Assembly (NCBI GenBank): GCA_013375475.1
Contig: JABXKD010000011.1
Location: 1-61,055 of the forward strand
Reading direction: 5' to 3'
Origin: Promethearchaeota archaeon
GTDB taxonomy: Archaea; Asgardarchaeota; Lokiarchaeia; Sigyniarchaeales; SOKP01
DNA: 61,055 bases
Part shown: piece after piece, positions 1 through 61,055 of the stretch
Layout of the letters: every line of letters starts with the position of its first letter
Position numbering within the stretch: position 1 is the first letter of the stretch
Notes under the pieces: generated by a model
Databases searched by the model: none
Told to the model about the DNA's origin: nothing
The model's input: only the letters and a program-made list of their open reading frames with translations
Translations under genes and position numbers: made by a program

Positions 1-902
1 CTCATAGAGCCTCCTCCCGCAGCTTCGTTGTGGCCTTCGTAAATATAAGGACCCGTCCCAACCATGTGAGGTATTGGATCTGAAGGATCATGACCGTAGA
101 TACCGCGGTCCCAATAATCGGCGTAGGTTTCCATTGAAATATATCTTAAGGGGCCCCAATTTGTTATTATATCCGAATTCCAATCGTTGAACACAACTTT
201 TATTTTACCGCCACTTTCTGCATTATCAACAATTTCAACATGATTCACTATAGGATACATTTGAAATGGAGCATAGCCAGGGTTTGACCATGTATCGTAC
301 CATCCATAGACACCTTTATAGCTGGACAGGTTCCACGAGGGTGTAAAGAAATATTCCCATTCCCATACTCGTCTCCAAAATGTATAAAGATTTCGAGTGT
401 CACCTCTCCCAGTTAAGTTGCCAGTGATGATAAATAACCGATCAATGTTCCATTTCGCTACAGTGGCATTCCAGTCAGAGCCGTCATGAAATTTAACGTT
501 TTCCCGAAGTGTGAAACTTATTGATTTCACACCGCCTTTATTAATAAAGGGAGTATCAGGATAGGAATTCATTTCTTCGGGCCACCATTCCTCGATTTCC
601 CAACTAGTTGCTAAGCCGGGTAGCCACAATTCAGATGCTGGTACATCATCAGCAATACCCTTGTCAAATTCATCATTAACAGCAACAAGGGATTGAGTGC
701 AGAATGGAGCATACCATAAATCGGTCACACTCCAACCTGGTGTAATTGCTTGATCCCAGTGATCTGCGGGTGTTCCGGGGATGCCAAATCTAAATCTTCG
801 GGGAGCCTGTGCAGGTTCAACTTGAGCAACAACAGAAAGCATTGGAAAGATCATAGTTGTAATAAGAAATACAAATAAAATTCTATTTAGGTTTTTTCTC
901 AT
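1..902 (-). CDS. oppA: ABC transporter substrate-binding protein, family 5 (Opp/Dpp type); partial, runs off the left edge of the window
   Basis: Not in the ORF track. Hand translation from ATG at 902 gives MRKNLNRILFVFLITTMIFPMLSVVAQVEPAQA (signal-like), then LPGLATSWE and FTLRENVKFHDGSDWNA (family 5 signature). Divergent from oppBCDF. Confidence 0.9.
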   Translation of the reverse strand, partial: MRKNLNRILFVFLITTMIFPMLSVVAQVEPAQAPRRFRFGIPGTPADHWDQAITPGWSVTDLWYAPFCTQSLVAVNDEFDKGIADDVPASELWLPGLATSWEIEEWWPEEMNSYPDTPFINKGGVKSISFTLRENVKFHDGSDWNATVAKWNIDRLFIITGNLTGRGDTRNLYTFWRRVWEWEYFFTPSWNLSSYKGVYGWYDTWSNPGYAPFQMYPIVNHVEIVDNAESGGKIKVVFNDWNSDIITNWGPLRYISMETYADYWDRGIYGHDPSDPIPHMVGTGPYIYEGHNEAAGGGSM

Positions 903-942
903 TGTTATTCTTTCCTTTGTGTTTTTGATAAATTATTGTGTA

Positions 943-959
943 AATAGACAATATGTATT
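943..959. promoter_or_regulatory. Candidate TetR-type operator (AATAGAC-aat-ATGTATT) upstream of oppA
   Basis: Partial match to the recurring 17-bp imperfect palindrome AATwkAC-N3-GTmwATT. Confidence 0.3.
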
Positions 960-1103
960 AAACTATAAACATATTAGATTAACATACGATAAGAAAGTAT
1001 TTAAACTTTTCAAATTTCTAGAATCTCTTATCAAATTTTAAACAAATTTGTTTAGCTTCTTTATTTTGGAGTCTTATAGATGGAAATCTAGAAAAAAAGA
1101 TTT

Positions 1104-1120
1104 AATATACATTAATCATT
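1104..1120. promoter_or_regulatory. Candidate TetR-type operator (AATATAC-att-AATCATT) upstream of the ABC operon
   Basis: Differs by one base from the copy at 32033-32049. Confidence 0.4.
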
Positions 1121-1217
1121 TATGAACAGAAATTACAAATAATACTAATGAAAAACTATAAAATCTAAAAAACTAAATAAAAATCATACTACCATTGTTT
1201 TTCAGTTAAAAGCAAAA

Positions 1218-1778
1218 TTGAGATGTCTAATTATTAAAAGAAATAAGGATGAAAAAGATAATGAGTCGATAAATACTCAGGATTTTAAGACTCACTTTAA
1301 AATTGATTGGGGCAGACAAGGTAGTGTCTTTGTTGGTTATATTGTGATAATTTTGGGTTATTATGGTATTATTGCCAATACAATGCTATTCAATCAATAC
1401 GGGGATTGGATTTCGTTTACGGAAATGGATAAGACAATCCTTATTTGGACTTATACAACATATACAAATAGTTTTTTTCTATCAGCAATCCTGTTATTTT
1501 TAGTTTGCTTTTTTCTGACCTATAAAGAAGATATTCCCCACTATGGAATTAGAGCCTCTATATGGCTCGTACCAATTTTAGTTGTAGAAGGATTTATCTT
1601 TTATTTTAGTATGTTTGGGTTCAATTTAGAACCTTTTAGGTTACAATTTATTCATAGCGAAGGATATTTTAATATTTTAATTCTTTTAGGGTTAACTTTA
1701 AGTGGTTCTTTAACTGGAATGAAATTAAAACAATGGGCTGTAAGGAAAAAAGAAAAATATTACACAAAAACAGTATAA
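1218..1778 (+). CDS. Hypothetical integral membrane protein (about 4 TM), first gene of the ABC operon
   Basis: 186-aa ORF with several hydrophobic stretches; 33 nt upstream of oppB; start uncertain. Confidence 0.75.
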   Translation: MRCLIIKRNKDEKDNESINTQDFKTHFKIDWGRQGSVFVGYIVIILGYYGIIANTMLFNQYGDWISFTEMDKTILIWTYTTYTNSFFLSAILLFLVCFFLTYKEDIPHYGIRASIWLVPILVVEGFIFYFSMFGFNLEPFRLQFIHSEGYFNILILLGLTLSGSLTGMKLKQWAVRKKEKYYTKTV

Positions 1779-1811
1779 ATTACATATAACTTGTAAGGAA
1801 GGAAGAGAGAT

Positions 1812-2879
1812 ATGGCACATCAAGCACAGAATATGATAAAATATATCGTTAAACGGGTATTAGTTATGTTTCCCATGCTTATTTTAGTGTTAATTGCCAC
1901 ATTCCTCTTAGCTCAACTGATGTCGGTTAACCCTGTTGTTAATAAAATTGGAATGGTATTAGATCCAGAAATTTTAGAAGCAGAACTAAGAAGGACGGGG
2001 TTTTATGATCCGTTGTTCGTAAAGTTAGGCAAATATCTCATTAATTTTTTTACGGGAAATTGGGGTGAATCCTACCTTGTATATCCGGGCAAATCGGTTC
2101 TAGAATTAATTGCCCTAATAGTACCTAGAACAATTGAATTAATGATTTTACCCGCAATACTCGTTCCTATTTTAGCGGTGAAACTGGGAGTATTATCTGC
2201 AAAAAATAAAGATAAATCAAAGGATGTTGCCATTCGATTCTTAGCCGTAATAGGAGCAGGATTTCCTGTTTTTTGGTTTGCTACCCTGCTTCAAAGATTT
2301 GTAGGAATTTATTTAGAAAACTTTACTTATGGAGGTATAAACCTTGAACCACTTTTTGCTAATTCTCCTGGATTGCTTTATCCTGCACCAGAAGGCGCAT
2401 TTCAGACAGGATTTAGATTAATCGATAGTTTTCTTTATAATGATCAATTTTATTTATGGGATACCTTGGTGCACTTAATTCTTCCAATGGTTAGTATGGT
2501 TTTTGTATCTTTAGCGGGCATAACTCGTTTAACTCGTTCTAGTATGCTAGATGTGCTTGATCAAGATTATATTAGAACAGCACGAGCAAAAGGAGTTAAA
2601 GAAAAAGATGTAATAAATAAACATGCTCTGCGTAATGCTTTGATTCCCACAAGTAATTTGATTATTGGGGGAATTCCAGCGCTATTTCTTGGCTCCTTAT
2701 ATATTGAGGTTACATTTAATTATAGGGGATTTGGATATTATATGGTATCTGCAATTTTTTCCGGAGATTATCTGGTAATAAATGGGTTATTAGTATTTTC
2801 TATTATTATCATTCTCTCGTCAACCTTATTAGCAGATGTAATGTATACTATAATAGATCCAAGAATTATATATACTTAG
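1812..2879 (+). CDS. oppB: Oligopeptide/dipeptide ABC transporter permease (OppB/DppB)
   Basis: YIVKR N-terminus, HLILP, RSSMLDVLDQDYIRTARAKG (EAA loop), KHALRNALIP, C-terminal DPRI. Confidence 0.95.
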   Translation: MAHQAQNMIKYIVKRVLVMFPMLILVLIATFLLAQLMSVNPVVNKIGMVLDPEILEAELRRTGFYDPLFVKLGKYLINFFTGNWGESYLVYPGKSVLELIALIVPRTIELMILPAILVPILAVKLGVLSAKNKDKSKDVAIRFLAVIGAGFPVFWFATLLQRFVGIYLENFTYGGINLEPLFANSPGLLYPAPEGAFQTGFRLIDSFLYNDQFYLWDTLVHLILPMVSMVFVSLAGITRLTRSSMLDVLDQDYIRTARAKGVKEKDVINKHALRNALIPTSNLIIGGIPALFLGSLYIEVTFNYRGFGYYMVSAIFSGDYLVINGLLVFSIIIILSSTLLADVMYTIIDPRIIYT

Positions 2880-2898
2880 TGTAATTAGGGGAAATAAA

Positions 2899-3897
2899 AT
2901 GGTACAAACAGATTTAAAGGTAGATTTAAAAATTCAAAATAAGGAAAAATCAGAAAAACAACGGAATATTAAAGCCTTAATTAAATTTTATTTTCTTCCA
3001 GGTTTTCGTGTTCCTGAATTTTCTGAAAAAGAATATGAAATCGGAAAAAAAAGGTCTAAAAGAAAGTTATTTAGACGTTTAATTACTCCTTTAACCCTTT
3101 TAGGATTCGCAATGATATTATTAATAGTTTTTATAGGAATATTTGCTCCTTGGTTATCTATTTATACCATCGAAGAAGTTGCATTACCTCATATTCCTCC
3201 TTTAAGTTCCCCTTTTGACGATCCCTCCCCACTTCATCTATTAGGGACAACAAAATATGGCTATGACATTTTAGGAAGGTTAATCTGGGGTGCAAGAACA
3301 GTTATTACTGCTGCAGCATTTCCGGTGCTAATATCAAATTTAGGCGGTATAGTTCTTGGTACGTTATCAGCTTATTTTGGGGGAAAGTTGGATTATATAA
3401 TGATGCGCATTGTCGATTTCATGTATTCATTTCCAATAATTATAATTGTCATAATTATAGCCCCTATGATGGGAGGAAAATTGTACAATATCTTGTTGTT
3501 ATGGGGAATACTTTACATTCCGTATACAACTAGATTTGTTAGATCTTTAACACTACAGGTAAAACAGAGTTTATATGTAGAAGCTGCGATTACGGGAGGA
3601 GCTGATAAGTTGAAAGTAATGTTTAAGCATGTATTCCCAAATACCTATTCAGCGCTAATTATATCATTCTTTGGGAGTATGGCTTTCTCGGTGTTAGGAT
3701 TTGCTAGTATCGCATTCTTAGGTATGGGAGATCAGTCTTTTGCCGATTGGGGTACTGACATTGCTTATTCAAGATCCAACTTAACTGCAATAGGACCCGC
3801 CTTTTGGCCAGGGTTATTCATAGGCATAACTACAATCGGATTTATATTAGTGGGTGATGGATTGAGAGATGCACTCGATCCTCGCTTAAAGCGGTAA
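2899..3897 (+). CDS. oppC: Oligopeptide/dipeptide ABC transporter permease (OppC/DppC)
   Basis: HLLGTTKYGYDILGRLIWGAR, YVEAAITGG (EAA), GDGLRDALDPR. Confidence 0.95.
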   Translation: MVQTDLKVDLKIQNKEKSEKQRNIKALIKFYFLPGFRVPEFSEKEYEIGKKRSKRKLFRRLITPLTLLGFAMILLIVFIGIFAPWLSIYTIEEVALPHIPPLSSPFDDPSPLHLLGTTKYGYDILGRLIWGARTVITAAAFPVLISNLGGIVLGTLSAYFGGKLDYIMMRIVDFMYSFPIIIIVIIIAPMMGGKLYNILLLWGILYIPYTTRFVRSLTLQVKQSLYVEAAITGGADKLKVMFKHVFPNTYSALIISFFGSMAFSVLGFASIAFLGMGDQSFADWGTDIAYSRSNLTAIGPAFWPGLFIGITTIGFILVGDGLRDALDPRLKR

Positions 3898-3903
3898 AAT
3901 GAG

Positions 3904-5826
3904 GTGAAGAAAATTCTATTTAATATACTACAAACTAGTTATCGCGCAAATTTGGGAATGGGTCTTATCGAATCCCTAGTAATCGCTTTATTAGTATTTG
4001 TTATAGCTCTATTCCTCAACAATCTTCTTTCAATAGAGAATCAAGTGCCAAAAACGGAATATACCCGGAGCACTAGTATTTGTTTTATAATTATTTTTGG
4101 GATAACAATCGGTATTCGATACGCATTTGAAATATTAGGTTATTGGGGTATAATTTTTAGGATTTTAACTAACGACCAATTCATATTTGCTGTAGCGTCG
4201 TCGATTTTCTTACCTTTAAATAGTAAGATCTCAAAAGCGTTTAAGATTGATAAGATTGGTTTAACTAAAGACTTAAAAATGCTATATATTAAATATTTAA
4301 TTCTTCCCTGGTTTGTAGCAACTATTTTCTTATTAATCGATATTTTAGGGATTCCGATTCTAGTTCCAGATCTATATACTATGGGTATATTGTGGGGCAT
4401 AATAGATATTCTTTTATTATATGCAATAACAACTTTGGTCAACACAATGATTCCAATTGAGAAAAAAATCTCTAAAACAACATTAAGGAAGGGTATAATC
4501 GCGGGAGCTTTATTATCATTTGGTATATTGTTTATTCAGCTTACAATTTTTGAAGTTTTTTTATGTAGAGGGTTTGGAGTATGCTTATTTGAACAAGATA
4601 TTCGAATCCAATTTATTTCAATAAGCTTAATATATGTGATAACTTTTTTTATATCTTTAAAGTTTAAATTTATACCAGAAGCCCGAGAAAAAAGTGAATT
4701 AAAAATTCAATTAGCCTTAAAGGCATTAGAGTCTCAAAAGTATATGAAAGGTGACCAAAAAGGAAATGGTATTATACTAGATGTTCAGGACCTTATAACA
4801 TACTTTTATACTGAAGAAGGAATGGTACGAGCTGTTGAAGGAGTCTCATTTAAAATTTTTAAAGGAGAAACCCTTGGTTTAGTAGGCGAAACTGGATGTG
4901 GAAAGTCGGTAACCGCTTTGTCTATTCTTCAACTTGTTCGGCCACCTGGTAAAATTGAAAATGGAAAAGTTATTTTTAACGGAGAGGATTTATTAAAGAA
5001 GACTAAATCAGAGATGCTCAAATATCGCGGTAAAGACATAACAATGATTTTTCAAGATCCACTCAATTCTATAAACCCTGTATTTAAAATCGGAGAACAA
5101 ATTTCAGAAGTGTTTCTTCTTCATTTGGAAGATGAATTACTCGTAGAAGCTTTAAAATCAGAAAATAAGAGTGTATATAGCTTAGCACGTGAATGGAGTG
5201 AACAATTATTAAAGGATTTAAATATTCCTGCTCCTGAGGCTATATTTGATCGATATCCGCATGAATTAAGCGGTGGGATGCGTCAGAGAGTCCAAATTGC
5301 TATGGCTCTTGCTTGTGGTCCAGACTTATTAATAGCTGATGAACCTACTACTGCTTTAGATGTAACTATACAAAATCAAATTCTTAAATTAATGGAAGAA
5401 TTGAAAGTTAAGTATGATACATCGATACTCTATATAACTCATGATTTAGGCATTATTTCAAAAATGTGTGATCGCGTAGCAGTAATGTATAGCGGTTATA
5501 TTGTAGAATACGGAGATATAAAAAAATTATTTTCAATACCATATCATCCTTATACAAAAGGATTAATCGCTTCTATACCAATTGTGGGAAAGAAGAGAGA
5601 AACTTTACAGATCATCCCTGGAACTGTTCCTAATTTAATATATCCCCCCTCAGGATGTAGATTTCATCCCAGATGTGAGTATTGTTTTGAACCTTGCGAA
5701 TCAATAAGACCAAACTCAATAGAAGTCGAGCAAAATTATTATGTAGCATGCCATCTGTATGATCCTCAATATAAAGAGCTTGCTGAAATTTCAATCAAAA
5801 AAGAAGAAAACAAAATTAAAAAATAA
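3904..5826 (+). CDS. oppD: OppD/DppD-type ABC ATPase fused to an N-terminal multi-pass membrane domain
   Basis: Walker A GETGCGKS, signature LSGGMRQR, DEPTTALD, C-terminal GCRFHPRC..C..CH; aa ~20-255 contain about 7 hydrophobic segments. Confidence 0.9.
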   Translation: MKKILFNILQTSYRANLGMGLIESLVIALLVFVIALFLNNLLSIENQVPKTEYTRSTSICFIIIFGITIGIRYAFEILGYWGIIFRILTNDQFIFAVASSIFLPLNSKISKAFKIDKIGLTKDLKMLYIKYLILPWFVATIFLLIDILGIPILVPDLYTMGILWGIIDILLLYAITTLVNTMIPIEKKISKTTLRKGIIAGALLSFGILFIQLTIFEVFLCRGFGVCLFEQDIRIQFISISLIYVITFFISLKFKFIPEAREKSELKIQLALKALESQKYMKGDQKGNGIILDVQDLITYFYTEEGMVRAVEGVSFKIFKGETLGLVGETGCGKSVTALSILQLVRPPGKIENGKVIFNGEDLLKKTKSEMLKYRGKDITMIFQDPLNSINPVFKIGEQISEVFLLHLEDELLVEALKSENKSVYSLAREWSEQLLKDLNIPAPEAIFDRYPHELSGGMRQRVQIAMALACGPDLLIADEPTTALDVTIQNQILKLMEELKVKYDTSILYITHDLGIISKMCDRVAVMYSGYIVEYGDIKKLFSIPYHPYTKGLIASIPIVGKKRETLQIIPGTVPNLIYPPSGCRFHPRCEYCFEPCESIRPNSIEVEQNYYVACHLYDPQYKELAEISIKKEENKIKK

Positions 5827-5863
5827 ATATTAAACAAACAGTTTTGAATTAAGGAAGAGAAAG

Positions 5864-7621
5864 ATGATATTTCAATTAAACTTATCTCTAATGGATTTGT
5901 CAATAAACATAGTTATATCGCTAATAGGATTGTTAATAGGAGCTAAATTCATTAACTTCATGGCAAAAGAAAAAAATTGGGATGATTCTCCTTTAAATTA
6001 TTTTATATTATTATCCCCTTGGTTCATATTAAATTCAATTGTTGGATTTTTTCTCACTTTCTGGATTAACAACTCTTACCTAATTCTGTTGCTTGAAATT
6101 AGTTCTTACTTAATGGTTAGTTTATACTTATCAAGTAAAATTTATAATTTGAATTTGAAGGCTGCCTTATTGTTTGTACTAATAATCCAATTGATACTTT
6201 ATATAGTTCCACTCTTAATAAGTATTATTTGGGAAGAAATTCCAGGATTATTGGGTTCCTTAACCGGGAACGATTATATAATGAATACATCATTGATTAT
6301 GTTCTTTATTATCCTAGCTGCATTAAGTGGTTTTACTGTATTTTTTGTTTATTGGGGTAATAAGATACAATTGGTGAAGCGTAAAAAGCTAATAGCGACA
6401 TTAAGTTTAATTCCAGGTGTTTATGTTTTAATCTTTTTATTCGTAGAATTCAAACGCAACTTTTTCACGAATAATCTTCTTTTTCAAGATTTTTTATCGA
6501 TACCATATAATATCGTTAGTCTAATTGTACCATTTTTGGTTGTGATTATCATTGCAGTAACATTAAAAAAAATTGCTTATCATAAGATTCAAAATCTGGA
6601 AATAAGAGGATTAGAGGTTCTCGAAAAGGGTAAAATCCTTTTAGATGTGAGAAATTTGAGAGTTCACTATCCACTTTATGGTGGAATGCTTAAACGACAA
6701 ATTGGTGCAGTCAAAGCGGTTGATGGAGTATCATTTGATATAAAAACTGGTGAAACTATTGGTTTAGTTGGAGAAAGTGGATGCGGAAAAACTACTGTTG
6801 CTAAGGCTATTTTAGGGCTTGTTGGGAAGACTGAAGGTGATATTTTATATAATAATGAACCTATACCAGAAGAATATTCGAAATATTTACGACAAAAAAT
6901 ACAAATAGTTTTCCAGGATCCAGATGCGTCATTAAATCCAAGGATGAAAATAGTTGATATTATCGCAGAACCCCTTCGAAATTTAATGGGGATTACTAAA
7001 AAAGAAGAAATTAGAAGACGTGTTTTAGAATTATTGGACCAGGTATCTTTAAATCCAGAGCACATGGATCGCTTCCCTCATGAATTTTCTGGTGGACAAA
7101 AGCAAAGGATCATCATTGCAAGAGCTCTCGTTTGCAATCCAGAATTAATTATTCTTGACGAACCAACTTCAGCTCTTGATGTTTCAGTCCAAGCACAAAT
7201 ACTTAATTTACTCAAAGGGTTGCAAAAAACTTATGGTTATGGATTTTTATTCATAACTCATAATCTTTCTGTTGTAAATCATATAGCAGATCGTATTGCT
7301 GTTATGTATCTTGGGAAATTTGTTGAGATAGGGAAAAATGAGCAAATATTCTTTAATCCCACGCATCCTTATACAATAGCTCTTTTAGAATCACGCTCAG
7401 AAATTGATCCTGAAAAGAAAGAAATTCGTTTTGTACTTAGTGGGGAAGTACCAAGCCCAATAGCGCCTCCTCCTGGGTGTACTTTTAATCCGCGATGCGT
7501 TTCTGATGCGCGTACAAAAGAGTGCGAGTATGAATTCCCTCATAAAATTAAGATTGAGGACGATCATTATATTTGGTGCGTTAACCCACCAGGCGGTTTT
7601 ACTTCAATACAGAATGATTAA
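5864..7621 (+). CDS. oppF: OppF/DppF-type ABC ATPase fused to an N-terminal multi-pass membrane domain
   Basis: Walker A GESGCGKT, FSGGQKQR, DEPTSALD, GCTFNPRC; first ~235 aa contain about 7 hydrophobic segments. Confidence 0.9.
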   Translation: MIFQLNLSLMDLSINIVISLIGLLIGAKFINFMAKEKNWDDSPLNYFILLSPWFILNSIVGFFLTFWINNSYLILLLEISSYLMVSLYLSSKIYNLNLKAALLFVLIIQLILYIVPLLISIIWEEIPGLLGSLTGNDYIMNTSLIMFFIILAALSGFTVFFVYWGNKIQLVKRKKLIATLSLIPGVYVLIFLFVEFKRNFFTNNLLFQDFLSIPYNIVSLIVPFLVVIIIAVTLKKIAYHKIQNLEIRGLEVLEKGKILLDVRNLRVHYPLYGGMLKRQIGAVKAVDGVSFDIKTGETIGLVGESGCGKTTVAKAILGLVGKTEGDILYNNEPIPEEYSKYLRQKIQIVFQDPDASLNPRMKIVDIIAEPLRNLMGITKKEEIRRRVLELLDQVSLNPEHMDRFPHEFSGGQKQRIIIARALVCNPELIILDEPTSALDVSVQAQILNLLKGLQKTYGYGFLFITHNLSVVNHIADRIAVMYLGKFVEIGKNEQIFFNPTHPYTIALLESRSEIDPEKKEIRFVLSGEVPSPIAPPPGCTFNPRCVSDARTKECEYEFPHKIKIEDDHYIWCVNPPGGFTSIQND

Positions 7622-7788
7622 TAGAAAAATAATGTTATTTAATTATTACACGACTGCTTTGGTATAATTAAAAATTATTTTCTATAATCAAAGCTTTCAT
7701 GAAAAGTTTAATAATATTTGAAACTTTTGCTTTATACAAGTAATACTAAATCGTTACAGACAAATGCTTTATCAAAGAAGGGGATTGT

Positions 7789-8694
7789 ATGAAAGAATTC
7801 ATAAATAAAAATTGCTTTATTACTGGTGCTGCAAGTGGGATTGGACGCTCGTTTGCATTAGCGCTCGCAAATGAAGGTATGAAGCTTTTTATTTCAGATG
7901 TTAACACAGAAGGTTTAGAGCAAGTTAAAAAGGAAATCGAGCAGAAAGGGATAATTGTCCATTCAATTAAGTGTGATGTTTCTAAGTTAAGTGATATCGA
8001 AAATGCCGCAAAAGCTTTTTATTCTAAATTAGGAGATGTAGATCTCTTAATAAATAATGCGGGCATTGGTAGAGCTGTTAACTTAGCCAACATGAACTTA
8101 GAAAATTGGAAAAAGGTTGTTGATGTTAATTTGTGGAGCGTGATCTACTCAATGAAAGTTTTTTTACCTCGCATGCTAGAAAGAAAGTCGGGGCACATAG
8201 TTAATGTTGCTTCAGGAGCAGGGTTATTTGGTTCGTCTGAACCTCCATCATATATTACAACTAAATTTGCTGTGGTAGGTCTCTCAGAAGCGCTTTTTTC
8301 TCGACTTAAACCTTTAGGTATAAATGTTTCAGTCATAACTCCAGCACTTATTCGAACTAATGTATTTCACTCCGGTTTAAAAAATATGGAATATGACCCA
8401 AAGATGCTTAAAGACATAGGAAAGGAAAAACTTGATGAGATTTACGGTTCAGCGATGACTAACCTTATGAATTCAGCTATGTCTCCTGATGTCGCAGTAC
8501 GAAAATATATTCGACAGATTAAAAAAGACCAATTATATATCTTCGATAGTCAACAAATAAAACACATAGTCGCTCTTAAAGGAAAGAATATGAAGGAGTA
8601 TGAGGAGTTTTTGCTTAATTATCAAGAAATGCAAGCAAACAGCATGAAAGAGCATTTTCAACAATATGGAATTAATATTGAAGATTATTGGTGA
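7789..8694 (+). CDS. Short-chain dehydrogenase/reductase (SDR)
   Basis: TGAASGIG, NNAG, YITTK. Confidence 0.92.
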   Translation: MKEFINKNCFITGAASGIGRSFALALANEGMKLFISDVNTEGLEQVKKEIEQKGIIVHSIKCDVSKLSDIENAAKAFYSKLGDVDLLINNAGIGRAVNLANMNLENWKKVVDVNLWSVIYSMKVFLPRMLERKSGHIVNVASGAGLFGSSEPPSYITTKFAVVGLSEALFSRLKPLGINVSVITPALIRTNVFHSGLKNMEYDPKMLKDIGKEKLDEIYGSAMTNLMNSAMSPDVAVRKYIRQIKKDQLYIFDSQQIKHIVALKGKNMKEYEEFLLNYQEMQANSMKEHFQQYGINIEDYW

Positions 8695-8714
8695 TCAACT
8701 AATTAAGAGTGTAG

Positions 8715-9575
8715 ATGGTTAGTATGAAAGAATTCAAGGAAAAAGTGGCTGTAATCACGGGAGCTGGAAGTGGCATAGGGCTATCAATCGCTGAACGCTG
8801 TGCCTTTGAAGGTATGAATGTAGTACTTGCAGATATTGACCAGCGTTTTTTAAGAAGAGCTAAGCGTAAAATGGAAAAATTAGGAGCATCTTTTTTAACA
8901 ATTCAAACAGATGTTTCGAAACTTTCGGATATGCAGATTCTAGCTGAAAAGACCATTGAACATTTTGAAGCTGTTCACTTACTCTTCAATAATGCAGGGG
9001 TTTCTAATCCGAAATATTTCTGGAACTACACATTAAATGATTGGAAATGGCAAATTGGTGTAAACTTGTGGGGGGTAATATATGGGTTACATGTTTTTGT
9101 ACCAATTATGCGAAAACAAGATACAGAGTGCCATATTATCAATACAGCATCTATAGAGGGTCTTTTATCTGGATCTGGTCCTGGAGGTGCTATTTACGGC
9201 TTAACAAAACATGCAATTGTGTCATTAAGCGAATCAATGAGAATAGAACTAACACAAACCAAATCTAAAATAAACGTATCGGTCCTTTGTCCTGGATGGG
9301 TTAGTAGTAAAATTTTCTTTAGTGAAGCACATCGGCAAGAAGAGTATAGAGATAGTGATGATGAAACTTTTGACGATCTGAAAATTGAGGATTCGACAGC
9401 CAAATTTAAAGCAATAAAAGATGTGTCTCCTCCTATGGCTTGTGAAGATGTCGCTGAGATTGTATTTAAAGCTATTCGTAGGAAAAAATTTTACATTATG
9501 ACGCATTCTGATCAATTGCTTAAAGCTGGTGTTGAACTAAGAATGGGAGAAATTCTCAGAGCATTTGGAAAGTAA
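8715..9575 (+). CDS. Short-chain dehydrogenase/reductase (SDR)
   Basis: TGAGSGIG, NNAG, YGLTK, CPG. Confidence 0.92.
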   Translation: MVSMKEFKEKVAVITGAGSGIGLSIAERCAFEGMNVVLADIDQRFLRRAKRKMEKLGASFLTIQTDVSKLSDMQILAEKTIEHFEAVHLLFNNAGVSNPKYFWNYTLNDWKWQIGVNLWGVIYGLHVFVPIMRKQDTECHIINTASIEGLLSGSGPGGAIYGLTKHAIVSLSESMRIELTQTKSKINVSVLCPGWVSSKIFFSEAHRQEEYRDSDDETFDDLKIEDSTAKFKAIKDVSPPMACEDVAEIVFKAIRRKKFYIMTHSDQLLKAGVELRMGEILRAFGK

Positions 9576-9579
9576 ACTT

Positions 9580-10863
9580 TTATTGCCGTTCTAGGATATG
9601 TATACACAGTGCAGCTTCTCCATTTCCAATGGTGCCGCCTCCATTATGGGCTAAGGCTATTTTAGCGTCACTTACCTGTCTTTTTCCTGCTTCTCCACGT
9701 AGTTGAGTAACTAATTCATAGATTTGTGCCAACCCTGAGGCTCCAATAGGATGACCGCGAGCTAACAGACCTCCGCTAGGATTGATGGGTATCTTCCCTT
9801 CGATTTGAGTAGCACCACTCTCCACAAATGGACCTCCCTGACCAACAGGACAAAAACCTAATTGTTCGATCACATTGAGTTCGGCATACGCTGTAGCATC
9901 GTGAACTTCTGCAACATCTATATCGTCTCGCTTCAATCCAGTCATTTCAAAGGCAGCTTCGGCTGCTCTTTCGCATATGGAATCTTTTTTCCATGAACCA
10001 GATCTTAAAACGGAACCTATTGCTAAAACCGATCTTTCTTTTAACTGTGGATTTTTTTCTAAATATCTATCCGAACAGAGGATTGCAGCTGCTGAACCAT
10101 CCCCGATGGGCGCGCACATGGCTCTAGTTAATGGATAAGCTACCACATAATCTTCCATTACTTGTTCTACGGTTTGTGGAAAGGTATACTGAGCCAACGG
10201 ATTCATTGTTGAGTTATTATGATTTTTTGCTGCGATCATCGCAATCTGCTTCTGTGTCGTTCCATGAGTTTTCATGTGTTGCCGAGCGCCCATGGCGTAG
10301 AAGTCCATGAATACGGAGTGTGGTTTTTCTTTAGATGTACCTTCCTTTCCGCTTTTTTTTGCCGCTTCTTCGTTTCCTTTCTGAATTGCTTTCTTCATTT
10401 GATCAATGGTTTTCACTGTTCTCTCTACATCTGTCCCAGAAATAAACCCACTCATCCCACCACTTATCCCCCGGATTTTGATTGGACTTCCTATAGGATA
10501 ATCTTCGAAGTACATTTTTTCTGTCCCAATTGCTAAGACGCAGTCATATATACCCGCTTTTATAGCAATCCACGCGCTATGAAATGCGGTGCTACCACTA
10601 GCGCAAGCGTTTTCAATATTTATAATTGGTATTTTATCTAAACCATTAGCACTGAGAGCCACTTGTCCTCTTATACAATGCTGAAATTCAGATTGCCCCC
10701 ATCCAGAATTACTAAACCATGCTGCCTGAATATCCTTTTTCTGCAATTCAGAATCTTTTAAAGCTAACTCTAAAGATTCTCCTGTCATACTTTTCACAGT
10801 TTTATCGTAATTCTTACCGAATTTAATATGACCTACTCCTATAACATTAACCTTATCGCTAAT
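9580..10863 (-). CDS. SCPx/nsLTP-type thiolase family protein; conserved N-terminus extends upstream of the GTG at 10797 to an ATT codon
   Basis: ENACASG, EVHDA, NPSGGLLARGHPIGASG; upstream in-frame SDKVNVIGVGHIKFGK matches the thiolase N-terminus. Confidence 0.88.
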   Translation of the reverse strand: MSDKVNVIGVGHIKFGKNYDKTVKSMTGESLELALKDSELQKKDIQAAWFSNSGWGQSEFQHCIRGQVALSANGLDKIPIINIENACASGSTAFHSAWIAIKAGIYDCVLAIGTEKMYFEDYPIGSPIKIRGISGGMSGFISGTDVERTVKTIDQMKKAIQKGNEEAAKKSGKEGTSKEKPHSVFMDFYAMGARQHMKTHGTTQKQIAMIAAKNHNNSTMNPLAQYTFPQTVEQVMEDYVVAYPLTRAMCAPIGDGSAAAILCSDRYLEKNPQLKERSVLAIGSVLRSGSWKKDSICERAAEAAFEMTGLKRDDIDVAEVHDATAYAELNVIEQLGFCPVGQGGPFVESGATQIEGKIPINPSGGLLARGHPIGASGLAQIYELVTQLRGEAGKRQVSDAKIALAHNGGGTIGNGEAALCIHILERQ

Positions 10864-11072
10864 AATTAATCAACTCGTACTGTTCAAGTTCATCAAGGAA
10901 AATAATCAAGTAAATTTGAATGTTCCTATTTTCTCTAAAAAGCAATAAATCCTTTCTAGTTTATTGCCAAAAGTGTAAAATATTCTTAAATCTGTATAGA
11001 AGTTTTTAAAATTTATAACTTCAAAATTTATAAATTCATTTCTTACTAAATTATATTCATTAATAAAAAAAT

Positions 11073-11933
11073 GTGAACCGAAGAATGGTTGAGAAATTTA
11101 TAAAAAATATCGAAGATATCGAATCGAAGTTCGAACATATTACAATTAGGCGAGATCCCGAAAATTATGTTACTACGTTGACAATGAACCATCCCGCCTT
11201 GAATCCAAACGATAAACGCGTAAACACAATGGGTCCAGGATTAGTAGAAGAACTTAGGTTTGTGCCAGAGATTTTTCGATTTGATCCTGATACACGAGTC
11301 ATTATTATAAATGGTTCTAACAATTGTTTTGGTAGCGGAGCAGATCTATCGGGATCAACAGACGAAGAATCAACTCCATGGTTGACTAAACAGTATGTAG
11401 CAAGAATGACACGCATTTTCAAAAGTTTCCGAGACTTAGGTAAGCCAATAATAGCAGCTATTGAAGGCTTATTAATAGGGGCAAATTTTGAATTAGCATT
11501 GAATTGCGACTTAAGATACGCTAAAGATACGGCTAGTTTTTCTTTTGGTGAAGTACTTGTTGGTATGTTTCCTGGTAACGCCGGAACACACCTACTTGCA
11601 AGAAACATCGGTTTAGGCCGGGCAATGGAGATGATTCTAACAGGCAAAACGATATCTGCTCAACGAGCTTATGAAATTGGGTTAGTTAACGATGTCTTTA
11701 AAGCAGAACGATTTGAAAAAAAAGTTTACAAGATTGCCAAACACCTCGCATCCCTTGCTCCTATCGCTGTTGGTATAGCAAAGCAAATAGTTAACTATAG
11801 TAATTCTGTTCCCCTAGATGTAGGTCTTGAATTAGATGCTTACGGATTTGGCCTAGTTTCCTCCACAGAGGATTATAAAGAAGGTATTGAAGCAATGTTT
11901 GAAGGGCGACCTCCTAAATATAAGAACAAATAA
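11073..11933 (+). CDS. Enoyl-CoA hydratase/isomerase (crotonase)
   Basis: FGSGADL, GANFELAL, GEVLVGMFPG, EGIEAMFEGRPPKY; ATG at 11085 is an alternative start. Confidence 0.92.
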   Translation: MNRRMVEKFIKNIEDIESKFEHITIRRDPENYVTTLTMNHPALNPNDKRVNTMGPGLVEELRFVPEIFRFDPDTRVIIINGSNNCFGSGADLSGSTDEESTPWLTKQYVARMTRIFKSFRDLGKPIIAAIEGLLIGANFELALNCDLRYAKDTASFSFGEVLVGMFPGNAGTHLLARNIGLGRAMEMILTGKTISAQRAYEIGLVNDVFKAERFEKKVYKIAKHLASLAPIAVGIAKQIVNYSNSVPLDVGLELDAYGFGLVSSTEDYKEGIEAMFEGRPPKYKNK

Positions 11934-12068
11934 AAGTTTATAATGCAAATCAAAACATTAACACTATTTTTTTTTAAGATTGAAAGAAGAAGCGAGACAT
12001 AATAATTAAAATGTAAAGAAAAAGTTACATGAAGTATCTAATTTCATTTGTTCTGATTATCAGGTAGA

Positions 12069-12938
12069 TCACATATTAGCTTTTCCAGTTTGACTCACAG
12101 TATAAAGAAAATCAAGGATCTCTTTGATTGTTCTCTCTGGAGCCTCAATAGCAGTCATATGTCCAACTCCATCAAAAATCACATGCCGTACATCAGGAAT
12201 TTTTTTTGCCATGATTTCACTTGGTTTAAAAAACACAATATCATCCTCGCCAAGCAAAATAAGTGTAGGACACTTAATTTTTCTCAGCATTCTAACTCTA
12301 GGATTAATATCAGCGTAAAAAGTACTATTGAATCTTATAAATTCTTGAGGATCTGCATGTTTAAAAAATCCTTTATAGATCTTCCACATTTCGTCACTAT
12401 CAGGATGTTCTTCCATTTTAAACAAATACGGACCAGGCTGTCTACGCATTTCCTTAATCACGTCTTCATATGAGCCCGTTGAAATCCATTTTTCCCAAGC
12501 AGAGTTTAGCTTTTCTGAGGGCTTTGGATGATTAGATTGGTTTAAGTAGAACTCTGGTATCGTTGCTGAACCCGTATCTGTCAGCATAAGGCTGATAAGA
12601 CGCTCAGACCTTGTCATAGCGTAGCGTACTCCTGCCATTCCTCCAGTAGCGTGCGTTAATAGATGAAATCGATCGATCTCTAAGAAATCAGCAAGAAGGT
12701 CGATATCAGCTGCTATAGTATCGGCATCATAGCCAAAAGGTTCGCCGTCTACAATGGTTCGACCATGTGCTCTCATATCTATGGAAATCATCCGATAATT
12801 TTCAGCTAGCTTCGCTGTAACACCGGTTTCACTCCAGTAAGTTACATCCTCCATTAAACCGTGATTGGCAATAATTGGCTCTCCCTCTCCAACATCTTCA
12901 TAATATAGCTTTAGATTCTCGTTTTGAAAATAAGGCAT
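12069..12938 (-). CDS. Alpha/beta hydrolase-fold protein with Ala at the nucleophile position
   Basis: HGL oxyanion loop, DMRAHG, THATGG at the nucleophile elbow, C-terminal GEDD and GVGH. Confidence 0.85.
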   Translation of the reverse strand: MPYFQNENLKLYYEDVGEGEPIIANHGLMEDVTYWSETGVTAKLAENYRMISIDMRAHGRTIVDGEPFGYDADTIAADIDLLADFLEIDRFHLLTHATGGMAGVRYAMTRSERLISLMLTDTGSATIPEFYLNQSNHPKPSEKLNSAWEKWISTGSYEDVIKEMRRQPGPYLFKMEEHPDSDEMWKIYKGFFKHADPQEFIRFNSTFYADINPRVRMLRKIKCPTLILLGEDDIVFFKPSEIMAKKIPDVRHVIFDGVGHMTAIEAPERTIKEILDFLYTVSQTGKANM

Positions 12939-13154
12939 TAATTCACCATTTAATCTATTTAGTTAGTATTCTTAGTAAATTTGTCCTTTCTTATTTAAGT
13001 TTATTTCTCTTATATGTAATTAACTTTTTTCAATTGATGAATTCTTTATTGTATCTTCAATAATTTACATAAATGGAAAAGGAAATTTTTTGAGAATTAT
13101 TTTAGAAATTCTTATGAGACATAAAAATTTACGCTTAACTATAACAATAAATTA

Positions 13155-13538
13155 TTGATTATCATGGAAAGTTTAATAACGCGTCCAAAAGGTCCAAGAT
13201 TAGTTGGAAATAAGTTAAATGCTATAAAATGCAACACGTGTGGACATATTAGATATCCACCAAGAACTTATTGCAATAAATGTCAAGGAACCGATATCTC
13301 AAGTATATTGATCGGTCCTAAGGGAGTAGTCGCAACCTATTCAACTACTTATAAGAAAAAACCAAGTGATAAGCAGAGAATTTTTGGTGTGGTTCAACTA
13401 TTTACTGAGGATGGCAAGGATTCTTTTATCTTAAGTGGAACGTTTGATACTGAAAATTTTGATGATGTAAAAATTGGAAAAAAAATAGAACTACTTCCTA
13501 ATGATAAATATAATATGTTTAAAATTTTGGAGGATTAA
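13155..13538 (+). CDS. DUF35-type Zn-ribbon/OB-fold protein (thiolase partner)
   Basis: CNTCG..YPPRTYCNKC, then GVVATYST; ends 2 nt before a thiolase; likely ATG at 13164. Confidence 0.85.
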   Translation: MIIMESLITRPKGPRLVGNKLNAIKCNTCGHIRYPPRTYCNKCQGTDISSILIGPKGVVATYSTTYKKKPSDKQRIFGVVQLFTEDGKDSFILSGTFDTENFDDVKIGKKIELLPNDKYNMFKILED

Positions 13539-13540
13539 AA

Positions 13541-14734
13541 ATGAGAAATGTAGCAGTTATAGGTGCGGGAGTATCTCCATTTGGAAGGCTTGATGCACTC
13601 TTATACCAAGAGATTGGAAGACCCCCGGTAAATGATGCAATTGAGAATGCAGGAATAGCTCGTAAACTGATCCAGAGCTGTTATTATGGAACATGCGGTG
13701 GAGTAGGTGTTGGTCATGAAATTATGAATGAAACAGGGTTAATGGGTATTCCGATCACACGTGTGGTAAATGCTTGTAGTTCTGGTTCAAATGCTTTTCG
13801 GTTGGCTTATATGGATATTGCTTCAGGAATGAGTGATTGTACTATAGCCATGGGAATAGAAAAAATGAAAAATTCTTCAATGGCAGTTGTCGGTGGAGGA
13901 ACAAGATTTCAAATCGAAGCAAAAGCTTATAGTCATGGCTCTCCATTTTCCCTTGGAGGTGGAGGTGGCATGCCCGCTGGTTTTGCTCTTATGGGGCGGG
14001 CACATATGAAAATGTTTGGAACAAAAAGAGAAGATTTTGCTAATATAGTCGTGAAAAGTAGGAAGAACGCTTCGAAAAATCCTAAAGCAGAATTTCAAAC
14101 TCAAATGAGTCTAGATGAGGTATTAAATGATGTAATGGTAAATGATCCATTGACAAGATCACAATGTTGTCCGCGAACGGACGGAGCGGCAGCCGTGATT
14201 CTCATGAGTGAAGATTACATCAAGGAACATCACATTGATACTCCAATTTGGATTAAAGCGAGTGCAATGGGAAGCCATTTTTTAGGTGGAGACCCCTCAT
14301 ATCCTCCGGGCATAAGTACCGATGCAGATACTGCTAGGAGAGTATTTAAAATGGCTGGTGTTGAACCAAAAGACTTCTATGAAAGAGGCTTTGGCGAGTG
14401 TCACGATTGTTTTTCGGTTTCTGAGCTTGTTCATTACGAAGACTTCGGTTTCTGCAAAAAAGGAGAAGGCGCAGACATGATAAATGATGGTGTTGTCGAA
14501 ATAGATGGCGATCTACCTATTAATCCTAGTGGTGGTTTACTTTCTGTTGGTCATCCACTTGGAGCAACGGGAACACGTCAGATTGCTGAAGTATTTTGGC
14601 AAATGAGAAAAGATAAAGAAGTTGCAAAACGGCAAGTTCCTGACGAACACTTAGATATAGCATTTACCCATACTCTAGGGCAACCAGGATTAGGTTTCAC
14701 TAATGTAATGCATGTTTTTTCAAGAGATCTTTAA
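13541..14734 (+). CDS. SCPx/nsLTP-type thiolase family protein
   Basis: MRNVAVIGAG, NACSSG, HDCF, NPSGGLLSVGHPLGATG. Confidence 0.92.
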   Translation: MRNVAVIGAGVSPFGRLDALLYQEIGRPPVNDAIENAGIARKLIQSCYYGTCGGVGVGHEIMNETGLMGIPITRVVNACSSGSNAFRLAYMDIASGMSDCTIAMGIEKMKNSSMAVVGGGTRFQIEAKAYSHGSPFSLGGGGGMPAGFALMGRAHMKMFGTKREDFANIVVKSRKNASKNPKAEFQTQMSLDEVLNDVMVNDPLTRSQCCPRTDGAAAVILMSEDYIKEHHIDTPIWIKASAMGSHFLGGDPSYPPGISTDADTARRVFKMAGVEPKDFYERGFGECHDCFSVSELVHYEDFGFCKKGEGADMINDGVVEIDGDLPINPSGGLLSVGHPLGATGTRQIAEVFWQMRKDKEVAKRQVPDEHLDIAFTHTLGQPGLGFTNVMHVFSRDL

Positions 14735-14810
14735 TTAGATTTATTTTTTTCAGTATTAATTAAGATAAATTCTTCGTAATATAAACTAAATTTGAGGAAA
14801 TGAAAAAAAA

Positions 14811-15644
14811 ATGGAATATAAAAACTACCAAGTATTTAAAATAGAAGTTAAACAGGGAGTAGCGTTTGTAACTATCGATAATCCTCCCACAAATTTGATC
14901 AACCTGCCTTTTTTGATTGATATGGAGCGTTTTTATGATCAAGTCAAGGAAGATGACGATGTAAGAGTTATCGTGTTCCAAAGTGCTGACCCAGAAATAT
15001 TCATATCTCATTACGATGTTTCCTTACTAACGGAATATCCTGATGAACCTGCTCCCAAACCTACTGAATTAGCAGCATTTTGGAAGAGACAACATATGGA
15101 ATTTAGAACATTACCTAAAGTTACAATTGCAAAAATTGAAGGTATAGTAGGAGGTGGAGGAAGTGAAATCGCCCTTTCTATGGATATGAGATTTGCCGCG
15201 ATTGGTAAAGCCATTTTCGGTCAAGGGGAAGCCAGTTTAGGGATAATAGCAGGGGGAGGTGGTACCCACTGGTTAACCCGTTTTTTGGGTGCAGCTCGAG
15301 CTTTAGAAGTAATGCTGGGTTTTGCTCATTATTCGGCAGAGTTAGCTGAACGGTATGGGTGGATTAACAGGGCATTACGACCAGATAAATTAGGGCCGTT
15401 TGTAGAGCAGTTAGCTTATAGAATTGCTTATGTTCCAGCTGAAACCATTGCTTTGGTTAAAAAATCAATTATTGCGGCAGAAGAATTACCGCTAAAAGAA
15501 GCGTTACTTGAAGAAGATCATCTCTTCAATATTTCTGCATCATTACCTGAATCTAAAAAAAGGATGGAAGAATATCTTAAATTGGGATACCAAACTCGTG
15601 AAAGTGAAATAAAAATTGCTGAAGATTTCAAACAAATGGACTAA
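14811..15644 (+). CDS. Enoyl-CoA hydratase/isomerase family protein
   Basis: IDNPP, FISHYDV, GGGSEIALSMDMRFA, QGEASLGIIAGGGG. Confidence 0.9.
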   Translation: MEYKNYQVFKIEVKQGVAFVTIDNPPTNLINLPFLIDMERFYDQVKEDDDVRVIVFQSADPEIFISHYDVSLLTEYPDEPAPKPTELAAFWKRQHMEFRTLPKVTIAKIEGIVGGGGSEIALSMDMRFAAIGKAIFGQGEASLGIIAGGGGTHWLTRFLGAARALEVMLGFAHYSAELAERYGWINRALRPDKLGPFVEQLAYRIAYVPAETIALVKKSIIAAEELPLKEALLEEDHLFNISASLPESKKRMEEYLKLGYQTRESEIKIAEDFKQMD

Positions 15645-15673
15645 TTTGATCTTTTCCAATTTTTTTTAATTTT

Positions 15674-16894
15674 TTAAACAATTTTGTTTTTTCTTAAATT
15701 TTGTATATCCTCATCAGTGTAATTTAGAGTTCTCAGAATTTCTTCAGTGTTTTGTCCAATTTTAGGAGCAAAACTTCTAATTTTAGTCGGTGTTCTAGAT
15801 AATTTAATTGGTGAAGCAAGGTTTTGAATTTCTCCTAATATAGGGTGATCCATCTTCACAATCATATTTCGAGCTAAAATTTGTGGGTCCTCACAAGCCT
15901 CCCGGAAATTTTTAACAGGTGAGACGCAGGTATCGTAATTTTCAAAATTTTCTAGCCACTCTGCTTGCGTCTTCTTTAGAAACTCATTTTTAACTTCTCC
16001 AATAACCTTTTCTTTCTCGGCTCCCTGTGTCCACTGTTTCCCTTTTAGATCCTTGCGCCCTAATCCCTCACATAAAGCGTGCCAAAACTTCATCTCTATT
16101 GCTCCAACTGCTAGATATTTGTCATCTTTTGTCTTATAAACGCCATAATATGGAGATCCACCTACACCACCTGAGCCCCATGCTTTCTTTTCACTTAAAT
16201 CTCTCACAAATTTATATGCAGCAACGATCGGTTGGAAGAAGAAAACCGAATCTGTCATAGATATATCCACAAATTGACCTCTTCTTTCAGGATTTTGCTC
16301 CCTCTCAAAAAGAGCACTGAATATACCTATAGCCGCAACTAAAGCACCACCAATATCTGCTGAGGAAAACCCTGGAATTATTGGTGGTCTCTCTTGATCT
16401 TCCTTCCCAAATACAGTTCTTTCTCGAGTAGCATCTAAAATTCCACTTATTCCTATGTAATTTATGTCATGACCTGCTTGTTGTTCATAAGGTCCATATT
16501 GACCATAACCAGTCATAGAACAACAGATAATAGATGGATTAATTGATGAAAGCGTATTATAATCAATCTTTAGTTTTTCCATCACTTTTGGTCTAAACGT
16601 GTCAAACACCACATCTGCTCTCTTAATCAAGTCATAAAAAACCTCTCTAGCCTTCTCTTTTTTTAGATTAAGCGTTATTGATTTTTTATTTCTCATAAGA
16701 ACAGAATTAAATGCGCTCTCACGATATTTGCCCTTTTGAAAAAAAGGTGGCAAATCACTATAAGGATAATTAGGATCCTCAACGCGAATAACTTCTGCCC
16801 CAAGATCGGATAAAATCATAGTGCAATAAGGTCCCGGAAGCATGCGAGATAGGTCAAGAATTGTAATTTTATCTAACGGTAAATTCATAATCAT
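15674..16894 (-). CDS. Class III CoA-transferase (CaiB/BaiF/AMACR-like)
   Basis: DLSRMLPGPY, LGAEVIRVE, NKKSITLNLK, FRP, GHDINY, ADIGG. Confidence 0.93.
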   Translation of the reverse strand: MIMNLPLDKITILDLSRMLPGPYCTMILSDLGAEVIRVEDPNYPYSDLPPFFQKGKYRESAFNSVLMRNKKSITLNLKKEKAREVFYDLIKRADVVFDTFRPKVMEKLKIDYNTLSSINPSIICCSMTGYGQYGPYEQQAGHDINYIGISGILDATRERTVFGKEDQERPPIIPGFSSADIGGALVAAIGIFSALFEREQNPERRGQFVDISMTDSVFFFQPIVAAYKFVRDLSEKKAWGSGGVGGSPYYGVYKTKDDKYLAVGAIEMKFWHALCEGLGRKDLKGKQWTQGAEKEKVIGEVKNEFLKKTQAEWLENFENYDTCVSPVKNFREACEDPQILARNMIVKMDHPILGEIQNLASPIKLSRTPTKIRSFAPKIGQNTEEILRTLNYTDEDIQNLRKNKIV

Positions 16895-16963
16895 CTAAAT
16901 TTAATTTAATTATAATCTCAATTATAATATTAGCTAAAACAATAAAAAAATAAGGTAAATATA

Positions 16964-18694
16964 TTAATCTTTTTTAACATGGTACCCCGCTTTTTCACAA
17001 TCATAAGTCTTTTCAGAAACACCGCGTTCTTTGAGAAATCGCTTCATTATTCTGTGAACTTCGCTTTTGGGGAGTGCTTCAACAAACTCTATAAATCGAG
17101 GCAACTGAAAGGAAGCAAGTTTATCTTGGCAGAAATCAAGTAATTCTTCAGGAGTAATCGTCTCACCAGGTTTCATTACCACTGCAACCATTACTTCATC
17201 TTCCGCATAATCTTCTCCCACTTGGGAAGATTTAATGCCATAAGCTGCAGATTCTAGAACTTTTTCGTTTTGATTAATCGCTCTTTCAATAGTAAAAGGC
17301 GAGATATTTTCTCCTTTCCTCCTAATTGAATCTTTTTTGCGATCAACAAAGAAAAACCACCCATCCTCATCTTTTATGGCAAGATCTCCGGTATGAAACC
17401 ACGCCCTACCATCAGGACCTCTTTGAACTCGTGCTTTAGATGATTTTTCGTCTTTGTAATAATTAACTTGAGTTTCTTTAGCGTCTTCTTCTTTTACTAA
17501 GAAAACTAGTTCTCCGACTTCATTTGGTTCCAAAATATTACCTCCATCGTCAACAATTTCTGCTGTGGATCCCTCTGGAGGTTTTCCCATCGTTCCAACC
17601 GGAACGTTTTTCCTGCCAAAAGTTCCGAGTGTGTTTGAAATCGAACCTCCGTCAACCGCTCCGTATCCCTCATACATTTTCACATTAAACCGCTCTTCAA
17701 AATCTACGATAAGCTCTCTAGGACACGCAGCTGAATTAACGCGCCAGACTTTATTGTCTTTATCATTTGATCTCTTAGGTTGCTTCAATAAATATTGCGG
17801 CATTGAACCAAGAAGATTAAAACATGTAACTTCATATTTTCGAATTATGTCCCAGAATCTTGAAGCGGAAAACCTTTTTGAAAGTATGACCGGAAACTCG
17901 GCGAAATATCCGGGCATAGTTGTTAATTGTAATGCGTTCCCATGGAATAGGGGCAAACAAGTAAAAAAAGTATCTCCTGGACGCCCCATACCATAGGCTA
18001 TAAGAGCGCTATATGTAAGGGCACCTCCCATCTGAGATTTTCCATAAAAGAAAGTAGTTGCTTTTGGAAGTCCCGTAGTTCCAGAAGTATATATCAAAAC
18101 GCTCATATCTTTGGGATCTATTTTTATATTAATATCATCATCGGGAGCGTCCATAACGCTTTGAAGTGATATAGCTCCTCCTGGTAATTCAAAATCAGCA
18201 GGAGCTTCGTTAATATCTACAATAACATGCTCAATCTTTGGTAATTGATCTTTGATATTCAAATATCTTTCAATTAAGGACCAGTGTATAACAAGAACAT
18301 TGCTATCACTATGATCGATAATATACTGCAAACCATCTCCCTTAAGGCCCGTATTAACTAAAACGCAATAACATCCCATTTTAAAAGCTGCGAAGAGAAC
18401 AAAAAGGTACTCTGGGCTATTAATTTGAAATATGGAAATACCATTTTTCTGTTTAATTCCCAATTTTAGTAATCCGTTTGCTAATCTATTCGATAACACG
18501 TGCATATCTCGATATGTGTATTTTTCATCTATTCCCTTGTCAAAATCTCGGACAAAGGTTAAAAATACTTTGTCTCCAACTTTTTCTGCTTTAGTCTTTA
18601 CTACTTCTCCAAAAGTTGTTGTTGCACTAACTCCCAACTGTTTACTCAACATTTTCATCATTTGATCAATGCTAATACTCATTTTCCACCACAA
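16964..18694 (-). CDS. Acyl-CoA synthetase/AMP-binding protein (CaiC-like)
   Basis: YTSGTTGLPKA, LPLFHGNA, YGAVDG, FHTGD, RKGENIS; likely ATG at 18682. Confidence 0.93.
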   Translation of the reverse strand: MWWKMSISIDQMMKMLSKQLGVSATTTFGEVVKTKAEKVGDKVFLTFVRDFDKGIDEKYTYRDMHVLSNRLANGLLKLGIKQKNGISIFQINSPEYLFVLFAAFKMGCYCVLVNTGLKGDGLQYIIDHSDSNVLVIHWSLIERYLNIKDQLPKIEHVIVDINEAPADFELPGGAISLQSVMDAPDDDINIKIDPKDMSVLIYTSGTTGLPKATTFFYGKSQMGGALTYSALIAYGMGRPGDTFFTCLPLFHGNALQLTTMPGYFAEFPVILSKRFSASRFWDIIRKYEVTCFNLLGSMPQYLLKQPKRSNDKDNKVWRVNSAACPRELIVDFEERFNVKMYEGYGAVDGGSISNTLGTFGRKNVPVGTMGKPPEGSTAEIVDDGGNILEPNEVGELVFLVKEEDAKETQVNYYKDEKSSKARVQRGPDGRAWFHTGDLAIKDEDGWFFFVDRKKDSIRRKGENISPFTIERAINQNEKVLESAAYGIKSSQVGEDYAEDEVMVAVVMKPGETITPEELLDFCQDKLASFQLPRFIEFVEALPKSEVHRIMKRFLKERGVSEKTYDCEKAGYHVKKD

Positions 18695-18899
18695 TTATTA
18701 TCATTTAATTATAAGTGCATAAATATGTAAATTTTAAATTTATTAGAAAAATAAACCATAGTTAATAAATTATTGAAATAAAAACAAAAAAGGCTTAATA
18801 AATGTAAATTTTTCAATTCTTATAATATTAAATAAGGTGAGATAATCTATTAAAGAAAAAGATAATAATTATATTGCAAGGAAGTCAGTTCAACGCGAA

Positions 18900-19463
18900 A
18901 TGATCCGTCTCTCAGAGCCGAGAATCCATCCGCAAAAAGAATCTGAATGGGATGAAGATGCTCGAAACCTGATAGAGGGATTAAGAAGAATAAGTGAAGC
19001 CCCAGTTTCTAATTTAATGGCTACATTAGCTAATTATTCAAAATTATACAAGCGATGGCGAGTTTTTGGGAATCATGTATTATTCAAATCCTCACTCCCA
19101 CCTCGAGAAAGAGAACTTTTAATTCTGCGAATAGGATGGCTCTGTCAGGCGGAATACGAATGGGGTCAACACGTAATAATTGGAAAGCAAGCTGGGTTAA
19201 ATGATGAAGAAATAATTCAGATAATTGAAGGTCCAAAATCAAAAGGCTGGAATCGTTTTGACGCTACATTACTACGTGCTGTCGACGAACTCTACATTGA
19301 TTCTTTCATAAGTGATGCAACTTGGCAAATTCTCGCTACAAAATATAATAAGCACCAACTCATCGATCTCGTGTTCACTGTTGGACAATATAACTTAGTT
19401 TCAATGGTACTTAATACTTTAGGAATTCAACTGGAAGAAGGCATTGATGGGTTTCCAAAATAA
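18900..19463 (+). CDS. Carboxymuconolactone decarboxylase/AhpD-like protein
   Basis: LPPRERELLILR..CQAEYEWGQH pattern. Confidence 0.85.
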   Translation: MIRLSEPRIHPQKESEWDEDARNLIEGLRRISEAPVSNLMATLANYSKLYKRWRVFGNHVLFKSSLPPRERELLILRIGWLCQAEYEWGQHVIIGKQAGLNDEEIIQIIEGPKSKGWNRFDATLLRAVDELYIDSFISDATWQILATKYNKHQLIDLVFTVGQYNLVSMVLNTLGIQLEEGIDGFPK

Positions 19464-19509
19464 CAAATAAAATACAAAAAAATAGAGAAGATTATCAAAA
19501 AGAAAAGTT

Positions 19510-21501
19510 TTATTTCAAACTTCTAGCAAAAGTTTGAGCGTCTCTCATTGCCACACCTATGTCTTGAGGTTTCTTACAATCCCCAATAAGTACAATTTCT
19601 GGAGCTGCGCCTTCAAACTGCTCCTTTAATCTTTTAGCGTTTGTGATCCTAGCTCCGCAATATATTAAGTTGTCTGCCTGAATGCTAACTTCTTTTTTAT
19701 TTTTATCTAAAAATTTCACAGTGTTATCGTTTACATCTAAAAGTTTTGCTTCTGTATATATGGGTATATTTCTTTCTGTTAATTCTTTAAAAATACCATA
19801 AGATCTTCCCGAGTCACCATCTCCCCGCAATATTTGAGCAGTTCCTAATTCTGGACCAACAAGCGCTTTCACATTATATCCTTGGCTATCTAAAGTAATA
19901 GCAGTTTCTGATCCTCCCCTCCAATATGTATCTAAACCCCATACTATTAAATTTTTACCTAGAGGTTTTGTTTTTAAAATTGCCTCATCTTGATTTATTA
20001 CATTAGCCTTGTCTTTCAAATTTACGGGAATGGTAGCATCTGAGCCAGTTGCTAGAACTAAAATATCTGGTTTTAAGCCATCAATTTGTTCTCTTGTTAA
20101 ATCTCGATTTAGATGTATAGGCACACCTAATTTATTTAATTGGTGTTCTAAATACTTAACTATATTCATGAAGTCTTCTTTTTTATATTCAGATGCAACA
20201 AGAGGGATCAGTCCTCCGATTTTGTTAGACTTCTCGTATATTTCTACTTCATGACCCCTTAATTTAGCTACCCTCCCCGCTTCCATTCCAGCTACACCGG
20301 CTCCTAATATTACTATTTTTTTAAGTTCTATCGAAGGTTTGAGTTCTTGATATTTAGCACCACTATAATCATCGTATATACAAACTCCGTTTCTGCATCC
20401 TTGTAAACAACCAATACAATATTTAATTTCGTCAATTCGTCCGCTAAAATACTTGTTAGGCGTCTCAGGATCACATAATAACTGCCGTCCCATGTATATA
20501 ATGTCAGCTTTGCCTTGCTGAATAAATTTGTCTGCCATTCTAGGATCAATAATTCTACCAACTCCTATGACAGGAATATTAACTACTTCTTTAATAGCTT
20601 CGGCAAAGTGAATATAACCCCCATGATCAACATAAGTTGGCACCTCAATACCGTCCGGAGAACGAATTATTATACCTTGAGTGATATCAAGACAATCTGC
20701 TCCGCCCTTCTCTAAAATTTGAGCGATTTCTATCCCATCTTTAATGTTATTTGCGTCATCTAAGAGTTCATCAGCAGAAAATCTCACAAAAATTGGAAAT
20801 TTTTCACCTACAGCTTTCCTCATTTTTCCAATTGTCTCGACCAAAAATCGACATCGATTTTCTACTGTTCCTCCATATTCATCAGACCTCCTATTATAAA
20901 ACCGCGATAAAAACGCTGAAAATAACATACCATGACCAGAATGTATATCAATGTAATCAAATCCCGCATCTTTTACTCTCACTGCCCCTTGAGCTAATTT
21001 CTCTTCAATTTCGGCAATTTCCTCAATATTCAACTCATGGATTCCAGAACCAAGCTTTTTTAGGCGATCCGCAAACCCAGGTACCATTGAACTCTGTGCT
21101 GAAGTTGCTTCTACGGGATCTAGAACTGAAGGACCGCTGGTTATCATCTGCATATTCATAAATCCACTAAACATCAGAGCTATTATTCCCCCATAACCCA
21201 TTTGCATTCCTATCTTAGCGTGATATTCGTGGATCTTGTCAGTAAGTTTTTTATATTTTCGGACCTCCTTTTCGGTTCCTATATGTGCCATACTAGCACT
21301 TATTACTAAGGGAGGGTCGGGATTCGTGTTTTCATAAGTAATTAATCCTGCTCCTCCACGAGCTTTATCTTCATATATGCGAAGCGAGCCACTAGTTGGA
21401 GCACCATTTCGATTAGATGAAAATGATAACATGGGTGGAAAACCTAACCTATTTTTAAATACAACATCTCTAATTGTGATTGGATCACTCAATTTTACCA
21501 T
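19510..21501 (-). CDS. NADH:flavin oxidoreductase (OYE barrel + Fe-S + FAD/NAD domain), FadH/BaiH-like
   Basis: ARGGAGLI, HSGHGML, NRRSDEYGG, CIGCLQGC, GAGVAGMEA, IGDC. Confidence 0.9.
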   Translation of the reverse strand: MVKLSDPITIRDVVFKNRLGFPPMLSFSSNRNGAPTSGSLRIYEDKARGGAGLITYENTNPDPPLVISASMAHIGTEKEVRKYKKLTDKIHEYHAKIGMQMGYGGIIALMFSGFMNMQMITSGPSVLDPVEATSAQSSMVPGFADRLKKLGSGIHELNIEEIAEIEEKLAQGAVRVKDAGFDYIDIHSGHGMLFSAFLSRFYNRRSDEYGGTVENRCRFLVETIGKMRKAVGEKFPIFVRFSADELLDDANNIKDGIEIAQILEKGGADCLDITQGIIIRSPDGIEVPTYVDHGGYIHFAEAIKEVVNIPVIGVGRIIDPRMADKFIQQGKADIIYMGRQLLCDPETPNKYFSGRIDEIKYCIGCLQGCRNGVCIYDDYSGAKYQELKPSIELKKIVILGAGVAGMEAGRVAKLRGHEVEIYEKSNKIGGLIPLVASEYKKEDFMNIVKYLEHQLNKLGVPIHLNRDLTREQIDGLKPDILVLATGSDATIPVNLKDKANVINQDEAILKTKPLGKNLIVWGLDTYWRGGSETAITLDSQGYNVKALVGPELGTAQILRGDGDSGRSYGIFKELTERNIPIYTEAKLLDVNDNTVKFLDKNKKEVSIQADNLIYCGARITNAKRLKEQFEGAAPEIVLIGDCKKPQDIGVAMRDAQTFARSLK

Positions 21502-21558
21502 TCTTATTATCCCATTTTTCCTTTTTATTAAATTTTTATATATTTATTAAAAAAAAAA

Positions 21559-22764
21559 TTAATTTAAAGCTTGTTCTACTAACTCCATCAGATCTACCAT
21601 TTTTATATTGGAATTAAGTGCTTCTATTGCATCAGCTAAGTTTCTATAGCAGAAAGGGCAAATACTTACTAAGTTATCTGCGCCTGTTTCCTCAGCTTCC
21701 TTTATTCTACTCTTAGCAATTTCTAGAGCCAACTCAGAAAACCCTTTTTTTAGTCCTCCACCAGCTCCGCAACAGTTTGCACTTTGCTTAATTGTTTTCA
21801 TCTCAGTTATATTCGCAATTTTGTTCAATATCTCTCTCGGTTCTTCATAGAGACCCATATGTCGTCCTGTATGACATGGATCATGGTACGTCGTATTTAA
21901 TTCTAAATTTTTTAACTTTACATTGTTTTCCTTTACATATTGGTTTAAGAATTCAATCGTATGATAGACTGTAATTCCTAACTCTTTCATATAATCAGCA
22001 TAATCTTTCTTTAAAGTTCTATAACAACCTGCGCAACTTGTAATTATAGATTTCACTCCACTTTTCTTAAACATTTCATAATTCTTCGTTGCAACCGAAT
22101 TAAAGGCTTTAAGGTCTCCTGTTCTCTTTCCAACGCTTCCACAACACACTTCATGTTCTCCGAAAACAGAAAAGTCTATACCTAATTTATTTAGAATATT
22201 GGCTGTATTTAATGCTACCTTCTCAATATCTGGAGTTAAAGCAGCTGTACATCCTACAAAATAAAGAAAATCTGCTTGTTCGGTATTAGCATCTTTTACT
22301 TTGAAATCTAGCTTTTCTAACCATTTATTTTTAAGCTTGTTGTCTCTTTCATAAGGGTTTAAGAGCTCAACCATCGCTTTATTCATCGGAATATGTACTT
22401 CTAATCCATACCCTGCATCAACTAATTCAGCCCGCAAAGCTTCATAAAGAGCAACGTTATCCATATCGTAAGCACACGCTTCTGAGCATGCGTTGCATGT
22501 AGGGCACTGGAATATAACATCTGCCATGTCCTTGCTTAGTTTTAATTTTCCTTGCCAGAGCGATCGAATTATTTGCATTTTTCCCCTACTAAAAAAAGGT
22601 TCAAATCCCGATGTATGATCTCTTGCTACACATACGCCCCACTTTTGCGGATTCGCCGTGTAATCAGTTTGTTCTCTGCAATCACCGCACGAAATACACT
22701 GCAATACGCTTGGACCAATATTAGCTAAGCGTTTAAATTTTTCTTCCGGTTTGTTTTCAGTCAT
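21559..22764 (-). CDS. Fe-S oxidoreductase with CCG domains (GlcF/HdrD-like)
   Basis: CISCGDC, CPTCNAC..CA, FVGC, VCCG, YHDPC, NCCGAGGG, CPFC. Confidence 0.9.
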   Translation of the reverse strand: MTENKPEEKFKRLANIGPSVLQCISCGDCREQTDYTANPQKWGVCVARDHTSGFEPFFSRGKMQIIRSLWQGKLKLSKDMADVIFQCPTCNACSEACAYDMDNVALYEALRAELVDAGYGLEVHIPMNKAMVELLNPYERDNKLKNKWLEKLDFKVKDANTEQADFLYFVGCTAALTPDIEKVALNTANILNKLGIDFSVFGEHEVCCGSVGKRTGDLKAFNSVATKNYEMFKKSGVKSIITSCAGCYRTLKKDYADYMKELGITVYHTIEFLNQYVKENNVKLKNLELNTTYHDPCHTGRHMGLYEEPREILNKIANITEMKTIKQSANCCGAGGGLKKGFSELALEIAKSRIKEAEETGADNLVSICPFCYRNLADAIEALNSNIKMVDLMELVEQALN

Positions 22765-22773
22765 TTTTCTTAC

Positions 22774-24318
22774 CTACTCCTCATCTTTTACTATGTATTT
22801 AGCCATATCGTCTTCATAGCTATACATGTGAAATTTATTTGGACTCAATAGAAAGTTTGGATCCACTGCTTTTTTCATGTCTTTAAAAAATTGCCTATAT
22901 TCCGGTGTAAATGCGTCTGCTTCCACAATTGACTGTGAAATCGATTCACCAAGCCAGTAATGAACTGCGCCATAACGGACCTGATATCTGGTTTTCTTAT
23001 GCCACATTTTCATGTTCTGTTCTCGCATTTCATCCACATTATTCCCCGTAAAACCTCCTAATACTACAAAGTTCCCATTAGGTAGAAAATATTGCATTGC
23101 AGCGAATGTTCCGGGAGGTAACGCATTTCCTTCGGGAAAATGATCTTTATTCTGTATATCAAAGTCAAGGATCTTTTTATGTATATTCCCCATGTGTGAA
23201 ATGGGTATTTTATGGCATGTAACCATTGTGATATTTGCGGGTGTAGCGGATATTGATGCTTGGAAAAAATGAAATTGACTTTTTAGATCATATTTCCATG
23301 CTGATCCTTCCGCAGCTGCTGGTGGTTTAGGAAGGGGGGTCGTAATGTTATCTTTTGTCATAATCTTCTCGAGATGTTCGAGATGAACATCCAAAATCCG
23401 TTGATCTGTTGCTTCTAAGGTCGTCTGGATTAATGGTCCTTTTATCCTTATTTTTTTACCCTCTGGTGTTCTTAAATCACCTGCGGTCATTTGTACGAGT
23501 ATTTGAGGTAAAACCATTAAATCGCGTAATCCATCTCCAATATCGTTCCTAATGCTATGTGCTATTTTAAATATGTTATTATAATCACCATTTTTAAGAA
23601 GATAACTTCTGCTTGCTTTAAATGGAGGATCTGGCCATATTCTTAGGTAAGCTTTGGTTTTAATTCCCATCGTACCAACGTCGCCCATAAAAAGCCCAGT
23701 AAAATCAGGAGATAAACCATATCGGCAAAAGGGTTTAGCATATTTACTTGCTGCGGCTCCAGTTTTAATGATGGTTCCTTGAGGATTAGGTAAAACTACC
23801 TCAACACCTAAGCAGATATCAGGAACTAAACCATATTTAGTTGATCCTCCTCCTGCAGTGCTATTTGAAAGACCTCCTCCAATCGTTGCGGCATATCCAC
23901 TTCCTGGACCAATGGTGCCTGTTGTATAACCCATAGGATGAAGTTGTGATACCAAATCCCCCCAAGTAATACCACACTCAACTATTATATAATAATCATC
24001 CGTATTTACTTCCAAAATTTTGTTCATCCGTGTAAGATCTAAAAGAATTCCTCCTTCAGTGACAGATCCTCCAACGAGATCAGCGCCACCACCTCTTGGA
24101 ACTATAGGAATCTTATATTTATTGGCAATCTTCACTATGTCCGAAACTTCTTCTGTAGTTTCTGGTCTTACAATTATATCAGCCCATCTATCTGGAAAAG
24201 CGGGGTCCACATTTCTTGAATATGCTGCCTTCATAAAATCCTTATCAGTTATATAATCAGATCCAAGGACAGCCTCAATTTCTTTATAAGCCTCTTTAAC
24301 TTTTGACATTTTAATCAT
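22774..24318 (-). CDS. FAD-binding oxidoreductase (GlcD/VAO-type FAD_binding_4)
   Basis: PETTEEVS, PRGGG, ATIGG, KYG, GTMGIKT; 9 nt upstream of the GlcF-like gene. Confidence 0.9.
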   Translation of the reverse strand: MIKMSKVKEAYKEIEAVLGSDYITDKDFMKAAYSRNVDPAFPDRWADIIVRPETTEEVSDIVKIANKYKIPIVPRGGGADLVGGSVTEGGILLDLTRMNKILEVNTDDYYIIVECGITWGDLVSQLHPMGYTTGTIGPGSGYAATIGGGLSNSTAGGGSTKYGLVPDICLGVEVVLPNPQGTIIKTGAAASKYAKPFCRYGLSPDFTGLFMGDVGTMGIKTKAYLRIWPDPPFKASRSYLLKNGDYNNIFKIAHSIRNDIGDGLRDLMVLPQILVQMTAGDLRTPEGKKIRIKGPLIQTTLEATDQRILDVHLEHLEKIMTKDNITTPLPKPPAAAEGSAWKYDLKSQFHFFQASISATPANITMVTCHKIPISHMGNIHKKILDFDIQNKDHFPEGNALPPGTFAAMQYFLPNGNFVVLGGFTGNNVDEMREQNMKMWHKKTRYQVRYGAVHYWLGESISQSIVEADAFTPEYRQFFKDMKKAVDPNFLLSPNKFHMYSYEDDMAKYIVKDEE

Positions 24319-24337
24319 GGTTTTTTTATTTTATATT

Positions 24338-24354
24338 GATATACTATGTCTATT
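24338..24354. promoter_or_regulatory. Candidate TetR-type operator (minus strand AATAGAC-ata-GTATATC), just downstream of a TTTATAAA box for the glcD-like operon
   Basis: Near-perfect 17-bp palindrome between TATA box and start codon. Confidence 0.45.
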
Positions 24355-24450
24355 AAATTTATAAAAGTTTTTTAATCCTTTTCTTATAGTGCAATTATAT
24401 TCTACATATGATAATTTTTTAAATTTGATTCGAGCAATTTCTAAAAGTTT

Positions 24451-26199
24451 GTGCATAATTTATCGAATGAAGTGAAAACTATGTCAGAGACTAGAATGAT
24501 ACATGGAGGAGATGTCTTAATTAAATGTCTCCTCAAAGAAAATGTAAAGTATATGTTTGGAATTGTCGGTGGTCAATTCCTCCCGATGTTCGATGCAGTT
24601 TATAAATGGGGTAGAGAACAAGGAATAAACACGGTTATGTTTCGTCACGAACAAGTTGCAGCCCACGCAGCAGATGCGTATGCAAGGGTAACTAATGCAC
24701 CAGGAGTTTGTTTTGGAACCGTTGGTCCAAGAGCATTACATCTCGTACCAGGAGTAGGGGCAGCGTGGAGTGATAACATTCCAGTGATCGCAATAGTGCC
24801 ACAAGTAAGTAGTACGCAAGAGGATTCTTTTGTTCTTCAAGGCAATTTAGACCAAATTACTATGTTCAAACCAATCACTAAGTACCAGAAAACTGTTAGA
24901 AAAATAGAGGAAATTCCAAACGCAGTACAAAAAATTTTTCGGGAGGTTATGGGAGGGCGTCCACGACCAGTACTTTTGGAAATTTTTGTAGATGCTTTTT
25001 TTGAAAAAATCGAAGAGAATAAACTACCTATTATTGCGTCAGATCAATATAGAGCTATAGCAAAACCTACTGTTGATCAAGAATCAATAAAAAAATCGGT
25101 AGATCTCCTATTATCAGCCGAAAAACCTTTAATAGTTTCCGGTGGGGGAGTTCTAAGAGCTGAAGCATGGAGCGAATTACAAGAACTAGCAGAATACCTA
25201 CAAATTCCCGTAATGACAAGCATTACTGGAGTAGGATCTATCTCAAATCAATCGCATTGTTTTCTTGGGACATCAATAGGAAGCGCAACATATCAAGCAA
25301 CAACGAGTGCAGATGTAATTTTAGCGCTTGGCACTAAATTTTCGTTTACGTTGGCACTAGGAAAAGCTCCAGTTTGGAAAGACTCTCAAAAATTAATTCA
25401 TGTTGATATCGATCCCTCTATAATTGGAAGGTCAAAACCGATAACGCTCGGAATCGTCGCGGATTGCAAGCAATTTTTATTGCAACTACTTGAAGAGGTC
25501 AAGAAAACTAAAAAAGTTGAAAAAAGAGAGTGGTTAGAAAATCTCGTTATTGAAAAACAGAAAAAACTATCAATTTTCACGAAAAAAGCTTCTAAAGATA
25601 CAATACCTATCGTTCCCCAAAGGTTGGTTAAAGAAGTATATGAATTTATAGATGAGGATGCTATTCTGATTAACGATGGTGGAGACATTACATACTTCGC
25701 AACAGAAGCAATAAATATGTATAACGAACGAAAACCCTTATCTACTCTTCAAGCTATTGGTATGGGGCATCTTGGAACGTCTATAGGATACGGAATTGGA
25801 GCAAAGTTAGGTAAACCGAATAAGCAAGTCATTTCAATCTCCGGAGATGGAAGTTTTATGATAAACATCCAAGATTTAGAAACAGCTGTAAGATTAGGGT
25901 TAAAGAATCTAATATTCGTCGTAGCAAATAATGGATGTTGGGGTAATATAAAAAGTGGTCAGAAATTAGCTTTCAAAGAACGTTATATTGATGTGGACTT
26001 ACCTGACTGTGATTATGCAAAAATAGCGGAAAGTTTTGGATGCTACGGCGAAGAGGTTACTGATCCTAATGAAATCAATCCCGCATTGAAAATTGCAAAG
26101 AATTCGGGCAAACCTGCTGTTATTGATGTAAAAACTAAGTTTGAAATCCCTGATTTGGTAAAACTTGAATGGGCAGGCGCAAAGGATTTTACAGAGTAG
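24451..26199 (+). CDS. Thiamine-diphosphate-dependent enzyme (acetolactate synthase/2-hydroxyacyl-CoA lyase family)
   Basis: FRHEQ catalytic Glu, GDGSF...NN ThDP motif; GPR instead of the usual GPG; likely ATG at 24481. Confidence 0.9.
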   Translation: MHNLSNEVKTMSETRMIHGGDVLIKCLLKENVKYMFGIVGGQFLPMFDAVYKWGREQGINTVMFRHEQVAAHAADAYARVTNAPGVCFGTVGPRALHLVPGVGAAWSDNIPVIAIVPQVSSTQEDSFVLQGNLDQITMFKPITKYQKTVRKIEEIPNAVQKIFREVMGGRPRPVLLEIFVDAFFEKIEENKLPIIASDQYRAIAKPTVDQESIKKSVDLLLSAEKPLIVSGGGVLRAEAWSELQELAEYLQIPVMTSITGVGSISNQSHCFLGTSIGSATYQATTSADVILALGTKFSFTLALGKAPVWKDSQKLIHVDIDPSIIGRSKPITLGIVADCKQFLLQLLEEVKKTKKVEKREWLENLVIEKQKKLSIFTKKASKDTIPIVPQRLVKEVYEFIDEDAILINDGGDITYFATEAINMYNERKPLSTLQAIGMGHLGTSIGYGIGAKLGKPNKQVISISGDGSFMINIQDLETAVRLGLKNLIFVVANNGCWGNIKSGQKLAFKERYIDVDLPDCDYAKIAESFGCYGEEVTDPNEINPALKIAKNSGKPAVIDVKTKFEIPDLVKLEWAGAKDFTE

Positions 26200-26254
26200 A
26201 CTCAGATTTATTATTCAATATGTGTTTAATTACTCATAAAAATTTTTAATAACC

Positions 26255-27757
26255 ATGACGAGAAAAGTTGAAATACAAGGGTTTTGTCAACCTAGATTTA
26301 AAGCCGTGAAAGATGTTTTTTCAAGAAACTTTGAAGAAGGGATGGAACTTGGAGCGAGCTTTGCCGTTATGATTAACGGTGAGTATGTAATAGATATCTG
26401 GGGAGGCTACAAAGATATGAACAAAACCCAACCTTGGGAAAAAGATACCATCTGTAATGTGTATAGCACAACTAAAGTTCCGACAGTACTATGTACCATG
26501 ATGTGCGTAGATCGAGGTCTCTTAGATTTAGACGAAAAAGTAGCGAAATACTGGCCGGAGTTTGCACAAAATGGTAAAGAAAATATTATAGTACGACAAC
26601 TTTTAAGTCATACCTCTGGTTTAGCAGGAATAGAAAAACCAATCCCTTCGAGCGTTTGGTATGATTGGGATAAAATAATTAGCCTTTTAGCGGCTCAGAA
26701 GCCATGGTGGGAACCAGGTAATAAATCGGGTTATCATTCTGCTACCCAAGGATATTTGTTAGGAGAATTGGTTAGAAGAGTTACTGGAAAGACTCTTGGA
26801 ACATTTTTTAAGGAAGAAGTAGCAGATCGCCTCAAAATCGATTTTCACATCGGATTGGCAGAAGAACACGTTCCGCGTGTTACTAAATTAATCTCTGATG
26901 GTCCTATTATAAATGATTTGTTCCTTCTTATGAAAAGAGTTTTTGAGATTGGAAATAATTCAGAAGTCGTTAAAAATGAAATTACTACTTTAAACAAAAA
27001 TGTAATGCTTGATTTTGGAAATAAAGATCAATTTTCTGTTATAATTTCAAATGGTATAATCAAGTTTAAAAGGGGGAAAATTAAATATCCCGATTGTAGC
27101 TTTATTACTTCAAAGGATCGAGCCAGGACAATGAATTGGATATTTTCCAAAGTAAATGATGAACCAGAATATATCTCTAAATATTTGAAAATGAAAGGTA
27201 AACCTGAAGATTTGAACCAAATTAAGGTGCTTTTTGAATTAATTGCTTTAGAAGCGCGGAAATTACGATCCGTAGGAATTAAAATGGGTTTGAATGGGAG
27301 GATACGAGACTATTCTGGGGATCGTGCATGGCAAGCAGCAGAAATGCCCGCTTCTAACGGTCATGGTAATGCGAGATCTGTAGCAAAAATAGCGTCTATA
27401 ATTGCGTGTGAAGGAGAACTTGATGGTATAAGAATTATATCTCAAGAAACGTTAGAAAAAATCCTTGAAGAACAGATTTTCGGTAGGGATCTTGTATTGG
27501 CTTATACTATTCGATGGGGTTTAGGGGTGGGCTTACCATTCAAAGAACGTCCACGCCCGAATCCCAGGACATGTTTTTGGGGAGGGATGGGTGGATCAGC
27601 TATACAAATGGATTTAGATGCACACATTGGGATAGGTTATGTCATGAATCAGATGAGGACTCAAACTTTACAAGAAACAAAAGATAATAAATATCATTCT
27701 GATACAAGAGGTAATAGACTAATTACTGCTGTTTTAGAATCATTAGATTTAATCTAA
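26255..27757 (+). CDS. Beta-lactamase-fold serine hydrolase (family VIII esterase-like) with an internal SCP2-like insertion
   Basis: STTK (SxxK), LLSHTSG, GYH, WGGMGG; about 120 extra aa at residues ~218-337. Confidence 0.88.
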   Translation: MTRKVEIQGFCQPRFKAVKDVFSRNFEEGMELGASFAVMINGEYVIDIWGGYKDMNKTQPWEKDTICNVYSTTKVPTVLCTMMCVDRGLLDLDEKVAKYWPEFAQNGKENIIVRQLLSHTSGLAGIEKPIPSSVWYDWDKIISLLAAQKPWWEPGNKSGYHSATQGYLLGELVRRVTGKTLGTFFKEEVADRLKIDFHIGLAEEHVPRVTKLISDGPIINDLFLLMKRVFEIGNNSEVVKNEITTLNKNVMLDFGNKDQFSVIISNGIIKFKRGKIKYPDCSFITSKDRARTMNWIFSKVNDEPEYISKYLKMKGKPEDLNQIKVLFELIALEARKLRSVGIKMGLNGRIRDYSGDRAWQAAEMPASNGHGNARSVAKIASIIACEGELDGIRIISQETLEKILEEQIFGRDLVLAYTIRWGLGVGLPFKERPRPNPRTCFWGGMGGSAIQMDLDAHIGIGYVMNQMRTQTLQETKDNKYHSDTRGNRLITAVLESLDLI

Positions 27758-27838
27758 ATTATTCCTCATCTAAAGAAAAATCTTTATACTAAATGAAATA
27801 ACTTATTTTAATAATATATAAAAAAGAGTGAATAGATT

Positions 27839-29857
27839 ATGAAATTTATAAAATTGTTTGAACCAATAGAGATTAAGAATATCGAAATTAGAAATAGAAT
27901 CGTTATGCCTGCAATGGCATTGAATTTTTCTCGTGATGGCGGAATAAATGATACAATAGTTAATTTTTATGTAGAGAGAGCAAAAGGTGGGACGGGTTTA
28001 ATAATTATTGGAGGTGCAGGCGTAGAACCGAGAGGTGGAGGTCCAACGATGTTTGCTATTCATGATGACAAATATATTCCAGGCTATACCCGATTCGCCG
28101 AACAAATGCACAAACATGGTGCTAAAACAATAGTCCAACTATACCATGCGGGAGCTTACTCCGGAATGCCTGACATGGTATCCTCTTCAGCTGTGATGTC
28201 AAATCTTACAAGAAGAGTTCCAAAGGAATTAACCATTGATGAAATTAAAGTTGTTCAAGAAAATCATGCTAAAGCTGCCGAACGTGCAAGAGAAGCTGGA
28301 TTTGATGGAGTAGAATTACTAGGAAGTGCAGGATACCTTATAAATCAATTTTTAAGTCCGGTAACAAATAAGAGAACTGATGAATATGGTGGATCCTTGG
28401 AAAATAGATTACGCTATCCCCTAGAATTGATAAAGCTTGTCAAAGAAAGAGTTGGTAAAGATATCATCGTGGGAATGCGAGTTGCTGGGGATGATTTTGT
28501 ACCTGGCTCAAACACCTATAAAGAAAGTGCAATCTTCGCTAAGCATTACGCAGATGCAGGGATTGATTACATTAATGTTACAGGAGGATGGCACGAGACA
28601 AGGATTCCTCAGATTCCTATGATGGTTCCTCAGGGCGCTTATGCATATTTGGCTGAAAATATCAGAAATAATGTTGATATTCCAGTCTTTTCCAGCAACA
28701 GAATAAATAGTCCAATTGTAGCAGAACAAATATTAAGAGATCAGATGGCAGACGCAGTATGTATGGGAAGGGCGTTAATCGCAGATCCGTATTTACCCTT
28801 AAAATCAAAAGAAAATAAGCTCTGGGATATCCGAAAATGCGTAGGGTGTAATCAAGGCTGCTTTGATCATATTTTTACAGGACGGTCAGTCGAATGCATG
28901 AGAAATTATGAAGTCTCCAGAGAAGGAAAAATAGATCTTAATAAAAAATCAGATAATCCTCAAAAGGTTTTGATAATTGGGGCCGGACCAGGGGGATTAG
29001 AGGCAGCTCGCGTAGCGAAACTACTTGGTCATGATGTCACTATCATAGAAAAGAATCATGTTATAGGAGGTCAAGCTAGTTATTCATGGGTGCCACCAGG
29101 AAGGAATGATATTAAGGATATCATGGATTATTATCGTGGTCAGATTGAACATCTAAATATAGAAACTAAGTTAGGTACCGAAGCAACAACAGAATTAATC
29201 AACAAATATCAACCCGATGCGGTTATTTTCGCTACAGGGGTTAAATACACGATTCCTAATATAGATGGGATTGATGGGAGTTTTGGGAGCGAAATCTTTT
29301 TAGTGGAACAAATTCTTAAAGGAGAATATCCAATAGGTAAAAATATTGTTGTTGTTGGTGGTTCAGCCACGGGTATGGAAACCGCTATTTGGGCTGCCGA
29401 ATTAGGATCCTTAAGTTCTGAGGTAGCAAAATTCATTAGTTTTTATGATTTACTACCTCGAGAAGAAATTTTTAAACGGTGGATGCGTGGAAATAGAAAT
29501 GTTACAATTATTGATATGCTCCCAAAATTAGGGATGAGTATAGGGAGAACAACACGCGGATTTTTAATAGGACAACTTAAAAAGTTGGGAATCGCTACAA
29601 TCCTCAATACTACTATTAAGAAATTTGAAGGAAGAACTCTAGAATACGAACAGGAGGGTGAATCTAAGATGTTGGAAAACATTGATACTTTTATACTTGC
29701 AACAGGTGTTGAACCAAATGATTCACTATTCAATAAAGTAAAAGAGTCAAATCCATCTTTCAAGTTATTTAAAGTAGGAGATTGCAAAAAACCGCGAACT
29801 ATGTTGGAAGCAATACATGAAGGTTTTATAGCTGCCTATGAGCTTGATAATAAATAA
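27839..29857 (+). CDS. fadH: 2,4-dienoyl-CoA reductase (FadH-like; FMN, 4Fe-4S, FAD)
   Basis: GSAGYLINQF, TGGWHETRIP, CVGCNQGC-X11-C, GAGPGGLEAA. Confidence 0.85.
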   Translation: MKFIKLFEPIEIKNIEIRNRIVMPAMALNFSRDGGINDTIVNFYVERAKGGTGLIIIGGAGVEPRGGGPTMFAIHDDKYIPGYTRFAEQMHKHGAKTIVQLYHAGAYSGMPDMVSSSAVMSNLTRRVPKELTIDEIKVVQENHAKAAERAREAGFDGVELLGSAGYLINQFLSPVTNKRTDEYGGSLENRLRYPLELIKLVKERVGKDIIVGMRVAGDDFVPGSNTYKESAIFAKHYADAGIDYINVTGGWHETRIPQIPMMVPQGAYAYLAENIRNNVDIPVFSSNRINSPIVAEQILRDQMADAVCMGRALIADPYLPLKSKENKLWDIRKCVGCNQGCFDHIFTGRSVECMRNYEVSREGKIDLNKKSDNPQKVLIIGAGPGGLEAARVAKLLGHDVTIIEKNHVIGGQASYSWVPPGRNDIKDIMDYYRGQIEHLNIETKLGTEATTELINKYQPDAVIFATGVKYTIPNIDGIDGSFGSEIFLVEQILKGEYPIGKNIVVVGGSATGMETAIWAAELGSLSSEVAKFISFYDLLPREEIFKRWMRGNRNVTIIDMLPKLGMSIGRTTRGFLIGQLKKLGIATILNTTIKKFEGRTLEYEQEGESKMLENIDTFILATGVEPNDSLFNKVKESNPSFKLFKVGDCKKPRTMLEAIHEGFIAAYELDNK

Positions 29858-29931
29858 ATCTATTTTCCCTTAATTTTTTTTAAGTTTTACTTCAATTCAC
29901 AATTTTTTAATAATAAATTCGTATTAATATA

Positions 29932-29948
29932 AATATACAGTTTATATT
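29932..29948. promoter_or_regulatory. Candidate TetR-type operator (AATATAC-agt-TTATATT) overlapping the TATA box of the nitronate monooxygenase-like gene
   Basis: One mismatch from the copy in front of tetR (31140-31156). Confidence 0.5.
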
Positions 29949-29975
29949 AACCTAAATATTTGTTAAATAAAAAAA

Positions 29976-31016
29976 GTGAAATATATGATAGAAACAAATG
30001 TAACAAAGATGTTTGGATTAAAATATCCAATTTTCAGCGCCCCTATGGGTCCCTTCTTCACGCGTGAGCTAGCTTTAGCAGTGAGCGAAGCGGGGGGATT
30101 AGGTGTATTATCGAATGTTAACATAGTGGGTACTGACCCTGTCGAAGAACATAAAAAAAGCATTGAATACATGATTGAACACACTGATAAACCCTTTGGA
30201 CTTAACATTCTCACATCGCGCAACAACCGTGGAGTGAAAGAAATGATCACTGATATACCCAAGATCATTATGGACAATCCTAAAATGAGAGAACAATGCG
30301 TTTACTTCTTAACTTCTGCGGGTTCTTCAAAACTCCTTCCTTCTTCTAAATCTTTTCAAGAACTTAGAGAAAAATCGGAAGTTAAACATTTTCACGTGGC
30401 ACCAGCGCACTGGTTAGCCCAAAAATGTGTAGATGCAGGAGTAGACGGAATTGTCTGTACTGGCACTGAAGGAGGCGGCCACCAATCCTATGAAAAAGTT
30501 ACGACACTTGTATTACTTCAGCAACTCAATGAAGCTTTTCCAGACTTGCCAAAAATTGCTTGTGGTGGATTTGCCACCGGAGAGGCCTTAGCTGCTGCTT
30601 TATCTTTGGGCGCAGGAGCAATCGCAATGGGTTCTAGATTCATTGCCTCCAAAGAGAGCGAATTTCACGAGAAATACAAGGCTTTAGTTCCCCCTGGAAC
30701 TCCACAAGATACTAGTCTTTATACTGGATCATTTGGCCCAATTCGATTATATAAAAACGAGTATGCTTTAGCACACCCTGCCCCTTCTACAAAAGAGGAA
30801 ATGATAGCCTATGAGAAATCTATAACTCCTGAAATGGCGGAAAGAGATGCTGGTGCCTACGATAGAGTATACAACGGTGACATTACCACCGGAGCGGTTT
30901 TACTAGGGCAATCAATCGGTATTATTAATAGTATCGACAGTGTTAATGATATAATCGAAAGAATAATAAAGGGAGCAGAAGTAGCAATAAAAAAGAATTA
31001 TTCTTCTCTAAAATAA
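29976..31016 (+). CDS. Nitronate monooxygenase/FabK-like FMN enzyme (possible enoyl-thioester reductase)
   Basis: YPIFSAPM, AVSEAGGLG, EGGGH, CGGF, MGSRF, GQSIG. Confidence 0.9.
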   Translation: MKYMIETNVTKMFGLKYPIFSAPMGPFFTRELALAVSEAGGLGVLSNVNIVGTDPVEEHKKSIEYMIEHTDKPFGLNILTSRNNRGVKEMITDIPKIIMDNPKMREQCVYFLTSAGSSKLLPSSKSFQELREKSEVKHFHVAPAHWLAQKCVDAGVDGIVCTGTEGGGHQSYEKVTTLVLLQQLNEAFPDLPKIACGGFATGEALAAALSLGAGAIAMGSRFIASKESEFHEKYKALVPPGTPQDTSLYTGSFGPIRLYKNEYALAHPAPSTKEEMIAYEKSITPEMAERDAGAYDRVYNGDITTGAVLLGQSIGIINSIDSVNDIIERIIKGAEVAIKKNYSSLK

Positions 31017-31139
31017 GGAATCGAATAATTTCAACTAATTTTTCTTTTTCTTTTTCATTTTAAATAAACCTTTTAGAATAGGTATATAATTTTTTTAAAA
31101 CATTCATTAAGCTATTAATTCGAAAACTACAAAATATTA

Positions 31140-31156
31140 AATATACAGTATATATT
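31140..31156. promoter_or_regulatory. Candidate autoregulatory TetR operator (AATATAC-agt-ATATATT)
   Basis: Palindromic AATATA-N5-TATATT about 60 nt upstream of the tetR start. Confidence 0.5.
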
Positions 31157-31218
31157 AATAAGGAATAACGATATTATTTTTTTTAGTTACTATAATATCT
31201 CCTTAAGAGTGTGATTTT

Positions 31219-31947
31219 ATGAGTCCAGAGCGAAATAAAGTAAAAACCCGAAGCCGTTCTCCGCAAAAAAAAGCTGAACAGTTTGAACGCATTTTAGATG
31301 CTGGAAAGCAATTGTTTATAGAAAAAGGTATAGAAGGATTTAGTTTACGGGGTTTGGCTAAGAATCTTGAGATGAACCAAAATAATCTGTATAATTATAT
31401 CGATAGCAAGCGAGAACTTTGGATAGCTATTCGGAATAAATTCTATAAGCAATTTAAAGGTGAGAATCTAAAGATAATAGAATCTCATAAAGGATCTAAT
31501 GTGGATCTATTAATGAAAATCTTTAATCATTTTCTCGAGTTTGCTGAAAATGACCCCGCAGCATCAAGTATGATGCATATTATTCCTTCACCACCGTCTG
31601 ACAAGGTAGGTAAATTTGAAAAAGAATATAAGGCTTTTAATTTTTTAGACGGGACAACTCGAAAAATACAGGAAGCTATAAATAGTGGAGAAATTAAAGA
31701 AAAAAACAGCGCAATTCTTTCCTTCTTTATATACAGTTTAATTTTAGGGGCTTCAATTGTAGAATATAATATGAGAGTTCTTGAAGACAATAATAATGTG
31801 AAAAAGGAAACAATTGCGGACGAAACCATTCAATTTAAAACTCAACCTTTTACAAGCCAAGAATTTAGAAAGTACGTGTTAAAAAAGTTAGAATTGGGTT
31901 TAACAGATCCAAATTTAATTGTAAAAGAATCAGATTATAAAGACTAG
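31219..31947 (+). CDS. TetR/AcrR family transcriptional regulator
   Basis: ILDAGKQLFIEKGIEGFSLRGLAKNLEMNQNNLYNYIDSKREL HTH. Confidence 0.92.
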   Translation: MSPERNKVKTRSRSPQKKAEQFERILDAGKQLFIEKGIEGFSLRGLAKNLEMNQNNLYNYIDSKRELWIAIRNKFYKQFKGENLKIIESHKGSNVDLLMKIFNHFLEFAENDPAASSMMHIIPSPPSDKVGKFEKEYKAFNFLDGTTRKIQEAINSGEIKEKNSAILSFFIYSLILGASIVEYNMRVLEDNNNVKKETIADETIQFKTQPFTSQEFRKYVLKKLELGLTDPNLIVKESDYKD

Positions 31948-32032
31948 AACATTTTTTTTCCTCTCAAAATTATCCTAATTTAGATTAAAGTGATATAAAA
32001 TCTATCCAGTGGAGTCTAAAAAAAACATTATA

Positions 32033-32049
32033 AATATACATTGATCATT
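32033..32049. promoter_or_regulatory. Candidate TetR-type operator (AATATAC-att-GATCATT) overlapping a TTATAAAT box
   Basis: Same motif family, 43 nt upstream of the SDR start. Confidence 0.45.
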
Positions 32050-32092
32050 AAGAACTATATATCAATCATAAGAAATTTAAAGTGAAAAACAA

Positions 32093-33004
32093 ATGGGAAT
32101 GTTAGATGGAAAGGTTGCCATTGTAACTGGCGCTGGACGAGGTTTAGGAAGAGAGGAAGCGTTATTAATGGCAAAAGAAGGATGTAATTTGGTTGTCAAT
32201 GATATTAGTGGCGCAGAAGAAGTAGCTAAGGAGTGTGAAAAGCTTGGAGTTAAAGTTGTTTCTAATAATGACTCTGTAACTGATTTTAAAAAAGCAGCTG
32301 AAATGATCGATCAAGCGATTTCGGAATTTGGTAAATTAGATATTGTTGTGAATAATGCTGGGATTATTAGGGATAGAATGATCTTTAATATGTCAGAGCA
32401 AGATTTTGACGATGTTGTTGCCGTTTCCTTGAAAGGAACATTTAATTTAACTCGCCACGCGGCTGTATATTTTCGAAAGATGGGTAAAGAAGATCCAGAA
32501 GTAAAAAATTTTGGACGAATTATCAATACGGCTTCTGACTCGGGATTATATGGTAATGTTGGTCAGTCTAATTATGGTGCGGCGAAATCAGGTATTGCAA
32601 CTTTCACCGCAATAGTATCTCGAGAAATAGCTAAGTACGCAACAGTTAATTGCGTTGTACCAAGTGCAAGAACGCCAATGACTACCGATGAGACTCCAAA
32701 AATGGTTGAATGGATGAATACTAAAACGAAAGATGGATTCGACATTTTTCATCCAGCCCATTTTGCCCCTCTCGTGGTATTTTTAGCTTCAGATAAAGCT
32801 AAAAAAATTAACGGGGAGGTTTTTAGAGGAATCGGCGATAAAGTCTGGGTGTATCGAGGATGGCGAGCTGTGAAAATGATCGAAAACGATGGAAAACCGT
32901 TTACTGCTGAAGGTTTAGCTGAACGCGTTAAAAATGAGTTAATGAAGGATTTACCATCTAAGTTTGAAGGTGCTGCTTCACAGGATGTATTGTTTGGCAA
33001 ATGA
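32093..33004 (+). CDS. SDR, MFE-2/HSD17B4-like (3R)-hydroxyacyl-CoA dehydrogenase type
   Basis: TGAGRGLG, VVND, NNAGIIRD, GLYGNVGQSNYGAAK, P.ARTPMT. Confidence 0.9.
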   Translation: MGMLDGKVAIVTGAGRGLGREEALLMAKEGCNLVVNDISGAEEVAKECEKLGVKVVSNNDSVTDFKKAAEMIDQAISEFGKLDIVVNNAGIIRDRMIFNMSEQDFDDVVAVSLKGTFNLTRHAAVYFRKMGKEDPEVKNFGRIINTASDSGLYGNVGQSNYGAAKSGIATFTAIVSREIAKYATVNCVVPSARTPMTTDETPKMVEWMNTKTKDGFDIFHPAHFAPLVVFLASDKAKKINGEVFRGIGDKVWVYRGWRAVKMIENDGKPFTAEGLAERVKNELMKDLPSKFEGAASQDVLFGK

Positions 33005-33037
33005 TTTATTTTTATTACAAATATTGAGAAGATTATT

Positions 33038-34213
33038 ATGACAAAAGTAAAAAATGTTGTTATGTTAGGATTTGGAGACATGGGAAAAGGAATTGCCCAA
33101 GTGTGCTTAATGGCGGGCTATAATGTTATTGCGGTTGATGTTAGTGATGAAATCATTGAAAAAGGTTTAGAATATAATAAAAACGGATTCGAAAAACTCG
33201 AAGCTAAAGGGAAATTACCCGAGGGGATATCCGCAGGCGACATAATGGCAAATTTAAGCGTAAATAAAGCTCTAGCTGAAGCAGTTAAAAATGCAGATTT
33301 AGTTATTGAGGCCGTCGTCGAAAAACTAGATGTAAAACAAAAACTCTGTAACACAGTTATTGAGAATTCTCCTGATCATTGCATTTTTGCGTCGAACACA
33401 TCATCAATAAGCATAACTGAAATTGCTCAAGGCTGTAATAAACCGCAAAATGTTATTGGAATGCATTTTTTTAACCCTGCTCCTTTGATGCGACTAATAG
33501 AAGTGATAAAAGGTGATAAAAGTTCTGATGAGGCAATGGATATTGGAGTCGAATTTTCAGAATCCTTACCTTGTTTAAGAGGAAAGCGATTTGTCGCTCG
33601 CGTTCTTAAAGATCGTCCTGGATTCATCGTTAACCGTGTTTTATCACCAAGTAGTATGTATTCAAACTATATAGTGGATCTGGCGTATGAGAAAGGAATT
33701 CCATGGGAACAAGTAGACGCCGATTTATCCGGTCCTAATGCACCAATGACTTCGCTTACACTATCAGATTTTACTGGTAGGGACATTGCTTACCATGCTC
33801 AATTATATTACGCTGAGAAACTTTCTCCTGATTTTAAACCGGGCAATGTTTTAAAGATGCAAGTCAAAGAAGGGAAATTGGGAAAAAAAACAGGTCAAGG
33901 GTTCTATGATTGGTCTCAAGGACGACCACAACCAGATCTTTCTAAAAAAGCTGGCTTAGTGAACCGTTTAGTATTCGGAGCTATCAGTGCTAACGAGGGA
34001 TGTAGAATATTAGAAGAAGGTGTCGTTTCTAGTTGGAGCGTTATAGATGAGGCGATATTAGCAGGTATGAACTTTCCAGGGCCAATGAAATTCGCAACTG
34101 AACACTACGAAGAAATGGCTAAACTTTTAGAGGAATATTCTGAGAAGTTGCAAAAACCATATTTGAAACCATGCGAATTATTAAAAACTGGAAAATTTGT
34201 TGATATGGTTTAA
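33038..34213 (+). CDS. 3-hydroxyacyl-CoA dehydrogenase (NAD-binding domain + duplicated C-terminal domain)
   Basis: GFGDMG, EAVVE, ASNTSS, GMHFFNP, PGFIVNR, GKKTGQGFY. Confidence 0.93.
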   Translation: MTKVKNVVMLGFGDMGKGIAQVCLMAGYNVIAVDVSDEIIEKGLEYNKNGFEKLEAKGKLPEGISAGDIMANLSVNKALAEAVKNADLVIEAVVEKLDVKQKLCNTVIENSPDHCIFASNTSSISITEIAQGCNKPQNVIGMHFFNPAPLMRLIEVIKGDKSSDEAMDIGVEFSESLPCLRGKRFVARVLKDRPGFIVNRVLSPSSMYSNYIVDLAYEKGIPWEQVDADLSGPNAPMTSLTLSDFTGRDIAYHAQLYYAEKLSPDFKPGNVLKMQVKEGKLGKKTGQGFYDWSQGRPQPDLSKKAGLVNRLVFGAISANEGCRILEEGVVSSWSVIDEAILAGMNFPGPMKFATEHYEEMAKLLEEYSEKLQKPYLKPCELLKTGKFVDMV

Positions 34214-34254
34214 AATAAAGAAAAAAGACAAAAAATTTTATTTTATTTTTTTAA

Positions 34255-35091
34255 TTATTTACCTGTAAATTTAGGTTTTCTCTTTTCTAAAAATGCTGTC
34301 ACACCTTCGGTAACATCTTCGGATTGCGAATTAACGGCATAACCCAAATGTTCAAATTGAAGCCCAACATTTAGTGGTACTTGAGTTCCATAATCAATCG
34401 CTTTTTTTATAACAAAAAGGCTTTTTGTGGCTGCGTTTCCTAACCAAGTTGCTTTTTCATGCACTAAATCTTCGAAATCATCATTATCGACCAAGTATGA
34501 TACTAATCCCCAATCATACAATACTTCAGCTGAATAATGCTCACCGAAATAAATCATGGTTTTAGTTCTTATTTTACCTAAAGTTCTGATTAGTCTCTGT
34601 GTTCCTCCATTGAAGGGAGCGATTCCCCGTTTAATTTCTGGAAAACCAAATGTAGAGCGCTTTGATGCTATAACAATATCGCATACAAGTACTAGTTCAA
34701 ATCCACCACCTAAAGCATAACCATCTACAGCAGCTATGATGGGTTTGGGAAATTTCTCTATTGAATCATAGTACTTATGTCTTAAATGCATTGCATGACT
34801 CATATCCATTAAATTACTTGGATCAACATCAGGATGCCTACGAGCTGATAAATCAGCGCCGGCAGAAAAGGCTGGTTTTTTAACGAAATCTTTACTACCT
34901 CTCAAAACCACGCATCTAACCGATTTATCTAATTCCATCGATTCAAAAGCATCAGCAATCTCTTTTAAGGTTTTATTTTGCAACGCATTTAATCTCTCTG
35001 GACGATTAATTGATATTACTGCGTAATTTCCCTCATCCACTTTATCTATTATAATATGTTCAAATTTTAATTCTGACACTTCAAATTTCAC
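34255..35091 (-). CDS. Enoyl-CoA hydratase/isomerase (crotonase)
   Basis: INRPERLNAL, FSAGADL, GGGFEL, FPEIKRG, AFLEKRKPKF. Confidence 0.92.
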   Translation of the reverse strand: MKFEVSELKFEHIIIDKVDEGNYAVISINRPERLNALQNKTLKEIADAFESMELDKSVRCVVLRGSKDFVKKPAFSAGADLSARRHPDVDPSNLMDMSHAMHLRHKYYDSIEKFPKPIIAAVDGYALGGGFELVLVCDIVIASKRSTFGFPEIKRGIAPFNGGTQRLIRTLGKIRTKTMIYFGEHYSAEVLYDWGLVSYLVDNDDFEDLVHEKATWLGNAATKSLFVIKKAIDYGTQVPLNVGLQFEHLGYAVNSQSEDVTEGVTAFLEKRKPKFTGK

Positions 35092-35142
35092 CTATATTAT
35101 TTTTTTTAAATAAAAATAAGGATAGTTATAAAAAAAATCTAA

Positions 35143-35580
35143 TTAATAACGAGAAGATATTCTCTTATTGCCTTCTTTGCCTTCTTTGCTTCTAAAATAG
35201 TACCCAAATAGATAACCTAGTATTATTCCAACAAATATATACATTATCCCAAAATTTACGAATAAGGCTAATAAAAAGTAGAGAAAAAAACCAATCCCAT
35301 ATACTAACGAAAGTAAAATAACTACCAATAGTAGTGATAAAACTGAACCAGTTAATCCTACGATTACACCCGTTTTCATGGGTGATTGAGAATCCTGTTT
35401 ATTTTTAAACGTAAAGTAGAGACCAAGACAACATCCTGCAACTAAAAATATATCTCCTCCAAAGAAAAACCATAAACCAGGAAAAAAGAAGAACAAAATA
35501 CTTGTAAATAAGGAACATATAAGAATTCCAATCACCATATTATATCTTTGGATAAATCCAGATTCAGACTTGATATCCAT
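35143..35580 (-). CDS. Hypothetical membrane protein (about 4 TM)
   Basis: 145-aa hydrophobic ORF with ATG start and AT-rich upstream region. Confidence 0.7.
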   Translation of the reverse strand: MDIKSESGFIQRYNMVIGILICSLFTSILFFFFPGLWFFFGGDIFLVAGCCLGLYFTFKNKQDSQSPMKTGVIVGLTGSVLSLLLVVILLSLVYGIGFFLYFLLALFVNFGIMYIFVGIILGYLFGYYFRSKEGKEGNKRISSRY

Positions 35581-35722
35581 TTATTTTTTCACATCTTTTT
35601 CTAAAACTAGGATAAATAATTGTCTATTAAATAAAGAATTTTTCAAATATAATTAAAAAAGTTGGTTAGTATGAAAAAAAAGATAAGTTCATTTTACCCC
35701 TCTCTGCGAGACTCCACTCAAT

Positions 35723-36435
35723 CTATAGCGAAATATTTTTTAAGTCTAACTTTTTTGTCTCTGGGATAAAACGAATTAAAAGAGGGATTATTGGGAACAT
35801 AAAAAGGCAAGAAACTATGGCAACGAATTGAATTCCTACTACTGGAAATAGAGGTGCTACTATTAAAATTCTAAACGTTCCAAAAGCAAACATAACGAAT
35901 GTTTGGAGCCCATTTCCTAATCCTCTTACTTCTGTCGGAACTAATTCAAATGAAATTAACGTAGCAAGAGTCCAAATACCCCCCCTTGAGGCCATTGATA
36001 TGGATTTAACAATTATAACGATTATAAATCTTTCTGCAAAGTTAGGGACATGAAATGCCCATGTGTACTGTAAAATCACAGAAACGGGATATAAGATGGT
36101 ATAAATTAAAAAAACTGGCTTCCTTCCAAAGCGATCTGCGATTCTACCTGTAATTAGATAAAGAATAAATGCACTTATGATTAAACAAACTATCACAATT
36201 ATGCTATATTCTTCTGAGCCAATAGCAGAATATACCATGAAATATGCGCAATTATTCCTATATAAGACAAATAGCTTAATCCTAAATCAAATTCAACATC
36301 AGGGAAGAAGTACCATATTAAAGCTGTGGTCCTAGCTCCATCGATTGTATATGAACGGTAAATTTGAAAAAGAGATAATATTGCCACTAGAAAATAAAAG
36401 TACGATTTTGTGCTAGCGCTTTTTTATTGCGTCAT
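35723..36435 (-). pseudogene. Degraded MFS transporter
   Basis: ATG ACG CAA TAA at 36435-36424 (stop at codon 4); the N-terminal fragment and the C-terminal half (GRIADRFGRKP, ELVPTEVRG, IPETK) lie in different frames; total length is far below a 12-TM MFS. Confidence 0.75.
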
Positions 36436-36502
36436 TTTAACTCCCGTAAATTCAAGCTGATGTCAATTATAAAATATAAATAGGAGATAAGAATTATGTA
36501 TA

Positions 36503-36519
36503 AATATACAATTTACATT
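36503..36519. promoter_or_regulatory. Candidate TetR-type operator (AATATAC-aat-TTACATT) between the MFS remnant and the dmsA-like gene
   Basis: Same 17-bp motif overlapping a TATAAAT box. Confidence 0.4.
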
Positions 36520-36665
36520 TAAAAACAATATAATTCTTATAAAATTTCTTAAACAGAATATTAAGCTTAAGCTTGTATTCTAAATCAATCCGAAATTTAA
36601 AATAAGAAAACTTAAGTATACAAACTCATAAAAAAAATTAATAATATAGACATGGAGATGTTATA

Positions 36666-38981
36666 ATGGAAAATCAAGAAGAAATGCAAGAAGAAGATGA
36701 TGTAAAAATTATTAGAACTACTTCTGCTTTTGATTGTGGAGGTCGCTGTCCCTTAAGGTTCCATGTTAAAGATGGAAAAATTATAAGAGTAGAAGGTGAC
36801 GATTCTGCAGATTCTGACAAGCAGCTAAGGACATGTATAAGGTGCAGGGCAATCAGACAGTACATTTACCATCCAGAAAGATTGAGATATCCGCTGAAAA
36901 GAGCTGGTCCTAAGGGTTCAGGAAAATTTGAAAGGATTTCATGGGATGAAGCTTACGACACTATCACAAAGAAATTAAAGGAAACAATAGAGAAGTATGG
37001 AAACCAAGCTATCTTCAATATAGCTAACGGCGGTTATTTTGGAGCATTACATGGCGCTGCTGTAGCTTATGCAAGGTTATTTGCTTCAATTGGTGGATTT
37101 ACAACAACATATGGTAATATATCTTCCCAAGGAGCGATTTTTGGAACCCAAGCTTCTTATGGTTTTGGTCAGATATTCGTAGGGAATAGCCGAGAAGATT
37201 GGCTGAACTCAAAATTAATTATATGCTGGGGTTGGGACCCTGCTCGCCAAATATCAGGGACAAATACGTTGTGGTGGTTAATAAAAGCTAAAGAAAATGG
37301 CACTAAAGTAATTGTTATCGATCCACGCTATTCAGACACTGCTTTAGTGGTAGCTGATCAATGGATTCCAATCATACCTGGAACTGATACAGCGATGATG
37401 GCAGCGGTAGCTCACGTAATACTTAAAGAAAATTTACAAGATCAAGAGTTTCTTGATAAATTTACTCATGGATTTGATAAATATAGAGAATATGTTATGG
37501 GCGAGGAAGATGGAATTCCAAAAACACCTGAATGGGCTGAGAAAATATGTGGTGTAAAAGCTTCTGTTATTGAAGATCTAGCTCGTGAATATGCTACCAC
37601 AAAACCGGCAGCATTAGAAGATTGCCAAGGTCCCGCTCGTTCAGCAATGGGAGGACAATACAATCGAGGCGCCATTACGCTTTCAGCAATGACGGGAAAT
37701 ATTGGAAAGCCAGGTGGAAGCGCTTGTGGTGGACTTCATGGGATTCCGATAGGCCATATGTTTAGAAGTGCTATGATTCCTCCGGGTGCTAATAAAGCTT
37801 ACCCAAAAGGTAAGTCTTTAAGAGGAAATATTAATCCAAGAGATCGTTTAGGTACAAAAGTCCATGTAAATAAAGTTTTTGACGCAATACTTAAAGGGAA
37901 ATCAGGAGGATATCCTGCTGACGTGAAATTTGTATGGTTTTCAGTTTGTGATTTTGTAAATCAACTTGGAAACACAAACAAGGCCGCAGAGGCTATGAGT
38001 CGGGAAGATTTATTTACAGTTGTTCCAGAACTATGGTTAACGCCTACTGCGCAATATGCTGATATCGTCCTACCAGTAACTGGATTTTCGTCGAGAACTG
38101 ATCTTACAAGACCTTGGCCTTCAGGTCCTTACTTTGGCCATATGAATAAGGCAATTGAACCCATCGGTGAATGTAAGGATGATCTTCTGATCGCAGAAGA
38201 ATTAGCTGAAAGACTAGGCATAAAAAACTTTAAAAGAGACGAACTTCTTGAACTCTTTTTACAAAATCCCCAACTTGCACCAGCAAAACCATTATTAGAA
38301 AAATACGAGGATGTAAATGACAAATGGCTTCGCTTACTTGCGGTTATGTCTGACGATGTTAGAAATAATGTAAAAGATTACGATAAATATAGGGAAAAAG
38401 GAGTTCAAAGAGTAAAATTGAAAGAACCCTATGTTGCATTCAAAAAGAACATAGACGATATCGAAAAAAATCCATTCGCAACACCATCAAAAAAGATTGA
38501 AATCTATTCTGATCAGATTGCAAGCTGGAATAATCCGTTATGTCCGCCGATTGCAAAATATATACCTACTTGGGAAAATCGTGAAGATCCACTTGTAGAG
38601 AAATATCCACTTCAGATGATCTCACCTCATCCACGACAACGGGTACATTCTGAATTATATAAAATAGAATGGCTCATGGAGGCAATACCTCATCGTATGT
38701 GGATAAATCCAGTTGATGCGGAATCTAGAGATATTAGAAACGGTGATATGTGTTTAGTCTTCAACGATAGAGGAACGGTAGCAATAGAAGCTTTTGTCAC
38801 AAAAAGAATTATTCCAGGAGTTGTTTGTATTTACGAAGGAGCGTGGTATAATCCAGATGAAAATGGAATCGACAGAGGTGCATGCGCAAATACGCTTACT
38901 AAGGATGCAATGAGTGAGGGAGGCGCAGCTGCGTTAAAAACATGTCTAGTTCAAGTGAAAATAGAAAAAGGAGGCGCCTGA
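36666..38981 (+). CDS. dmsA: DMSO-reductase-family Mo/W-bisPGD catalytic subunit (DmsA-like), no Tat leader
   Basis: SAFDCGGRC..C (FS0 variant), RLRYPLKR, FERISWDEA, YGNISS (Ser ligand region), PGTD, KTPEWA, RVHS, GAWY. Confidence 0.88.
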   Translation: MENQEEMQEEDDVKIIRTTSAFDCGGRCPLRFHVKDGKIIRVEGDDSADSDKQLRTCIRCRAIRQYIYHPERLRYPLKRAGPKGSGKFERISWDEAYDTITKKLKETIEKYGNQAIFNIANGGYFGALHGAAVAYARLFASIGGFTTTYGNISSQGAIFGTQASYGFGQIFVGNSREDWLNSKLIICWGWDPARQISGTNTLWWLIKAKENGTKVIVIDPRYSDTALVVADQWIPIIPGTDTAMMAAVAHVILKENLQDQEFLDKFTHGFDKYREYVMGEEDGIPKTPEWAEKICGVKASVIEDLAREYATTKPAALEDCQGPARSAMGGQYNRGAITLSAMTGNIGKPGGSACGGLHGIPIGHMFRSAMIPPGANKAYPKGKSLRGNINPRDRLGTKVHVNKVFDAILKGKSGGYPADVKFVWFSVCDFVNQLGNTNKAAEAMSREDLFTVVPELWLTPTAQYADIVLPVTGFSSRTDLTRPWPSGPYFGHMNKAIEPIGECKDDLLIAEELAERLGIKNFKRDELLELFLQNPQLAPAKPLLEKYEDVNDKWLRLLAVMSDDVRNNVKDYDKYREKGVQRVKLKEPYVAFKKNIDDIEKNPFATPSKKIEIYSDQIASWNNPLCPPIAKYIPTWENREDPLVEKYPLQMISPHPRQRVHSELYKIEWLMEAIPHRMWINPVDAESRDIRNGDMCLVFNDRGTVAIEAFVTKRIIPGVVCIYEGAWYNPDENGIDRGACANTLTKDAMSEGGAAALKTCLVQVKIEKGGA

Positions 38982-38983
38982 AA

Positions 38984-40984
38984 ATGCAAGTAGGATTTTA
39001 TTTTAACCAAACAAGATGTACTGGTTGTAATGCTTGTAGAGTTGCATGTAAAGATTGGCATGACCAACCATCAGGTCCCGCTTCATGGATGAGAATCAAC
39101 TATAAAGAAGAAGGTCCTTTTCCAAACATATGTGCTAGCTATCTTATCTCAAATTGCTATCATTGCGAAGAACCTGTATGCTCTTTTGTTTGCCCCAATG
39201 AGGCTATAACAAAGCGAGAAAACGATGGAATTGTGGTGGTTGATGAAGAAAAATGTAGGGAAGATGTTCCTTGTGGTATAATCTCAAAAGAAAAAATGGG
39301 TGCTAATTACTCCTATGGTGATTCTCAAGCACCTTGTCAAACCGCATGCCCAGTTAATCTTCGTATTCCCGCTTACACCGCTTTGATAGCTAAAGGCAAG
39401 TTTAAGGAATCTTTAGATTTGATTAGACAGAGGATGCCTTTACCATCAGTGTGTGGGCGAGTTTGTCTTCATCCTTGCGAAGAAGTTTGCGCTCGAAAAG
39501 AGGTGGATCAAGCAATAGCGATTGAAGCACTGAAAAGGTTTGTATCGGACAATGTATCTGAAGAACTACCAAACCCTATAAAGCAGACTCAATCAGATAA
39601 GACCGCTATAATTGGGGCAGGTCCGGCCGGACTAGCAGCCGCTTATGATCTTATTAGAATGGGCTATGGTGTTACAATTTTTGAGGCATTACCCACTGTT
39701 GGAGGCATGTTATCTGTAGGAATTCCAGATCATCGCCTTCCACGCGAAGTTTTTCAAAAGGATATTGATTACATAAAAGCTTTGGGAGTAGAAATTAAAA
39801 CTAACACAACTATTGATCTCGAAAATGGATTAGATGATCTTCTTAAGCAAGGATATGGCGCTGTTTTAATAGCAATTGGTACTCACAGAGGAATGAAACT
39901 TGAAATCCCTGGTGTTGAATTTGAAGGAGCTTTAGTAGGGACTTCCTTTATGCGGGATGTTAACCTTGGAAAAGATGTGAAGATAGGCAATAAAGTTATA
40001 GTGATAGGTGGAGGGAATGTTGCAATGGATTGTGCTCGCACTGCTCGACGATTAGGTGCTGCTGAAGTCTCGGTATCTTGCCTTGAAAGTTGCGATGATA
40101 TGCCTGCGACAGCATCTGAGGTTGAACAAGCCCGAGAAGAGGGGATACAAATCCATGATTCTCATACATTTACACATATTGAGGGAGAAAATGGAAAAGT
40201 TTCAGGAATAGGATGTTTAGACATCACATCATGTACCTTTAATGAAGAGGGTCAACCTCAATTTGATGTTGTGGATGGTAAAAAACATATTTTAGAAGCT
40301 GATACCGTAATTTTTGCTATCGGACAAAGACCGGATATATCAAATTCTAACAAGATCAAGTTAAGTTCTAAAGGTACAATTGAAGCTGATTTAGAAACGC
40401 AACTTTTCAATAAAGAGGGTATATTTGTTGCTGGAGACTGTTTTAGTGGCGTAGCAAGTATTATTGATGCTATTGCCAGTGGACAGAATGCAGCCTCACA
40501 CATGCACCGATTTTTACAAGGAGATGTCCTTAGAAAAAAACCAATTCCCGTGAGTGTAGTAACTGAAAAAGAAATCGATATTCCTTCAGATACTGTTAAA
40601 ATTGAACGCCAACCAATGCCAAATTTACCCGCAGCAGAAAGGATATCTAATTTCAAGGAAGTTGCAATGGGATATAGCGAAGAAGCAGCTATTGCTGAAG
40701 CTGAACGATGCCTGAATTGTGCAGGACATTTATGTAAGGATGTATGTCCGTATTCAGCGCCTCAATTTGTTGAAACGGAAAAAGCAAAAATGCAAAAATG
40801 CAATTTCTGTGTCGATAGGCATGAAGAAGGAAAACTGCCTATATGTGTAGAATCTTGTTATGCTCGTGCTCTTGATTCAGGAACGTTAGAAGAATTAAAA
40901 GCAAAATATGGGGATATTCAAACGGCCTCAGGATTTGTATATTCTGAAAAGCATAAACCAGCCGTTATTTTTAAACCTAAATAA
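38984..40984 (+). CDS. DmsB-like Fe-S subunit with an inserted GltD/NfnB-like FAD/NAD(P)H oxidoreductase module
   Basis: CTGCNACRVAC, CYHCEEPVC..CP; insert with PCQTACP, CGRVCLHPCE..C, GAGPAG, GGGNVAMD, AGD, ERCLNC; DmsB resumes at CKDVCP..KCNFC..CVESC. GGAGG precedes ATG 38984. Confidence 0.88.
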   Translation: MQVGFYFNQTRCTGCNACRVACKDWHDQPSGPASWMRINYKEEGPFPNICASYLISNCYHCEEPVCSFVCPNEAITKRENDGIVVVDEEKCREDVPCGIISKEKMGANYSYGDSQAPCQTACPVNLRIPAYTALIAKGKFKESLDLIRQRMPLPSVCGRVCLHPCEEVCARKEVDQAIAIEALKRFVSDNVSEELPNPIKQTQSDKTAIIGAGPAGLAAAYDLIRMGYGVTIFEALPTVGGMLSVGIPDHRLPREVFQKDIDYIKALGVEIKTNTTIDLENGLDDLLKQGYGAVLIAIGTHRGMKLEIPGVEFEGALVGTSFMRDVNLGKDVKIGNKVIVIGGGNVAMDCARTARRLGAAEVSVSCLESCDDMPATASEVEQAREEGIQIHDSHTFTHIEGENGKVSGIGCLDITSCTFNEEGQPQFDVVDGKKHILEADTVIFAIGQRPDISNSNKIKLSSKGTIEADLETQLFNKEGIFVAGDCFSGVASIIDAIASGQNAASHMHRFLQGDVLRKKPIPVSVVTEKEIDIPSDTVKIERQPMPNLPAAERISNFKEVAMGYSEEAAIAEAERCLNCAGHLCKDVCPYSAPQFVETEKAKMQKCNFCVDRHEEGKLPICVESCYARALDSGTLEELKAKYGDIQTASGFVYSEKHKPAVIFKPK

Positions 40985-41099
40985 TTTTTTTTTATCAAAA
41001 AAGATTGAATGATTAAATTTCAAAATGCAAAAAAAAATAAAAGGAAAAACTAATTTTAATATAAAAAAACAAATAGATATAAAATTTGGAAGAAAAAAA

Positions 41100-42248
41100 A
41101 TGACAGAAACTATGGATCCAGAAATATATAAGAAATATAAAAAAGCCGCTCAGATAATAAATGGAGCTGGTGGCACTCCTTTAAAAATTGGTGACACGCT
41201 CATTAAAATCTTAAGACATATATTACCAGATGAAGAAGCACTTAGTTATGTTAAATATTTTAAGAACAAGACATCCCAAACCATGGAACAGTTAATCGAA
41301 ACTAGTGGTCTTTCTGAAGAGGAACTTCTACCTAACCTAAATAAGTTGGCAAAAGTAGGATTAGTTTTTAACCAACCTAATAGGCGTGGTGTTATCGTGT
41401 ACCGGTTAATGCCTTTCATTGATGTTGGTGTTTTTGAATACACCTTTATGGGAGAATTAGAAGATAATAAGGAAAACAGGGAGTTGGCACGATTATATCA
41501 TGAATTAACGAGTGGACTTAAGGACATATTAAAAAATAATTACGAAGGAGTGGAGGCGTTTGTAAAAAGAAGGGCTCCAGTTGATAGAACTATTCCGTAT
41601 ACCATTAATAAAGATACTGGAAATGAAATTGAAATTGTAGTAGATAAAACTCTAGAAGTTCCTGAAGAGAAGATATTACCCGTTCAAAAAGTAGAAGAAC
41701 TTGTTGAAAAATTTGATGATATCGCCGTTGGTCACTGCTTTTGTCGCCACCAACAAGACCTCTTAGATAATCCCTGCAAACAAACGGATATTAGAGAAAA
41801 TTGTTTTACTTTTGGAAAATCTGCGCGTTATACTTCAGACCAAGGGTTTACTAGATTAATCTCCAAGGAGGAAGCTTTAGAGATCATAAAAAAATCAGAC
41901 GAGGATGGATTAGTTCATAAAGCTTATCATCCCCATTTTGACACAGCTAAGGATGAAACTAGCTTATGCATTTGCTGTAATTGTTGTTGTGGCCAAGCTG
42001 GACATTATTCTGTTAATGTCAATACAACTAGATATATTGCTCAAGTTAACCAAGAATCCTGCACAGGGTGTGGGATATGTGTTGAAAATTGTCATACATT
42101 TGCGATGAAATTGAATGAAGAAAATGTGGCCGAAGTAGGAGAAAGATGCATTGGTTGCGGCGTTTGTGCATATATGTGTCCAGAACAAGCAATTTCTCTT
42201 AAAGAGAACGAAAGAATTGTTAGGTTAATACCCTCTCGACCTGAATAA
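41100..42248 (+). CDS. Cys-rich Fe-S protein with C-terminal 2x[4Fe-4S] ferredoxin and a possible N-terminal winged helix
   Basis: CFCRH..C..C, LCICCNCCCG, CTGCGICVENC, CIGCGVCAYMCP; ATG 41100 preferred over 41025 (upstream part is a poly-A-derived Lys run). Confidence 0.85.
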   Translation: MTETMDPEIYKKYKKAAQIINGAGGTPLKIGDTLIKILRHILPDEEALSYVKYFKNKTSQTMEQLIETSGLSEEELLPNLNKLAKVGLVFNQPNRRGVIVYRLMPFIDVGVFEYTFMGELEDNKENRELARLYHELTSGLKDILKNNYEGVEAFVKRRAPVDRTIPYTINKDTGNEIEIVVDKTLEVPEEKILPVQKVEELVEKFDDIAVGHCFCRHQQDLLDNPCKQTDIRENCFTFGKSARYTSDQGFTRLISKEEALEIIKKSDEDGLVHKAYHPHFDTAKDETSLCICCNCCCGQAGHYSVNVNTTRYIAQVNQESCTGCGICVENCHTFAMKLNEENVAEVGERCIGCGVCAYMCPEQAISLKENERIVRLIPSRPE

Positions 42249-42315
42249 ATATATTAAAAATAAAACTTGTTTAATTTTAAAAAAAGAAGTATCAATTTAT
42301 TTTTTTTTAACTTGA

Positions 42316-43167
42316 TTAATCCACAATCGCATAAGCGTTTCCGAGTACTACCGGTCCACGATTCGTTCGCATTTGAATTATATAACGTCCATTATCTTTC
42401 CAGCCCTCGGTTGTTAAAGTTTCTCCTGGGTAAACCTCATTTGTAAACCTTGCTTTGAACTCTTTGAAACGGGTAACATCACCGTCGCAAAGACCGTAAA
42501 CTATTGCTCGTGTGGCGTAACCGTACGTACAAAGCCCGTGAAGGATCGGTTTAGTAAATTTTCCACTTCTCTTTGCAAATTCAGGATCTATATGCAAGGG
42601 GTTCAAATCTTGGTTTAATCTATATATGGCAGCTTGATTGTCATTCGTTTTGTACGATATGCTAAAATCCGGTTTAACTCCTTCGGGAGGATTTAATGGT
42701 TCTGATTTTGGCCCACTTTCTCCACCAAAACCCCCTTCGCCAATATAGAAATGAACGTATTTAACATCAAACACTTTATTACCCTCAGTAGTCGTGCCAG
42801 TCATTTTTGTATGAATTACCGCTGCTTTTCCCTTATCAAAGATATTTTCACAAACTCCGATTACCTTTATTTCTCCCTCTCTGGGGAAAGGTTGGTAAAG
42901 TTTAATCATTTGCTCTCCATGAATAAAACGAGAACCATCGATTCCCTTCTTACTATGTCTTGGGAATCCTATTCCGCCAACAATGCAGGCATAACTAGGG
43001 AAAACTTTTAATCCCCCTTTAACTCCTTCATAAACGAATGATAACTCGTCAGGTTGGGCACCAATCCCTAAATTATACAGTATTACATCTTTCCATGTAT
43101 ATTTAAAAGACCGTTCATTAGTTTCTTTTCCTATAATATCTAAATCCAAACTAGTCATTTTTATCAC
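42316..43167 (-). CDS. MaoC-type (R)-specific enoyl-CoA hydratase 2 (double hot-dog, MFE-2-like)
   Basis: DVILYNLGIG, IHGEQ, YRLNQDLNPLHIDP, PILHGLCTYG. Confidence 0.92.
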   Translation of the reverse strand: MIKMTSLDLDIIGKETNERSFKYTWKDVILYNLGIGAQPDELSFVYEGVKGGLKVFPSYACIVGGIGFPRHSKKGIDGSRFIHGEQMIKLYQPFPREGEIKVIGVCENIFDKGKAAVIHTKMTGTTTEGNKVFDVKYVHFYIGEGGFGGESGPKSEPLNPPEGVKPDFSISYKTNDNQAAIYRLNQDLNPLHIDPEFAKRSGKFTKPILHGLCTYGYATRAIVYGLCDGDVTRFKEFKARFTNEVYPGETLTTEGWKDNGRYIIQMRTNRGPVVLGNAYAIVD

Positions 43168-43302
43168 AATTAAATTTACATATTAAATTTATAAAATTTT
43201 AATTAATTTATATCTCGAATAGCATATTAACTATTTCAATTCTGTAGTAGGGCTAAAGAACTTTTTAAATCTCTGGGATCAGTTAATTTAAACCATTCTG
43301 TT

Positions 43303-43860
43303 TTATCTTTTTTGTTTCAAGACAATAGATGGATTAATTTTATCATTATTAAGAAATCCTTCAGCTTCAGCATTGTTTCCATATTTTTCCTGTAATTCTT
43401 CCATTGGTCCGACATCAAGTGCGTACATTGGACACGCTTCCACACATATCGTCTGCTGACCTTTCTCTAACCGGTCTAGGCAAAGATCACATTTTTCCAT
43501 TTTAGCGTTAAATTGATCGCTAAATTGCGGGGAATCCCAAGGACATACTTTTAAGCATTTAAATCCGCATTCATCCTTTCCGATGCATTTTTCTCGATCG
43601 ATTACAACTATTCCATCCTTCTCCCTTTTCATTACGGCGTTAGTAGGACATGCCTTCACACAAGGGGGATCAGCGCAATGATTGCATGAAATAGTTAAAT
43701 AAGCTAGAGATAAATTTGGAAATTTACCTTTTTCGATTGATTTGACTCTAATCCAATTTACAGGACCCGCAGGTATATCGTGCCAATCCTTGCAAGCTAC
43801 AGAGCAAGTGAAACAACCAGTACACCTTGATTGATCAAAATAAAACCCTATTTGATTCAA
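43303..43860 (-). CDS. dmsB: DmsB-like 4Fe-4S electron-transfer subunit
   Basis: CTGCFTCSVAC, CNHCADPPCVKACP, CIGKDECGFKCLKVCP, KCDLC..CVEACP; overlaps the dmsA stop by 4 nt. Confidence 0.9.
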   Translation of the reverse strand: MNQIGFYFDQSRCTGCFTCSVACKDWHDIPAGPVNWIRVKSIEKGKFPNLSLAYLTISCNHCADPPCVKACPTNAVMKREKDGIVVIDREKCIGKDECGFKCLKVCPWDSPQFSDQFNAKMEKCDLCLDRLEKGQQTICVEACPMYALDVGPMEELQEKYGNNAEAEGFLNNDKINPSIVLKQKR

Positions 43861-46169
43861 GGATTTCCCTCCAAATGATTTTTTTGATATAAATTTGCTT
43901 CTACTAACGCACTATTCATAGGAAATGCCCCTCCGGGAGAATATGCATCCTTAGTTAACACATTAGCACATCCTCCTCTATCGATTCCATTCTCATCAGG
44001 ATCGTACCACGCTCCTTGGTAAACACATACCACTCCTGGGCTAATGCGGTCTGTAACTTTCGCAAGAATTCTTATTCTACCTCGATCATTATAGATATCA
44101 ATTAAATCCCCATTTCTAATATTACGGATTGAGGCATCAATTGGATTAATCCAAGCTGTGTGAGACTCTATCTCTTCCAACCATGGAATATTACGAAGAG
44201 ACGAGTGAGTACGTCTTTTGTTATGAGGCGTTATTAATTGTAATGGGTATTTTTTTGTTAAAGGAGAATCATAATGCTCTTCATGACTAAAATACTTAGG
44301 AATTGCTGGCATTAGTGGAATGTTCTTTTCTGCTATGTGTTCGCAATAAATTTCAATTTTTCCAGATATCGTTGGAAAGGCATAATTTTCCGGATCTTCA
44401 ATTTGTTTTTTAAAAGCGACAAAAGGTTCCTCCACTTTAACTTTGTAGTATCCATCTTTTTTCATTTTATTGTAGCTTTTTATATCTTTGCGAGGAGATG
44501 TAAATATTTGTAAAATTTGGTCCTCTGGTAGGTCTAGGAGACTGGATTTGATTCCTAGTTTTTTAGAAAGTTCCCGACATATCTCTAAATCAGATTTAGA
44601 TTCATAAAGTGAATCGATCGCTTTGTTCAGGTAAATATAATAAGGAGATCCAAGCCAAGGAACAGCAATATCGTTTCGTTCCATAAAAGTGTTAGCTGGT
44701 AGGATGATATCCGCAAATTTAGCTGTTGGATTCATAAATTGTTCGTGAGTAACTATAAATTCTAACGATTTTAAAGCTCTTATTCCTTTGTTTACGTTAC
44801 AATATTGATTTAAACGATTGGTACCACATATATAAGCCATTTTTATATCTGCGGGATAACCTCCTTTAGTCCCTTCTAAGATAAAATTGTAGTAGTCGTT
44901 AAAATGTACTCGCGTGCTTGCTGGGTTTGTTCCACCTCGAAGTTTATATAACGCTTCTTTACGAGGTGGAGCGTTGAAGTCAACAAGATTATCCTGAGGT
45001 CTTGGTTTTTTGGGTTTGTCTTTTTCATGAATTTGCTTAATCGGTCCTTCTTTCTTTTTTCCTACTGAACCACCACTCTCTCTGCTATAATATGCCCTCA
45101 TAAAACCAGAGGCATAACCTCCATTAATTCCAATGTTACCAGTAATTGCACATAAAACATTAGCTGCTCTCGAATATTGCTCACCAAATGTTGTTCTCGC
45201 AGGACCCCAACCCGCGATAAGGGCTGCTGGTTTACTTGTAGCGTACTCCCGAGCTAGTTTTGTTATAATTTTTTCTGGTACAGTAGTAATCTCTTCTGCC
45301 CAGCTAGGTGTTTTTGGTTGACCGTCTTCACGTCCAAGCACATATTCTTTGTAAAGATCAAATCCTACCGTATATTTATCAATAAATTGTTGGTCCTGAA
45401 GCTTTTCAGTTATTATAACATAAGCCATTGCTAGCAACATAGCTGTATCAGTACCCGGGCGAATGGGAATCCATTCATCTGCTAATATTGCAGCTGTATC
45501 AGTAAAAATAGGGTCGATAGCTATTAATTTAGTTCCTTTTTCTCGAGCTTTAGCTAGCCATAAACTTGTTCCGGGATCCCAAACAGTATTGGCAGGATTC
45601 CAACCCCACATTATTATTAACTTAGAATTAAGTAAATCATCGCGAGCATTTCCCGTCATCATCGTGCCATATGTTGCCATTGAGGCAAAAAGAGCCCCTT
45701 CATATGAAGGTATTCCCCACATACGAGTATAACCCCCGATTTGGTTTAACATTAAACCAACTGGTGTAACGCCATGAAGCATTCCTTGATTTCCACCCCC
45801 CGGTACGAATAGAATTGCCGAGTTACCATATTTTTCTTTTATTTCTAAAATCTTAGATGCTACATGGTTTAAAGCTACTTCCCATGAGACCCTTTCGAAT
45901 TTTCCTTCACCTCGTTCTCCAACGCGTCGTAGAGGGTATTTAAGTCTTTCTTCAGAATATACGCGTTGTCTATATGCTCTCCCTCTTGAACATGCCCTTA
46001 ATTGTGGTTCCTTCTCATTATCTGTTTCAAGTCGCGTAATCTTTCCATTTTTTACATGTGCCTTGAGGACACAGCGACCTCCACAATCGTGACAACATCC
46101 CGTATTTACTATTTTTTCAGTACTCTCATCCATATCTGCTTTGTCATTTATCATTTTGGATTTGCTCAA
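43857..46169 (-). CDS. dmsA: Second DMSO-reductase-family Mo/W-bisPGD catalytic subunit (DmsA-like), no Tat leader
   Basis: CCHDCGGRC..C, RLKYPLRR, WGIPSYEG (Ser ligand region), PGTD, RTHS, GAWYDPD. Confidence 0.88.
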   Translation of the reverse strand: MSKSKMINDKADMDESTEKIVNTGCCHDCGGRCVLKAHVKNGKITRLETDNEKEPQLRACSRGRAYRQRVYSEERLKYPLRRVGERGEGKFERVSWEVALNHVASKILEIKEKYGNSAILFVPGGGNQGMLHGVTPVGLMLNQIGGYTRMWGIPSYEGALFASMATYGTMMTGNARDDLLNSKLIIMWGWNPANTVWDPGTSLWLAKAREKGTKLIAIDPIFTDTAAILADEWIPIRPGTDTAMLLAMAYVIITEKLQDQQFIDKYTVGFDLYKEYVLGREDGQPKTPSWAEEITTVPEKIITKLAREYATSKPAALIAGWGPARTTFGEQYSRAANVLCAITGNIGINGGYASGFMRAYYSRESGGSVGKKKEGPIKQIHEKDKPKKPRPQDNLVDFNAPPRKEALYKLRGGTNPASTRVHFNDYYNFILEGTKGGYPADIKMAYICGTNRLNQYCNVNKGIRALKSLEFIVTHEQFMNPTAKFADIILPANTFMERNDIAVPWLGSPYYIYLNKAIDSLYESKSDLEICRELSKKLGIKSSLLDLPEDQILQIFTSPRKDIKSYNKMKKDGYYKVKVEEPFVAFKKQIEDPENYAFPTISGKIEIYCEHIAEKNIPLMPAIPKYFSHEEHYDSPLTKKYPLQLITPHNKRRTHSSLRNIPWLEEIESHTAWINPIDASIRNIRNGDLIDIYNDRGRIRILAKVTDRISPGVVCVYQGAWYDPDENGIDRGGCANVLTKDAYSPGGAFPMNSALVEANLYQKNHLEGNP

Positions 46170-46213
46170 GTTTGTTCTAATTATAGTATGAAGTATTTAT
46201 GATGATACTAATA

Positions 46214-47518
46214 TTATTGAGATCCGATAAGATATATTAACCCTTCAGGAAGGTAACTTTGCCAAGCAACGTATTCATGCCCTCCGGGGAATTCTTTATA
46301 AAAATGGGTGTAACCTTTTTTCTGAAGCATTTTATGAAAATTTTGAATAGATTTAATCGCTCTTGTTTCGAGATTACCTACATTTAAATAAAATTTTAAA
46401 TCTAATTTTTCATTTCGTAAGTATTGCTTTGTTAGCCACTCTTCTTCTTTTTCGTCTTCTTTACTCCACCACCGCACATAATCATCGCCATAAAACTGCA
46501 AACTATATTGAAACCAAGGGTTACCAGGATACCATTGGTAAAAACCTGATTGGGAAAGTATATTTCTGAACAGTTCAGGGTGTTTGAATCCTATATAAGA
46601 AGCTGCTAACCCCCCAGAACTACTACCAACTAATACTGAGTGCGCGGGGTCAGAGCTAATGATATACTTCTCATGAGCCCAAGGTAATAATTCTTTAACA
46701 ATAAAATCCGCAAATTGTGGTTGACATAATAAATCTCTTCCTCTACTATAACCACTATAGTTATGAATAAAAATTGCTATACTCGGTGGAATTTTCTCTT
46801 CGGCATGCAAATTATCCAATATTTGTGGTGTTAAAGTAAAATCAATAAAAGGTTTTCCATCAAAAACGATTAATAAATGAAATGGTTTATCATATGAATC
46901 AATATTGTTTGGGGTATATATCCATATTTTTCTCTTAGCATTTAAAAGATTACTGCGAAAATCCATCCTCTCCATATTGCCGGGGATTACGTTCTTTTTT
47001 GGCTTCACCCACTTTAAAGGAACTGCATCTGGCATTTCAAGCACGGAGTATTCAACAACAAATAATTGCCCTTCTCTCCTATATCTCTGTGTAAATCTTT
47101 TAGGATTGTATTGATCGGGTGATAATGTATCCCAATTGTCCATTAAATTGTCATAAAACCTGTTGAATTTAAGGGAATTGTTTTTACTAATTGAATAAAT
47201 GGTTCGTGTTCCATTTAGGACAACAAAACTCTTATAAAATATATCTGTGTTTTCAATTCGTTCACAAATATTGTTCGATAAGACATCATCCTGATTAGCA
47301 AGCGAACACACAACGACAGCATTAGTAGTATCATTATTTGCTTGAACAATAAAAGTCACAAGTTTATGGTTTTCATCCCCCTCTATTGGTTCAATTAAAG
47401 GTGTACCGAATCTTTCTATTTTATCCCAAAAGTTATTTAACGCTGATTTATTTCCGTTTGATAATTCTTTTTTGAGGTCCAAAATTATGAAACTTGTGAG
47501 AGTTTTCTTCTTTTCCAT
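46214..47518 (-). CDS. Enterochelin esterase (Fes)-like alpha/beta esterase
   Basis: FW..GTPLIE N-terminal domain, RKIWIYTP, FDG, GSSSGG, SQSG, GGHEY. Confidence 0.85.
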   Translation of the reverse strand: MEKKKTLTSFIILDLKKELSNGNKSALNNFWDKIERFGTPLIEPIEGDENHKLVTFIVQANNDTTNAVVVCSLANQDDVLSNNICERIENTDIFYKSFVVLNGTRTIYSISKNNSLKFNRFYDNLMDNWDTLSPDQYNPKRFTQRYRREGQLFVVEYSVLEMPDAVPLKWVKPKKNVIPGNMERMDFRSNLLNAKRKIWIYTPNNIDSYDKPFHLLIVFDGKPFIDFTLTPQILDNLHAEEKIPPSIAIFIHNYSGYSRGRDLLCQPQFADFIVKELLPWAHEKYIISSDPAHSVLVGSSSGGLAASYIGFKHPELFRNILSQSGFYQWYPGNPWFQYSLQFYGDDYVRWWSKEDEKEEEWLTKQYLRNEKLDLKFYLNVGNLETRAIKSIQNFHKMLQKKGYTHFYKEFPGGHEYVAWQSYLPEGLIYLIGSQ

Positions 47519-47640
47519 TGTTCTTATTAAATGTGAATTTTTAGATAAACTTCAATAAAGTCTTAAAACGATTTATTTCTAATCAAATTAACTTTTTATT
47601 TATTCCAATAGTTATCCAATTCGAAAATAAAAGATGTTAA

Positions 47641-48558
47641 TTAGAGGAACTCTCTAATCAATGAATTAACCTTATCTGGTAGTTCATTTATAATCCAGTG
47701 TGAGCCTTCAGGGATTCTTTTGATTGTTAACTCGGGTATAAATTCGTCAAGGCCCTCTAGATTATAGGTTGTTAGGGCAGTATCCTTCTCACCCCAAATT
47801 ACTAGTGTTGGAACATTAATCATTACAGGACTTAACTCTAATTGCTTATCTGTCAAGCTTTCTATTTTCTCTCCCTGTGAAGGGGGTTTTAAACCTCCCG
47901 CGCGATAGTAATTCAACCCACCTGTTAAAGCTCCAGGCTGGGACCAAGCCTCGATATACACTTGTTTATCATCTTCTGTAAATTCCATTTCAGGAGTAAC
48001 TATTATATCTAATATATTTTTATAATTATTTGACGAAAGATACCCCTCAGCATTCCGTGATCTAAAGAACAAAACATATTGACTAGAAGATTGCTGATCT
48101 CTATTTTTTGCTATCAACCGCGCAAAGATATTAGGATGTGGAGCGTTGATAATAATTAGTTTTTCTACTAAATTTGGATGCGTATTAGCAAACGGATATG
48201 CAACTACACCTCCCCAATCATGTCCAACTAATATGAATTTTTTTCGATTAAAATGCTCTTCGACAAGAGTTCTGATATCTTCGACTATATGCTTGGGTTG
48301 ATATTGATCAACTTCTATTGGTTTAGATGAAAGATTATAGCCTCTCATGTCAGGGGCAACAACAAGATAATCTTTAGAGAACTCTAAAAGTTGATCTCTC
48401 CACATATACCATAATTGTGGAAAACCGTGTAAAAAAATAATTAGCTCCCCATCTTCTGGTCCTGCTTTAATATAATGAATTTTAACGTCGTTAACTTCAG
48501 CAAATTCGCTTCTAAATTCCGGATAATTTTTTCTAATAATTTCTTCAGACATTAGCAT
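47641..48558 (-). CDS. Epoxide hydrolase-like alpha/beta hydrolase
   Basis: HGFP, DMRGY, GHDWGG (Asp nucleophile), LNYYR, WGEKD, SHW. Confidence 0.92.
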   Translation of the reverse strand: MLMSEEIIRKNYPEFRSEFAEVNDVKIHYIKAGPEDGELIIFLHGFPQLWYMWRDQLLEFSKDYLVVAPDMRGYNLSSKPIEVDQYQPKHIVEDIRTLVEEHFNRKKFILVGHDWGGVVAYPFANTHPNLVEKLIIINAPHPNIFARLIAKNRDQQSSSQYVLFFRSRNAEGYLSSNNYKNILDIIVTPEMEFTEDDKQVYIEAWSQPGALTGGLNYYRAGGLKPPSQGEKIESLTDKQLELSPVMINVPTLVIWGEKDTALTTYNLEGLDEFIPELTIKRIPEGSHWIINELPDKVNSLIREFL

Positions 48559-48719
48559 ATACCAATAACAAGTACTTAGAATTATTTTATTGTGGAATAT
48601 GTTTCAAGCATTAAAAATGCTTCATTTTTGCTTTCATAAAATTATGCTACTAATTTTAATAAAATTAAATTAGTTCCAAGACTTTTTTTATTTATTAATC
48701 AGCTTAAAACCTATTTAAA

Positions 48720-49685
48720 ATGGCAGAATCTCAAGCCCTAATTTTCCAGATTCAAAAGATGTCCACAGAAGATGGTCCCGGTATTAGAACGACGATCTTT
48801 TTTAAACAATGCCCATTAAAATGTATATGGTGCCACAATCCCGAATCTATTCTAAAAAAGAAGCAGTTAGAGTGGTTTAAGCACAAATGCATAGGGTGTA
48901 AGATATGTATCGAAACATGTCAAGAGGAAGCCTTAAATCTCGATGAGGAGGGAATGCATATCGACCGAGAAAAGTGTAATAGTTGTGGAGCATGTTCTGA
49001 AGAATGTCCTAGCACTGCTTTACACATGTTTGGAGAAGTATGGGATTTAGAGGATTTGTATTACGAAGTTCAAAAAGATAAAATATATTACACCCAATCT
49101 GATGGTGGTATTACGGTTTCAGGTGGCGAACCTACGCTCCAGTCTGATTTTATATTAAGCTTTTTGAGAAAGTGCAAAGATAACGGGATTTCAACAGCAT
49201 TAGACACTTGTGGGTACGCTTCCAAGAATATTTATGAAAAATTACTTCCCTATGTTGATTTAGTGCTTCTTGATATTAAGGAGATTAATTCTGAAAAACA
49301 TGAAGAATACACAGGTGTTCCAAATACCCTCATATTGGAAAATGCTATCTGGATTTCGGATTATGTAAAAAATAAAGGTAAAAAACTCTGGATTCGGACA
49401 CCAATTATCCCCCATTATACTGCGACGGAGGAAAATATCAAAGGAATTGGAGAATTTATAGTAAATAAATTACATAACATTCCAGAAAGGTGGGACTTGC
49501 TTTCGTTCAATAATCTATGCTCTACGAAATACGAACGATTGGACATGGTTTGGTATCTAAAAGACTTCCCTCTAATATCTACAGATAAAATGAACGAGTA
49601 TATAGAGATTGGGAAAAGAAGTGGCGTTATAAATGTTCAATGGTCTGGATTAACGAAAAGAGAAGATAGTAAAAACAATTTTTAA
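48720..49685 (+). CDS. Glycyl-radical enzyme activating protein (radical SAM with 2x[4Fe-4S] insertion)
   Basis: DGPGIRTTIFFKQCPLKCIWCHNPES, CIGCKIC/CNSCGAC..CP, GGITVSGGEP, DTCG. Confidence 0.92.
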   Translation: MAESQALIFQIQKMSTEDGPGIRTTIFFKQCPLKCIWCHNPESILKKKQLEWFKHKCIGCKICIETCQEEALNLDEEGMHIDREKCNSCGACSEECPSTALHMFGEVWDLEDLYYEVQKDKIYYTQSDGGITVSGGEPTLQSDFILSFLRKCKDNGISTALDTCGYASKNIYEKLLPYVDLVLLDIKEINSEKHEEYTGVPNTLILENAIWISDYVKNKGKKLWIRTPIIPHYTATEENIKGIGEFIVNKLHNIPERWDLLSFNNLCSTKYERLDMVWYLKDFPLISTDKMNEYIEIGKRSGVINVQWSGLTKREDSKNNF

Positions 49686-49701
49686 AAGTACTAGAAGGTG
49701 A

Positions 49702-50592
49702 TTGAAAATAGGAAAGGATAAAAATAAAGTTAAGTGGTCCTCTGAAATCTCTGAGGATGGCATAGAATTTACTCAACCCGATATAATGCTTAAGTTAATA
49801 TCTACTATAGACGATCGAGGTTGGCCCCATGTTACCTTAATATCAAGCAATCGGGCGATAAGTAAAAATAAAATCGTATGGGGGGCTTTTACTGAAGGCT
49901 CAAGCAAGAAATACGTGAAAAAAAGACCGAAACAAGGAATATTCTACATGACTGCTGCAATGCCGTTTAAATTCCTTCAAGCTAAAGTAAATTTTGACCA
50001 TACCACGAAAGAGGGCAAAGATTTAGAACATTTTAACCAAACACAGTTAATGCGCTATTTTACTTATGTACGAACTCACACAGCATATTACAATGATGTT
50101 GTAGCCGCAACCCCTGTAAGAAATTTACCATTATTCGGAATCGTTAAAGGAATAATAAAAGATTTGATAGGAAAAGGGGGTGCGAAGACTAAACTTGATG
50201 AGAAGCGCTTAAATGTTATAGGGCATAAACTATTCGCAGCGCTTATAGCTGTTAGAGTAATTTCTTATATCGATCCTACGGATGGTTACCCAACGATGGT
50301 TCCTGCTATTCAACTTCAAGCGGCAGATCATAATAGATTAGTGTTTCCCCCGTCAGTATTAAAAAAGGATTTATCTCAAATTCCCGTTGATTCAAAAGTG
50401 GCTGTGTTTGGAATGAACTTTGATTTTTATAATCAAGTGGTAAAAGGAACTTTTACCGGATTTAAGAAATTTAGAGGAATCAAGTTTGGGGTTATCGAGA
50501 TTGAGGAAATCTATAATAGCACGCCTCCTGTAACTGGAGTCATATACCCTAGAGTTAAAAACATACCAAAAATTACAGAATTTCACTTATAA
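49702..50592 (+). CDS. Tandem pyridoxamine 5'-phosphate oxidase-like (split-barrel) protein
   Basis: Two repeats (ISTIDDRGWPHVT and ISYIDPTDGYPTMV); AGGTGA precedes the TTG start. Confidence 0.65.
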   Translation: MKIGKDKNKVKWSSEISEDGIEFTQPDIMLKLISTIDDRGWPHVTLISSNRAISKNKIVWGAFTEGSSKKYVKKRPKQGIFYMTAAMPFKFLQAKVNFDHTTKEGKDLEHFNQTQLMRYFTYVRTHTAYYNDVVAATPVRNLPLFGIVKGIIKDLIGKGGAKTKLDEKRLNVIGHKLFAALIAVRVISYIDPTDGYPTMVPAIQLQAADHNRLVFPPSVLKKDLSQIPVDSKVAVFGMNFDFYNQVVKGTFTGFKKFRGIKFGVIEIEEIYNSTPPVTGVIYPRVKNIPKITEFHL

Positions 50593-50626
50593 GTTTAATT
50601 TATTATAAAATTAGAAAATTACTACC

Positions 50627-52162
50627 ATGTCGAATGAAAAAATGAATGTTTTATTTATTATAACGGATCAACAACGGGCTGATATGATGGGTTGTTCTGG
50701 GAATAAAGTTATTAAAACCCCTAACTTAGATCAATTTGCTAGCGAGAGCCTACGTTTTTCTAACGCATTCTGCACATCTCCTATGTGCATGCCTAACCGG
50801 GCTACAATGTTAACGGGATATTACCCTAATGCTCATGGTGTGCGAAGTAACGGTATAAATCTGCCTACTGATGTGCCCACAATAACTCAAACATTAGTAG
50901 ATCGAGGATACCACACAATACATATAGGAAAAGCTCATTATAGCACTTGGACACCTCGATACAATCCTAAATCAAAATCACCAGAGGATTTTCAAGATTG
51001 GAAGATTAAAAATCCTAAGGGTGATCATCTAGCCCATAAGAATTTTCCAGTGCCCTATTACGGTTTTGAAGAAGTAGATTTGGTTTTGGGTCATGGGAAT
51101 GCATGTATGGGCCATTATCTTGAATGGTTAGAAGAAAGAGACCCCGAACTTGTGAAAAAAATTTTAGAGGAATTTAACATCACTGTACCCTCTTCAGAAA
51201 TTTTTTATGACAGTTGGATTCCTATAGAGCTTTATAATACTACTTACATTCAAAATAATACTATTGCATTTCTAGAAAGATTCGCAAAAGGAAAATATGG
51301 GGAGAAACCATTCTTTTTACATTGTTCTTTTCCTGATCCACATCAACCGGTATCGCCACCTGGAAAGTATAGAGATATGTATAAACCAGAGGATATAGTA
51401 CTTCCCGATAATGTCGACGATATAAAGAATTTATATGAACATCCTTATTTAAAGAAACATTTGGAGCACCCTCCAGCTAGAATGGCGTTTTTGCGAGAAG
51501 AAACGAAAGAAAATATAAGGAAATTTATCGCGCTGAGTTACGGCTCAGTTTCCTTAATTGACCATGCAGTTGGTGAAATCTTAGCATCGTTAGAAAAACT
51601 AGAATTAGCTGACAACACCATGGTAATTTTCACTTCAGATCACGGAGATTATATGGGAGACCACGGCTTAATATTGAAAGGAATCTCTCCCTTTAACGGC
51701 AATCTACAAATTCCCTTAATTTGGCGCGTTCCTGGGATTACTAAATCAGGAGTTTCTGAAGCACTAATTAGCTCCGTTGATATGCCCAAAACAATTCTTG
51801 AGCTTTTAAAAATCAAAGAACGATATAGACCACCTGGAATGCAAGGATATGATATGTCCCCAGTTTTAAAAGATCCAAACTTAGATCTGCGAGATTCTAT
51901 TCTCATTATGGAAGACGAAGAAGTAGGACCTCGTGGACCCTTATTTACAAGAATACTTCATTTGATAACAAAAGATTATAAACTAACTAAATATTCCGAA
52001 TTGCCTGGATTTGGAGATTTATTTGATCGAAATAATGATAAGGAAGAAATAAATAACCTTTGGGATAAAGATAAGAATTTAAGGCTAGATCTATTAGATC
52101 GAATGTTCCACGAATATACAAACACTCGAAGTAGATTTCCAACAAGAGAATCAACATATTAA
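50627..52162 (+). CDS. Cys-type sulfatase (formylglycine-dependent)
   Basis: NVLFIITDQQR, CMPNRATMLTG (CxPxR), GKAH, FPDPH, SDHGD. Confidence 0.93.
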   Translation: MSNEKMNVLFIITDQQRADMMGCSGNKVIKTPNLDQFASESLRFSNAFCTSPMCMPNRATMLTGYYPNAHGVRSNGINLPTDVPTITQTLVDRGYHTIHIGKAHYSTWTPRYNPKSKSPEDFQDWKIKNPKGDHLAHKNFPVPYYGFEEVDLVLGHGNACMGHYLEWLEERDPELVKKILEEFNITVPSSEIFYDSWIPIELYNTTYIQNNTIAFLERFAKGKYGEKPFFLHCSFPDPHQPVSPPGKYRDMYKPEDIVLPDNVDDIKNLYEHPYLKKHLEHPPARMAFLREETKENIRKFIALSYGSVSLIDHAVGEILASLEKLELADNTMVIFTSDHGDYMGDHGLILKGISPFNGNLQIPLIWRVPGITKSGVSEALISSVDMPKTILELLKIKERYRPPGMQGYDMSPVLKDPNLDLRDSILIMEDEEVGPRGPLFTRILHLITKDYKLTKYSELPGFGDLFDRNNDKEEINNLWDKDKNLRLDLLDRMFHEYTNTRSRFPTRESTY

Positions 52163-52199
52163 AATCAGAGAAAAACAGAAAAGTTATCTTAATTTAGAA

Positions 52200-53090
52200 A
52201 TGAAGTGGAAAACTAAAATAACTCAACTATTAAAGATTCGATATCCCTTAGTAATGGGAGCTTTTGGAGGGTGGGGTAAGGCGGAGTTCGCATCTACTTT
52301 TTCAAATGCAGGCGGATTAGGAATTATCGCAGCTCTAAATTTTCCAGACCCAGAAGATTTCAGGAAAGATATACAAAGGATGAAACAATTAACTACGAAG
52401 CCTTTTGGAATTAATCTCTCATTACCACATCATATCTTAGAGGAAAACAGGGGAGGTAAAAAAACTAAGGAACGGTATTTAGAATATGTCGATATCGCAC
52501 TCAATGAAAATTGTCACATCTTTACAACTTCAGGATATAAAGCATCATTCATTGGGAAAAGAGTTCATGAAGCTGGTGGTCTATGGTTTCACAAATGTGT
52601 ATTAATTAAGCACGCTATTTCCGCAGAGAAAGAGGGCGCAAACGGAGTTACTTTAGTAGGTCTAGAAGGAACTGGATTTAAAAATCCCCTAACAAACACT
52701 ACTCTTGTAAATATTACATTGGCGAAAAAAATACTTAAGATCCCGATAATTGCGGCTGGTGGGATTGGTGACGCAAGAGGTTTTTTAGGAGCCCTAGCAA
52801 TGGGAGCTGATGCGGTTTGTTTAGGTACAGCCTTAATGGCCACAAATGAATGTCCGGTATCAACAAAAATTAAAGAGAAATGGCTTAATTTAGATATTTT
52901 CGAGGAAATTTTTCACAATAAAATATACAAATATAACGTAAAGAATTTTATGGCACCTTCAACAGCAATAGGGCATCGTAAGACTCTGGTATCTATACAT
53001 AAACTAGTCGAGGAACTGATTACAGAGGCAAATGGTATATTAGATTCTTGGGGATTTAACCATAATGAGTTCAATACGCTTGACATATAA
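52200..53090 (+). CDS. Nitronate monooxygenase/FabK-like FMN enzyme
   Basis: FSNAGGLG, KPFGINL, IIAAGGIGD, GADAVCLGT. Confidence 0.85.
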   Translation: MKWKTKITQLLKIRYPLVMGAFGGWGKAEFASTFSNAGGLGIIAALNFPDPEDFRKDIQRMKQLTTKPFGINLSLPHHILEENRGGKKTKERYLEYVDIALNENCHIFTTSGYKASFIGKRVHEAGGLWFHKCVLIKHAISAEKEGANGVTLVGLEGTGFKNPLTNTTLVNITLAKKILKIPIIAAGGIGDARGFLGALAMGADAVCLGTALMATNECPVSTKIKEKWLNLDIFEEIFHNKIYKYNVKNFMAPSTAIGHRKTLVSIHKLVEELITEANGILDSWGFNHNEFNTLDI

Positions 53091-53191
53091 AATTTTAAAT
53101 AAAGGAATAGAAAGAATAACTTTTAGAAATTAAGTGAAAACTTTTTTATTCCTCATTAATCTACATACAAAAGAGAGGTATTTGCTTTAAT

Positions 53192-54151
53192 ATGGATTTT
53201 TTCACTCACTTAGTTTTTGGTGCTTTAATGTATCTCCTATTACTAAAGGAGGTAACCTTGGATTATTTATTCCTAGCGATATTTTTCTCCATTTTACCCG
53301 ATTTAGATGTATTTTTAACACCTTTGAAAAAAGTTATAAAATCGAATTATCTTGAACATCGCGGAGGATCTCATTCATATATCGTTGGGATAATTATTTC
53401 TTTCATTATAAGTGTTGTACGGTCACTAATAATACAGCAACCTTTTTTCTTTGTTTGGATTATTGGATTATCTTTTTATAGTCTGCACGTATCAATGGAT
53501 CTACTTACAACTACTAAAATTCCTTACTTATTTCCACTCTCCAAAAAGGAGTATAGCTTTTACGTTGAAAAAGCGGGTAGCTTTTTTACTTTCGTGAATT
53601 CAATAATCTTTCTTATCTTGCCATTATTTATTTTTAGACTTTTCGCAGAAATATTCTTTATTCAATTATATATCAACATTTATACTTCTTTTTTCTTAAT
53701 ATATTACTTCTATCGAATACTCTCAAAGCTTTTAGTCTCAAGAACTCTTGATACTAACCAAAAATACCTTCCCGGATTATTACCGTTTTACTTCAAGCTT
53801 TACAATTATAATATTATTGGAAACGAAATAGCATCAAGTATAGAAAAAAAATCTCATTTTTCAAAAAAAACAGAGGAAATAAAAATTAAGGTTACCTTAA
53901 GCTCTCAGGAGAAATTATTCTACGACGAAGCATGGAAATTGAACAAAAAAACTTATTACTTTGCAAAATGGACTCTGTTTCCAACCGTTATCAGAGAAGA
54001 AGGAATTTTTACCGTTAGATTCTTCTTTTTAGAAACAATGATGCACACAAGAAACATGTATATTCAATATAATTTTGATTTAGATACCCAAACTTTAATC
54101 AACGTTGAACAAGGTTCGGGTCATATACAAATAAAAAATGAGCCCCTCTAA
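53192..54151 (+). CDS. Membrane-bound metal-dependent hydrolase (YdjM-like)
   Basis: MDFFTH, ILPDLD, HRGGSHS, LHVSMDLLT. Confidence 0.85.
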   Translation: MDFFTHLVFGALMYLLLLKEVTLDYLFLAIFFSILPDLDVFLTPLKKVIKSNYLEHRGGSHSYIVGIIISFIISVVRSLIIQQPFFFVWIIGLSFYSLHVSMDLLTTTKIPYLFPLSKKEYSFYVEKAGSFFTFVNSIIFLILPLFIFRLFAEIFFIQLYINIYTSFFLIYYFYRILSKLLVSRTLDTNQKYLPGLLPFYFKLYNYNIIGNEIASSIEKKSHFSKKTEEIKIKVTLSSQEKLFYDEAWKLNKKTYYFAKWTLFPTVIREEGIFTVRFFFLETMMHTRNMYIQYNFDLDTQTLINVEQGSGHIQIKNEPL

Positions 54152-54153
54152 CC

Positions 54154-54303
54154 ATGAAAAAAAAAGAAAAGCAAGATTTAGATGACGACGAAGTTGAAAA
54201 GGTATTAGATAGCATATGGAAAAACTGGGAATCACGGAGAAGATGCGAACAAACTCATACTCCAGAATATTTGAAGAAAAAGAAAAGTGAAAATCTTAAA
54301 TAA
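54154..54303 (+). CDS. Small hypothetical protein (49 aa)
   Basis: ATG 2 nt after the previous stop; MKKKEKQDLDDDEVEKVLDSIWKNWESRRRCEQTHTPEYLKKKKSENLK. Confidence 0.5.
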   Translation: MKKKEKQDLDDDEVEKVLDSIWKNWESRRRCEQTHTPEYLKKKKSENLK

Positions 54304-54496
54304 AAAGCTTATATTTTCTGTATTTAAAAAAAAACCCTATTTTCTTATAAACTCATCCTATTGTTTGATTAAGATGAATAATTAATTATATAGAAGCATA
54401 AAATTAAAAATATTTATAGCATTTCGGCTAATACATATTTATATCTTTTTTAATATAAAAAAAATTAAACAAAAAATACTTTAATGTGAATAAAAC

Positions 54497-56599
54497 ATGG
54501 CAGTAGCGTTTTTATTAGTATCCTTAATCGCCGGGATTGTTTCTATTGGAATGGCGATGTATTTTAGACAACTAGTTATGAAAGAGGATCCTGGAAATGA
54601 AAAAATGGTTACGGTTGCCGGATATATTGAAGATGGTGCAAAAGCATACATCAAGGTACAATATATGGTTTTAGCCGTTTTTGTTGGAGCTTTATTTTTG
54701 GTAATATTCTTTGCACTACCTTCTCCGCTACCACCTAGCGAACGATATGCTGTATTTTTTAATTGGGAACAAGCTGTAGCTTACCTAATCGGGTCCGTGG
54801 GATCAATGCTCGCTGGATATCTAGGATTGTATGTTGGCGTGAAAGCTAATACTCGAGCTGCTCAAGCTTGTACTGTAGGCACCAAAGAAGGGTTCAATGT
54901 CGCATTTTTTGGAGGGTCAGTAATGGGATTGGCTGTTGTAGGTGTTGCTCTCATCGGAGTTTCACTCCTGTATTGGATATTTGGAACACCGTTAGTAGTT
55001 CTAGGTTTTAGTTTTGGAGCAAGCAGTATCGCACTATTTATGAAATGTGGCGGTGGTATCTTCACTAAAACTGCAGATGTGGGCGCTGATCTCGTGGGAA
55101 AAGCAGAGTACGATTTACCCGAAGACGATCCGAGAAATCCTGCAACCATAGCTGATAATGTGGGAGATAACGTTGGTGATATCGCGGGGATGGGTTCTGA
55201 TTTGTTTGATTCATATGTAGCATCCATCGTCGCCTCAATGATGCTCGCAGCCTCATTAGCATTAATTACTAACATAGATATTACTTTAGATCCTGATTTA
55301 CGAGCTATTCTTGTTGTTACCCCTGTTGTATTATGTGGAGTTGGGTTAATCGCTTCTCTTATTGGGATTTTTATCATCAAATATAGAAAAGCAGAAGATC
55401 CTGGAAAAGCCTTGAACAATGGAACGTATTATGCAACGCTAATCTTTGCTGGAATTGCCGCTGTTTTTACATGGATTCTAACCTTTGATTTAGATGGTGA
55501 AGGATCTCTATTATTGTGGCGGATTTATTTTGCGGTTTTAATTGGACTTGCATCTGGTATTGTTATGGGCTTTACGAGTGATTACTTTACCCGTGATGAT
55601 AAGGCACCAACTCGAAACATTGCAAACTCAGCAAAAGAGGGTCACGCTGTAGTTATTTTAAGCGGTTTTTCATATGGTCTTCTCAGTGTAGTTCCTCCAA
55701 CTCTTGGAATTATCGTAGCAATGGCGGTTTCTTATCTTCTTGCGGGAGTGTTTGGAGTAGCAATGGCAGCAGTAGGAATGTTAGCAATTGTTGGTACAAT
55801 TGTGTCTAATGATGCATACGGACCCATCGTTGATAATTCTCGTGCTATCGCAGAACAAGGCGAATTGGGAGACGATGTGATCCGAACTGCAGATCATTTA
55901 GATTCCGCGGGAAATACAGCTAAAGCTATCACAAAAGGATTTGCAATTGGAGCCGCTAATTTGACTGTATTTGCGTTATTATTTTCTTTTGCTCAAGAAT
56001 CAGGGATTACACTGGTAAATTTATTAAGAATAGAAGTGCTTATTGGAGCATTCGTTGGAGTTGTTGTACCTGCTCTTTTTTCAGCACTGTTGGTTCTAGC
56101 AGTTCAACGGAATGCCGCAAAAATGGTTGATGAGATACGAAGACAATTTGAAGAAAACCCCAAAATTCTTACTGGTGAAGAACCCGCTGATTTCAAGAGG
56201 ACAATTGCTATAGCAACAAAAGGCTCTCTACGAGAATTAATCTTACCAAGTATTATTTCAATAACCGTTCCTATAGGTGTTGGTATAATTTTTGGCGTAG
56301 CTTCCTTAGGGGCATTTCTCGCAGGAGCCATCTTATCGGGATTCGTATTTGCAGTGTTTATGAGCAATAGTGGGGGATCCTGGGATAATGCTAAGAAATG
56401 GATTGAGGATGGCAATTTAGGAGGCAAGGGGACTGATGTACATAAAGCATCAATTACGGGTGATACGGTGGGAGATCCTTTCAAGGATACTGCAGGTCCA
56501 AGCATCAATACATTGTTAGTAGTAATGAGCTTAACAGCATCAATTTTTATGGGCTTATTATTACTATTTAATGGTGGAATGGGTTTAATAACATTCTAA
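54497..56599 (+). CDS. hppA: Membrane-bound H+-translocating pyrophosphatase, K+-independent type
   Basis: GGIFTKTADVGADLVGKAE, EDDPRN, DNVGDNVGD, GNTAKAITKG, GDTVGDPFKD. Confidence 0.95.
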   Translation: MAVAFLLVSLIAGIVSIGMAMYFRQLVMKEDPGNEKMVTVAGYIEDGAKAYIKVQYMVLAVFVGALFLVIFFALPSPLPPSERYAVFFNWEQAVAYLIGSVGSMLAGYLGLYVGVKANTRAAQACTVGTKEGFNVAFFGGSVMGLAVVGVALIGVSLLYWIFGTPLVVLGFSFGASSIALFMKCGGGIFTKTADVGADLVGKAEYDLPEDDPRNPATIADNVGDNVGDIAGMGSDLFDSYVASIVASMMLAASLALITNIDITLDPDLRAILVVTPVVLCGVGLIASLIGIFIIKYRKAEDPGKALNNGTYYATLIFAGIAAVFTWILTFDLDGEGSLLLWRIYFAVLIGLASGIVMGFTSDYFTRDDKAPTRNIANSAKEGHAVVILSGFSYGLLSVVPPTLGIIVAMAVSYLLAGVFGVAMAAVGMLAIVGTIVSNDAYGPIVDNSRAIAEQGELGDDVIRTADHLDSAGNTAKAITKGFAIGAANLTVFALLFSFAQESGITLVNLLRIEVLIGAFVGVVVPALFSALLVLAVQRNAAKMVDEIRRQFEENPKILTGEEPADFKRTIAIATKGSLRELILPSIISITVPIGVGIIFGVASLGAFLAGAILSGFVFAVFMSNSGGSWDNAKKWIEDGNLGGKGTDVHKASITGDTVGDPFKDTAGPSINTLLVVMSLTASIFMGLLLLFNGGMGLITF

Positions 56600-56755
56600 T
56601 ACGAGCTTTGAGTTAAAATTATCATAAACTTTTTTCTTTTTTTCTTTTGAACGCGTTCTGTGAAATAACTATTGACATTAAAATCGAAAAACATTATTTA
56701 AAATTGAGTATTTAATCTATCGTTTAACCAAAAATTCATGAATTAGGGCTCAATT

Positions 56756-58093
56756 ATGGCGGATAGAAAATTCCTTAACGAAGAAGAGCATGCCGATCAT
56801 CTGAGAAATTACTCTATTGACCCAAGAAAAGCGATGTTTACCATCATCCTAAGCATTCTTGTTGATGTTTTCGGTTACAGCATGGTATTACCACTTCTTC
56901 CCTTTATTGTTGCTGATTGGGGTCAACCTGACTTATTTGTGGGAATTTTAATCTCGTCAAACGCTTTGAGTGCTTTCATTTTTGGACCTATTTGGGGTAA
57001 ATTGAGCGACAAATACGGTCGTAAACCTATACTTCTAATTTCTCAAGCTGGAACTGGAATTTCCTTTTTAATTTTAGCTCTTTCTCCGAATGTTTACGTG
57101 ATTCTTTTTTCAAGAATTTTAGACGGAATATTTGGTGGACAAATACCTGTTATACGTGCTTATATATCTGATATCACTACCCCTGCAACTCGAGCTTCTC
57201 AAATGGGTAAATTAATGATTGGACACACGGGAGGGATGATTTTTGGACCTATTGTCGGAGGAGTATTAGGAGCATTAAATTGGAGATACCCCGCTCTATT
57301 TGCGGTAATATTGTCAATAATTGCCATGGTTTTAACATTAAGAGTATTAATAGAAAGCATGCCTAAGAATCGAATCTCAGATTTAAAACTACGAATAATA
57401 AATCGAGAATCATCTTCAGAAAAAAAAAGGAAGATTTTTACCAGAGAAATTGTCGGTAGATTTGTTCAAGTTTTCTTATTGTTCTTTATTACAGTAATGT
57501 TTAATTCGAGTATGGCTTTAGTTCTTTTAAAAAGGTATGGAGCTACTGAAATCATTATTGGTCTTGTTATGACTCTCGCTGGTGTAACAATCTTGATATA
57601 CGGGGGATTTCTTATGAAACCACTCTTTAAGAAAGTGGGAGAAAAAAAAGTGTTATTAATTGCTTCTATTCTCCTTATTGTAAATTTCTTAGCATTCCCT
57701 TTTATGACGGAATTATGGATGATTCTCATTCTCATTCCATCTTTCGTATTCAGTATGGTGTTTTTACCCTCCTTAATACAGAGCAATATTACTAAAGCAG
57801 TGGATGATGATAAACAAGGTGTAGTTAGCGGAATGACGACCAATGTTCAGTCAATCGCACAAATTATTTCACCATTGATAGCAACAGGTTTCATACAAAT
57901 AGGAGGATTAAGCATAGGTATGATCTTCTTAAACCCATATGAACTTATAGGTTATTTGGCAGTTATTTTAGGTATTGGGCTCTTTATAATCTTATATTTT
58001 GACTTAAAACGGCATTCCTACCTATATTCTTATGAAAAACCACGTAATAAATCTAAAGCTGCGACTAAACTATCGTTAGAAAACAGCATCTAA
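56756..58093 (+). CDS. MFS transporter (TetA/DHA1-like)
   Basis: GKLSDKYGRKP motif A, RILDGIFGG, AYISD, about 12 TM. Confidence 0.92.
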   Translation: MADRKFLNEEEHADHLRNYSIDPRKAMFTIILSILVDVFGYSMVLPLLPFIVADWGQPDLFVGILISSNALSAFIFGPIWGKLSDKYGRKPILLISQAGTGISFLILALSPNVYVILFSRILDGIFGGQIPVIRAYISDITTPATRASQMGKLMIGHTGGMIFGPIVGGVLGALNWRYPALFAVILSIIAMVLTLRVLIESMPKNRISDLKLRIINRESSSEKKRKIFTREIVGRFVQVFLLFFITVMFNSSMALVLLKRYGATEIIIGLVMTLAGVTILIYGGFLMKPLFKKVGEKKVLLIASILLIVNFLAFPFMTELWMILILIPSFVFSMVFLPSLIQSNITKAVDDDKQGVVSGMTTNVQSIAQIISPLIATGFIQIGGLSIGMIFLNPYELIGYLAVILGIGLFIILYFDLKRHSYLYSYEKPRNKSKAATKLSLENSI

Positions 58094-58126
58094 TAAATTT
58101 TAATTCTTACATACATTTATCATTCT

Positions 58127-58897
58127 ATGTCGAAATTCCTCTTAAGTTCGATTGAACGAAATTTAGACGAGTTCTACTTAAAGTGCTCAAGACATTCCAA
58201 TTTTGCATCTAATAATACCGATAAAATAAAATGGGTACGTGCGAAAAATGCAGATTGGCCAAGTTGCATATTTCAAGCGACCTTTAATGATTCGGAAACA
58301 GATTTCGAAATTGAGCAAATAAAGAACCTGATTCAATCTGGTAAAGCACCAGATGATTGGACTGTTGGACCCTTGACCAAACCTAAGAATCTCGGTGAAT
58401 CACTTCTAAAACATGATTTCTCAGATGTATTTCACCAAGCAGGAATGGCTCTCAAATTGTCCAAATTAAAACTGTTGCCGAATTTAAATTCCATCTTAAA
58501 TGTTAAAAAGGTCGAAAAAGAGGAAGAGTTAAAAATGTGGTCTGAGATAGTATCAACAGTGTTTCACATAAAAGTTGACTATGAGTTATTAGAACACTTA
58601 CGAGTTCAGAGTGAAGTTGCATTTTACATAGGTATTTTAAAAAAAAAATGTGTTTCGGCATTATTACTCTATCTTATTCCTGGAATAGCTGGACTGCATG
58701 CAGTAAGCACATTACCAAATTATAGAAGCAATAATTTCGCTCTAACGATGAGTAGCAGAGCATTGTTAGATGCACGTGATCTGGGATATAAATATGGAGT
58801 TCTCCAAGCTTCTTCGATGGGTCAATTTGTATACAAAAAATTAGGATTTAAAAAATATTGCGATGTAATCACTTATGCTCTAAATGAGACATCGTAG
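58127..58897 (+). CDS. GNAT family N-acetyltransferase
   Basis: VSTLPNYRSNNFA, LQASSMG..VYKKLGF. Confidence 0.85.
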   Translation: MSKFLLSSIERNLDEFYLKCSRHSNFASNNTDKIKWVRAKNADWPSCIFQATFNDSETDFEIEQIKNLIQSGKAPDDWTVGPLTKPKNLGESLLKHDFSDVFHQAGMALKLSKLKLLPNLNSILNVKKVEKEEELKMWSEIVSTVFHIKVDYELLEHLRVQSEVAFYIGILKKKCVSALLLYLIPGIAGLHAVSTLPNYRSNNFALTMSSRALLDARDLGYKYGVLQASSMGQFVYKKLGFKKYCDVITYALNETS

Positions 58898-58992
58898 AAT
58901 TTATCTCAAAGGATATCAATTCTAAAAGAAAAAAATATTAAGGACAATAAAAAAAAAAATAAAAATTATAAGACTGTTTAACGAAGATAATA

Positions 58993-59721
58993 TTGATGAG
59001 ATATCAGAAAATAACATTAGAGATATTGATTATTTTACTCTGCTTATATTATTTTATTCTACCCATTCAAGCATTAAAAACCTCTCCAACATTTATATTG
59101 GGAGATTCGTGTGTCCCAATGGATGAAGAGGGTTTCATTGAATATGATTTTGAATCATCTGTAGCACCTTCACTCTCAAAGGTAGAGGTAAAGATTCTCA
59201 ATATCTATCAATTAAATAACAATCCTCCCCTATTGGTTGTGAATATTTCTGTTAGTGAATTAAATCCAAACATTAATGAATATGAAGCACTAATTGTGGA
59301 TTCTATAGAATTTGCTAACCAAACTTGTTTATTATATAATAAAACAGAACAATACTTTCGATATAATCAAAACATGGAGAATTTATTAACCAATGGATTT
59401 GGAGGTTTTTATTTAATGCCTAACGATCCAGTTGACATAAACATTGTAAAGGGTTACATTGATGCCTATACATCTTGGTCTGCTAGTGTAGAGGAAAATA
59501 CAATTACGATTGAAATTAATAATGATCAAGCAATCCTTCAATATAACGATCAAGGAATACTAATTAAAGAAGAAATAAAATCAGCGGGTCAAATAGTATC
59601 CACATTAAGCATGGTTGTGACCAACGAGCCTACCATTTCCTTTGGGGGATTATTCGCTTTATTCTTCATGATGGCTGTATTTGGATTGGTATTTATTCAG
59701 TGGAATATGAAAAAACGATGA
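58993..59721 (+). CDS. Hypothetical exported protein with C-terminal membrane anchor
   Basis: N-terminal signal-like segment (..ILPIQA); C-terminal PTISFG + hydrophobic helix + KKR. Confidence 0.75.
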   Translation: MMRYQKITLEILIILLCLYYFILPIQALKTSPTFILGDSCVPMDEEGFIEYDFESSVAPSLSKVEVKILNIYQLNNNPPLLVVNISVSELNPNINEYEALIVDSIEFANQTCLLYNKTEQYFRYNQNMENLLTNGFGGFYLMPNDPVDINIVKGYIDAYTSWSASVEENTITIEINNDQAILQYNDQGILIKEEIKSAGQIVSTLSMVVTNEPTISFGGLFALFFMMAVFGLVFIQWNMKKR

Positions 59722-59779
59722 ATCGATGCGTTAGAGATGGCTTGAACTCCTCTATGCTAAATAGCTATAAAATAAGATA

Positions 59780-59793
59780 CAAAAATTTATATA
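59780..59793 (+). promoter_or_regulatory. Archaeal BRE/TATA promoter for the RNase P RNA
   Basis: CAAAAA-TTTATATA ending about 21 nt before the P1 5' end. Confidence 0.7.
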
Positions 59794-59813
59794 AAAAAAC
59801 CTTTTAATTCTTC

Positions 59814-60147
59814 AGTGACACATGAGATATGGGGCTGACGGCGAACTTGATTTGCTGAGGAACCTCGCCTCACATTTCCAAACTTGGAGTAGAGAACTAC
59901 TACGGTGAAAATCGTATTTTAGCAACTGAAACGTCACTGCCCTTTTACACACATTAATGATTTGGATGTAAGCCAGAGAAATTGTAATAGGGAACGGTTG
60001 GAACGAGCTAAAACCAGGGTGCAAGGCCAAATGAAAGCGATGAGTATTTGGAACGAGCTTTAGGTAGGCCGCTTAGTTTGATGCCCCACCTATTTCTTGG
60101 CAACGAGGAATAGAACAAAAAGGCGGGTATATATCTCAGGTGTCGCT
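59814..60147 (+). ncRNA. rnpB: RNase P RNA, archaeal type A
   Basis: Hand fold: P1 AGUGACACAUGAGAUAU/AUAUCUCAGGUGUCGCU; P2 UGGGGC/GCCCCA; CR-I GAGGAA; P4 ACCUCGCCU/AGGCGGGU with bulged U; P6 UUCCAAA/UUUGGAA; P7 CUUGG/CCAGG; P8 AGUAG-AGAA-CUACU; P9 with GAAA loop; P10/11 UUUUAGC/GCUAAAA; P15 GGCC/GGCC; P19 with GCAA loop; CR-V ACAAAA. Confidence 0.95.
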
Positions 60148-60164
60148 TTTTTCATTTATTTTTT
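60147..60164 (+). terminator. Oligo-T terminator after the RNase P RNA
   Basis: TTTTTTCATTTATTTTTT immediately after the P1 3' strand. Confidence 0.55.
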
Positions 60165-60289
60165 AAACATTTAATTAACTCATCATCCACCAAACTAAAT
60201 GTGTCATCTTCAGCGCCACATCTTGGACATTCTTCAGGTATATCATACAGATCAAAAAAATCGCCGCACTTATCACATTTCCACTTCAT
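60152..60289 (-). CDS. Rubredoxin-like/Zn-ribbon microprotein (45 aa)
   Basis: Hand translation MKWKCDKCGDFFDLYDIPEECPRCGAEDDTFSLVDDELIKCLKNK; WxCxxCG...CPxCGA...F pattern. Confidence 0.8.
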   Translation of the reverse strand: MKWKCDKCGDFFDLYDIPEECPRCGAEDDTFSLVDDELIKCLKNK

Positions 60290-60444
60290 AATCGTCTGTT
60301 TCTTGAATATTTGGTCTCGATTCTTTAGAGAATTATGAGTAATTCATACAATAAAATAACTAAAAATGAAATTAAAATTTGTTTATTATGCAATCAAGGT
60401 TTATGAGGAAAAAATAGATAGATATTAGTTTTGATTTTAAGAGT

Positions 60445-61055
60445 TTAAGAATTTTCTACATATTCAATAAGTTTTAACTCATTCTCACTTAGGGTTATTT
60501 CTGCTGCTTTCGCGTTAGCTTCCACGTGTTCGATTTTAAATGCTTTAGGTATAGAGATAACATTTTTATGGTTTATCAGCCATGCTATAGCAATCTGTTG
60601 AATTGTTGCATCATGTGTTTTTGCTATACCGTTTAATTTATCCCCCAACTCTCCTTTTAAAGTGGAAAAACCTCTATGTCCGAGAGGGCTATAAGCCGTC
60701 AAGGTCACTCCATTTTCTTGATAATATGGTAATGACTCTGAAATGTGTTTTTGTTTGGTAATGTTTGCGGGTAATTGATTCGTTACTAAATCGGTATTAA
60801 GAAAGCTCAATCCTTCCTTGAACTGTTCTACTGAGAAATTACTTACTCCAATATACCGAGTCTTCCCCTCTTTTACTAAATGATCCAATATCTTCATTTG
60901 CTTTTCTACTGAGGTGAAAGGAGAAGGCCAATGTATTAAGTACAAATCGAAGTTTTTAATTCCTAAGCGTTTTAAACTCTTACTAGCAGCTTTTTTCATC
61001 GTTCTAAAGTTAAAGTGCATCGGAAATAACTTACTTGTGATAAATAAATCGTCCC
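60445..61055 (-). CDS. Aldo/keto reductase; partial, 5' end beyond the window
   Basis: Frame stays open upstream (DDLFITSKL); DLYLIHWP, IGVSNF, AYSPLG, QIAIAWL, IPK. Confidence 0.92.
   Translation of the reverse strand, partial: DDLFITSKLFPMHFNFRTMKKAASKSLKRLGIKNFDLYLIHWPSPFTSVEKQMKILDHLVKEGKTRYIGVSNFSVEQFKEGLSFLNTDLVTNQLPANITKQKHISESLPYYQENGVTLTAYSPLGHRGFSTLKGELGDKLNGIAKTHDATIQQIAIAWLINHKNVISIPKAFKIEHVEANAKAAEITLSENELKLIEYVENS

Follow-up and report, generated by a model that had tools for sequence, protein, structure and literature searches.

A DmsB gene split within one cluster motif

In the window, that is, the whole stretch of 61,055 nucleotides that was analysed, two genes follow each other closely on the forward strand. 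The first, dmsA1 (36666..38981, +), codes for a putative DmsA/YnfE-like cytoplasmic Mo/W-bisPGD catalytic subunit of 771 aa (Pfam, NCBIfam and an alignment to 1eu1) that carries no Tat signal. The second, fusB (38984..40984, +; 666 aa plus stop), codes for a four-cluster ferredoxin of the DmsB type that has an FAD/NAD(P)H module nested in it (ORF, Pfam, NCBIfam and BLASTP). Its start at 38984 (MQVGFYF...) lies 2 nt past the dmsA1 stop; an alternative longer ORF opens at 38942, and homologues begin at MQVGFYF. A plain DmsB paralogue is encoded in the same window (43303-43860, -) and aligns to FusB by BLASTP in two pieces, residues 2-99 with its residues 3-100 (54/98 identical, E 2e-38) and residues 581-666 with its residues 99-184 (40/86 identical, E 9e-25), so that a single Cys motif is interrupted by the break. 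In the plain protein this motif is EKCIGKDECGFKCLKVCP; in FusB EKCREDVPCG is followed by residues 99-581 (483 aa, nt 39278-40726) and only then by HLCKDVCP, which places the insertion between Cys2 and Cys3 of Cys group III and agrees base for base, by ORF and BLASTP, with the split of the DmsB motif proposed in a sequence-only reading of this DNA.

The N-terminal DmsB part (residues 1-98; 38984..39277, +; 55% identity to plain DmsB 3-100) carries Cys groups I and II and the first two Cys of group III (C91, C97), and the C-terminal part (residues 582-666; 40727..40984, +; 47% identity to plain DmsB 99-184) carries Cys3 and Cys4 of group III (C584, C588) and group IV (C606, C609, C621, C625). 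All 16 DmsB-type Cys are present, and FusB has the four Cys groups of TIGR02951 and PF13247, although its domain is not contiguous and TIGR02951 (DmsB) reaches 138 bits, short of its 214.1 cut-off, over two stretches 483 aa apart. Pfam finds Fer4_20 at 115-193, Pyr_redox_2 at 206-500 and Fer4_11 at 573-633. FusB is confirmed as a DmsB-type four-cluster ferredoxin that carries a flavoprotein inside a cluster motif.

The nested module (residues 99-581; 39278..40726, +) is defined by PDB sequence and fold matches. It comprises a helical Fe-S domain (39326..39562, +) with C118 and C122, then C157, C161, C165 and C169, then K184, matched by Pfam Fer4_20 over positions 29-110 only; FAD and NAD(P)H dinucleotide-binding domains (Pyr_redox_2, residues 206-500; 39599..40483, +; Pfam E 2.4e-34) that include a second Rossmann motif, GGGNVA ... 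CLE (C366-L367-E368; 40007..40087, +; alignments to 9bov and 8oh5); and an end segment (40604..40726, +; PDB sequence matches) that is homologous to the canonical NfnB/GltD N-terminus and ends in RC576LNC579. Both GltD/NfnB domains (PF07992 and PF14691) are recognized, with Pfam E 2.4e-34 and 7.6e-27. In sequence the insert matches 9bov_A (query 111-588), 8oh5_C (107-608) and 4ylf_B (E 1.3e-79). The AF2 model of FusB (mean pLDDT 83.5, pTM 0.81) is matched by 8oh5_C over model residues 107-589 (VIA-align; Z 39.6, rmsd 2.7, 471 aligned), by 9n5v_A (Z 39.0, rmsd 2.9, 478 aligned) and by 4ylf_B (Z 31.5, rmsd 2.4, 405 aligned). Foldseek and VIA-wide match lists are filled by the flavoprotein module and bear on it, not on the DmsB halves.

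The order of this module is permuted. Residues 541-591 of FusB match residues 4-54 of NfnB (4ylf_B, E 1.5e-8), and the same segment matches 5vj7 7-58, 5jca 7-58, 6s6s 14-63 and DPD 43-93. The genome's own canonical NfnB (485-aa frame) has the part matching FusB 544-586 upstream of the part matching 118-515, and comparison with PRK12771 gives a permuted order likewise. The C-x2-C-x4-C-x3-CP motif is absent from the module's N-terminus, where the Fer4_20 match begins at profile position 29; the second half of this first Cys motif (C118-x3-C122-P) opens the module, and its first half (C576-x2-C579) closes it. That the NfnB/GltD module is circularly permuted in FusB is new here. What had been read from the sequence as a complete GltD/NfnB domain does contain the two-cluster domain and both the FAD and NAD(P)H folds, but its order is permuted and its first Cys group is divided between the two ends. 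Because about 40 terminal residues match the NfnB N-terminus, both module ends would share one [4Fe-4S] cluster beside the DmsB cluster FS4.

Conservation was followed in 52 full-length relatives (36-82% identity). Of the 24 cluster Cys, 21 are present in all 52, C91 and C97 in 51/52 and C157 in 50/52; 14 of the 16 DmsB-type Cys are invariant (C12, C15, C18, C22, C58, C61, C66, C70 and the six of the C-terminal part). K184, which aligns with StnC K170 (positions counted in the alignment), is kept in 50/52. The relative P0145 has only C-x3-CP at its start and, after RCLWC, a 10-residue spacer and a self-contained dicluster ferredoxin; because of this layout, its distal cluster could be completed only by the N-terminal Cys together with the C-terminal CxxC. 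Cys group III of NarH and DmsB binds FS4, the cluster nearest the membrane subunit, in keeping with the earlier suggestion that the insert sits in the group whose cluster faces the anchor. We infer the assignment of individual Cys to individual clusters, and ligation may be swapped, with C118 going to FS4 and C584 to the distal cluster.

Residues 366-368 (CLE) occupy the YRR position of NADPH-dependent relatives in the alignments to 9bov and 8oh5. The YRR of the GltD/NfnB family is missing from FusB, where Arg-Arg is replaced by Leu-Glu and 50/52 relatives retain E368; canonical NfnB of the same genome carries YRR. In NfnI-type proteins the two Arg bind and stabilise the NADP(H) 2'-phosphate (PMC8965080). 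By this motif rule, the replacement of YRR by CLE makes NADH the probable donor; the sequence-only reading was right about the motif and reasonable in its hint of NADH preference.

A further concern of that reading, that the split cluster might be unable to form, was addressed by structure prediction. Residues 1-105 and 566-666, predicted as a complex with four 4Fe-4S clusters, scored 0.77, the best of three controls reaching 0.00; the mark used for this score is reached by 116/157 solved complexes and 2/215 mismatched pairs, and the reassembly run departs from this calibration in its user-supplied alignment and in the ligands carried along. Between runs, at least 93% of contacts are shared, with a partner pLDDT of at least 79, and in the predicted interface residues 580-588 face 91-92 and 96-98, while residue 621 faces residues 18 and 22. 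The two DmsB halves are thus predicted to reassemble into one fold, by a score that shows likeness and may reflect solved four-cluster ferredoxins already known to the predictor.

Distribution and history of the fusion

The possibility that the gene is a chimeric assembly or a gene-calling artefact, also raised from the sequence, is refuted, with a probability close to nil. Both PF07992 and PF13247 occur in each of the best 120 of more than 120 protein clusters (60-100% identity, several sources), the fusion recurs at 17 independent loci in genomes (15 Asgard, 2 Dehalococcoidales), and in another sample an independent DNA contig runs across both junctions, aligning to 38757-41000 with 3 differing letters and no gaps. 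A Ser-type, Tat-less dmsA lies directly upstream of the fusion in 16/17 loci. The gene fusB is rare, being present in 2/40 same-genus genomes, and 200 other sampled genomes of the phylum gave no fusB match at E<=1e-150. Fusion-linked DmsA sequences are found in one starred clade (99), and the data do not reject a topology that unites all of them in a single clade (p-AU 0.173). Because the plain-DmsB loci L038 and L039 nest in the fusion clade, the DmsA tree needs 2 changes of state, so that the insertion history would involve either one gain plus one loss or two gains.

Short contigs with 0-2 differing letters from three RNA libraries (X9, X19, X21) fall on dmsA1 and fusB, one of them crossing the dmsA1/fusB boundary and one the C-junction. 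These contigs, which come without a silent-stretch control and whose uncovered parts are uninformative, weakly hint that the pair is expressed. The literature searched (DmsB/GltD, Asgard/Dehalococcoidia, NfnB-like, Moorella FdhB and SfrB topics, subscription journals lying outside its coverage) describes no DmsB-nested flavoprotein. A characterised nested member (M. thermoacetica FdhB/sfrB2 or Geobacter SfrB) was sought via relatives of P0124 and P0128, and those returned were all MAG proteins with generic names, and NCBIfam names 0/7 distant nested members above cut-off. The DmsA1-FusB enzyme appears to be unstudied.

Proposed enzyme and competing readings

DmsA1 contains the Pfam domains Molybdop_Fe4S4, Molybdopterin and Molydop_binding. 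Its top NCBIfam model is TIGR02166 dmsA_ynfE (628.6 bits, cut-off 777.7), and TIGR01591 scores 247.5 against 666.25. Ser153 aligns with the Mo-ligand Ser147 of R. sphaeroides DMSO reductase 1eu1, and DorA Tyr114 and Trp116 are not conserved, N121 and G123 standing at their positions. The FS0 motif is unusual, with Ser20 at the first Cys position and an extra C60. The N-terminus, MENQEEMQEEDDVKIIRTTSAFDC, is without a twin-arginine motif. In a profile search, DmsC (PF04976) and NrfD (PF03916) gave 0 matches in the window or in the whole genome, a 3.92-Mb MAG of 288 contigs that is 100% complete by marker genes; the earlier observation that the window holds no dmsC is upheld and extends to the genome. 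Neither the membrane anchor nor the Tat signal on the A subunit that mark a respiratory DmsABC complex is found here.

We propose, with a probability of about 0.7, that DmsA1 and FusB together make up a cytoplasmic, soluble Mo/W-bisPGD oxidoreductase of two subunits, equipped with a pyridine-nucleotide port of its own. Electrons would pass from NADH (probably) to the FAD of the nested module, from there to a proximal cluster (C122, C161, C165, plus K184 or C157) and on to the distal cluster (C118, C169, C576, C579), which would be tied to FS4 (C91, C97, C584, C70) through links of 4 and 20 residues. From FS4, transfer would continue through FS3 (C58, C61, C66, C588), FS2 (C606, C609, C621, C22) and FS1 (C12, C15, C18, C625) to FS0 of DmsA1 and to Mo/W with its Ser153 ligand, where an acceptor of the S-oxide, N-oxide or oxyanion type would be reduced. 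The NAD(P)H module would occupy the place where DmsC and quinol dock, and the physiological role is likely that of a non-respiratory electron sink or a detoxifying reductase. The idea in the sequence-only reading that a quinol entry point had been exchanged for an NAD(P)H/flavin module, giving a soluble enzyme, gains from the site in group III, the lack of a detected anchor gene and Tat signal, the predicted reassembly of the DmsB halves and the use of the StnC-type module as an NADPH port to a linear Fe-S chain; its canonical domain order and its bifurcation are not supported.

Bifurcation had been suggested for a three-subunit complex, and could be conceived as bifurcation or confurcation with either free ferredoxin or the 407-aa Cys-rich ferredoxin whose gene (41025-42248) lies 40 nt downstream of fusB on the same strand. 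For this protein, Protein Atlas returns only generic '4Fe-4S ferredoxin-type' clusters. The module is indeed homologous to NfnB, whose FAD bifurcates, and 51/52 relatives retain Arg251, which corresponds to StnC R239. However, the ferredoxin gene follows the fusion in only 2/17 loci, those of the two closest relatives, and its homologues (48-50%) in L051 and L053 adjoin plain dmsAB-maoC clusters without fusion. Because this gene is not a conserved partner, the three-subunit idea is unsupported. Moreover, the sequence shows only one way out for electrons of the FAD, no NfnA-type gene stands beside fusB, the genome's NfnA adjoins the canonical NfnB on another contig, and the proximal-cluster ligand would be Lys184 as in non-bifurcating StnC, where NfnB has Glu (PMC10482914). 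Bifurcation is very improbable, more so than any other functional alternative considered here. Somewhat less improbable, though still unlikely, is the oxidative direction, in which a low-potential substrate would be oxidised or hydroxylated at DmsA1 and its electrons passed by FusB to NAD(P)+, as formate dehydrogenases of the NAD(P)-dependent kind do. Nested beta subunits that are more distant (P0124 type, with 38% identity) are encoded just downstream of PhsA/Fdh-like MopB genes (L112, L088), two close FusB homologues are named 'formate dehydrogenase beta subunit' by JGI, and the NADP-dependent formate dehydrogenase of M. thermoacetica has a 76-kDa beta subunit encoded by sfrB2 (PMC13040438). 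The genes neighbouring the Asgard fusion loci are of beta-oxidation type, which would also suit oxidation, but the neighbourhood of the Dehalococcoidales locus L009 differs, and DmsA1 looks DmsA/YnfE-like, its putative ligand being Ser where formate dehydrogenases use Cys or Sec. S-oxide and N-oxide couples lie at E0' around +130 to +160 mV, and for them NAD+ reduction is thermodynamically excluded. Selenocysteine was considered for the alpha subunit at L088 and rejected, the two ORFs being in different frames, which indicates a frameshift and not an in-frame TGA.

The cofactor supply is puzzling, because this genome, complete by markers as it is, yielded 0 matches to the Moco-biosynthesis families MoeA_N, MoaC, MoaA C-terminal domain and MoaE in a search whose controls were positive in 11/14 named genomes. 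It could be supposed that, in an organism lacking Moco biosynthesis, the gene pair is non-functional or works without a pterin cofactor, and both the altered FS0 motif and the same-genus sample (MoaC in 10/40 and MoeA_N in 12/40 genomes, vs MopB in 39/40) would fit this. Yet both ORFs are intact, members from different phyla retain the Cys, Ser153 and cofactor-domain residues, a genome of the same genus with the same operon (G202) has MoaC and MoeA, and the Moco cluster may simply be unbinned because the genome is a MAG of 288 contigs; the near-exact RNA contigs weigh slightly in the same direction. Loss of function or of the pterin is accordingly given little credence, marginally more than bifurcation. 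A self-sufficient NADH:S-oxide/N-oxide (or oxyanion) reductase that depends on pterin cofactor salvaged from syntrophs or sediment, or that uses Moco-independent chemistry at the altered FS0, is a speculative variant, doubtful and ranking just behind the oxidative direction. The standard Moco pathway is undetected in this genome and in about 3/4 of same-genus genomes, though nearly all carry MopB genes.

If the proposed two-subunit NAD(P)H-linked oxidoreductase is correct, it would illustrate a simple route from a membrane-bound respiratory Mo/W enzyme to a soluble pyridine-nucleotide-linked one, taken by splicing into the quinol-facing cluster a flavoprotein cassette with one Fe-S cluster common to its two ends. 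The same cassette is nested in NuoG-like StnC/NfnA and in an FrhB-like protein of the same genome, and lies beside other MopB lineages in Desulfobacterota; found nested in several scaffolds, it thus acts as a portable NAD(P)H adaptor. What the operon predicts, for Asgard archaea and for Dehalococcoidia of sediments, is a fermentative sink for electrons, or a way of detoxifying oxidised S/N compounds, that operates without a respiratory chain; it also raises the question of the source of their molybdenum cofactor.

Comparison with known systems

DmsABC and YnfEFGH (CISM) resemble the present pair in a DmsA/YnfE-like subunit with Ser aligned at the Mo-ligand position, the four beta Cys groups and the gene order A then B, and differ from it in that here no Tat signal and no anchor in the genome were found, the beta subunit is split by 483 aa, and TIGR02951 and TIGR02166 stay below their cut-offs. 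The flavoproteins NfnB, GltD, SudA and DPD (4YLF, 5JCA, 6S6S, 1GT8) share the FAD/NAD(P)H folds and the two-cluster helical domain of the insert; canonical NfnB/GltD, however, begin with an undivided first Cys motif and carry YRR, while FusB carries the corresponding first ~50 residues at the module end and lacks an NfnA-type partner. The NADP-dependent W/Se formate dehydrogenase of M. thermoacetica and Geobacter SfrAB are soluble MopB enzymes whose large beta subunit, close in size to FusB, holds Fe-S and flavin and binds NADP (PMC13040438, PMC5736913). They were compared by description, and they have an FdhA-type alpha subunit with Sec or Cys and use NADPH, whereas DmsA1 has Ser153 and dmsA_ynfE as its best model. 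In AegA and YgfT of E. coli, a four-cluster ferredoxin and GltD are joined in one polypeptide, and NF009408 and NF009451 match FusB, with a score far under the cut-off (257.9 vs 1003); in the AegA model the GltD part (233-652 of 659) follows the ferredoxin part in tandem, whereas in FusB it is nested.

The top solved matches to the insert, in both sequence and fold, are StnC of Sporomusa ovata StnABC and NfnA of Bfu-type NfnABC (8OH5, 9BOV, 9N5U/9N5V). These share with FusB the C-x3-CP start, the RCLxC end, the nesting of a permuted module in an Fe-S protein and the Lys at the proximal cluster. In StnC the FAD is described as a non-bifurcating NADPH entry to a linear cluster chain, with K170 as proximal ligand (PMC10482914). 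Differences lie in the coenzyme motif, which is YRR (NADPH) in StnC/NfnA and CLE in FusB, and in the host. StnC and NfnA are built on a NuoG/FdhF-like scaffold with an inactive MopB domain and work with NuoE/F-like bifurcating subunits; FusB is without NuoG or 2Fe-2S domains, its gene neighbours are dmsA1 and the ferredoxin gene, and its host is a DmsB four-cluster ferredoxin paired with a DmsA-type subunit that appears to be active.

A DmsB subunit divided by a circularly permuted module

The gene fusB (38984-40984, + strand; 666 aa) starts 2 nt past the stop codon of dmsA1, a 771-aa MopB gene (36666-38981, + strand) that ends directly before it. By BLASTP, the plain DmsB paralogue encoded at 43303-43860 (- strand) aligned to fusB in two collinear pieces, fusB 2-99 with DmsB 3-100 (54/98 identical, E 2e-38) and fusB 581-666 with DmsB 99-184 (40/86 identical, E 9e-25), and the break was located within Cys group III. 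This group reads EKCIGKDECGFKCLKVCP in the plain paralogue, and in fusB residues 99-581 (nt 39278-40726) part EKCREDVPCG from HLCKDVCP, so the coordinates and motifs that the sequence-only reading had given for the split DmsB were exact. Pfam domains were detected for Fer4_20 (residues 115-193), Pyr_redox_2 (206-500) and Fer4_11 (573-633). The DmsB model TIGR02951 matched in two stretches with 138 bits (cut-off 214.1), and the best NCBIfam model, PRK12771, scored 458.9 (cut-off 516); neither cut-off was reached.

Several alignments indicate that the order of the insert is rearranged. Fer4_20 aligns to it solely from profile position 29, and insert relatives have only A-P-C-x3-C-P at the start, and E-A-x-R-C-L-x-C at the end. 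When fusB 535-600 was used alone as a query against PDB sequences, residues 541-591 matched the N-terminus of NfnB (4ylf_B 4-54, E 1.5e-8) and also the N-termini of 5vj7 (7-58), 5jca (7-58), GltS beta (6s6s 14-63) and DPD (43-93). The canonical NfnB of the same genome (483 aa, with YRR, adjoining an NfnA-like gene) aligns to fusB in permuted order, and likewise to PRK12771. Because a segment of N-terminal type is found at its end, the insert is a circular permutant. Judged from its sequence, it opens with the C3-x3-C4-P half (C118, C122) of the first Cys motif and closes with the C1-x2-C2 half (C576, C579). With this motif halved between the two ends, both termini must meet at one cluster, and this is why the insert can occupy a loop of another protein.

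Cluster ligation and reassembly of the DmsB halves

The 24 cluster Cys of fusB are sufficient for six [4Fe-4S] clusters, and 21 of them are kept in all 52 full-length relatives (C91 and C97 in 51/52, C157 in 50/52). By homology to plain DmsB and to insert relatives, FS4 would be bound by C91, C97, C584 and C70, the distal cluster of the GltD-type insert by C576, C579, C118 and C169, and its proximal cluster by C122, C161 and C165 with K184 or C157. From the NarGHI and DmsABC literature, we take Cys group III to bind FS4, the cluster nearest the membrane subunit. A swapped arrangement, with C118 on FS4 and C584 on the distal cluster, is the alternative. The strongest argument for the former ligation is the relative P0145, which starts with C-x3-CP only and in which RCLWC is followed by a 10-residue spacer and a self-contained dicluster ferredoxin, so that its distal cluster can be closed only by the N-terminal Cys and the terminal CxxC. 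Under either ligation, FS4 and GltD-cluster ligands lie 4 residues apart, and the modules are therefore wired directly.

The AF2 model of full-length fusB has a mean pLDDT of 83.5 and a pTM of 0.81. When fusB 1-105 and 566-666 were submitted to complex prediction with four 4Fe-4S clusters, the halves scored 0.77 (best of 3 controls 0.00), against a mark reached by 116/157 solved complexes and 2/215 mismatched pairs in a calibration setup from which the own alignment and riding ligands used here depart. Contact agreement between runs was at least 93% and partner pLDDT at least 79. The predicted interface (91-92 and 96-98 against 580-588; 18 and 22 against 621) is as expected if groups I and IV, and likewise the two halves of group III, share clusters. 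Because solved four-cluster ferredoxins exist, this pass expresses likeness to them and may reflect structures that the predictor has memorised.

Conservation, partner subunit and neighbourhood

A chimeric assembly was tested with an independent contig from another sample of the same source study, which spans 38757-41000 with 3 differing letters and 0 gaps, so that both insert junctions are crossed intact. A word-indexed search gave 5565 proteins with E<=0.001 to fusB among 8000 scored candidates. In each of the best 120 clusters (60-100% identity, 88-100% coverage), PF07992 and PF13247 occur together; the clusters carry generic names only, with Hodarchaeales, Thorarchaeota, Promethearchaeota, Chloroflexota and Deltaproteobacteria as the named organisms. 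Single-stretch full-length matches occur in 8 of the best 150 rows of an exhaustive representative search, down to 38% identity. The domain-architecture check that had been proposed for DmsB split by GltD thus finds it recurring, at 17/72 loci of species-representative genomes (15 archaeal, 2 Dehalococcoidales), and the feature is real and conserved. The full-length fusion was found in 2/40 sampled same-genus genomes (G202, G208) and in 0/200 sampled phylum genomes at E<=1e-150. Rarity in the genus and phylum samples together with members in Dehalococcoidales and Deltaproteobacteria fits an accessory gene moving between domains. Of the DmsA-like genes of Asgard MAGs, 11 had already been inferred to be horizontally transferred, in an account whose sections drawn on here do not mention the nested subunit (PMC10100899).

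A dmsA1 orthologue lies directly upstream of the fusion at 16/17 loci, the exception being L014, with just 371 nt upstream of the fusion. A single starred clade (99) with 18 rows holds the fusion-linked DmsA, and nested inside it are two rows with plain DmsBs (L038, L039; C-x5-C-x3-C-x3-CP uninterrupted); a single clade for the 16 fusion rows was not rejected (p-AU 0.173). DmsA1 is closest to the NCBIfam model dmsA_ynfE, under cut-off, and its N-terminal sequence contains no twin-arginine signal. In the alignment with 1eu1, the position of the Mo ligand Ser147 is taken by Ser153. DorA Y114 and W116 are not kept, so the substrate class is not fixed by these residues. The motif of its FS0 cluster (36723-36845, residues 20-60) is unusual, with Ser for the first Cys (TSAFDCGGRC) and an extra Cys past the fourth ligand (C57-I-R-C60). 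All 14 Asgard fusion-linked DmsA share the altered motif with L038/L039; the Dehalococcoidales pair of proteins has a Cys five residues upstream instead (LCTSAFDC), and plain DmsA2-type proteins keep C-x3-C-x3-C intact.

The window had been read as lacking dmsC, and this extends to the whole 3.92-Mb genome (100% complete by marker genes, 6.4% contamination), in which no DmsC/NrfD match was found. The downstream Cys-rich ferredoxin (41025-42248, + strand, 407 aa), earlier proposed as a third subunit, is not supported in that role: it follows the fusion in L001 and L010 only, and homologues (48-50%) in L051 and L053 adjoin plain dmsAB-maoC-ech-hbd clusters, so it is not a conserved fusion partner. 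At its C-terminus it carries a 2x[4Fe-4S] domain, and its middle region is Cys-rich (CFCRHQ..., CICCNCCCG). Its family is widespread and unnamed, the Atlas matches being '4Fe-4S ferredoxin-type' clusters with a score of 0.97; the Atlas version of the protein begins at residue 26, so the true start may be 41100. The plain cytoplasmic pair dmsA2-dmsB2 (42316-46169, - strand), without Tat signal or any anchor gene in the genome, adjoins a MaoC-like hydratase and is surrounded by beta-oxidation-type genes (hbd 33038-34213, ech 34255-35091), a cluster kept in L051, L053 and L055. Protein identity to the L001 flanks is 97% for hbd and ech, 96% for dmsA2, 91% for dmsB2, 90% for the ferredoxin and 88% for maoC. 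Between 36666-40984 and L001:3720-7986 it is just 75% for dmsA1 and just 82% for fusB, and the window's dmsA1 is nearest L002 and L004 (87-89%). It looks as if the dmsA1-fusB cassette was replaced at a conserved locus.

MoeA_N, MoaC, the MoaA C-terminal domain and MoaE had 0 matches in this genome (100% complete by markers), with controls positive in 11/14 named genomes; MopB had 7. Of 40 same-genus genomes, 10 had MoaC, 12 had MoeA_N and 39 had MopB. A MopB match of DmsA size (frame of 740-790 aa, 150 bits or more) occurred in 17/41 genomes, this one included, and just 5 of those 17 had MoaC. The gene cluster may be unbinned, the cofactor salvaged or the chemistry Moco-free.

Coenzyme, function and other hosts of the module

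In alignments, fusB C366-L367-E368 stands at the YRR position of NADPH-dependent relatives, and E368 is conserved in 50/52 relatives. As a general rule, Rossmann folds whose second strand ends in an acidic residue favour NADH. The replacement of YRR by CLES, pointed out in the sequence-only reading, stands, and the NADH preference attached to it, which follows from the motif rule, is given a probability of about 70%. In NfnI-type proteins, the two Arg of YRR stabilise the 2'-phosphate of NADP(H) (PMC8965080). In all likelihood, dmsA1 and fusB encode a soluble Mo/W reductase that is fed by NADH through a linear wire.

In Desulfobacterota and Acidobacteriota, PhsA/Fdh-like MopB genes are followed by more distantly related nested beta subunits of the P0124 type, so the nested subunit is not tied to a single MopB lineage. 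In MAGs of Desulfatiglandales and Acidobacteriota (L112:2842-7013, L088:2883-6917), their N-junction is C-x2-C instead of C-x5-C; the L088 alpha gene is frameshifted and adjoins an MTHFR gene. An 821-aa FrhB-like protein of the own genome (L074:1252-3717, - strand, contig C256) contains the same permuted GltD module (Fer4_20 191-284, Pyr_redox_2 297-601) between FrhB_FdhB_N (75-146) and the end part of FrhB_FdhB_C (652-736, profile 65-148 of 150), and its domain order shows a second scaffold that hosts the cassette in this genome. P0147 and P0142 (1108 and 1192 aa), 2-oxoacid:ferredoxin oxidoreductase-like, have the GltD module behind TPP/POR domains.

The best PDB sequence match to fusB is 9bov_A, NfnA of C. 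saccharolyticus NfnABC (E 2.7e-105, query 111-588), and among the best are also 8oh5_C, StnC (E 1.9e-92, query 107-608), and 9n5u_A. By fold, the model (107-589) matches 8oh5_C with Z 39.6 (rmsd 2.7, 471 aligned), 9n5v_A with Z 39.0 (rmsd 2.9, 478 aligned) and canonical NfnB 4ylf_B with Z 31.5 (rmsd 2.4, 405 aligned). The StnC FAD has been argued to be non-bifurcating, with electrons running from it down a linear cluster chain, and at the proximal cluster a Lys, K170, serves as ligand in place of the Glu of NfnB (PMC10482914). Counted along the alignment, K170 corresponds to fusB K184, kept in 50/52 relatives. Nesting of an NfnB-like module in an Fe-S scaffold is thus already known from StnC/NfnA, for which the term 'middle NfnB-like domain' is used (PMC11829005). 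No description of a DmsB-nested flavoprotein was found in the literature searched. The 76-kDa beta subunit of M. thermoacetica NADP-dependent FDH, encoded by sfrB2 (PMC13040438), is a candidate for the same nesting. DmsB as host of the nested module is the new part.
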